Notes under the pieces: generated by a model
Told to the model about the DNA's origin: nothing
Databases searched by the model: none
What the model saw: only the letters and a program-made list of their open reading frames with translations
Position numbers and translations under genes: made by a program
Assembly: GCF_018977255.1 (NCBI RefSeq)
Contig: NW_024704743.1
Span: 13,828,001 to 13,892,000 of the forward strand
Reading direction: 5' to 3'
Length of the DNA stretch: 64,000 bases
Origin: Callorhinchus milii
Lineage: Eukaryota
Part shown: in pieces, positions 1 through 64,000 of the stretch
How positions within the stretch are numbered: the stretch's first letter is position 1
How the letters are laid out: each line of letters starts with the position of its first letter

Positions 1-282
1 CCTACAAAATATACGATCAATTCACTTTACCATATATTCTTTGAGACATCTCGAAGACGTGATAAGGTGCTATATCAAATGCAAAGATTATTAGTATTAT
101 TTGCTGTCGAATGGTAACAAAGCCAAGAATCGGACTTCATTTGTGCCACTAACCTGATTAGTTTTGGTGGTTTACTTTAGATTGAAGGACGAAAGGACTA
201 AACAAAACCTTTTGATCTTCAATACATTTTCTACCACTCTAGAGGTCCAGATTTTAACAAAAGTATGCCAGGCGGGTGGTAT

Positions 283-528
283 ATTATTTGATGTTCCCAT
301 GGCACTATTTGAAAAGTGATGGAAAGTTTTTCCCAGTTTCCTGGCCAACAATCTCCCAAATAAAATTGGTCATTCACGTCATGGCTATTTGTGGGACATT
401 GATGTGTTCAAATTGGATGCCGTGTTCATCCAAAAAACAGTCACACCACTTTATAGTATATCCTGTGAAGCGCTTTGGGATATCCTCCTGACGGGAAAGG
501 TGCTATACCAAATGCAAGAATTATTATA
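283..528 (+). mobile_element. DeuSINE (SacSINE1-like) 3' part
   Basis: Contains cccatggcactatttgaa...gtgggaca...aaattggatgcc...gaagcgctttggga...aaatgcaag, followed by a (tta) tail. Confidence 0.7.
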
Positions 529-849
529 TTTTACTGTCAGTCTTTCATCACTGTAATGTCAATATCAATGTTCATTGTCCTACCCATTAGCAGTTCAGAA
601 CCATTACACCAGGGATCCAGGAAGGAGTAAGGAGGGGTAGGGGTGTCGGGGTCTGTAGTGAAGATATCCAATGCCCGTACTCAATGTTCCTCTCAACGCC
701 ATTCCTGTCTCCAAAAACAAGCAAATTCCTCAACTTCCTCCACTTAGCCAGATTCCGAGTCTCATTCATAACCTCAGATCCAAGGTTTGAACCTTAATAA
801 GACCAAACCCTTTTATCCCCGTTTTTAACAATGTATAAAAAAAGTAGCT

Positions 850-1330
850 ACTTGGCTCTTGAAGCCCCTTCCATCCCCATACAGCATTTGATAATCTGTG
901 TACACTGTGTACACTTGCCCTGCTCCACTTCAATCGCTTTAATTTGTCTAGCTCTTTTCAAAGATTAAGTCAAAATGATATGGCTTGCTTTTGCTGACTT
1001 TCTTGTCTGAGGGTAGTTCTTTAATTTCTCATCTTCAGTCAGCGATGAGTTGGCACTCTGAATTCCTTTTCCCTCTTGTTAATAAACAGCCTTACAAGTG
1101 CACACATTTTATGTTCCCTGTTCCAATGGGCTTATATTATCCATTGTTAACTTCTCCATTTAATTAATCTGAATCATTTTTAATGGCACCGATCACCCTT
1201 GATCTAGTCAACTGATCATTTTTCTTGGTCTCATCAGTGAATTGCAAAGTGTTATTAGAAATGCTCTCCTTTATATTGTTTATGAACAGTAAACAGCAAG
1301 GGAACCAGAACAGACCCCTGTGAAACTGCA
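850..1330 (-). mobile_element. Old, degraded LINE (CR1-like) RT fragment
   Basis: Minus-strand peptide AVSQGSVLVPLLFTV resembles the LINE RT motif [13 protein letters not shown]. Boundaries are approximate. Confidence 0.4.
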
Positions 1331-1339
1331 CTAGTCACT

Positions 1340-1535
1340 GCCAGACAGAGTGACAGCGAGAGAGAGTGAGAGACAGTGACGGAGAGAGTCTGCAATCTTG
1401 ACAGCAAGAGACCATGACAGCGAGAGACAGTGAAATTCGACAGCAAGAGACAGACAGTGACAGCAAGAGCAAGACTCAGTGATGGACATAGACTGTGAAA
1501 GAAAGTGAGAGACAGCAAGAGAGCAAGAAACAGAA
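1340..1535. repeat. Degenerate purine-rich tandem repeat (gacagc[a/g]agaga-like units)
   Basis: Repeated gacagcaagag / gacagtga units. Confidence 0.7.
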
Positions 1536-2949
1536 CGCGTTTTCCATTCCACATTTTTATGCTTTTGATAACTAAGACTGCTTTCAGTTGAGGTGGCTCA
1601 TGTTTCACTTTAATTTTCAAGTTTATTCTTCTTTTAAAAGCTTCAGAAGAAAACTTCATCAAATGCGTTCTGAAAAAAANCTGAATTCTATTCACTGGAT
1701 GCCTCTAGTTCGCTAACAGTTAGGTTGTTAAAAGGATTCCAGTGCACCAAAGAATTGTGAGAAGATTTTTCCATTTTCTAAGCCTTTGGTTCCATGCTAT
1801 TTCTTCTATTTTCCTTTAATTCCCCCTCTCACTCATTTCCTCACTCCTTGGCAGTTCGTAGCTACCTGTGCATTATGTGACTCCCTCTCTTGCTCCTGGC
1901 AACCTGATTTCACACGTTTTCCCTTTTAGGGCAGGGCTGAGAGAACACAAAACACCATCCAAATACCGAGACACCGGACGTAACCCACAAAATTCTGGAG
2001 CCTCTTAAAAAAANCGCAGTGTCTTGGCAAGTATGAGTAGAGCATTAACACAAAAACGTTTTCAATGCAGCCTCTGTCTGCGCAGAACTTGTTCCACTTC
2101 CTTTAAGTGGTGTGGCTCACAGACATCGTATTGACACACTGCAAGGTTTTGATTTGAGCTGCAGTGGGAGCTGGGCCAGGCCAGGGACAGGTGGTCTACA
2201 GGTGTGGCCACAAATGGCAAAATGTTGCAAAAGTGGCTTCAAAACTTTGCAATTTAAAGAGCAGACCAATAACACAGCAGGGCTACTTCAATCAATCGGA
2301 GAGGTCACCGTTGGCAATATTTGTGTTTCCATTCCCTGTTTACAAGCCACAATATGAATAACCTGAAACCGGAATGCAGTTTTCCACCAGCAGGATTGTT
2401 CTATTGAACAAGGTAATAACACACCTCAGCACAATGTTAATACAGCCTTTGGTACACTGGTCTGTACTTACCACCCCCTGGTCTATCACCTCTATATTAA
2501 CCTATTCACATTATACCATACTAAGTTACCTCATTCTTCTTTCTTAACTGCCTTGAGATAACCATTTTGCCTTAATGCAACAATTTGGGGATGTGAAGTT
2601 TCAAGAGAGGTTTGCAGTTTTAAGAGGGGTTCTCTTCCCCCTCCCCAGTAACTTTGACACAAAACAGTTTGCTTCACAGGAGCTTTTGAAAATTGTTTTT
2701 GTACCAAGGATTGATAAGGAGTGAGAAAGGGAACTAATATTTCCTTCAATGAGCTCAGAGGTAACAACCAAGTGCTGCTTTACCCTGTACCTTGAGTTAA
2801 TTCAGTCTCTAGTATTTAGAAGCTCACACACCCCGTTGTCTTCAATGGGGAGCAGAGATCTTTAAATCAAACTACTATGCATTCATCTACAAAATATTGT
2901 GATAAAAGTATTACATCAAATTCACAGATTAATATTATTATGAAGTCAC

Positions 2950-3180
2950 GGGCTGTCCATCCAATCCAGACCTATCCAATTTAATCCCACTCCCCCGCTC
3001 TCTCCCCATAGCCCTGCAAACTTGTCCTCCCCAAATAACTATCTACTTCCCTCTTAAAAGCTGTTATCGAATCGGCTTCCACCACCCTTTCAGGCAAAGC
3101 ATTCCAGATCCCAATGATTTGCTGTGTGAAAAAAAATGTCCTCACCTCCCCTCCCCTGTTTCTTTAATCAACTATTTTAA
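2950..3180 (-). mobile_element. CR1 LINE 3' fragment
   Basis: ctctccccatagccctgc...ttccaccaccctttcaggca..gcattccaga is a typical reverse-complemented CR1 3' end. Confidence 0.6.
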
Positions 3181-3829
3181 AGTTAAAATGTTAAGCATTT
3201 TGCAGAGAAATCCACCCTTGAAGCAGGATTATAAGTTTGTGTTCCCCCACAACTGACAATGGACATTCCACACAGTTTCTATCAGAACATTTATAGTTGA
3301 TCACATCATGTATTGTGCACCAGTTATTTAATCTCCAAAGTGAACGTTCTGCATAAACACTCCCTTGGCCTAAGGCAGAATCCCAGAATATCTATCCATT
3401 CTCACATCTCCGCTGTCAGGCTTTGCTACAGACCACAGTCCCTGGTTCCTATAATCTTCATATAATTTCCAAACAGATACTGATCCCCTTCTCTTTTTGA
3501 AGGAATTAATCGACCCATCATGAACTGTTTTTCTTAGGAATAGATTCCACATTTTCATCCAATTGGGGAAACATTTCCTCTCATCTCCACGACCCACTTG
3601 ATATTAATTTGAAATATAAACTTTTTTTTCTTTGAAAGTCGATGTAAAATAATCTGTTTGCACGCATATAATCTCTGCCTCTCCAGATGACAAGGAGCCA
3701 CATCTCAGAGCTAAACTCTGGAATTATCCTTGTTGATCTTCTCTGGAATCTCTTCAGTATTTCAACAACCTTGCACGCAGTGGGGTCAAATTTGTCATGT
3801 AAAATTTATGACACAGAATAGGCTGGAGC

Positions 3830-5175
3830 AAGTCTCCCCCCACTATTTCAAACTTACCCTTCCTCACCAAAGTCCTAGAATTCGTTGTTGCCAATCAACT
3901 CTGCGCACATCTCTCTTCCCACTCCATCTTCAAACCCTTCCAGTCCGGTTTCCGCCCTGTCCACAGTACAGAGACTGTGCGCGTGAAAGTTTCAAACGAC
4001 ATCCCCTCTATCTGTGACCAGGGCTCCCTCTGCCTCCTTGTCCTCTTGGACCTCTCCGCTGCTTTCAACAGTCGATCACGCCATCCTACTCCACCCCCTT
4101 TCCTCCGTCATCCACCTCAGTGGGACTGCACTCACCTGGTTCGAGTCCTACTTCACAAACCACCAGCAGTACATCTGCACAAATGGCTTTTTCCCCTGTT
4201 CTCACCCAGTTACCTGCGGGTACCCCAAGAATCCATCCTTGGCCCCATCCTCTTCCTAATCTATATGCTCCCTCTTGGGGATGTCATCCGCAGACATGGG
4301 GTACACTTTCACATGTATGCGGACGGCACCCAACTCTATTTTTCCACCTCACTTTGCGACCCCCAGTCCCCTGATGTTCTGTCAGCCTGCCTGTCAGACA
4401 TCAGGAGCTGGATGAGCGTGAATTTCCTTCAACTAAATGTTGACAAGACGGAAGCCATACTCTTGGGCTCTCATCAATGTCTTAAATCGCATGGTTCTCA
4501 CCTCCTCCACCTACCCGACATGCCCCTAAAACTCTCCGAACCCGTACGCAACCTAGGCATCAGGTTCGACCCCCAATTATCCTTCCTCCCCCACATCCGG
4601 TCCTTCACCAGCACCACTTTCTTCCACCTCCGACGCATCGCCCATCTCTGTCAATATCTCACCCCAAAAGCCTCCGAAACCCTGGTCCATGCCTTTGTCA
4701 CCTCTCAGCTGGACTATTCAAGTGCCCTCCTCGTCGGTCTCCCCTCCACTGCCACCCATAAAATCCAGGTCATCCAGAATTCTGCCGCCCGCATTCTTAC
4801 CCGCACCAAACCCCGCTCCCCGATTACCCCAGTCCTTGCCAAACGCACTGGCTGCCTGTCCCTGAGAGGATCGATTTCAAGATCCTCACTCGTTTTCAAA
4901 TCCCTCCACTCCTCTGTACCCCCCTACCTCTCTGACCTCCTCTCTCCTCAAAAAAGTGCCCGTTGCCTTCGCTCCACCAGGTCTGGCCTCCTCTTTGTCC
5001 CCCTGAATCCTCCGCTCCACTATCAGCCACTATGCCCCGAGGCTCTGGAACTCCCTTCCTCACTCCCTTCACCTCGCCCCTCTCTTCCTGCCTTCCTGTC
5101 TCGGCTAAAGACCTTTCTTTTTGACCGCACCTTTGGTCACCTTCTTCCCCCTCCCCCTGCTCGGCCCCGGGATCC
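3830..5175 (+). mobile_element. L2 LINE ORF2 (RT and C-terminus) fragment, degenerate
   Basis: Motifs [47 protein letters not shown]; frameshifted. Confidence 0.92.
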
Positions 5176-5207
5176 GTTACTTCACTTCACTTCACGTTAT
5201 CCGCTTC

Positions 5208-5358
5208 ACTCCAGTGAAGCAGAACTGAAAATTGGCTCCAGGGTCAAAATTGACATTGTTGACAAAGATAACCAAATGGCTTCAATCCATTTGGTTATCT
5301 TTGTCAACAATGTCAATTTTGACCCTGGAGCCAATTTTCAGTTCTGTTTCACTGGAGT
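5208..5358. repeat. 72-bp near-perfect inverted repeat with a 7-nt loop
   Basis: 5208-5279 pairs with 5287-5358; one mismatch, which is a G-T wobble on the + strand. Confidence 0.95.
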
Positions 5359-6219
5359 TTGCTTGTGTTGAATTGGTATCCTATTTTTTGAAGCACTAAA
5401 AACACTGAGCTCTATGATCAAGTGCAGAAATGGAGCAGAAAAGTCTACAGTCCAAACCATTGTACTGAAGTCGGGTTTAACAATGAATGGAAAACTGTGA
5501 CACTACATAAAAGATTCACTGACACATACATTTTTAGTGAAATCAGTTACCAAAGATCACTCCCCACCTCCCACTAAAGTTTATTGCAGTTAAAGTAACT
5601 GCTGCCAATTCTAGCTTCAGGATATTTAGAAACATGCACTGAAATAAGAGAAAAACATTTCAGAGGAAGCTTGGGTTCCAAACTGTTCTGAGAGACAGAA
5701 TCATTTTTGTTTATGATGAATTTAATGATGTGCATTTTTTTGATATCTAAGCAGCTCAAATTTGCAGAGTTACAAACCCCATTTAGAGGGCATTAGAATT
5801 CAAACTGGAGGTGTGGACTTGCTCACTGCAAGACCGAACGGCATCTAATAATGAGGGCTCATTAGCCTCGACCCAAAAACTGCACACTGCACATTGTGTG
5901 TGTCATGAGACATTACGTCAGCAACTGAAGTCTCTCCATTGTGAATTCAGCTCATTGTGAGGCAGACGACAGCTCCATGTGAGAACCACTCATGACAGCT
6001 TCATGCTTCTGAAGCTGTGACAATTTCAAACTCTAAATTAAATGTATTATTACTATATTATAGTGATGCTTTGTGTGTGATCAATGTTATAGTGCTGTAT
6101 TGTACGCAATCCATTTTAAAGTGCTGTTACGTCTATCATCAGTGTTATAGTGTTGTATTGTATATGATCAGTGTTTTTGTGCTGTTTATTGGCTGTTCTA
6201 GTTTTAGTATCCCTGGTAA

Positions 6220-8220
6220 TATAACAACAATTTACATTTATATAGCACCTTTCACATCCAAATGATTAGTTAAAGTGCTTCACACAGTTGACTGTGAGCC
6301 AGAGCTTGGGGTGCCTGGGGCTGAACAACAACAACAACAAGATTCCATTTATAGAGCGCCTTTCACGTCGGGAGGACGTCCCAAGGCGCTGGACAGTTGG
6401 GTCAGGACCCGAGCAGGGGGGAAATGGTCAGGGTGAGGGGAGGGAAGGGAGGGAGCGAGGAGGGGGTAGAGAGTCGAGAGGGGAGCTGAAGGTACGGTCA
6501 AAGAGAATAAGGGGAAGGTGACGGAAAGCACGGTTGAAAAGAAAGGTCTTAACAACAACTACAACATCAGATTGCATTTATACAGCACCTTTCACATCGG
6601 CAGGACATCCAAGGTACTGGACAGTCGAGGATTTGCATTCGAGTTCGGGGCTGGATTCAAGAGGGATGGGGAACCAAGGTTGTGGGGGCAGAGAGAAAGA
6701 TGATTGAAAGCACAGTCAAAGAGGAAGGTCTTGAGATGGACCTTTAAGGAGGCAAGGGAGGGGGCAAGGTGAAGGAACTCTGGAATGGAGTTCCAGAGAA
6801 TGGGAGCAAATAGGCTGAAAGCCTGATCGCTGATGGTACACAGGGCTAAGGATGTGAAGCAGTCCAGTGCCTGCCGAGCAGGGGAGCGGGCGGTTGGTAT
6901 GATTTTAGAAGGTCACAGAGGTAGGGTGGAGCAAGACTAAGAAGGTATTTAAAAGTGAGCACAAGGATCTTGAACTGAGTCCCCTGAGGAATGGGAGCCA
7001 ATGGAGTCTGGCGTGGATGTGGCTGACAGGTTCAAAAGCCTAGTGTAGGAAAAGATGGGCTTTAAAGATGTGGGGGATGGGACAAGGCAGAGGGACTCCA
7101 GGATGGAGTTCTAGACAGTGGGATAGAAAGCTCACCCACTAATAATGGGGTGGATTGACCAGGGGACATGAAGCAGGCTTATCATAATAATAATCCTTGC
7201 ATTTGATATAGCACGATATTATGTTGTTGAGAGGTCTCAAAGCACTTCACAGAATATACTGTAAAGTGAATTGACTGTATATTTTGTGGGTGAAACACAG
7301 CAGCCAATTGCACACAGCAGTGTCCCTCCCACAAACGGCAGTAGATTGAGTGACCAAAAATGCTTTTTTTTGAAGGGATTATTACTCCTGGAAAGCGATT
7401 TGGCAATAGACTAACAACCAGGTTCCTACTTATTGCTAGATAAACAGAAGCATGTGGCGTAAGGAAACTTGCCTAAGGTTACACCCTGTCCAGGAATCAA
7501 ACCCAGGTCCTCTCGCTTGTAAGGCGAGTGCATTAATCAATACGTGACAAGACTCCACCAGAGGCTTGTGTTCACTGAGTGACAAGAGCCGCTGTGTCAG
7601 TAGGGTTGCAGGAGATCACAGAGGTAGGGTGAGCCGAGGTGAGGCTGTGGAGGGGTTTGATTCTGAATTCAATTAAATCAATAGAAAGCCAGTGGAGCTG
7701 AGCAAAGATGGAGGTGATAGGCTTGCAGAGGCAGGAGCTAGAGAGCACAAGGGCTGCTGAGTTCTGGATGGTCTGCAGCTTGTGTAAGGAAGAGCTGGTG
7801 AGTCAGGTGAGCAGGATGTTTGAATAGTTAAGCGATTGTGAATGAGGACTTAGAAGCCCAGGGAGAAAGGTAGAACAGAGGTGGGTGATGATGCAGAGGT
7901 TAATAATAATAATCCTTGCATTTGATATAGTGCTTGATCACATCGTCAAGATGTCTCAAAGCACTTCACAGGATACAGTGTAAAGTGGATCGACTGTGTA
8001 TTTTGTTGGCGAATGGGAAAGCTGAGCGAGTGAGAGCTCGGATGTAGGGCTAAAGGCAGTTGAGGGACAAACAGGAAATAGGTCCGGGACCTGCTCCATG
8101 AGACAGAGTGAGTATCCGTGCAGATCAATGCCATCCAAAGGCACTGACGGGAGCCAAACAAGAGAGCCTCAGACTTGCTGATGTTAAGCTGAAGAAAGTT
8201 AGAACTCATCCAGGCCTTTC
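6220..8220 (-). mobile_element. Cluster of nested L2 3' fragments (tails near 6225, 6325, 6550) interrupted by SINEs
   Basis: Repeated (aac)n tails followed by catttata..gc[g/a]cctttcac. ORF2 remnant MSSNFLQLNISKSEALLFGSRQ at 7946..8209. Confidence 0.8.
7184..7557 (-). mobile_element. tRNA-headed SINE (long form) inserted in L2
   Basis: Reverse-complement tRNA-like head, central gtttatctagcaataagtaggaacc block, Deu-like 3' block and (tta)n tail. Confidence 0.85.
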
Positions 8221-9445
8221 TGCCTGAGTTCTAGTGTTACATTCATGTTGATATGACAGTAAAAACTGCAGTAAAATGTAAGTCTGGCCCCCACCCCATC
8301 CGGTACAATCCCTCTCTTAACTGTTCCAATTGGAGTGAGGACTTCCTGGCTTGGCTTGGCTGCTGTATTGGGTTGCAGTGATTTCTGGGCATTTACCCAG
8401 AGCAGTGGAAAAAGATGAGGGCTGGAGAGAGGGGCTGTTGAACAACACCAAGACTCAGCCTATTTCTGGGCATTGCTTATGTCTGGCAGGCGGGTTCTCA
8501 CTGAGAAGAGAAAATCAACAAAGGTTGCTGCCATGCAGCTCCATGTGGCAAGCATGAGGAAACCGCAAGAGACGAATGGGGGTAAAATATAAATCAATTG
8601 AAAAAATGCAGTTATATTGAGTGCAGAAATCGCCGTCGCCCCTGAAGAAGTTAAATTGGGAACACACGTGGGGTCTGGAAGAAAATCTCTAATTTCCTGC
8701 TAGCAGGGAGAGCAGTTGCTCGTGGATTTTAAACTATGTAGATCTTACAGGATAGACTCTACATCAGAGCCGTGCCAAGATCAGCACTAAAAACAGCGCA
8801 AGTTAACCCTTCATCCCCAAGATTATTCTGTTTCATATTCCAACGGCCTGTGCTCTGAATGGCATTTCTTTTGATTCTGGGCGCCGGCTTCGGGAATTTG
8901 CTCCAAATGAGACTGCAATGTTATTGTGGGACTCACTTAAGATCCATCTCTTTGACCAAGTCTATGTTTACCTGCCCCTCTTCCTTTGCTTGGTGTCCAA
9001 CCCCACCACTGTGCAGTGCTCCGAGACTCTATCCTGCGTGAAGGGCACTGTATAAGTGCAACTTGTTGTTTTCAAAGTGAAGACGACAAAAGCAGCAAAG
9101 CCTCTAACATTACACACCAAAGTAGCCACCTTCCCAGAGATTGTGATCCTTTCATACACTATATAACCTATGTGAAGGATGTAGTAGTTGGATACTCAAA
9201 ATCTAAACCCTAACACAATAAAAAGACACCTGGCACATAAGTAAAGTACAGAACGTGCCCGGCCTTTATAGTGAATGTGAAGCAAATAGTGATATCCTGA
9301 TAGCCCTGACACAGAAATACACACAAACTCATGATTATGTATCATGGTCCAACTTTTAACAAGCGCAGCTTCTGGAAGCTAATTTGCAAAGAAAAATACC
9401 TGCCACAGTCACACTGCGAGAGGACATGGTGGGCACTAGACTGAC

Positions 9446-9603
9446 CTTGACAATGACGAAGTAGCGCTCACATCTCTCCTTTTTGGATGAAAGCTCGATC
9501 TTCTCGGTGACCTGGCTGACTGGCTCACTGGCAGAGATGTAAACCCTGGACTGCAGGCCTCTCTCCTTCTTCACCGTGTCTGCCGTCAGATTGTAAATCA
9601 ACT
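9446..9603 (-). CDS. ITGA9: ITGA9 exon ~15 (158 nt): (E)LIYNLTADTVKKERGLQSRVYISASEPVSQVTEKIELSSKKERCERYFVIVK
   Basis: Acceptor ttggcag|AG and donor AAG|gtcagt; thigh domain, aligns with recalled human LNYVLMADVAKKEKGQMPRVYF...QVTEKL. Confidence 0.92.
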
Positions 9604-9714
9604 CTGCCAAGGAAGGATTTGTGCATTAATGGGCTTGGTGCAGTTTGAGGTGTCCAGTATATCGATGCTGATTTGATTACACCAGCGCACATGGGTAATG
9701 GCATCACACAAGAA

Positions 9715-9990
9715 TCATCACTGCTGTGCGCAATTGGCTGCCGCGTTTCGCCCACAAAATATACAGTCAATTCAGCTTTTTACAGTACAATCTGTGAAGC
9801 GCTTTGAGACGTCTCGAAGACATGATAAGGAGTTATATAAATGCAAGGATTATTATTATTATCAGATTTAATTTGCTCAATAGTTAATAATCCTTGCATT
9901 TGATATAGCGCCTTATCAAGCCATCAAGACGTCTCAAAAGTTCACAAGTTTTTACGGTGATGTGTAATGACTTTGTATTTGCAGGGGATC
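9715..9990. mobile_element. Two SINE 3' fragments, tail-to-tail (+ ~9715-9860; - ~9885-9990)
   Basis: ctgtgcgcaattggctgccgcg...aaatgcaaggattattattatt, then the reverse complement of the tail. Confidence 0.8.
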
Positions 9991-11811
9991 CTCAAACACT
10001 CACATTGTTTCTGAGGCACATTTTCTTTCCCTCGAACTTTAATCTTTCAGAAATCACTGACCTCAGGCTAACTGTTCACCTCTTTTGTTGCTGTCACAAA
10101 TGAAACCCCATGATCTCATACATACCAGAGCAGAGATTATTTTTCCAAAGTGAGCTATAACTAGCTCCAAAAGAAGAACATAAAACTTTGCTAACAAGCA
10201 AACTCTTGTGAATTAATGTTTTCGTAGAGGTAGCTTTGGCATGAGGAAGTGAAACACAGTCTCCTCTCACATTAAATCCCAAGGTTGGAAAATGCAGTTA
10301 CACTGACTGTTGCACAATCAAACTCCACTGCGGAGTGTCAGGGGTCTTGAAGGAAACAGACATGTAGCAATTTTAACAATTCACAGGTTGTGAACCAATC
10401 CAACCCTTCAGTATGACAGCAACTATGTTTGAAGAAGCAGAAGAGCAAACTTCTCAAAACCGAATCTGAAACTGAGACTGGATGTTAACAGTGGACGCAG
10501 AACTGTACTCGCTAATTGAGGTAGCAGACCAGTTCTGGTACGTTTCTCAATCATACTTCTATTTAATATAGGGTCTCATCATACTGGCATGGCTCTACCT
10601 GCTTTACACGGTGAATACCTTTTACATGTAATGATTGCTGTCATGTTGGCCAATGCGACAGCTATTCTGTGCCAGAGACATTTTTGCAACACAATGAGAT
10701 GAATGCAATTTTTAAAAATCTTATACTTCATCCCTCATGTTGACCTATTTGTCCTGAATTTTTCAGTGCAGTAGAGTAAAGCATAGACAATGAATCATTA
10801 CTGCTAAAGCGTTCCTTTCTGATTCAGAGATTCTATAAGTTTTATTGCAATGAGATCAGAAACAAATTGGCTGATAAGAGCAGGTGTGTGGCCAGGCCAC
10901 TGATAGAGATCTGCCTGTGTCTGGCTGATTATCCAAGTCCCGATAGATCTCTGTTCTGTCTTTCTTTGGACATTACCATCTCCACCTGGTTCCTCAGACT
11001 TGTGATGTATTGACACAACCCAGCTTTATTTTTAGACTGATGAGAAGCAGACAGTGTACATTTCTGCTGACATCAGATTCTCTCTTGTGTTTCAAGTGAT
11101 TTCCTCTTGCTAATGATTTTGAGATGGACTTGATGAAGCAGCATCTCCCATGAAAGCAATTGGAACCCGTGTTAAATAAGATGGTAACAATTTACCAACA
11201 CTTTGTAAAAGCAAGTGCGGTTAGAATCGTCCAAGTTTAGCATTATATAACCAAATTAAAACGATTTGGTTGATCTTAGCCTCAACCCTTGGAGCATGCA
11301 TTTGGCGAGATGAATGAGACATTCAGAACAAAAACAGCCTTGCAGCTATACCCAGATGGATTACTTTTTGCAAGCAGAGTTCAGTTGAATTGGCGCCAGT
11401 TTTCAAACAAGTGTACTATTTGCATTTTATTGGTTGTTAAAGGAGGGGTATTCATTTACTGTAACAAATTTTTCTTTGTGAACTTGAAATCAGATTTCCC
11501 ATTATAAACACAATCTAAAGTTTAGCTTGTAAACAGGGTCTGATAATCACAGAGAGAATTTAACTTATATACTACCAAACAGGAAAAGGAGTGGAATGAG
11601 GAATGTGGTCACAAATGTCATATGTTTCTATGTTTCTAGCCCTGGCCTAATATATTGAGGCAGAAACAGTGTCTCACAGCAGGAGATATCATTTCTACGC
11701 ATATTCTTGGCATTATACATGTAGGGTAGAATAGTTAACACCAAAAGTAGTCTCAACACCAAAAGTAACCTCCAAATTGACCATTTATCAAAGCCAAATT
11801 TGCAACTTAAA

Positions 11812-12650
11812 TACAGTAAACCTCATATAAGCCATATCAGTTGGAACTATACATTTAATATGACTTATGCAAAATATGAGCTATGTGAAACTTGATTAAG
11901 TCATATCATATATGACTTATGTAAAGTTATGCATAAGTCGGATTTTATATGACTTACACATGACAATTGCACAAGTACTGAACTGGCTGGTGATATTAAG
12001 TCAAGGTTTCTGGACCATGTGTAACCCATGTACTATATGTAACCCACAGAACAATGAATGGCACAATCAGACAGGTTTCAAAACAGAACAGTTTCAATAC
12101 AATTTAAACTCTGGTCAAAACCTTGCCTTCCATACTTGTTCACTGTTGTTCTGTACCGCGCAAGCGGTTCTTCGGCCTTGCAGCCAGTAGGTGTGCATGA
12201 CAGGTCGGGACTTGGGTTCCCAAAATTATTTCACATGAAGCACTGCATTTGCTGCATAAAGCCGGTAAATGCACATGCAGTGCAGGGTCCCCTTCGCTCT
12301 CCTGGCATTCCCTGCCCCCTCGCTCACCACATGATCAGGTGATGTTCTTTCCTCTCTCAGCTCCCCCTCCCCCGCTCTGTGTATGATGACGTTGATGTTA
12401 CGCCCCTGGGAGGGAGGCTGCAGAGAGTGTTGGGGTGTGCATGTGCAGTGTTCCATTTGTAACAGGCACAGGAAAGTTTTGACTGACAAATGTGTTAGCG
12501 GCATTACGAGTTGCGCGATTGTTAATATGACTTGTGCAGCTAAATTTACGTGTTGTTAATAGGAAATTCAATGGGACTTTTTTCCTTCATTAATCAAAAA
12601 TTACACAAAGAACAATAATTAACTATAAGATCCGGTTTGGACATATCATT
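11812..12650. mobile_element. Possible non-autonomous pogo/Tigger-like DNA transposon relic
   Basis: Starts ta|cagtaaacctcatataag with internal gacttatg repeats, reminiscent of Tigger-type ends. The opposite TIR was not confirmed. Confidence 0.3.
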
Positions 12651-13404
12651 TTAATGTACTTTCTGAAATATTTGCTTTCGAAAAATAAGCGCAGTCAAAG
12701 TTACTGAAGAAAGTGACTGGAAAGAGTCATTTTATAAAGTCCAATTTATATTGATCCATGAAAATTGTGATCTTATCTGTCAATTAATCTATGTTAAAAC
12801 AGGTCTGTGCTGGTGCTGGTGATTTTCCCACCAAGTCTGTGCTGGTGTTTTCCCCTACATTAGCCACTTAATTTATCTTCTCTTCACTGCTGAAATATAG
12901 TGACCTTTTCACTACACCATCCTCGCATAAAGCTGCAGACACATAATCACTGTATTTTAATGGTCAAAGTAGGAGTGGCCCCAATGTTAACTCAAGTTAC
13001 CGCACACTGTAGTGCGCAACAACTTCTCCCAGTTATGAACTCAGGACTCAACTTTGCAAATAACAAAATTGACCCAAATAATGAACACATATTAAAAAGA
13101 TACTGGATTCTATCATTAATCTACAGTCATTTTATTTTGAAAAAGGGGTATCACAGGTGACTTTCCCTTTAAATCAAAAATTGTACAACATTGTGCAGAT
13201 TTCCCAAACACGCTAGGGATCTCCACGTTTTTCATAATTCTGATTTGATCAGATTTAACGTTCTTAATTCAAACCTTTCAATTAGTACCAATTAGCGAGG
13301 CAACTGTGGTTCATCTGTAATTACAAACAAATCCTCCTGGTAATGCATCATTTGCTTCTGCAAGATTTGGAAGCCCTCGTTGGAAATACAATACAAAAAA
13401 TACT

Positions 13405-15005
13405 AAATTACATTTGTAAAGCGCCTTTCACGTCAGGAGGGACAATAAGGGATTAGGACCCAAGTGGGGGAGGTGTTGCGATCAGGGAGGGTGGAGGGCA
13501 GAGATGGTAGGAGGGTGGCCAAAGGCACAGACAAAAAGGAGGGTCTTGAGGCATGCCTTGAAGGAGGCAAGGGAAGGAACGACGTAGATGAAATGTGGAA
13601 TGGTGTTCTAGAGGGTGGGGGCAGAAAGGCTGAAGGCCCAACCGCCGAAGGTGGGGTGGGCCGGGTAGGGCACATGGAGCAGGCCGGAGACTGCTGAGTG
13701 GAGGGAGCGGAGAGGTTGATAAGGTCGGAAAGGTAGGAGGGGCAAGGCAATGGAGGGCTTTGAAGGTGAAGACAAAAAATTTGAACTTGATCCACTGAGG
13801 GATGGGGAGCCAGTGGAGCCGGGTGAGGGTGGGTGCGATGGGGTCACAGAGCCTGATGTGGGAGAGGACATAAGCTGCAGATATCTGGATGATCTGCAGC
13901 TTGTGGAGGGAAGAGTTCAGAAGGCTGACAAGCAGGGCATTGGTGGAGTTGAGCCTGGCTGTAATGAAGGCATGTACGAGGGTTTTGGCAGCCTGAGAGG
14001 TGGGGCAGTGGCAAAGTCGGGCAATGTTGCGGAGCTGGGGGACGGCAGAGTGGGTCATGGCACAAACGTGGGCGAGAAAGGATAGTTGAGGGTTGAACAA
14101 GATGCCTAGGTTCCTGACTGGCTTGGTGAGGTGAAGTGTGCATCCTTGGATGCTGATACTGTAAGTGTCACTGCCAGGTGTGGAGGCGCTGGCACAAGCA
14201 AATCAAGAGAGCCTCGGTCTTGCTGATGTTCAACTGTAGAAGGTTGGCTCTCATCCAGGACTTGATGTCTGACAGGCAATCTGCCAGGACATCAGTGGTC
14301 CTGGGACCAAGTGTGAAGGCAGAGAGATAGAGTTGGATGTCATCTGAGTACATGTGAAAGTTGACCCCATGTCTGCGGAGGAGTCACCAAGAGGGAGCAT
14401 GTACCGGTTGAAGAGGAGAGGACCGAGGACAGAGCCCTGAGGAACACCACATGAGACAGTGCAGGGGCTGGAGGAGAAGCCATTTATGGAGACAAAGTGG
14501 AGCCAGTGTGAGTGATAGGATCTGAACCATTCAAGGACAGAACCTTGAAAGTTAAGTTGAGAGGAAAGGCGGTGGAGGAGGTTAGGGTGGTCCACAGTGT
14601 CAAAGGCAGCAGAGAGGTCGAGGAGGACAAGGAGACAGAGGAAACCCTGGTCACAGATGCACAGAATGTCATGTCACCTTGATCAGGGTTGTTTCCATGC
14701 TGTGGGCAGGACCGAAACCCGATTGGAGGGGTTCGTAAAGGGAGTGGCAGGAGAGGAAGGAGTGAAGCTGGGAAGCAACCGCTCTTTCAAGGACCTTGGA
14801 AAGCAAAGGAAGGTTGGAGATGGGGTGGTAGTTATTGAGTAGGGATGGGACCAGGAAAAGGTCTGTTTTTAGGGGGACAGGAACCATGCCAGTTCACAGG
14901 GAGAGGTTAATAAGGTCTGAGAGTAAAGGGGCAAGGAGGTGAAGCTGGGAGGTAAGAAGAGGGGTAGAGATGGGGTTGAGTGAGCAGGTGATGGGCTTCA
15001 TGCTG
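13405..15005 (-). mobile_element. L2 LINE 3' ~1.6 kb, degenerate
   Basis: Motifs [52 protein letters not shown]2 tail near 13410. Confidence 0.92.
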
Positions 15006-15234
15006 GTACGTATGGAATTGGGTTTAGGGAGGGATATCGAACAGTTAGCCATTCATTCAAGTTGCCAACTAGACAAACTCATGTCAGTTGCCTGCAAAAT
15101 ACACAGTCACTACACTTTACAGTAAAGTGCTCTGAGACATTTCAATGACATGATAAGGAGTTATATTGAATACAAGGATCATTATTTACCACACAAACCG
15201 TGGCAAGTACCAAACAATTGACCGCAAGACTCAC

Positions 15235-15389
15235 CTATTTCACCTGGGACTTCCTTGCCATGAAAACGGAAACACGTTGAGACATTTAGACAGGTGACTG
15301 GCTGGAAACCATCATGACACTGCGGGGCTGTGATGTTAAGGGACTCGGGAAGGAGAATGGTGATCTCCACGGTGATAACTGGACGGGCT
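15235..15389 (-). CDS. ITGA9: ITGA9 exon ~14 (155 nt): (R)ARPVITVEITILLPESLNITAPQCHDGFQPVTCLNVSTCFRFHGKEVPGEI
   Basis: Acceptor gcccag|A and donor ATAG|gtgagt; start of the thigh domain. Confidence 0.95.
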
Positions 15390-17234
15390 CTGGGCAGGTG
15401 GGAAAAAAGATAAGAGATCATCAATAGTGGATCAACAAACTATCTATATTGCCTATACATCATTCCCTTCTGTTATACACAAGGATCCCAGAAAGACAAT
15501 CCAGGGAAAGAGCTAAGATGGACGGTTGCGGAAGGGGGTGGGGGGTGGTCGCAGTCCACATTTTGCTGATTTGGCTCCACCTTCAGCCTCCTCCCAATAT
15601 GCCTTTGATTGGCGGTCTGGGTTGTCAGTCACGGTCAAGAGGCAGGATAAAGGCCTATGATTGAGGTGGACCACAGTGCCCACAGCACAGCCACAACGAC
15701 ATCCTTCAAAGGCACGTTGCCATTTGCGTCAAGATTCAAAAGGGCAATGCGATCGGGAATTGGCCAACTGCTGCATTAGAACGGGACTCTGTTGTAACAT
15801 GTTAAAAACAGTCTCGGTGGGTCTGTGGTATTTATGCACCGTCTAGCAAGAGTCATCAACCTGAAAAATCAAACAACACTAACAGATTTTCTGTTACGAA
15901 ACCATGTGCACTTTTAATTGAAGTTTTCTTCATGGCAGCAAAAACACACAACCAATTCGAAGGCATGTGTTTGTGTTTCTTGCCTGTTTTGCCACTTCTC
16001 ACTTTCAGACGATCCTGCATTCACAGAGCTCTCGCTCTCTCTCACACACACACACGTGCAGTACGCTGAGGTCGCTCTGGCCATTCCTGTGGGTCTTTCC
16101 AAAACAGCTTCACAAGAGCAAAGCAAGCAGCTCTATCATAAGAGGGCCAGACATTGGGGAATTTTAGCAATGTATCAATAGCGCTTGGCAAGTGGTGTAT
16201 TATTCTTGGCAACCCTTATTATTGAAACTACTGGCCAGGCTTATGGGTTTTATTTACACGAAGCACAGCTTTATTTGAAGCGGCCTTTATTATTATAAAA
16301 AAAATTTCAGTGGGTTTATCATACTGTTTTGCTCAGCCAATAATACATAATGATTTTATCAGACAGATACTTTGAGAGTGGCTACATGCATATCGACTAT
16401 CAAAGTTCACCCAGGGAGCTTTGGATATCTAGGCTTTATGCTTGTTTGATCCAAGTCAGTTTTATAAACTGAAAAGTAAATAATCTTTATGAGGTTCAGC
16501 TAGTTCAGAAGTTTGTCTGTCTGATTATATATATTAAGCAATTAATGTGCAGAGACTACAGGTTGTAAGGCCAGAGGAAATTGGAGGGAGAAAAAACGTT
16601 TACAAATGTGGGAATTTAATTGAACAAATTTCAGTGACTCTGCTGCCTTTCACACAACCTGACTCAAAACATGTCAAAAAGATATCATGCCATAACTGCA
16701 CTGCTTCTGCAACAACATTGCTGTAAGGCATCTTGTGCTCACAATCTGAGGCACGCTGCAATGGTTGGCACAAGGCAGAGGCAAAGCATTTCCCCACTGG
16801 GAGACCGGCAAAGGAGTTAATTCAAGAGTGGCCTTGGAATAGCATGCTCTCAGACAAGCAAAAATGCACAACATTAGTACAATGCTAACAGTAATTAGTT
16901 TGTCAGGCTATATTTAGGAGTTTTAACTTAGGAAAATGCCCCAAGATGTCAACCATGATCTTGGCACCACAACCAGGGAATTAACCATATAAAGAGGATA
17001 ACAATTCTAGTGAGCATTACACACAATGCCTGTGGCATCTTGACCTCCATGAGGATTTCCCATTACAGTCGTGCAGAGCTGCACATAAGGCTCACTGGAA
17101 CTCTTCTCTGAAAGAACTTCATATGGTCCAGCTTCCTGGGTTAGTTTTTAATCAAACGGCAAGTGACCAGCTGATCAGGGGTCCAGCTGATCACCACTGC
17201 GGGAGAATGGGAGGTTGGGAGCAGCACGGTGAAT

Positions 17235-17345
17235 CCACTGCCTGTACCAGTGTGTGTGAGTGTCTGTACCAGAATGTGTGAGTGTCTCTACCAGTGAGTA
17301 CTATTGCCTGTACCAGCGAGTACGAGTGCCTGTACCAGAAAGTAC
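17235..17345. repeat. Short degenerate minisatellite (~20-nt gcctgtaccag(tg)n units)
   Basis: About 5 units of ct[g/c]taccag. Confidence 0.7.
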
Positions 17346-17832
17346 AGTTAAGTGTTTAGTAATCAAAGGAGATCAACGAACACATCAGTTATCCATATTT
17401 GAATACCTGACCTTACCTCCTTATCATAGATGTCTGGATGTGTTTTGACTGTGCTGTTAAATCACTAAATGCATAGTACATGGAAATGACAACTAGATTT
17501 ACCATGATATCTTCACAATTGAAATCCAACAACGTTTTGTGTGGAAGCTTCTAATCAAATGGTCATACCTATTCACTTTTTAAACTCATTGTTTCTTATG
17601 CATGTCACAATCTGTCTGCATTGTGCAATGGGAATGAAAATAAGTGCTGGATTGATCTGGATTGTGTGACAAGCCATTGTTTCACGCTGCACTGATATGC
17701 CTTAGAGTTATTCAAAAGGAGTGAATATAATGAATTAGTTTAAAAACACAAATTTGCAAAAATCTAATCTGACAGGGAGTTTGACTGTGGCCATGTATAT
17801 AAATGTACCACATCATTTAAAGGATTTATTTT

Positions 17833-18608
17833 AACAACAACAATAACAAAGTTACATTTATAAAGCCTCATTCACGTCTGGAGGACGTCCCAAGGTGCTG
17901 GACGAACAGTTACGGACCTGAGCTGGGGTTTGGGGTGGGGGAGGGTTGAGGGCAGGAGGGGAAGCAGGGAGATCAAAAGCACGGTCCAAGAGGAGGGTCT
18001 TCAGACAGGTCCTGAAAGTGGCAAGGGAGGGGGCAAGGCAGAGGGACTGCGGGATGGAGTTCCAGAGGGTGGGGGCAGTGTGGCGAAAGGCCCACCCGCC
18101 AATGGTGGGGTGAGCGAGGCGGGGGACGTGAAGCAGGCCGGAGCCCGCTGAGCGGAGGGAGCGATCAGGATGATAGGGGGTTAGGAGGTCACAGAGGTAG
18201 GGGGGTGCAAGACCATGGAGGGCTTTGAAGGTGAGGACCAGGATATTGAACTGTATCCTCTGTGTGACGGGAAGCCAGTGGAGTTGGGCGAAAATGAGGG
18301 TGATAGGGTTGCGGAGCCTGGTGAAGGAGAGGACATGGGCTGCAGAGTTCTGGATGATCTGCAGTCTGTGGAGGGAGGATTTGGGGAGGCCGACAAGCAA
18401 TAAGTTTGTATCGTCGCGGCTCGACGTAATGAAAACATGTATGAGGGTTTCTGCGGCCTGTGGTGTGAGACAGTGATGGAGCCGGGCGACGTTGCGGAGG
18501 TGGGGGAAGGTAGAGCGGGTCATGGCGCAGATGTGGGGTAGAAAGAAAGCTGAAGGTCAAACAAGACCCCAAAGTTCCAGACTGGCTTAGCAAGGTGAAG
18601 TGTGCAAC
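17833..18608 (-). mobile_element. L2 LINE 3' fragment
   Basis: ORF 17858..18523 is the L2 ORF2 C-terminus; (ttg) tail present. Ends ~35 nt from the exon 13 donor. Confidence 0.92.
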
Positions 18609-18643
18609 AATGGATTTAAATAGAATAAGCAAGAAATTCTCAC

Positions 18644-18689
18644 CTCAATAGAACCACGTTGTCCGACATAAAGGCACCAATAGTAAGAT
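18644..18689 (-). CDS. ITGA9: ITGA9 exon ~13 (46 nt): (D)LTIGAFMSDNVVLL(R)
   Basis: Read manually. Acceptor ccctcag|AT and donor TTGAG|gtgaga; end of the beta-propeller. Confidence 0.93.
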
Positions 18690-19289
18690 CTGAGGGAAAA
18701 GGAGACAAGTTGATCAAATGTGAAATCCTCTGCTGCAATGTTTAGCCATGATACAGAATACACACAGTGCAGAAAAAGATCTCAAAGTGCACAGCATGTG
18801 TAACAGCAGGCAGAGTCTAACAAGCAGACTGTAAAAGGCGAGCACTGCTCAGTTATGGTCATCTGTATTGTTTTTCTTTGCCTCAGCACCTGCGTTCTTC
18901 ACCAGAGCTACTGTAAAGTACATTTTAATAATCCGAAACATTGTATAAGACATGGGCCAAATGCTCAAACTGGTGTTTTACCAGTAAAGTACCGGGTTTA
19001 TAATGGAGCCTAATGTATGGAAATTTCCAGCAGGATTTCTCAGTAAGAAAACTGAGTGCGGATTCTTTACAGCAATCAGATGTATGTTACAAATACTTGT
19101 AAGAATTCTGCTCCAGAGGTAGATCGCATTAGGTAAATGCAAGGATTAGGTTGAATTTCCCAAAATATTTTGTTTCCTCATAACAGTAAGAAATTTCATG
19201 GAAGGAATCTAATTAGAAATTGTTGCTTTTTTATTAAATATCTTTTATATCCTTTTTTATTAAAGGAGGATTAACAAGATATTCACTGT

Positions 19290-19727
19290 TATAATAATCC
19301 TTGCATCTGAAATAGTGCCCTATTATATCAAGATGATTTAAAGGGCTTCATTGGAATTACTGTACAGTGTAGTGACTCTATATTTGTAGGTGAATGTGGC
19401 AGCCAATTTGGAACACAGCAATGACCCAAAACAGCCATGGAGTGAATGACCAATTTTATCTGGGTATTGTTAGTCAGGACACAAGGAGAAACTCCATTCT
19501 CTTTTCAAATAGTGCCATGAGATCTTTAATGTCCACCTGAACAGGTAGAGGAGACTTTGTTTTTTTAACATCTTATCTGCAGAACAGCACCTCCAACAAT
19601 GCGGTACACCCTTAGCAAAGCATTGGAGTGTCAGCATAGACTGTAAGGGTTCTAAGTCCCGACGTGAGGCTTAAACCCACAATCTCCTAAGACAGACGCA
19701 AAAATGTTACCAACTCAGCCAGGCTGA
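19290..19727 (-). mobile_element. Full-length old DeuSINE (SacSINE1-like)
   Basis: Reverse complement has a tRNA-like head (agcctggctgagttggtaaca), the Deu block (caggtggacattaaagatctcatggcactatttgaa) and an L2-type tail. Confidence 0.75.
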
Positions 19728-21154
19728 CACACGATGGTAGGAGCTTCATCTGTGTCTGAGCAGCTAATGAAGCATGTCCAATAATGAGCATTCATCAGTA
19801 CAAAAACGTGCCCAATTGCTATTACAAGGTGAATAAATTGGCCTTATTATTTGAGATGATAAAGAGATTCATGTGTTTTTTACCAAAAACAGCTAGAGGA
19901 GGCACAAGGATATTAATTAGCACCATTATAGTATAAATCCAGGCCCCACCACCATTACAGTATTAGTCCAGGCAGTGCACATTGTGGGTTTTCACCCATA
20001 AATACACAGTAGACCCTGTGAAGCACTTTGGGACATCCTCCCGGGGTGAAAGGCACCATACCAAATGCAAGGATTATTATTATTATTGATTCGACCGCCA
20101 CTCAAAATTAGTACTTAAGAATTAAAGGACCATTTATCATTTTAAAACGTATATTACCTGTCTGTCTTCTTTCTCACTTTAAAAATATTCTGGGTCAGCC
20201 ATCACTTAGTGTAGCTTGCTACAGCACCTGGTAAACGCGATTATTCAAGCAGGAAATGGAAAACAGGCTTCCTTCTTCTAACCATTGTACTGCTGGAAGG
20301 GATGAGGAATCGCATCCAGTTGTATAAACTGGTCACAAACTCCAACACCAGCAGGAAGAGGACTTAGACACGGATTCAGCGATAAATGTGTTTGTAATGG
20401 ATTATTTATAAGGAAACAAATCACTGTATTCAAGAAAATATTCTATCTAATGTGCCTATCACATAAGGTTATATAGGATGCTATGGAACGGAACCTGATC
20501 ATTTGTCCCAACTAGTTTGTGCCAGTGTTTGTACTCCACACCCCCCACCCACACACTCCCTTCTGTTGGTTTCTCCCTTGTGCATGCAAAAGTTATCCTT
20601 TCTAACTGACTCCAGTGTCTGTAAATTAAGTCACATGGTTCACAGTGTTCATTTAATGAACAGTGTCATTACTTCATTCAGTACCATGTTAGTTTTAGAG
20701 CCTTTCTTTGTTACACTTTATTCTATATATGTTTGACATTCGATTTTTAATTTGCTTGTGATGCACAAGTTAAATAACCAGATGTTTGTAACCTAACATC
20801 ATAGTGTTAGTCTGTAGCGTTAACTGGAATTAAGCAAGAAAATAAAGCATGGAATGAGAAAAGACCATCATTGCATCAAATCCCATTTTCTCCACATATC
20901 TCACACTGTTGGCCCTACAGTGGTCCCTAATTCATTTATTTTTTATCCCCCAACGGAAGGTTCTGTATCTTCTCGCTCTGATCCTCAAAGTGAACCTTCT
21001 AACCTTATGACCTGCAGTATTCAATCCAACCCAGCTGTTTTCCACAAATGACACTTCAATGATCCCAACAGCACAGAAACGACAGTTTTGTGTTGATGGA
21101 GTGTTTAATCTGGGTACTTACTTCACACATTAGTGCTAAATCTTTGTCCCAACC

Positions 21155-21187
<33 letters not shown>

Positions 21188-22324
21188 ATTTATTTCTGTA
21201 GATCTTAACAGATTGAGCATCAGCTACTTTTGTCTGTGGCACGATAGTGCCATGAGTTAGCATAGCAGAAATGGCACCATAAACTTGACTGGCACAGGAT
21301 TGCGCAGAGGTGTTTATCCCGATTTCAGTTCAGAAATAAATATCTGTGAGAATATACAATGAGTATAGTGCTTATAATGACCCAGAGATGAGTGTTATCA
21401 ACTGAGCTTAGAACAACCAAGTGAGAATAGTGAAAACAGTGCTTTTGATGACCCAGAGCTCAGTGTTACTAACTGGGCGGAGTTGATACCTAGTGATTTA
21501 TCAGAGGCAAACATTTGGTAAGGATGGCTGGTAGAAGAGTGGGAAGCTAAGGAATAGCTCAGCCCTACTGGCCATCATTAGAAACTTCAGTGCTGACCAA
21601 AGTATAGGCAGATGCTGTTATAGCAGTACAACACTGGCTCAGTTATAACATGGTAACACTGACTAACACTAGACAGACTTTTTCTGCACCCGGTACATAA
21701 GAGTGGGGATTGTGGCAACCCCAGAGGTGAGTGAGGGTAGCCACACTATAACACACATAATCCATTATATCAATTAATCCATTTTAAGGACCCACAACTA
21801 CTGCTTTATAACAGGGATGGATGTTGTATCTCTAGCTTATACAGAGATTCAGGGGTTGCTGAAACTATACGTGAAATAATGTATCAATCTTAAAAAGACA
21901 GTCAGTGCCATTCCCTGGAGTTGTGCCTCCGATGTAGAGAAGCTTAAATTAAATGTCAGTCATTTCTTGTGCCAATGATGAAGCTGGAACATCTGGTACA
22001 ATTGGAAATCTCTTTTCGTCCATTTTATAACTCAATACAATCTCACTAATCCTCTCTGCACTTCCCAGTCAATTGCAGCAGATACCTTGCTTCATCAGAC
22101 CTCTCAGACTTCTAAAGTATGAGCATGTTACTTCAAAATATAGTGAGAATGCTCCCAAAAACAGAGGTTGCAGAGATTTCTGTGCAAAAAAATCTGTGCA
22201 AAAGAATAGAAATTTAGGAACAGGAGTAGGCCATTCATCCTGTTAACTGGTGAGAACAACCTGAACTCCAGAATGAACCCTGGAGTTGGATGTGAAGAAA
22301 TTAGTTGGCAGGTATTACGAAAGG

Positions 22325-22562
22325 CAAAGTACTGCACATACTGGAAATCTGCCATAAACACAGAAGTCCCTGGGAACACGCAGCAGGTCAGGCAGCATCC
22401 ATGGAGAGAGGAAAATTAGTTCATGTTTCATCAGGACTCCTCTCTGACCTTTTGTCAGTTCTGACGAAAGGCCATAGACCTGAAACATTAAATCATTTTC
22501 CGCTCTCCATCGATGTTGCCTGACCTGCTGCATGTTCCCAGCAACTTCTGTGTGTACGGCAG
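22325..22562. mobile_element. Penelope-type palindromic element with decayed hammerhead motif
   Basis: 82-nt arms 22349-22430 and 22481-22562 (~11 mismatches by hand). The centre contains agtt-CTGACGA-aagg..cct-GAAAC. Confidence 0.7.
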
Positions 22563-22754
22563 TTATTACAGTTTTGTTGCTCTAGTAGAAATCCTCATAG
22601 ACTTGCACAGTCCTCTTTCGTTGTGCTTGTGTAGGACTAAATATCCACCTGTACTTCAAACAAACTTTAACACAAGCTGGAGAGTATAAACAGCAAAGCC
22701 TACTCTCTAATAGAAAGCAACTACATAGATGTTTCAGTCTACAACCCAACATGT

Positions 22755-23080
22755 GGAGTCCTGTAGCTCAGTGGTTAGAGCACTCGCTTTGCAAGCGAGA
22801 GACCTGAGTTCAATTCCAGGCAGGTCAGGGCGAAACCTTGGGCAAGTTTCCTTACTCCACACAGAGCCTAATAATAATCCCTCCAAAACCAAAAACAATA
22901 ATAAATTGGTCATTTTCAATCTACGACTGTTTGTGGGACATTGCTGTGCGCAATTGGCTGCCGCGTTCGCCCACAAATATATAGTCAATTCACTTTACAG
23001 TATATTCTGTGAAGCGCTTTGGGACGTCCTCCCGACATGAAAAGCGCTACATCAAATGCAAGGATTATTATTATTATTAT
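22755..23080 (+). mobile_element. Young tRNA(Ala)-derived SINE, short form
   Basis: A box tagctcagtgg, anticodon arm ctcgc-tttgcaa-gcgag, B box gagttcaattcc, Deu-like block, L2-type stem-loop and (tta)n tail. Nearly identical to 56273-56584. Confidence 0.92.
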
Positions 23081-23202
23081 GGAGTTAAAGGTAAAAATAA
23101 GCCAATTTCTGCAAATTAACAGCTCTCCCTTCAAGTCCAAATTTTGAAGACAATCAGCAAGAGATGCCACAGAATCAAACACTTGGCTTCCGTCTCACAT
23201 AC

Positions 23203-23293
23203 CTGGATAAGCATTTCCATCCATGTCCACTCCTCCTGAGATTGATTGGCCAAACATTCGCAACAATGGACTGATCATCTTCCCAGACAGCCT
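23203..23293 (-). CDS. ITGA9: ITGA9 exon ~12 (91 nt): RLSGKMISPLLRMFGQSISGGVDMDGNAYP
   Basis: Read manually. Acceptor cttccag|AGG and donor CCAG|gtatgt. Confidence 0.95.
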
Positions 23294-23798
23294 CTGGAAG
23301 AGTCAAGGTGCAAGAGAGATTAGACAAACAAAAAGATAAATCTTCATTCAGTCAGCAGAGTCCTCTGGATCAAAGATCTGTGGATAACAAATCTGTTGAT
23401 ATCATCCAACATATCCAATACCTGGAGTGGGTACAAGTTACAAGGCATGGACTCTATCTATGGTAGTAAGAGCATAATACATTTCTAGATAAGATATTGA
23501 ATAGCTCAGTTATGAAACAGCTCAATTATTAAGTCCTTTCCTAATGTTGATTGTTCACAGTGCTGAACCTATAGCTCGGTATAGTAACGCATTGATATTG
23601 TCATGATGCCACTCTGGGCTTTAAATGGGCCACGTTGGATATTCCAAGCAACAATAAAACATACAGTAGGGTCTAATTTTCAGCATTTCCTAATAGGATA
23701 TGTTTATTTAGCACATTTCTAAGGCATTCTTCAGCACATTGGATAATTATATAATGTATTTTGTATTAAGAAATATTGCATGTTAGACCCCAGGGACT

Positions 23799-23952
23799 AT
23801 CTGAAACAAAAGCAGAAGTCGCTGGGAACGCTCAACAGGTCATCGACCCAAAACGTTGACCACTTTCCTTTCTCTATAGATGCTGCCTGACCTGCTGAGT
23901 GTTCCCAGCGACTTCTGTTTTTGTTTCAGATTTCCCGCATCTGCAGTATTTT
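23799..23952. mobile_element. Second Penelope-type palindrome, internally deleted
   Basis: Arms 23799-23842 and 23888-23931; same family sequence gatgctgcctgacctgctgag. Confidence 0.7.
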
Positions 23953-25074
23953 TCACCCAGTGACTATCTGTTTGGCAATGAGTGCAATTCATCTCTCTTT
24001 GGGTTGGAAAAGTTTTCAAACCCAGAAACCAGCATCATCCCCATTGCTCCTTTGAGCATGGAAAAATAAAAAAATCCTTGCATTTGCGTTAGCACTAATC
24101 TGCGTATGAGTGCTGTGGCAGGGATCAATTTATTTCGCTGGTAAATAAGGCAGTGGAAACGCAATCCATTCATTTGAGGTTAAGATGGATGCCAATAAAT
24201 TCTTTCACTTCCTAGCACCTCCCTATTTCTCCGACCTCCTCCTACCCGCCCTACCTCTGCAACTATTGGTAAGCAAGCTTTCTGATTCTACACTCCTAAC
24301 CTATGGAACTCCCTCTGGAACTCCCTTTCTCGCGCTCAATCTATATCTGTCTTCAAGTCCTACCTTAAACCCTATGAATTTGTCACGCCTATGAGCACCT
24401 CTCTTCCCCCATCCCCTCTGCTCGGTGTCCTTCACTGCTACTGTAAAGCCCTCCGAGACTACATGACCAGCACTACATTACTGCAAATTGTTGTTGTTGA
24501 CAGTGTGCTACTACAAAGGAGCATGTTTAATCGGTACAGGTTAATCAGTTCTTTATTCCTCCTCATTGAATTTAGAAGTAATATTTTTACACAACAGTTA
24601 CTCAAATGTATGAATAGATTGGATGATCACAAATGTTTTTTGAAGCAAAGTCCATAACAAAAGTTGAAGAGGAATTGGGATAAACCTTTGAGGAAAAAGA
24701 AGGCAGTTTCTCCCAGTGACCTGGCCAGAGAAGATCAGGGATTAAATCTGGGACCTTTCCTGTGTGTTTGCCACACATCACAAGCTATATACTTACTGAA
24801 TTGACAGGGGAGTCTGGCACTGATCCTGACCAGAAGGGATATGGCAATCTTGTTTACATGTTGCTGTGTGATGACAAATGGTAAAAGCAATAGTTTTGAG
24901 CAGTACTGTGCTGGAAAGCCCTGATTGATTCAGTCATTTAGAGCATAACAGCACCAGTAATTCAAACACAATAAACTACTTTGTTTCTCTCAATCCAGAA
25001 AGTGTCTGTGCTTTTGTTTTATATTCCTCAATAACAGCATTAGATAAACTCTGGATTCCTCCATACACACACAC

Positions 25075-28005
25075 CAACAACTTGCACTTATATAGTGCCA
25101 TCCACGCCGGGCAGTGTCTCAGAGCACTTAGCAATGGTGTAGCCCAAGGCCGAGCCAGTGGGAGGGGGAAGGTGACCGTAGGCGCAGTCGAAATGTAAGG
25201 TCTTCAGGCTCGACCTGAAGATGGGGAAGGAGGGGGCGAGGCAAAGAGGTTGAGGGAGGGAGTTCCAAAGTTTCGGGGCGTTAGTGGCTGAAGGCACGGC
25301 CGCCGATGGTGGAGCGGAGGATTCGGGAGATACGGAGTAGGCCGGAGCCAGTAGAGCAGAAGCAACAACAACAAGATTCCATTTATAAAGCGTCTTTCAC
25401 GTCAGGAGGACGTCCCAAGGCGCTGCACAGTTGGGTCATGACCCGAGCAGGGGGGAAATGGTCAGGGTGAGGGGAGGGAAGGGAGGGAGCGAGGAGGGGG
25501 AAATGGTCAGGGTGAGGGGAGGGAAGGGAGGGAGCGAGGAGGGGGAAGAGAGTCGAGAGGGGAGCTGAAGGCTCGGTCAAAGAGAAAGGTTTTGAGACCG
25601 GCCTTGAAGGAGGAGAGGGAGGAAGCAAGGCGAAGGCACTGGGGGATAGAGTTCCAGAGCCTCGGGGCTGAGAGGCTGAAGGCCCGACCACCGATGGTAG
25701 GGCGATTGGGGCGGGGGACGTGGAGCAGACCGGAGCCGGAGGAACGGAGGGTACGGGCAGGTAGGTAGGGGGATAGTAGGTTGGAGAGGTAGGAGGGAGC
25801 AAGGCCGTGAATGGCCTTGTAGGTGAGGATGAGGATCTTGAAATCAATCCTCTGGGGGATGGGGAGCCAGTGGAGGCGAGCGAGGGTGGGAGTGATGTGG
25901 TCCCGAAGCCTGGTGCGGGACAGTACACGAGCTGCAGAGTTCTGAATGACCTGCAGCTTGTGGAGGGAGGTGGCGGGAAGGCCGGCGAGGAGAGAGTTCC
26001 CATAGTCCAGCCTTGAGGTGACAAAGGCGTGAACCAGGGTTTCAGCAGCGTGAGGGGTGAGGTAATGCCGTAGTCTGGCGATGTTCCGGAGGTGATGGAA
26101 GGCGGTGCCAGTTGTGGTGCGGATGTGAGGGAGAAAGGACAGCTCAGGGTCGAACAAAACGCCGAGGTTCCTGACTGGCTTTGAGAGGTGGAGAGTGCAG
26201 CCTTGGATGCTGATGGTGTCGGCGCCTGAGGTGCGGAGGCGCTGACGTGAGCCAATCAGGAGGGCCTCGGTTTTTCGCACGTTGAGCTGAAGAAAGTTGT
26301 CTCTCGTCCAGGACTCGATGTCGGACAGGCAGCTGTCAGGACATCGGTCGTGGAGTTGAGAGTAGAGGAGGAAAGGTAGAGTTGGGTGTCATCCGCATAC
26401 ATGTGGAAGTTAACTCCATGTCTGCGGATGATGTCACCACAGGGGGAGCATATAGAGGGTGAAGAGGAGGGGACCGAGGACAGAGCCCTGAGGGACACCA
26501 CATGAGACAGTACGGGGGGTGGAGGAGAAGCCATTCGTCGAGACAAAGTGAAGACGGTGAGAAAGGTACGACCTAAACCACTCAAGGACAGTGCCTTGAA
26601 GGTTGAGGTGGGAGGACAAGCGGTGGAGTAGGATAGCGTGGTCGACCGTATCGAATGCTGCCGATAGGTCGAGGAGGACGAGGAGGCAGAGGGAGCCCTG
26701 GTCACAGATGGTCAGGATATCATTGGTGACCTTGACCAGGGCAGTTTCTGTGCTATGGGCAGCACGGAAACCTGACTGAAGGGGTTCGAAAAGTGAATGG
26801 GTGGAAAGGAAAGAGCGCAGTTGGGAGGCGACAACTCTTTCCAGGACCTTGGAGAGAAAGGGGAGGTTGGAGATGGGCCGGTAGCTTGATAGCTGCGACG
26901 CATCAAGGGAGGGTTTTTTCAGGGTGGGCGTGATGGTGGCAGTTTTTAAGGGAATGGGGACAGAGCCAGAGGAGAGGGACAGGTTGATGATGTCGGTGAT
27001 ATGTGGGGCAAGAAAGTGGAGCTGGGAGATAAGGAGTGGAGTGGGGATGGGGTCAAGGGAGCAGGTGGTTGGTTTTAGGGATAGGATGAGTTTGTGACAG
27101 GGGGTGGGGAAACGGGTACAAAAGTGAGTAGGGGAGGATGGGTAGCAGTCGGAGTGTGGGAGTGAGGGGTGGGGGTTGGTGGATGTTGGAGGGGAAGTGA
27201 CCGCGGAGCGAATTCCCTTCATTTTGGATTCAAGGAAATCCAGCATCTCCTCGCAGTGAAGGTTGGAGGAGGTGACCTGCGCGGGATGACGGGGGGGACG
27301 GAGGAGTCGGGTTGTGGTGGAAAACAGTAGCCTGGGGTTGTTCTTCGCCTCCAGGATTATCCTGGAGTAGAAGGACGACTTGGCCGAGGCTAGAGTGGAG
27401 CGGTAAATTTTGAGGAGGTCCAGCCAGATTTGTCGGAAGCAGCGGGTACTCCTGTGGGGAGAGAGGTTAGAGAGCTTGGGGGGTGCCAAGGAATGGAGGG
27501 ATTTAAACACTAGCGTGAGGACCTTGAAGTCGATCCGCTCTGTGACGTGGAGTTTGGCAAGGATTGGAGTAATTAGAGTGCGGAGTTTGGTGCGGGTGAG
27601 AATGCGGGCAGCAGAGTTTTGAATGAGCTGGATTTTGAGGTGGGGAAACTGGCGAGGAGGGTATTAGAGTAGTCCAGCCGAGAGGTGACAAAGGCATGGA
27701 CAAGGGTTTCAGCAGCTTTTGGGGTGAGGTATTGTCAGAGACAGGCAATGTGGCGGAGGTGGAAGAAAGCGGTGCTGGTCAAGGATCGGATTTGGGGGAG
27801 GAAGGATAACTGGGGATCGAACCTGACGCCTAAGTTGCGCACAGGTTCAGAGAGTTTTAAGGACAGGTCGGGTAGGTTGAGGAGGTCGGGACCGTGGGAC
27901 AGAAGATGTTGGCGGGAACCAAAGAGTATGGCTTCCGTCTTGATGATGTTTAACTGCAGGAAATTTGCGCTCATCCAGCTCCTGATGTTCGACAAAGAAG
28001 CTGAC
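25075..28005 (-). mobile_element. Older L2 copy split into 25075-25364 and 27434-28005 by a younger L2
   Basis: The ORF2 C-terminal peptide continues across the insert (SPHRSTRCF / STGSGLL). Confidence 0.85.
25365..27433 (-). mobile_element. Young 5'-truncated L2 LINE (~2.07 kb) with TSD
   Basis: CpG-rich with long ORF pieces ([36 protein letters not shown]). (ttg)n tail; 45-nt tandem duplication in the 3' end; flanked by cagaagca / cggaagca. Confidence 0.95.
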
Positions 28006-28045
28006 GTTAAAACACACATCCTCATGAGTACCCGTTAATGAACAC

Positions 28046-28420
28046 ATAATAATAATGCTTGCATTTGATATAGCATCTTAGTACGCACCTTTGAGACGTC
28101 TCAAAGTGCTTTGCAGAATATACTGTAAAGTGACTGTGTACTTTGTGGGCGAACCCACCAGCCAATTGTGCACAGCAGCGTGCCACAAACAGTTGTGGAT
28201 TGAGTGACCAAATTTTTATCTTTTTTGTGGAGGGATTATTACCCCCGGAAAAGAGATTCGCTGATTGACTAACAAGTGGGTTCCTACTCACTGCTAGGTA
28301 AACAGAGGTGTTTGTGTGCGTGGATTAAGGAAACTTGCCTAAGGATTTGCCCGGCTGGGAATCGAATAGGGGTCCTCTCCTTGCGAGGCAAGGGCTCTAA
28401 CCATTATGCATTAGGACTCC
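28046..28420 (-). mobile_element. tRNA-headed SINE (long form)
   Basis: Same architecture as 7184-7557 and 39517-39880. Confidence 0.85.
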
Positions 28421-28719
28421 AGGGCTGAGAGTGGTTTAGACACTAAAAGCATGGCTGCTGATGGCAACTGCGGAGCAGAGGAAAGGAGGGACGTGCTGGC
28501 TCACTCACTAAAGAAACAAACATTATATCAATGTTAAGCCTTTCAGAATCATATCAGTTTCTGGGTTCCATTTTCAACATAGACATGTGGCTTGGATTGC
28601 TGGCAAGTTATTGTGCATAAACAATATGCCAGAGGCTCAAAATCAGCAGCATCCTTTCCAAAGTGCTCAATGCAAGAAATTCTTCATGGGAGCCTGTGCA
28701 ATGTAACTCCTCGTATGGG

Positions 28720-29070
28720 CAAGTGCAATGATAATGACCATGTATGCTAACATTGAGATATGGGTAAAAGTATAGTGATATTGTCCATGTGTCCTAACAT
28801 TGAGATATCAGAAGTACCGTAATTTTGACAGTGAGCTAATATTGAGATATAAGTAAGAACATTAATGCTGACGATCTGTGTGCTAATATTGAGAATGTGG
28901 TTAAGTAAATTGATATTGACCATGTGTCCTAACATTGCAGTAGGAGCAGGATGTTGACTGTGTGTGCTAACATTGAGATGTGGACAAGTACATTGATTTT
29001 GAACATGTGTCTTAAAATTGAGATACTAGGAAGTACAATGATGTTGACCATGTGTCCAAACATTGTGTAA
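28720..29070. repeat. Degenerate ~44-nt minisatellite (~8 units)
   Basis: Unit approximately tgaccatgtgtgctaacattgagatatgg..aagtacattgatat. Confidence 0.8.
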
Positions 29071-29157
29071 TAATCCTTGCATTCGATATAATGCCTTATC
29101 AACTGCGTCAATAGAAAAGTGCAGCTGCAATTTCTCAGGGGAATCCGTGACAAACAA

Positions 29158-29452
29158 CCCACTCCACCACACATACCCCTCCACAACACACAACACCCTC
29201 CACTACACACAACACCCTCCATTACACACACACCACTCTCCACTGCACACACACCACTCTACACTACACATTCCTTCCACTACACACCACCCTCCGCTAT
29301 ACACACCCCTCCACTACACACACCACCCTCTGCTACACAGACCACCCTTCGCTACACACACCACCCTCCGCTACACACACCACCCTCCGCTACACACACC
29401 ACCCTCCGCTACACACACACCCCTTCACTACACACACACCCCTCCACTACAT
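29158..29452. repeat. ~19-nt minisatellite (ccctccgctacacacacca)n
   Basis: Visible tandem units. Confidence 0.9.
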
Positions 29453-29507
29453 ACCAGTAAAAACAGAGTGAGCTTTGGGCACCAGGCCTGTGCGCGTTGC
29501 TGCCAGC

Positions 29508-29968
29508 TGTGTATCTTTCTCTGTGAGTGAGTGTGTGTATCTCTCTCTCTCACTGAGTGTGTGTGTGTATCTTTCTCTCTCTGTGAGTGTGTGTATCGCT
29601 CTCTGTGTGAGTGAGTGTGTGTATCTCTCTCTCTCTGTGTGAGTGAGTGTGTGTATCTCTCTCTCTCTGTGTGAGTGAGTGTGTGTATCTCTGAGTGTGT
29701 GTGTATCTTTCTCTGTGAGTGTGTGTGTATCATTCTCTGTGAGTGTGTGTGTGTGTGTGTATCTTTCTCTCTCTGTGAGTGTGTGTATCTCTCTCTCTCT
29801 GAGTGTGTGTGTGGATCTTTCTGTGAGTGTGTGTGTATCTTTCTCTGTGAGTGTGTGTGTGTGTATCTCTCTCTTTGTGTAAGTGTGTGTGTCTCTCTGT
29901 CTGTGAGCGTTTGTATGTCTCTGTATGTGAGTATATGTGTTTATCTCTGTATCTGTGAGTGTGTGTGG
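29508..29968. repeat. Compound (TG)n/(TC)n repeat, unit ~gagtgtgtgtatctctctctgt
   Basis: Visible tandem units; source of the spurious HT-rich and CV-rich ORFs. Confidence 0.92.
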
Positions 29969-30269
29969 GTCCCGAGAGGCAGGAGGTAGTGATCTCAGGA
30001 CAGTGGCCTTCAAATGTAGTGTGGAATGGAAACGGACCATTCGGCCCTTTGGGCTTGTGCTAGGGCCCCCCCCAATATGTGATATTTCTTCATGTTTAGT
30101 CTTTATCAATAAAGTGAAAAAATGTAGGTTAGCAGTAAAATATACCTCTTAATAGTACCAATCAACCTCCCTGCAATTTTCCACAATTTTTTTCTAATAC
30201 TCCCACAATTTGGGGCAACAATTTCCACAATAAACTATGATAAACCCAGCTTATCATGTCAACAAAACA

Positions 30270-30640
30270 TCACAAAGCACTTCGCATAAAATTCTGTAAA
30301 GTGGTTTTGACTGTGTGTTTTGTGGACAAAATGTAGCAGCACACAGCAACGTCCCACAAGTAATCATGAAACAAATGACCAATTGTATTTGGGGATTGTT
30401 GGCCAGGACACCGGGAGAAACTCCTTTCTCTTTTAAAATAGCGCCACGGGATCTTTAACATCCACCTGAATAGGCAGGCGGGATATTAGTTTAACCTCTC
30501 ATCCTAAGAACAGCACCTCCAATAATGGAACACACCCCAGCACTGCACTGAAGTGTCATCTTAGACTGTGTGATTCCAAGTCCTGACGTGGGACTTGAAC
30601 TCACGACCTGCTGACTCAGAGGCGAGAGTGCTACCACTCA
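30270..30640 (-). mobile_element. DeuSINE (SacSINE1-like)
   Basis: Reverse complement reads gtggtagcactctcgcctctgagtcagcaggtcgtgagttcaagtccca...caggtggatgttaaagatcccgtggcgctattt. Confidence 0.8.
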
Positions 30641-30719
30641 CTATGGAGCTAGGCTCAACTCCACTGCCTCTCCAAAAATATACTGGTAACTTTTCACACT
30701 AGTGCACAACCATGAGACA

Positions 30720-32590
30720 TTCCTTCCCTATTTGTGCATATCAAAATCTTTGCGATCCAAATAAATACTCATGGATTTGGCTGGCTTCTCCACAATCACT
30801 ATTGAGCTGACCTAATCCTTTGCTTGTTAACTTTTTTTTATTATCTGTTTTTCCAGGTGGTCCAAGGTCTCTTTTAGCTTCTTTTTCTTGTTTCTGGCGC
30901 TCTACAAGTCAGTTCAGCCATTGCGATGGCACCTTCTTTTACTTGGTCCAGCTGGTCTTTGACTTCATGCTTTTTTACATTCTCATCTGCTGTATTAGGG
31001 ATAATCCTAAAATGGTTTCTGCTTTCCACATTCACAAATGTGGTATGTCTTACTTTTCCTCCTGGCACTTAAGATTACTGTGTCGAGCATATTTATGTTT
31101 TGTCCATTAAATGTGGTTAATTTCTCACAGTGGGTGTTCAGTATGTTTCGCGGGTTTCTCTGAGTTGCTTGTATGTCACATTCGATATGAGATTGACCTG
31201 GGCTCCTGTGTCAAATTTACAGTTGAGATATTGTTTTCTATCAATCATCCACAGGGGCTCAGTTCAGACTGGGCTCTTATCTTTGACTCCAATGCACTTG
31301 CTTGTAGCTGTGTAAATCTACTGATGCTCCAATGTCGTCTGTTTATATGTCGCAGCCTGGGCTGGCTGAGCTGAAATCCTGCTCCTTGGTCACTAATTAT
31401 ACCTGGTTTCTGCTCCAAACTACCCCATTTGCCTCGCTTCTAGGTTTTGTCCTATGCTCTGTTGTAACTGGGGAATTTGTTTCCTCGGTTTCCTTCACCT
31501 CCTGATTGCTTACTCTTGCAATATGGTTGCATGTGTAACATTCTTTCCCTTCAGCTGGGCACCATGTTTTTCTGTGTGTAAAGCCACAGTTTATGCATTT
31601 GTCTGCTGGGTTTTTCTATATGCTCCTTTTATAGTCTATCTGCCTTGCCGGCTGATATCTTCTCTGTACCTGATCTATTTCCATTGTCTCCTCGTCTGTC
31701 ACATAAAGTTCCTGGAGATTGTATCTCGAGAGTTCCTCTTCTTGCACTAATTCTATCACCTGATCCAGAGTTAAACTGACCTCTCTCAGCAATTTATTTG
31801 TTAACCTATTATCTCTGATACCCAGAATTAATCTGTCTCTGATCAAACTGATCTCGGAACTCATCATTACTCGCCTGTTTTGCTGATCTTTAGCAAAATG
31901 TTATCATGTTGCATGAACGTTTCTTTGCCTTCTGGCCTCAAATTTTAAATGTTCAACTATGACAATGGTTCTCCAACTACAATGATAACTTGCCATGATA
32001 ATAGGTAGCGACTGACTCTGCTCTTCAGACAGTCTGGTAGCTGTCTTTAAGTATCCTCCAGTTTTCATAGGTGAAGTGTACCACATCAATGCTCATTATA
32101 CCCCAATTGCTCTCAGTGCACCAAGCAACCAGGGAGGCTGATCTGCTTTCCTACCTCTACCCTCTCCGTCCTCCACCCCTCCTGATCCCAACCACCAACT
32201 CGGGTGCAGATCCCTGAATGTCCAGCGCCTTGGGACGTCCTCCTGACTTGAAAGGCACTACACAAGTGTAATTTGTTGTTGTTGTCATTGTTGTTATTGC
32301 TACTCTCTGTTCATATGGTATAAATCACCAAACTCATTTTTTGTTTTTTCAGTTCTACCCACACGTTGTAGTCTTCACTTTTCTTATAGTTCAAAACTTC
32401 TGACACCATGTGATACATGGAGTCAGAGGCAGGTGATCTTTCAAGGAAGTTGTAGTTTATTGAATTATGGAAAGTAGCACACAAGTCCATCAGTCTCCAC
32501 CTCATCTATCACTGTTAGGCCTTTTATACTAAATGTTCCAGGATCTTTCTGGAATTCTGGCTACACCTGCTTTTATATATGTGTTTACAA
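30720..32590 (-). mobile_element. Decayed Gypsy/Ty3 LTR retrotransposon 5' half (LTR, PBS, gag, protease, RT start)
   Basis: PBS TGGTGTCAGAAGT (32408-32396) directly after ...ACA. gag IRDRLILGIRD..KLLREVSLTL; zinc-knuckle remnant CPAEGKECYTC; protease KFDTGAQVNL (~31190-31218); RT-like VSSIVIVEKP..IYLD (~30750-30812). Confidence 0.8.
32130..32300 (+). mobile_element. L2 3' tail inserted in the Gypsy relic
   Basis: cagcgccttgggacgtcctcctgacttgaaaggcact...(ttg)n. Confidence 0.8.
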
Positions 32591-33603
32591 AGAAAACAAC
32601 AATGACCTGTAAATCAATCATTTTAGCTACGGACATTTAAAAATGGCCAACTTCCGGGTCATCAAGTCACTGTACAAATAGGAAGTGAGATTTTGGTGCC
32701 CAATGACTCAGATGTCAACCAATTTTTCTTTTTGCACAGGAACCAGTTGTCCCTACAAGTTAGTTGGATGCACATTTTGTCATAGCCACCATCATGCCTC
32801 GCAATAACACAGGTCGGGATTTTATGGTTCCCACACATTGCATTCTAACAAGGCTGCATTGTAGTCATCGAAATGTGCTATTTCACCAAATATAAGTTCC
32901 ACCATTAATTCCCAAGTCTGCTTGAAGATAAACTTGGCTCATTATCATTCTTGTGATGCAAATTGTGGCCTACAAGGTGTTAATTACCACCAGTGTTAAC
33001 ATATTATTGGAAAAGGCCAATATCTGAATTCAGCCACTTGTGAGGCAGGGGAAGGAGAGGGGAGAAAGCAAGGTTATTTTGAGGACAAGTTAATAAATTA
33101 AGACAATGACTGGCCTCATTTTTAACCGTCATATATTACAATTTTTAGCTATCAATTCATGCAGTAAAGTTCATCTCAGACAGCAGCAAACCACACTCAA
33201 CGGTCATGCGCCTTATCACAAGTGTTTATGTCACAGTCAACAGACAGTGTGCAATCTAAGGAGTCGATCTAGCATACAGTGTTAGACTGGCAATAGGAAT
33301 TGTAATGAACGAATCCTACACATGCTCAGATGCATCTCACTGCCGAGCTCCTTTGGCCACAATGTGACTTCATGAAAGTCAGAAATTAGCTGAATGTCCG
33401 AGACGAGGTTATTTCTGTGCATCTGCAGGATTCAATCTTTATGGATGTTTATACCAATCATCATTGACTCCGATTCAACTCAATCATTTTTTTCTCTGTT
33501 AAAAAGACTCAAAATACACTTGTTATGAGATGCAAAAGTACGGTGCCATTAAACAGCATTTGGGTGCCCTCGCCCGATTCAATTAAACTAGTGAAAGAGT
33601 TAC

Positions 33604-33698
33604 CATTGAATATGTGGAGACTATTCCGTCGGCATCACCATGGTAGATGTAAACAGCTCCGACGTAGTCATTCTCATTGGGTGCTCCAATTGCAACAT
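33604..33698 (-). CDS. ITGA9: ITGA9 exon ~11 (95 nt): (D)VAIGAPNENDYVGAVYIYHGDADGIVSTYSM
   Basis: Read manually. Acceptor ttttccag|AT and donor ATG|gtaact. Confidence 0.95.
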
Positions 33699-34267
33699 CT
33701 GGAAAAAAAAAGCTCTACATCATTTAATAGCAAGGGGCAATTCTAAAAGACTTTAGAGTTCAATGCATGCAAACCATTCACACAAAATGCACTTGCACTC
33801 GGCGGTCTCTTACTTTATAACTCCAGGTTCTTAGTTTCTGATTTAGGTTAGCATTCACCAATTATCTCTGAAACATACTGTGAACGTTCCCACCACAGTT
33901 GCCTCACGCACCCGGTTTACAATTGGATTGAAATCAATTTGATCCTATTCAGGTTTATTATATGCTGAACGATGGGATGTGATACAGCAGCTCATTCATT
34001 CTGCAACACATAGAAGCATGTTCTCACTAAATCCTTACACAGAGAGTTCCCGATCTCAGGAGACCCCCAAGGAAAAGCACTGGGAAGTAAGGGAGAGTAT
34101 GATTTAAAGACGCACTACTTCTTATAAAATTTTTGGAACAGTTCAGAGTTTACTTGTCAATAAACAACGAGTAATGTCGGGATTGTTCGAACTTCATTAA
34201 ATCGAACAATTGGCCTGTGTGTGCAATCAGTCTGAGAAGTACTTTGAGACAATATCCTATAAATACA

Positions 34268-34405
34268 AACAAAACACAAAATACTGCAGATGCTGGAAAC
34301 CTGAAACAAAAACAGATAGAGCTGGGAAAACTCAGCAGGTCAGGCAGCATCAGAGGAGAAAGGAAAGTGAGTCAAAGTTTTGGGTCCACAACCCTTCTGA
34401 CGATT
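34268..34405. mobile_element. Single arm of a Penelope-type palindrome
   Basis: actgcagatgctggaaacctgaaacaaaaacaga...ctcagcaggtcaggcagcatc; ends where an L2 begins. Confidence 0.65.
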
Positions 34406-35200
34406 GGCTCAGGTCAGCAACTCCTCACCTCAGGTGCTGACAGCATCACCATCCACTGATGCACACTCCACCTTGCTAAGCCAGTCCAGAACCTTGAAAT
34501 CTTGTTTGACTCTCAACTATCCTTTATACCCCACATCTGCTCCATGACCCACTCTGCCTTCCCCCAGCTCCGCAACGTCGCCTGGCTCCTCCACTGTCTC
34601 ACACCACAGACCGCCGAAACCCTCGTACATGCCTTCATTACATCGAGGCTCGACTATGCAAACTCACTGCTTGTCTGTCTCCCCAACTTCTCCCTCCATA
34701 GGTTGCAGGTCATCCAGAACTCTGCAGCCCGTGTCCTCTCCCACACCAGGCTCTGCGACCCTTTCACCCCTATCCCCGCCCAACTCCACTGGCTTCCCAT
34801 CACAGAAGATACAGTTCATGATCCTGGTCCTCACCTTCAAAGCCCTCCACGGCCTTGCTCCCTCCTACCTCTCTGACCTCCTAACCCCCTACCACCATTC
34901 GCTCCCTGCGCTCAGCGGGCTCTGGTCTGCTTCACGTCCCCCACCTTGCTCGCCCCACTATCAGCAGGAGGCCATCCGCCACTCTGCTCCAACCCTCTGG
35001 AACTCCATCCCACAGTCCCTCCATCTCACCCCCTCCCTCGCCACCTTCGAGACCCACCTCAAGACTCTCCTCTTAGACCGTGCTTTCGATTTCCCTGCTT
35101 CCCCCCCGACCCCCAGCTCGGGTCCGTAACTGTCTGTCCAGCACCTTGGCACGTCCTCCCGATATGAAAGGCACTATACAAATGTAATTTTGTTGTTGTA
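34405..35200 (+). mobile_element. L2 LINE 3' fragment
   Basis: Motifs HAFITSRLDYANSLL and LHWLP; (ttg) tail. Confidence 0.92.
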
Positions 35201-35387
35201 TATAACAATCTGAATTTTCCAATTGGTATTACCGCTGATGTTTCATTACAAATTCAGATCTTTACTGCAAAGCAGGGAGGAGGTGAACAATAACTGTGTG
35301 TTCAAAACGGGAGGGAAACTTCATTTATTTATTTTTTTTTAAAACGTAGCAAAAATCGTGACTTGCAGTAGGCACAGAAACACTGAC

Positions 35388-35493
35388 CTGGGAATCCGTC
35401 GTCGTCAATATCCCCCAGCGATGCGATGCTCTCTCCAAAGTGAGCATTGTACAGGCTATCACCCAGCAGAAGCTGCTTTTCCTCCAACACTGC
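35388..35493 (-). CDS. ITGA9: ITGA9 exon ~10 (106 nt): AVLEEKQLLLGDSLYNAHFGESIASLGDIDDDGFP
   Basis: Read manually. Acceptor ctttcag|GCA and donor CCAG|gtcagt; Ca-binding DIDDDGFP(D). Confidence 0.95.
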
Positions 35494-36782
35494 CTGAAAG
35501 CAGGAAATAAGATGTGCTAAGAAGATGGTGAACTCTGATTCACACGTCTAGTGCTATGTGTTGCCCTGCTCATTTCAGGTTCTCTGCTAGCTGTTGCTCT
35601 GCTCATTTTGGTTTTGGGACCCGCTCTCTGCTCAGGAAGACTCCAGACTAATGTTCGCCATGAAAGTCACAACATTAACTGGTTGTATTGAAGAAGGCGG
35701 TTCCCATGACCAATGGATTTGAGCTAGTCAAGCTATGGTGCTGATATACTATGAAGAATTTCTTAAACTTTACTGCTCCTTTTGAGTAAACCGAATTTCA
35801 CATTTGCTGTGGCCAACAAAAGGGTCATCTAATTGCAGCGATTCTCCACTGATGTACCAAGCTTACTTATATCAGCTACAGCTGACGATTCAGCTTCTAT
35901 TTATTTGTGAGATTGGGAGAGAGGCCTACATTCAAGACAACAACAGCAACTTGCATTTATACAGCGCCCTTCATGCAAGGTTGCGTCCCAGAGCGCTGTA
36001 AGATTAATTTACACTCAAAACCATATTGATGGACCACAAAATCTACTAACTTTTATAATCATCATCTTGGGACGTTCTCCGATGTGAAAGGTGCTATACA
36101 AATGTAATTTGTTGTTGTTGTTTTATGCATTCTATGAATTTTATGATGAAGGCAACAGTCTTGCTGGAGCACAGGCTTCGCAGTTCTTGGCCAGGCAGCC
36201 ATTGTCAATGTACAGCTTTGATAACCAATGCTGCCCAAATAAATCAACTTTACAGTATAACACAGTCAATCCTCATAGAATATTCTTGGAAAATAAGGGT
36301 AAAATTTATGGTATTACTTCATGTGTTCCTTAACTTAATTAACAGCAACAACAAACAACAAATTGCATTTATTTAGCACGTTCCACGTTGAGAGGACGTC
36401 AGTTAAGACACTAGAGAACAATTGAGGCTGTTCATGAGTATTTCTTTAACATTAACACAAAAGGAAACAGACACAAGTGATACAAAATCTGTCAAACAGC
36501 ATCTTCCACTCACTGTAATTCAATATTGCAGACTCAAATATTTTCTAGGTCTAAAAAGGGAGTTAAAAAAACTTGACAGAATTAGGATTTCAGGGTGTTT
36601 CTTCAATTCTCGAAAATCACAGCAGTATAATGGTGTGGTCTGAAAGTTTCTATGTTTTATTTGCGCCTCTGATCACACAGAACTGCCATTTTTGTGCAGC
36701 TAAAAATAGGACACCTGCTTAACTCAACTCAGCAGGACTCGATGCTGCCTCTGAGTTGATAAGAAGTATGCGGGCCCATGAC

Positions 36783-37030
36783 AATAATAACCCTTGTATT
36801 TGATATTGCACCTTATAACATCTTCAAGACATCTCAAATCGCTTCACAGAATATAGTGCAAAGTTAATAGACTAAAAGTTAATATATTTTGTGAGAGAAA
36901 CACGGCAGCCAATTGCGCACAGCAGTGTCCCACAAACAGTCTTGGATTGAGTGACCAAATTATTAATTATTAACAAATTATTATTATTATTATTTTGAAG
37001 GGATTATTACCCCTGGAAAAGCGATCCACC
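36783..37030 (-). mobile_element. SINE 3' part
   Basis: Deu-like block and tail, reverse complement. Confidence 0.8.
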
Positions 37031-37928
37031 AATACCCCAAGAGTGCAATGAGGCGTTGTTGAAAGTAGGGAGTGAAAAACCATGCACGCACAAGCTGACA
37101 GAAAAGCGGGTAGAAAGCACAGCCAGCGCTTCATTAGTTTGCAGACTCTTGCCCTTTGGCTACGCGTCATCCCCAATGCAGTCTGGCGTTTAGTAACGGG
37201 GGGCATCTTTGTAACAACGCAAGCATTTTTCACAGAGTGTAATATAGAGTGGGCAACCATTTCCTGATGTTTTAATTAATTAATGCAGCTTAATGCAACC
37301 AAGATGTCTTGTTACACAGGTTCCGTGTCACAGTGCAGCAGCACTAACGACGCACCTCTTCTACAACGCGAAGTCAGTTTACACAGGATGCCTGGTACAA
37401 TATCTCATCGTATGCTTGACCTCTGAGACCTCAAAACACACGTGGTTTCAGCTTTAAAACAATCGGCTTAAAATTCTAAGGCTGTACAGCGTGTCAGAAA
37501 TAATTCTGAAGTCTTAATTTAGAAGCAGTGACTGGCACGTGCAATCCCCAAATTAACAGTTTTGAAAAAAGGCTTCAGACCAAACCAATGTTAGGTTGAT
37601 GTCCATTCCCTAAACTAACTGGCTGATAGTCAGATAGGGTTTGGGTCACATTCACTAACCAATAATTCTAACAATGAATGTATTTGCATGCACGCACACC
37701 CGCGCACACACACCCCACCACCACCACCCCCACCCCTCCCCACAAACTTTAAGCAAGTGACTGTTTTATGTCCTTACGACCGATGCCTTATAAACTTTAT
37801 CCCTCATGGTAAAGTGGAAGACCAGCTTTAGGGCCTTGGGACGTCCTCCCGAAGTGAAAGGCAATATATAAATGCAATTTGTTGTTGCTGTTGTTGTAGT
37901 TACTGTTGATTTGAAAGATTTTACTTAC

Positions 37929-48905: not shown

Positions 48906-51699
48906 CTGCAATGTAAGACACGTGTGAAGTCTCCAGGATTTTCACACAGAGAATGCAACTTTCGGGCCGTCAACATTGTCTAATTTACAGTATTTCTTAA
49001 CAGGATTCCTTAATAATCCGTCAACTCGGGGTCAGAGAGTAGATCAGGCGGGGGTGGGGGTGTTTGGAGTTCAGGCTCGGCTCCTAGGGGTCAGGGACCT
49101 CTACATGGAAGAACTGTCGACAGTATTGCACAACTCAGTATTGAGGAACCCAGTCAAGTCGTACCACAAACTAGAACAACAATGTTTCTCTCCTTTTTTT
49201 GTCCACTGATCGGTGAGGTCCAGAAAATCTTATAGCAGGTCACAAATGGAAGGGGTGAATTCATAGCGTTTCACCACCCAATAGATTTGATGATTATTAG
49301 ATCACTTGGTCAGTATCCTTTTCTACTGTACTGTAATACATCAGGCCTTCACCAGGCTCAGCGCCCTGCATTTTCATGGTGGTGCCATAGCGTTGCAAAA
49401 ACGGTGCAGGTAGACAGGTTGTGTGTGTGTGTGTGGAGAGGGTGGAGGGGAGGGGGCGCGAGAAGGGGGACGTAATTGAGCTAGTGGCAAGGTTTGAATG
49501 ACCTGTGGTGTTTCATGTGGTGCTCTATGTATTATCTCATTGAATGCGCTATGAAACGTCACTAATTTCAACCATAATGTTAAAAATACCAAAAGGCATA
49601 GAATGAACGACATAACAAAGAAAAAGGCCATTCAGCCCACGAAGACTGTGGTGGCTCTTTGAAAGAACAAACATTCAGTCCCATTCACCTGTCTATCCTC
49701 CATAATATTACAAATTCACCCCTATTTGTTCACAGGTCGAGCTCCAATGTTTTACTATTAAAACAAAGATTCACCAGCCAACCATCCAGCCAGCACAGAC
49801 CCCTTGCCTTGCTCACACTCTGTGATCGTGGTGATGTTCTATACCAGGAAAGGCCAACTTGCAGCCATCCCTGCCCTCTACTACGGGCTTCAGCCATTCA
49901 CCTAGTTTACTGAATGAACAATTCACATATATACAGTGCCTTTCATTTTAGGACATCTTCATATAGTTAACTGGGAGCCTGAGCATGACGAAGGGTAGGA
50001 AAAAGAAAACCGAGGAGAGGGTGAGGGGAAAAAAAAGCAATCCTCACACTATCTTCAAATCACATGTCAACAAGTAGCAGCGTCAGTCAGTGGTTTACGA
50101 CTGGCATTTCATTATGAAGGGTGGCGGTGGTTCTGCCCCTCTATTCTGGCTGCTTTTGCTGCAGGTGAACAGTATTGTAGCCAAGCTTTCCGGCAGGGCT
50201 GAGAAGAGGAAGCAGATGTCCAATTGTTCAGGGCGGGCAGGTGACGAAAGTGGTTCACTGCTCCCGTCAATGACATGCTCCAGCTGTTTCCTGCCTCTAA
50301 CCTTACCCACCCAATGACAGCAAGCTCAAATTCCCACCACTTTTAATTTAATATTAAGAAAAGATAACCCACAACAGCTTTTATTTCAACAAACGCAAAA
50401 TTATTAACACAACCTGTGATGGAGGAAGCCAAAGCTGCGTGGAAACGAACATATCATTCTGAAACCGTTAAGTTACAAAATATTTTACAAACATTTGCCT
50501 TGCACTATTTTTGGCCTCTGCAGCATTCTGTAGTAAAGCAGCCTGAGCAGATGGTCTATTCATCACTTCCCAACACTTCCCAAAACCTCTGGGCCTTGAA
50601 CGAAATTATAGTTTCAGATATATTATTAACCTAGCTAACCCGATTTCTTTCCCAGATTAGATGTCATGACAGACCAGAAAGGATTTCCATTGTTTATTAA
50701 TATACTTTATTAGCATAACTGAATGAAAATTAAGTGTCTGGTACATGACCTCTGATGGAACCATAGAAATTTACAGCATAGAAGAAGGCCATTCAACCCA
50801 TCAGGTCTGCCCTGGTTCTTTAAAAAGTGTTTTTTATTTAGTTCTAATTAGCTGCCATTTTGTTTTCTCCCTCTCCCATAATCCTCAAAAATATTTTTAG
50901 ATAAGATACAATTTTACATTGATATGCAAATCCAAGTACGATATGGACTTTGTGATTCATGTAACCCAGACTGGTTATGAAAATCACCAGTTCCATTGAT
51001 TTAGCATTGGTTTCAAATTGAAATCAGTGATTTCGCCTTTAAGGAATATCCTATGAAGCACTTTGAGATGTCTCAACGGTGTCAAGTGCAAGTATTATTA
51101 TTATTATTAATATTCTATAAATCAGAAGTAGTTGATTAATGAGATTCTAAAAACGGCTAATTATAAATCCTGAATGGTGCTCGAGTCTGGGAAATAAAAG
51201 ATCAAATAGTTGCCATTTTTTCTGCAGACAGATTCAAGTTTATCTTTTTTTAAGATGTCGGAAACAGCTCAGATATTCACATCTAATCCCCTTTATGATC
51301 CCGTAAATGAGACCTCTTCGCCTCCCCCCCATATCACAGTGTTTGTGTAATCTTACGTTGCTGTGATCTGTAGGTGTTCTTATCAAGCAATGATAAAAGT
51401 AAATGCTGGACACATGGTCACTGGAGACGTGAAACTCCACCTGATCTTAGCTACAAGACCATTTTCTCTTAAAATGTAAGACTTCACAGTATTTTGGATA
51501 TTCTAGAATTCATTCTTAATTAAGAATCAAAATAATAATAATCCTTGTGCCTTATTACATCAGTGAGACATCTCAAAATGCTTCACAGGATATACCGTAA
51601 GGTGAATTGACTGTATATTTTGTGGACAAAACGCTGGTTTCTTTTTAAGAAAGCTGAACACACCTTTCCAATGCAAGGATTCTGTGCAGACTTCTGCTG

Positions 51700-51900
51700 C
51701 CAACACAGCCGTCTAACCATCTGCTAGGGAGTCAACGAGAGGTCCAATTGGATTTTCTGCTCCTCCCTCAAGTCTGTGCTCTGTGCCACCCCCGCCTGAG
51801 ATCAGTTAATCAGCACAGACTGCGGGAACAAACACAGGGTCTTCCCTGTCTGTACAGCTGAATAACTCACTCAATAAACACATTGAGCCCTCGGGGGAAC
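51700..51900 (-). mobile_element. LF-SINE-like element (degenerate)
   Basis: Reverse complement ...tacagacagggaagaccc...gtctgtgctgattaactgatctcag. Confidence 0.5.
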
Positions 51901-53218
51901 CTCATCTTGTGCTTTAATTTGCAACAGTGGACATGTTGTTGAAGAGTGCCCCCAACTTTATTCAAATGGTTCTATCTGAACCTACTTACTGCTCTTACTG
52001 AGTCGATCAGCCATGGTGCCTTTGAATCTTGGATCATAGCATTTCAATGCCAGGTCACAAAGTCCCAATTTAATGCAACTTTAAAGTGTTCCATTATGTG
52101 ACAATTATCACATGGCATTCTGTATTTTGCAGCCCACAGCTCATTATCAAGGCAATACAAGTAGCCGTTCTGTTGTACAGATGGCTGTGGAATGTCCTAT
52201 GTAGCATGTGGACACGTGGCTCATCGATGTCCCAAACAGAGAACAAGTATGGTCAAGGCTCACTTGTAAAATTGCCGATGCGTTATATCAGCTTATCCAC
52301 TATGCCACTGACAGGCAGGGCAACTGTACCACTTTAAAGTTAACACGAAAAGCAAATACCCAGATTTATTTTCTGCGTCATGCTATTGAAAGCACTGAAA
52401 AACTTTATTGTAGCCATTTGAAACCCACAGTAAACCTCTCTGCAGCTGTTAGGTGATGGAAAGCATGTGTGTATTACATAGGCACCAAAAGACTTGCAGT
52501 ATTCAAAATGATTTAACAATAAAAGGCCTCCTCCAAAAGGTTGTCATTGAGAGGAGGAGACAAAGGAAAAGACTTCTCAATACATTTTCCTATTGTTCCT
52601 GCAATACGCCGTAGCTTAATAGACACCCACACTCACCCCATTTCAGTGCCCCCCGCCCCACCCCCGCTCTCTACCTTTCAAGATGATTCAAACTATGTTA
52701 ACAAAACCAAGCTCATTTTAAATTCTTTCAGCCCGTTGAATGAGCAACTCAGTTTAATCAAATAATAATTGACACAGCCAGGGGGAATGAGGGGAGATTA
52801 TTTTCCTCCTATCCGTAAGGAGTTTTCATGACTGGGTGCGGTTTACATTGGAGAAATCCCCTTAATAAATTACACTGTCAAAGTAGATAAATTTATCCAC
52901 AATTCTGAATAATTGAGAGCTACGTTGTGGTCTGAATTTAGACGTTCCTTTAGTCTCGAAGATAAATTACCTGGATGTGCCCTGCTCACACTGACATTAT
53001 TCTCAATGCCAAGTCTATGAATCCACGTCCACATTTGCCTGCCAGCAAGTGGCTTTTTCCATAAGCAAAAATTAAGCCGGAAAGCTGAATGCGTGACCCA
53101 GTTTCAATGCTATAGACATTATGAACATTGCTGGGGGAACACCCAGACACATCTGGACAATTCCCATTCAGTTGTTAAGGAATTTCCAAATTTCGATCAC
53201 TTGTTAAACAGCATGGAG

Positions 53219-53390
53219 ATAATAATAATCCTTGCGTTTGATATAGCGCTTTATCACGTCTTTGAGACATCTCAAAGCGCTTCACAGAATAAACTGTGAA
53301 GTGAATTGACTGTATATTTTGTGCACAAAACGCGGCAGCCAATTGCCCGCAGCAGTGTCCCATAAACAGTCATGGATTGAGTGACTACAT
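53219..53390 (-). mobile_element. SINE 3' part
   Basis: Tail plus Deu-like block. Confidence 0.82.
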
Positions 53391-53444
53391 TTTTGGGGGG
53401 GCTAACATGTGGTACTTTGGATCATTTAATGAACTGTTTTTGGC

Positions 53445-53725
53445 TGTCTCCGACCGCACCTCCCTCCCGAGGTAGCCAAAACCCTTAGCCATGCCTTCGT
53501 CACTTCCCACCTCGCCGTTTGCCCCAGATCCACTACCCACAAACTACAACTGATCCAGAACTCTGCCACCCACATTCTTACCCACACTAAGCTCCATACC
53601 CCCATCACACCAGTCCTCGCCAGGCTCCACTGGCTCGTTATCACAGATTGGATCAATTTCAAGATCCTCTCACTCGTCTACAAATCCCTTCATGCTTTGG
53701 CACCTCCCTTCCTTCTTGACCTGCT
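53445..53725 (+). mobile_element. Old L2 fragment
   Basis: Encodes a HAFVTS..LIQNSA..LHWL-like remnant. Confidence 0.75.
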
Positions 53726-54112
53726 TTCTCCTCACTCCATTATCTACTGTCTCCACTCGACTAGAATATTTTCCCATTTGTGTATTTCTGTATTGCATCT
53801 ATCACTTCCTAGTTAGGCACAGCATGTGCTATAGAGATGGAGAGAAAAGCTTTCTCTGCTCTGCCACAAGCATAATCCCCAATCTCCACCTAATACCACT
53901 GGGACATTTTCACACCAACTATTCTCATGCCCTCAAAATGCCAACTTTGTACCGACTTTTGGAGAGATGTGGGCTGAGAACAGACATGCATTGAGCCATT
54001 ATTATGGACTAAATGTGAACCCACATCCTAGAGATGAACAGATTAATTTAGTGCACTCCAGTACCCAACAACATGTAGGGGCCTCACGAACAAGCAGAGA
54101 ATGGTGACTTAC

Positions 54113-54180
54113 CTCTACAAAGTGGCCAGCTATCCCAGCCTGACATGAACCATGCTCCTCACCGTATGTCTTCTTATATT
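54113..54180 (-). CDS. ITGA9: ITGA9 exon ~5 (68 nt): (E)YKKTYGEEHGSCQAGIAGHFVE
   Basis: Acceptor gtgcag|AA and donor GAG|gtaagt; phase 1 joins the previous exon (G+AA = Glu). Confidence 0.95.
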
Positions 54181-54272
54181 CTGCACACAAAAAAAACAAC
54201 CATTGGTTCATGAAGTTTTAGCAAGTCATTGAAGACAATTTGGAGGAGGGGGCTATGTGCTGCAATATTTAT

Positions 54273-54960
54273 CACAACAACAACAAAGTTACATTTGTAT
54301 AGAACCTTTCATGTTGGGAAGACGTCCCAAGGCGCTGGATAATCAGAGTTTTGGACCCGAGCTGGGGGCCGGGATTGGGGAGGGTGGAGGGCAGGTGGGG
54401 GAAGCACGGTGATGGAAAGCACAGTCGAAGAGGAAAGTCTTGAGATGGGTCTTGAAGGAGGCAAAGGAGGGGGCAAGGCGGAGGGACTGTGAGATGGAGT
54501 TCCAGAGGGTGAGAGTAGAATGGCAGAAGGCCAGCCCCCCCCGCCAATGATGGAGCGAGCAAGGCGGGGGACATGAAGCAGGCTGGAGCCCGCTGAGCGG
54601 AGGGAGCGAACAGAGTGGTAGGGGGTTAGGAGGTCACAGAGGTAGTGGGGAGCAAGACCATGGAGGGCTTTGAAGGTGAGGCAGGATTTTGAACTGTATC
54701 CTCTGTGTAATGGTAAGCCAGTGGAGTCGGGCGAGGATGGGGGTGATAGGGTCATGGAGCCTGGTGCGGGAGGGGACATGGGCTGCAGAGTTGTGGATGG
54801 TCTGCAGCCTATGGAGGGAGGAGTTGGGGACGCCGACAAGCAAGGAGTTTACATAGTCAAGTCTGGATGTTATGAATGCACGTATGAGAATTTCGGCAGC
54901 CTGCGGTGTGAGACAGTGGCGGAGCCGGGCGATGTTGCGGAGGTGGGGGAAAGCAGAGCA
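54273..54960 (-). mobile_element. L2 LINE 3' fragment
   Basis: Motifs LHWLTITQRIQFK and FKALHGLAP; (ttg) tail ends ~90 nt upstream of the exon 5 acceptor. Confidence 0.9.
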
Positions 54961-56272
54961 ATCACATACGTAGTATCACAGCACATACTGCATATGTGAT
55001 GAATATCACATCATATTTGTATTCCCACGTGTCTGGAACTCCTAGCCTGTATCTTGCTGCCTGCCCTCCTGACTTGAAAGGCACAACACAAATGTAATTT
55101 GCTGTTGTTGCCAAAAGTTTTGGCATTTCAAATGCCTGAAACCCAGATCAATTTGACAAATGGAAGAGCTACTTTAAACTCCTTTCCCAATGCACCTCTT
55201 ACTGGTAATAGAAATATTAATGTTGGCTATTTTGAAGGAAACTGGCTGCAATGACAAAGTAGTAGACCTGGTATTTTGCCTGCTTAGCTTGGTGGAAACA
55301 GGAAAGTACTATGCATTTTAATTGAGTACTTTAATATGAAATACGTTTCAACTGGCCACTTAACCTAGCTTGTGTGGGAAACTGTAGTTTAGTTTCCATT
55401 CCTATATTTAGAGATTTTCTTTTTTCAGGCTGTACAGCAGACTATGGAACACATAATTTAACTCACCCTAAAACATAATAATAGTAACCATGTACATTAC
55501 CAGTGCTAAATCCTGGAACATTTTCTGTTTCCTGTTTGGCTGTGACCACCCTGTCCCTTGGGTTTTGACTCCCAACTTAAGGACATATCAACACCTCCTA
55601 ATCTCGTTGATGAGCCAGACCGGCTTGGTGAACAATTGCTGCGGATCTGACAGTTTTCCAGGCATCTCTCCTTGGAGACAGGCCATTTCCAGAGACACGC
55701 ATCTTCTCCCCCCACCCTCAAACACGCACACACTCACATCCTCCCCCCCTGCCAGAAGACCTTTAGTCTTAAAATTATACTACATTTTCGTGTTTTGAAA
55801 GTGTTGCCAAACTAAACATAGTGGTACCAAGTCCTGATCGCATACGAACTGGGCTTTAATTCTGAACTGGTCAAATGATAGCCCGGACAGAGATCACATC
55901 AAATTTAATCTCTCACATCAGGAAAGAGCCAACAAAGCCCAGACAGGCGATTTTCCTCCAGTTGACAGATTACACATTATTCAATTTCCTGCCAAGCCCA
56001 GGCCAGCCATTGCTCCACAGGGAGAGCACGGACAACCTCATCTCAGTTAGGCACCTCCAGCAGTCATAATGGCTGAGTCGGAGGTCTGCAAACAGCTTCC
56101 TAGTTCATCTTCACAACAGAGGAAATAGTCTGCCGAGTGCATGCTCGGAAAGGGAAAGAAACAATTGACTGATGAATGGAAGCGATTATTTTTCTCTTTC
56201 TCCCTGCCCTCCCCCCAACCTCTCCCTGTTCTTCCTTTCCCACAAAATCTTTTCTCTTAGTCTGTTATACAT

Positions 56273-56584
56273 AGTCCTGTAGCTCAGTGGTTAGAGCACT
56301 CGCTTTGCAAGCGAGAGACCTGAGTTCAATTCCAGGCAGAGGGCGAAACCTTGGGCAAGTTTCCTTACTCCACACGCCTAATAATAATCCCTCCAAAACC
56401 AAAAACAATAATAAATTGGTCATTTTCAATCTACGACTGTTTGTGGGACATTGCTGTGCGCAATTGGCTGCCGCGTTTGCCCACAAATATACAGTCAATT
56501 CACTTTACAGTGTGTTCTGTGAAGCGCTTTGGGACGTCCTCCCGACGTGAAAAGCGCTATATCAAATGCAAGGATTATTATTAT
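56273..56584 (+). mobile_element. Young tRNA(Ala)-derived SINE, short form
   Basis: Nearly identical to 22755-23080. Confidence 0.92.
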
Positions 56585-57426
56585 AGGAAGAAACTGGTGG
56601 AGTTGTATCCATACCAATTACCATTAAACGTATGATACATTGTCAGGAGCTTACACCACTGCACCAAATATTCACGAACAAAAGCAGTCACCATGATAGC
56701 TTTGCTTTAAGTTCTGTTGTATCAAATCACTTATTTTGCAATGGCAAGATTTATTCATTTCCAATTAAAGATTGCCCTCTCTTTTTATACTGGGAAATTT
56801 GGGGGAACCTTGCGTGGGGAAGGGGGTTATGTACACGCAAGTTGTTGTTGTTGCTATAATTGCATATTGTTGCTGTAATGCTCTCCGAAATGAGGTAAGC
56901 ACCTCTCTAGGGAAAGAGCACACATTCCACCCCAGACATAGGGTACGTAGCCGCTAGCAGAAAGCCAAGAACAATTTTATTCTGACCCCTCAACAGGCAA
57001 TTCATTTCACATCCACCCAGTCTGTGAACATTGCAAACTAGACCCCGTTTTCTGCAGAACTTTCTCTGCAGCAAAACAGTTCAATCACAATCTAAGTCAG
57101 ACCCCTGTGTATGTGGTTGAGCAACTGTGCAGGCAGACAATTCACATTATGAGGGGGGAGAGGGGAAGAAGAGTTAATCTATATTTTCTTCCCTTTATTT
57201 TTTTAGTCTTCTGACACCAGATGACTAAGAGGACAAGGTAACGGCCTGCTTCAGTACTGCTCTGGTACTGACCACCAGCTAGAAAGATTAGCTACCCATC
57301 AGCTACTCACTCAATTGGGTACAATTGACAACCTCTCTCTGACTCTCCACACTCTCCATCTTGTAAAGCCAAGGTGTACTTCAGCAAAGCTCATTCACTC
57401 CTTCCTTGCATCAAATTGACCCTCAC

Positions 57427-57550
57427 CTTGATAACAGGGGAGCAGCTCTTTTGTATTCTGGTACAGATTGGGTGGGATGATGTAGCAGGCTCCATGAGGC
57501 AGGATATGTTCAGACTGATAGTGGATATTCTTCCAACGGTGTGCACACGC
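57427..57550 (-). CDS. ITGA9: ITGA9 exon ~4 (124 nt): ACAHRWKNIHYQSEHILPHGACYIIPPNLYQNTKELLPCYQ
   Basis: Acceptor tttatttcag|GCG and donor CAAG|gtgagg; FG-GAP repeat 2 region; lies inside ORF 57395..57595. Confidence 0.95.
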
Positions 57551-60134
57551 CTGAAATAAACACAAAGAAAGATCATCTGTTAATGAAATAAACATAGTTG
57601 GAAAAAAACAATGACAAATGGTGATGTCACTTAAAGCTCACAAGCAACAGTCAGGAGAATGTCAGGGATGATATTAGTTTAGATGGAATATTATTCAATG
57701 GATATTTTAGCAAATATCTATGCTCCAAAGCCAGCAGTAACTGTTTACACAGTGTGTTCAAACAACTGCATGAGGTTTGTGAATAAGTCTGTAATTCTTC
57801 CACAAGAACTGCTGCAAAAGTCTAACATAGTTATCAGTAAACAACAAACAGACAACTTTGCAGCCACCTGCCAATGTGATTCCCGAAAGCATGTGAACAA
57901 TCTGCAGCAATCATTGAAAGGCTCCATTTCTTTCTCAGATGTGCTTTGTGCATCAATGACTTTTGACGTGATATTATTTATTTACACTTGAGTGAGTGCA
58001 AATACTATTATCACTGGACAGAGAAAATGTTCACCCCAGGGAATAGCTTTGCTTCAAATAGGCAGTGCCTCCACCTCCCAACTGCCCTCAAGTTCCTGTG
58101 CTCTTGACTCAATGGTTCCAATTGGGGGTGGCCTGTAGACTCCATGGCTCAAATCTAAATATCAGATAACAACAACAACAAGATTACATTTGTACAGCGC
58201 CTTTCACGTCGGGAGGACGTCCCAGGCACTGAAAGCAACTCAGCCTTTGCTGGGTCAAATCTGCCAATCCCAGTGAGGTGATGGGGGTGTGGGAAGGTGA
58301 AAGAAGGCTGATATCTAGTGGGGAATCTCAGTCTCACATTTTTTGACCACCTTGACTTTCATTGATGTTGTCTGTTCAGATAGACATGGATTCTTAATTT
58401 GGATACTGAGGGAGCCAATTAAACTCAGGGAAGGGAAAATGTTGGAGCAAAGGCGTTAAGAAAGACATCTGTGCCTTTCACACATTCATATAAAACCTCT
58501 AATAAAATATATTCACCCGACCAAAGCACGTAAGAGAACATATTAATAACATTATGGTTTGGTTCCATAAACTCAGACCCCCACGTTAAAACCAAACATG
58601 AGAAACTATGCACAGGAAGTGCTGCTGCTGTCATTCAGTTTTTACTGTGGGAAGTTGGCTATCGAGCGCCAGAAGTAATAGGTTTATACTAGAAGCTCCA
58701 GCACTATAAGCGGTTCAGTGCTAACTGAAGTAGGTGCCTATGACAAGGTCACTCTGTATCTGTTCCATGTAAGAGACAAAGGTCTTGATTATTTGCCATC
58801 TCCCCAACACCCCTTCCCCCCTCCTCCAAGGGGAGAAAAAAGGACTATTGCAGCCTGAAAATCTTCAGTCTAGCGCTGGACTGGATTTGTTAGGAACTAT
58901 CAATCTGGACCACATTCTTCAAAGTATCTTTTGAAGTGCACAATTACAAGGCCTCCAGATAAGAACACAAGAGCTTTTAGGACATGAAAAGGACAAAAGG
59001 AGCTAACACGCATATCCCTTTCTGAGAGTTGGCTAACCCATATATGACCACATCCCTTAACCACTTGCTTTTCACAAATCTATTTCATGCCGCAGCAGTT
59101 AGTGTGATTTCCCTGTAACAGTAATCTATGTGCAAAAACAGACCCACATGACTTTCCTTCTTTGTTCAAGCAAGACACTTATACTTGAGGGTTAGTAGAT
59201 AATGACGGTGCACTGACAGTGGCATTGTGAGAGTCCCGCGGAGGTGATTCGCTAATTATTAGTAAATGTCATATCCTTAGTAGGCGGGCTGATTCCGTTT
59301 GTTGGTAAATCCACCGACTCTGGTGGCTTGAGTTTATAATAGAATTTTTCCCATTATAAGGTCACACTTCCAAGGTCGAGAAACTTACTGGCCTGTCGAG
59401 AATCACAGACATTAACTGACCTTTGGGAGGTTCAGCTGCCACAAGCAGTTAATTGACAGATGAACTGAGAGCCATCTTTGTGTTGTAAGATACTACGTGC
59501 TTCCCTGCTGACAGGCCTGGCTTTCCAATTCCTAGTTGGAGAAGCTGCAGCCGGTTGCACTAAACTCTTGTTACTTTGATCAAAAGTCGTTCTCTCTGTT
59601 TGGACCTTGGTGCTTGTAATCTGACTTGGCCATCAGACTGTGATCACTCAGTAGATTTCCTTATCTTAGCTGCAAGTGCTGAGAGAGTGAAGTCAGACTG
59701 GGTTTGAAGAGACAGAGGGGGAGAGAGAGAGATGCACAGCAGTGGAACATGGAGAGTGTACATGTTCTTTTTAAAGTCCACACAGAACAGCGGGAAACTT
59801 TGGCTACATATTCTGTCAGGACATGATACTCTGTAATAGCAAACAAATCCGCTTGGTTTACATAGAAGAGAAAGCCAAATGAGTAAAGGCTGGAGCACTG
59901 ATACCTCATGACCAGATTGCCGATGGTTTGAAGCCCAGTATGTGCTCAATTTCTTGATCTCAGCCAGGGTAGCAGTTGAGTTGCTACAATTTTCCCGTAT
60001 ATCGGTCATCTTTCCCCTCCCCAAACCTCCCTTGGTTACCACCCCCAACTTGGTTCCCATCCATCATTGTTGAGCCCTTTGAGTCGTCCTCTGACGTGGA
60101 AGGTGCAGTATTGGTGAAAGCAGTAATGCATTGT

Positions 60135-61650
60135 CCACTGGCATCGTGCCCGCCCCTTTAAAAACGACCGTCATCACTCCTATCCTTAAAAAAAAACCCT
60201 CCCTGGACCCATCCCTGCTCTCAAACTACCGCCCCATCTCCAACTTTCCTTTCTTAGGTCCTGCAATGAGTCATTGTTTCCCAGCTTCGCTCCTTCCTCT
60301 CCCGCCACTCCCTTCCCAAACCCTTCCAATCGGGTTTTCGTGTCGGCCACAGCACAGAAACAGCTTTGGTCAAAGTGACAAATGACATTTTGTCCATCTA
60401 CGACCAGGGCTCCCTCTGCTCCATGTCCTCCTTGACTTCTCTGCTGCCTTAGATAATGTTGCCCACTCTATCCTCCTCCACTTCCTCTCCTCTCACCTCA
60501 ACCTTCATGGTTCTGTCCTTCCACTGGCTTCCCATCACACAGAGGATAAAGTTCAAGATCCTGGTCCTCACCTTCAAAGCCCTCCATGGTCTTGCTCCCC
60601 CCTACCTCTGCAACCTCCTAACCCCCTACCATCCTGCACCCTCTGTTTCACATCCATCGCCTCGCCCGTCCCACCATTGGCGGGCAGGCCTTCTGGCATT
60701 CTGCCCAACCCGCAGTCCCTTGGTCTTGCCCTCTCCCTTGCCTCCTTCAAGACCCATCTCAAGACTTTCCTCTTCGACCGTGCTTTCAATCACCCCGCTT
60801 CTCCCCCTGCCTCCATAATCCTGACCCCCAGCTCTAGTCCAAAACTCTTGACTGACCAGGGTCTTGAGACGTCCTCCCGACATGAACAGTGCTATACAAT
60901 TGTAATTTTGTTGTTGTTGTTGTTCAACGTTTCAGGTCCTACCTCTCACACCATCTCCACTTCATTTTCACAAATGGCTTTTCCTCTAGCCGCCACACCG
61001 TTTCGTGCAGCGTTCCTCAGGGCTCTGTCCTTGGTCCCCTCCTCTTCAATATCTATATGCTCCCTCTTGGTGACATCATCCGCAAACATGGGATCAACTT
61101 CCACATGCGGATGTCACCCAACTCTATCTCTCTGCATCCACCCTCGACTCCAGGACCCCTGCTGTCTTGACAGAATGTCTGTTAGACATCAAGTCCTGGA
61201 TGAGAGCTAACTTTCTGCAGCTGAACATCAACAAGACTGAGATCCTCCTGATTGACTCCTGTCAGCGCCTCCACACCTCAGGCATTGACAGCTTCACCAT
61301 CCACAGATGCACACTCTACCTCACCGAACCAGTCTGGAACCTCGATGTCTTGTTTGACCCACAACTATCCTTTCTACCCCACATCCGTGCCATGATCCAC
61401 TCTGCCTTCCTCCACCTCCGCAACATTGCCTGGCTCCACCACTGTCTCACACCGCAGGCTGCCGAAACCCTCATACACGCATTTATAACTTCCAGGTTCG
61501 ACTACGAAAAACCTCCTACTGGTCGGCCTCCCCAACTCCTCCCATGTCCTCTCCCGCACCAGGCTGCACGACCCTATCACCCTGATCCTCATCCGACTCC
61601 ACTGGCTTCCCATCACACAGAGGATACAGTTCAAGATCCTGATCCTCACT
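60135..61650 (+). mobile_element. L2 RT fragment containing a nested L2 3' fragment (~60520-60922)
   Basis: NYRPISNFPFL..., then an L2 3' end with (ttg)n tail, then [13 protein letters not shown]...WMRANFLQLN resumes. Confidence 0.88.
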
Positions 61651-61724
61651 TTTGGACACAGTATGGACACTATGGGCTGAAATGTCTCTTGTGCTGCAAA
61701 CACTCTGATAAGATACCAATGTTT

Positions 61725-61940
61725 AGATAAGGTACCAGATGCCTGACCTACACTCAGTTAGCTGATCTCCAGCTGAGTCGACACCAGGGGACATTGTAGT
61801 TGGCCTCTTGGGAAAATCAACCAGGGTAACTAGTCTGAATGATTGCCTGTGTCCCCTGCTGTAAAGTGTGTCTGTCAATGTCGGATAAGATTGGGAGTGG
61901 GCTTGACTATAATTTTCACTGCAAATAGCCCGACAACACT
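61725..61940 (+). mobile_element. LF-SINE-like element (degenerate)
   Basis: agttagctgatctc...ttggcctc...aaaatcaaccaggg...cccctgctg.aaagtgtgt...aatagcc. Confidence 0.55.
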
Positions 61941-62039
61941 GCGGATACTGCACAGATCAGTGCAGGTCCCAAACATAACTACTGAGAGCCATGTATGCTA
62001 TTCCCAGACTTAAAGAGAGGAACTAAATGAGTGGCTGAG

Positions 62040-62318
62040 TAGACTGAGCTATGTTCCTTATTTCTTAAAAAAGATGTTAAGGGGTGATTTGATTAAGGTA
62101 ATTAAAATAATGAATTTACAGGTAAGATAGTACATAACACTTTCTTTTAGTAGAGGAGTCCATTTCAAGGCCATGGAATCAGATCCAAGACAGTTATAAC
62201 TGAGGTCAGGGAGCATTTCCTCACCCAGAGGGTTGTAAAGGTGTGGAGTGCTCTGCCCCAGAAAGCTGTAGAGGTGAAATTAATAGGGATTCTTTAAAAA
62301 GAGATGGACAGATACTGG
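62040..62318 (+). mobile_element. CR1 3' fragment, degenerate
   Basis: ttaaggggtgatttgattaagg...ttcctcacccagagggttgt...tggagtgctctgcc. Confidence 0.65.
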
Positions 62319-62323
62319 GTGGT

Positions 62324-63545
62324 AACAACAACAACAACCTGGATTTATATAGCGCCCTCCATGCCGGACAGCGTCTCAGAGCGCTTCACAGTACAGATCC
62401 CGGGGCCGAACCAGAGGGAGGGGGAGGAAGGTGACCAAAGGCGTGATCAAAAAGAAAGGTCTTCAGTCGAGACTGAAAGTGGGAAGAGACGAAGGGAGAG
62501 GAAGGGAGTTCTAGAGCCTTGGGGCGGTGAGAATGCGGGTGGCAGAGTTTTGGATGACCTGGATATTGTGAATGGTAGTGGAGGGGAGACCGGCGAGGAG
62601 GGCATTTGAATAGTCTAGCCAAGAGGTGACAAAGGCATGGACCAGGGTTTCAGCGACTTTTGGAGTGAGATATTGGTGGAGACGGGCGATGCATCGGAGG
62701 TGGAAGAAGCGGTGCTGGTGAGGGACTGGATGTGAGGGAGGAAGGATAATTGGGGGTCAAACCTGACGTCTAGATTGCATATGGGTTCGGAGAGTTTTAG
62801 GGGGAGGTCAGGTAGGTGGAGGAGGTGAGAACCGTGTCATTTTAGACCTTGACGGGAACCAAAGAGTATGGGTTCCGTCTTGTCAACGTTCAGTTGAAGG
62901 AAATTTGCGCTCATCCAGCTCCTGAGATCTGACAGGCAGGCTGACAGAACATCAGGGGACTGGGGGTCACAAAGTGAGGTGGAAAAATAGAATTGGGTGT
63001 CGTCTGCATATATGTGGAAATGTACCCCATGTCTGAGGATAACATCCCCAAGAGGGAGCACATAGATCAGAAAGGAGGGAGCCAAGGATGGATCCTTGGG
63101 GCACCCCACAGGTAACCGGGTGAGAGCGGGAGGAAAAGCCGTTTGTGCAGATGTACTGCTGGGGGTTCGTGAGATAGGACTCAACTGATCCAGAGGGGAT
63201 GGACTGGTTGATAACATCATCCAGTAGTGTGCAGGGGAGGGGGAGCTGGGTGACCATCAAGTTGGTGGGGAGGGAGTCGAGGCAGCAGGTGGTGGGTTTC
63301 ATTGAGGTGATGGTGGGTGAGAGGGAGGAGGGAGAGATGGGGAGGAAGGAATGTAGGTTGGGGGTCGTGGTAGGAGCTGATGATGGGAAGGGTGAGGGGG
63401 ATGGAGAGAGGGTGGTGGTGGGTGACAAGATGCAGGAGGCTGCCTGGCGGATGTTGTGTATTTTGGATGAAAAGAAGTCCATGACCTCCTCGCACTTGGC
63501 ATTGGATGTGATAGGGGAATGGGGAAAATGCAGGACATTGGGATT
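62324..63545 (-). mobile_element. L2 LINE fragment with internal deletions
   Basis: Motifs YADDTQFY, WMSANFLQLN, GVPQGSILG; tail at 62325. Confidence 0.9.
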
Positions 63546-64000
63546 AAAAAATCTGCCAAAATCTAATAAACTGGTGGAACAGGCTGGATGGACTGACACA
63601 AGAAATCATAAGACCCAAATTAGGGGGATGTACTTTGTGTTAAAGACAAGTTTTAAGGAAAATTTTAACATCCATTTTGTACTATTTGGGCTGTGTGAAG
63701 TGCTTTGAGATGGCCTTACGACGTGAAAGACACTGTAGAAAATTAAACTGTTCTTAACAATAAAGGAATGGAATGTATTTAGAAATAAGATGACTTTGAC
63801 CTCCAATGCTCAGACCGCCAGGTTTCAGTTTCCTAAGTATTATGGTTGGTTGTAATGGAGGTTAGTGCTGTGGGTGGGATGACGCACATCCCTGAGGTAC
63901 AAAGAACTGAGCAGCAGCTCCTCCAGAGTCAAGAAATTACTACTCCAAAATAGCAACAACTTCCTTCCATCACACTCGCCTTCATCACAATGCTGGTCAG

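Follow-up and report, generated by a model that had tools for sequence, protein, structure and literature searches.

The window analysed here, a 64-kb stretch of Callorhinchus milii DNA, contains exons of the integrin alpha-9 gene ITGA9, which lies on the minus strand: a tblastn search with two integrin alpha-9 proteins placed ITGA9 exons from 57550 down to 9446 (−), and one exon in the window is 98–100% identical to Callorhinchus milii integrin alpha-9. Self-repeated sequence makes up 32% of the window. It holds a CR1/L2-type LINE fragment whose endonuclease and RT frames are still open (42324–44039), numerous decayed L2-like pieces elsewhere, and a tRNA-Ala-headed SINE with a LINE-like 3′ end (22757–23083), parts of which recur about 25 times; four further tRNA-like heads lie at 39526, 46356, 48109 and 56277. 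In an ITGA9 intron bounded by exons at 23293–about 23200 and 15436–15236 sits a sequence (copy A) that an initial annotation had described as a palindromic Penelope-type element with a decayed minimal hammerhead ribozyme on both strands. Copy A, which carries such a decayed hammerhead, is likely a fold-back stub derived from a Penelope-type repeat that is very abundant in cartilaginous fish.

The inverted arms of copy A were located correctly: they measure 82 nt each (22349–22430 and 22481–22562) and are 87% complementary, with 11 mismatches. RNA folding of 22340–22570 (+) gave −132.2 kcal/mol (z −15.8, with none of 200 shuffles as good), and the ITGA9-sense (−) fold of copy A gave −154.1 kcal/mol (z −16.2). 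The element limits originally drawn (22349..22562) were too narrow, as the insertion spans 239 bp (22319–22557) and consists of a tail, a left copy, a 3-nt overlap and a right copy; both the 30-bp one-sided tail and the 12-bp target-site duplication (TSD) had fallen outside. The two halves point outward, with their truncated 5′ ends meeting centrally, that is, head-to-head (Table 1). The arms had been thought to enclose the hammerhead; the motif is indeed central, but its last 13 nt belong to the right arm. The description as ORF-less, while true of the 239-bp insertion, is what is expected of any heavily 5′-truncated retroelement copy.

A wide (25x30) search for TSDs reached the score of copy A at 9 of 400 random positions and that of a second copy (B, see below) at 2 of 400; restricted to the element ends, the chance probabilities are about 1.4e-4 (A) and 3e-6 (B). 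The right TSD copy of A overlaps the tail-less arm end by 5 nt.

Contigs of four public sequencing runs (X1, X4, X5 and X15, the latter from a second organism) were aligned to copy A at 80% identity. One X4 contig matches 22240–22383, covering the left part of copy A, with no differences, and a contig of X5, which comes from another study, spans the centre (22418–22547) with two. Judged from the left junction and the centre—no contig extends over the right junction—copy A is, as far as tested, no assembly artefact. Depth was absent from 22570–22660 in every run, an observation that carries no weight either way. Its left junction is also present in one X15 contig, implying that copy A was inserted before the two organisms split.

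Table 1 Features of copy A and of the related copies in the window.
Feature	Positions	Strand	Remarks
Left TSD copy	22307..22318	+	11/12 against 22558–22569; ends where family coverage begins
One-sided 30-bp tail (3′ extension of left copy)	22319..22348	−	Homologous to tails of copies B and C; right copy without tail
Left tailed repeat-end copy, 5′-truncated at first hammerhead bases	22349..22458	−	ITGA9-sense; from arm alignment
Dead (predicted) hammerhead relic	22418..22458	−	From sequence against family letters; missed by motif descriptor
Head-to-head junction, 3-nt overlap CAG common to both halves	22456..22458	.	From sequence
Right tail-less repeat-end copy	22456..22562	+	Final 5 nt overlap right TSD copy
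Minimal type-I hammerhead motif, core letters intact	22457..22493	+	Putative cut after 22489
Right TSD copy	22558..22569	+	11/12 against left copy
Copy B	23789..23970	.	Mirror layout of A; same family
Copy C	34270..34393	−	Single tailed half, second subfamily; no partner

The window holds three copies of the repeat, A, B (23799–23955 without its TSD) and C. Copy B joins a 44-nt tail-less left arm to a tailed right arm that starts inside stem II of the hammerhead, with 5–6 nt of microhomology at the junction; its 15-bp TSD (23789–23803/23956–23970, 14 of 15 matching) overlaps the tail-less end by 5 nt, just as in copy A. Copy C ends in the hammerhead region, adjoining a decayed L2-like LINE, and the search that yielded TSDs for A and B found none for it. 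The 30-bp tail sits at the left end of A and the right end of B and is also present in C; a hairpin within it did not rise above shuffled sequences. All four long halves in the window end in or at the hammerhead. The tail-less end (23915–23931 in B, and the matching stretch in other copies) carries a pyrimidine run followed by CAG and resembles a 3′ splice site. A CAG also precedes the hammerhead at its 5′ edge, at the place where the Drosophila virilis Penelope intron ends (PMC4209133).

Beyond the window, the repeat matched 4574 (X1), 5090 (X4), 7338 (X15) and 1601 (X5) contigs. Extrapolating from three copies per 64 kb gives about 42,000 per 0.9 Gb (95% range 8,700–123,000); the depth ratios of 45,000–78,000 are not copy numbers. 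The repeat also turns up within gene models from Scyliorhinus, Heterodontus, Rhincodon and Callorhinchus, and therefore spans sharks and chimaeras. These models, either annotation errors or cases of exonisation, include an RNF14 isoform, a PIKfyve-like protein, MICAL1 and a hypothetical protein. Searches of published papers listed no description of this family in chimaera or shark, and four 16-nt forms of the motif had no match in literature text or in a supplement to the Craig paper (PMC8557442). The family may already be catalogued in Repbase or Dfam, and the supplements of a recent study on retrozymes (10.64898/2026.07.22.740005) may list it as well.

The initial annotation had taken the family as a whole to be palindromic. 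A master element of fixed palindromic form, spreading as a unit with a ribozyme on each strand, would fit two of the three window copies, which are palindromic, and the many contigs with inversion joints. Yet the junctions vary: the fold-back point falls at the 5′ edge of the hammerhead (its first bases) in A and inside stem II in B, and there is none in C. Among the contigs, the 15 of 71 joints shown comprise ten skips, all different, four strand changes and one step back; each occurs in one or two contigs per run, and some may be alignment effects. The consensus also continues past the centre of A, reading GTCAG-AA beyond 22430 in all three runs listed where A reads GTCAG-TT. The tail occurs on either side, and the inverted copy lacks the 5′ strand of stem I. 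With fold-back points that vary among copies, only a single half in C and other copies extending beyond the centre of A, the family is not a fixed palindrome, and we regard a palindromic master as very unlikely. Of the claim that both strands carry a hammerhead, the relic on the minus strand stands, but it is merely the inverted partner copy, cut before the 5′ strand of stem I. The family has a pair of preferred 3′ ends: 24 of the 32 long contig pieces listed start at 22317–22322, while many contigs end just left of 22349–22360, and tail depth amounts to 45–62% of that in the next bin.

We then turn to the hammerhead itself. On the plus strand the motif reads as originally quoted (22457–22493), and so does the minus relic, with its core box at 22458–22452 and GAAAC at 22429–22425. 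Stem II had been given as AGG/CCT; these pairs are present, with the correction that they are joined by a C-A mismatch and a C-G pair and preceded by an extra unpaired A, a typical trait of minimal hammerhead ribozymes (min-HHRs). A relaxed min-HHR descriptor matched once in the window, at the plus motif of A, and left the minus relic unmatched; in 100 Markov resamples it matched on average 0.63 times per 64 kb with any stem I and 0.08 times with a stem I of at least 2 bp. Rfam hammerhead covariance models gave no match up to E 5–10. Rfam matches to miRNA precursors were far below gathering scores, reflect the hairpin and were discarded.

The hammerhead motif alone is thus weak evidence against chance; strong evidence comes from the family majority letters, which restore the damaged positions. 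The loose-end consensus past 22430 shows the core box intact and stem II paired throughout (103, 87 and 30 contigs in X1, X4 and X5), and the one behind 22414 reads GAAAC-GTT (96, 110, 164 and 46 contigs in X1, X4, X15 and X5). Together with copy B, which retains CGTT at the cleavage region, these consensuses bear out the CpG decay that had been proposed for both quoted sites. At 22424, 27–52% of the depth has the CpG letter although matching favours the query letter, and the letters of A at 22422 and 22492 are replaced in 88–96% of the matched depth. The resulting majority motif has a 4-bp stem I and a 5-bp stem II (within the min-HHR ranges of 2–5 bp and 3–8 bp, respectively); it further includes the additional unpaired A, a palindromic C-G pair at 15.2/16.2 and GUU as cleavage triplet. 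The core of CUGANGA plus unpaired base followed by GAAA is present on the plus strand of A and in the family consensus, not on the minus strand.

Two subfamilies, seen in the loose ends and in copy C, differ by a compensatory A-U/G-C change at the base of stem II. Stem covariation had been proposed as a check; this change between the subfamilies is one instance, and on only the four window halves the covariation signal is not above shuffles (241 of 500 as high). In the right arm, G at 22487 accounts for only 24–37% of the depth and most keeps A, and at 22472 C is kept, with no other letter listed at 10% in X1, X4 and X15. A subfamily with imperfect pairs at 22472/22487 may exist, and such variants may be common; contigs sort to the arm they resemble, which biases this comparison and inflates their share.

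MITE-type elements have symmetric terminal inverted repeats, a fixed interior and a short TSD of fixed length. A MITE-like non-autonomous DNA transposon with long terminal inverted repeats, in which the hammerhead is coincidental, would account for a short, palindromic, TSD-flanked repeat of high copy number, and the motif by itself exceeds chance only slightly, as the resamples above indicate. We give this reading next to no credence: the ends are asymmetric and tailed, single halves occur, the centres vary, and the TSDs, 12 and 15 bp long, show microhomology at the termini. In addition, the ribozyme is complete in the family majority, where a compensatory change is seen.

As for activity, both motifs of copy A are predicted to be dead, in agreement with the earlier view that this copy is inactive, on account of their lesions and their predicted sequestration. 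The plus motif is damaged at 22472 (stem II), at 22487 (the 15.2-16.2 pair, by CpG decay) and at 22492 (stem I), leaving one mismatch in each stem, C-A at 15.2/16.2 and the cleavage triplet AUU. Because it appears locked in the long hairpin, it is predicted not to act: the pairing probability of its helices I and II is 0.0 in the whole hairpin and at most 0.05 in isolation, a forced hammerhead fold costs +4.8 kcal/mol, and its GAAAC-A stretch pairs with the opposite arm at 0.90–1.0 in the whole hairpin. In the minus relic, G8 and G16.2 have both become A, 8 nt are inserted in stem II and position 17 is a G; the relic also lacks the 5′ strand of stem I, and its triplet is AUG. An AUG triplet is not cleavable under the NUH rule. 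With G8, the cleavage triplet and stem I lost, the minus motif is likewise predicted to be dead. The 15.2/16.2 palindromic pair is missing from both arms (C-A), and the relaxed descriptor found no intact same-strand hammerhead partner in the 64-kb window. In the Anolis Poseidon element (PAc), changes of G8 abolish cleavage (PMC11167929).

Co-option of copy A in ITGA9, as an active ribozyme or a regulatory hairpin, could be argued from its presence at the same place in the second organism (one contig) and from the strong predicted sense duplex of −154.1 kcal/mol. The sense motif, however, bears five lesions, the antisense motif is sequestered, and the 13% arm divergence resembles neutral decay, so we hold such a function to be extremely unlikely. 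The present effect of copy A is likely passive only, namely a predicted 82-bp duplex in the ITGA9 pre-mRNA that would make a putative ADAR substrate; ADAR editing is known for frog palindromic repeats and for a lizard Penelope (PMC5625713).

The initial assignment to a Penelope-type minimal hammerhead is supported by comparison with known systems, and membership of the repeat among Penelope-like elements (PLEs) is likely, based on its architecture and ribozyme. Insertions of endonuclease-bearing PLEs have been described with an inverted, 5′-truncated copy beside the 5′ end and a 30–40 bp tail that is often one-sided (PMC8557442), and PLE insertions with an inverted pLTR overlapping the direct one, a 31-bp tail and TSDs of 8–10 bp, mostly head-to-head (PMC3846280; also PMC8969392). 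Copy A shares with the endonuclease-bearing units the inverted head-to-head 5′-truncated copy, the one-sided 30-bp tail, the TSD and the junction overlap. Unlike them, it retains only the last 105–140 nt per side, with no ORF between, and the TSDs of 12 and 15 bp seen here exceed the 8–10 bp given for rotifer PLEs (PMC3846280).

Metazoan min-HHRs are reported to number thousands per genome, to be mostly solitary, with some opposite-strand pairs 100–700 bp apart, and not to cut as monomers (PMC4209133); dimer cleavage (Lunse 2017) is cited in a review (PMC6765202). Compared with the metazoan PLE min-HHR consensus in fig. S3 of PMC4209133, the family shares CUGANGA plus the unpaired base, stem II, GAAA, the C-G palindrome replacing helix III, an NUH site and a short stem I. 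The rows of that figure considered here include no cartilaginous fish; in A the two motifs abut, and linkage to an ORF is not part of the likeness. One subfamily has A-U rather than G-C at 10.1-11.1, as do a few of the S3 rows (PMC4209133). Non-LTR retrozymes (10.64898/2026.07.22.740005) are similar in being ORF-less, PLE-related and equipped with a type-I hammerhead, and they were reported in the one chondrichthyan sampled. Retrozymes form head-to-tail tandem arrays, whereas the copies here are dispersed and either head-to-head or single, with no tandem array found at A or B.

No RT or GIY-YIG ORF was found linked to the repeat: the proteins matched by the arm peptide were free of such domains (0 of 5 and 0 of 8 proteins; Pfam), and DNA pattern scans for longer copies gave 0 matches in viral contigs, metagenome contigs and prokaryote genomes, collections that contain little vertebrate DNA. 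An ATG-led frame of 24 codons in the arms was considered as the start of a PLE ORF but is not supported as such, its matches being shark gene models through the repeat or unrelated repeats.

The reading we favour, and consider probable, is that copy A consists of two head-to-head truncated copies of one 105–140-base repeat end, with one tail and a TSD; it is likely a dead Penelope-like insertion, its hairpin having probably arisen in the course of integration, and neither motif is predicted to be capable of cleavage. Insertions of this kind are already known from Penelope-like elements, and copy A is a further example. The ancestral RNA carried a complete min-HHR near its 3′ end, as the family sequence shows, with the cleavage site 73 nt from the short end and about 103 nt from the tail end; going by the literature, the ribozyme may have been active as a dimer or with an element protein. 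A GIY-YIG endonuclease would have made staggered nicks 12 bp apart, the spacing of the TSD, and reverse transcription of the element RNA would then have been primed by both target 3′ ends, one priming at the start of the tail and the other 30 nt inward of that point.

Such two-site priming is suggested by the two family ends together with the in-vitro start sites and both-strand extension of Poseidon (PMC11167929). According to that work, the purified Poseidon protein nicks and extends both target strands from two neighbouring internal start sites, between which the tail lies; the Poseidon hammerhead depends on the protein, and insertion in vitro does not need the hammerhead (PMC11167929). In PAc, reverse transcription starts at two sites about 111–118 nt inside an ORF whose start lies at stem II (PMC11167929). 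The family resembles PAc in that its two ends are separated by about the length of a tail and lie some 95 and 125 nt downstream of stem II. It differs from PAc in that the arm peptide is not supported as the start of an ORF; the PAc data, moreover, are from in-vitro assays.

Both cDNAs would have stopped early, at or in the hammerhead, and may have been joined through a few bases of microhomology; overlaps of 3 nt in A and 5–6 nt in B are observed. After insertion the arms would have diverged, so that 11 of 82 sites now differ, and decay would have set in at the motifs. That two cDNAs were involved is favoured by copy B, as its 44-nt arm cannot template the long arm, with later deletion as the alternative explanation for the short arm.

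Part of copy A calls for more than this. Both arms carry the same two bases (22352–22353/22558–22559), which are absent from 92–99% of the matched family depth and are the first bases of the TSD, and they also share non-majority letters at 22359, 22380 and 22424. Two independent cDNAs alone do not account for TSD bases common to both arms. One possibility is uptake of target sequence by the tailed arm of A. The observation would also fit a source subfamily that is rare, templating of the second arm on DNA, or conversion at a later time. Along these lines, the second arm might have been copied from the first at the DNA level, by snap-back of the first cDNA on the short native CAG-NN-CTG palindrome that lies at the 5′ edge of the hammerhead, or by later inverted duplication or conversion between the arms. 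The shared letters just listed, two of them TSD bases, would follow, the minus strand of A at its centre reads like a snap-back product, and self-priming at junction palindromes has been proposed (PMC3846280). On the other hand, the shared letters also follow from a single source RNA of a minor subfamily, snap-back alone cannot add a tail, and the short arm of B could not have served as template unless the middle was later deleted. Copying at the DNA level hence strikes us as unlikely.

The insertion chemistry outlined above could also have acted on a different template, namely a dedicated short non-autonomous RNA, SINE- or retrozyme-like, that starts near the 5′ edge of the hammerhead. We treat this variant of the favoured explanation as possible, though with clearly less conviction. 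It would fit the observation that all four long window halves stop in or at the hammerhead, as well as the behaviour of the consensus past 22430, which agrees among X1, X4 and X5 only through the 5′ strand of stem I and then diverges. Eight of the ten skip joints shown re-enter at 22452–22477, and non-autonomous PLE derivatives have been described (PMC8557442; 10.64898/2026.07.22.740005). An identical pattern would nevertheless result if the RT stalled where the motif is structured, or if several subfamilies differed in their upstream sequence; 5′ truncation is known for most PLE insertions (10.64898/2026.07.22.740005), and longer copies are invisible to a query without upstream sequence. More tentatively still, and at a level of confidence we would call low, cartilaginous fish may contain stubs by the tens of thousands, each derived from a dedicated short hammerhead RNA and primed from both target strands, with the tailed arm sometimes taking up target-site bases.

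As a single locus, copy A matters little, being a dead repeat in an intron. The family, by contrast, constitutes a compact data set on how Penelope-like elements form inverted ends and tails, with some 250 bp of each stub recording both target junctions, both RT starts and the join at the centre. If the reading of a short RNA with twin priming were true, the stubs would be a natural record of how PLE integration finishes, a step not yet seen in vivo. The family also cautions against reading such hairpins as bipolar viroid-like ribozyme elements, since it is simply the inverted copy that gives rise to the second motif.

Other inverted and direct repeats occur in the same stretch of DNA. A near-perfect palindrome of 151 bp, with 75-nt arms that agree at 97%, lies at 5208–5358 just after an L2-like LINE; it is unrelated to the Penelope-type family and is single in the window. 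Head-to-head or tail-to-tail SINE/LINE 3′ ends form short inverted repeats at 9803–9938, 35934–36124 and 36084–36386, and two 48-nt direct repeats, 71 bp apart and 79% alike, are found at 21360–21478.
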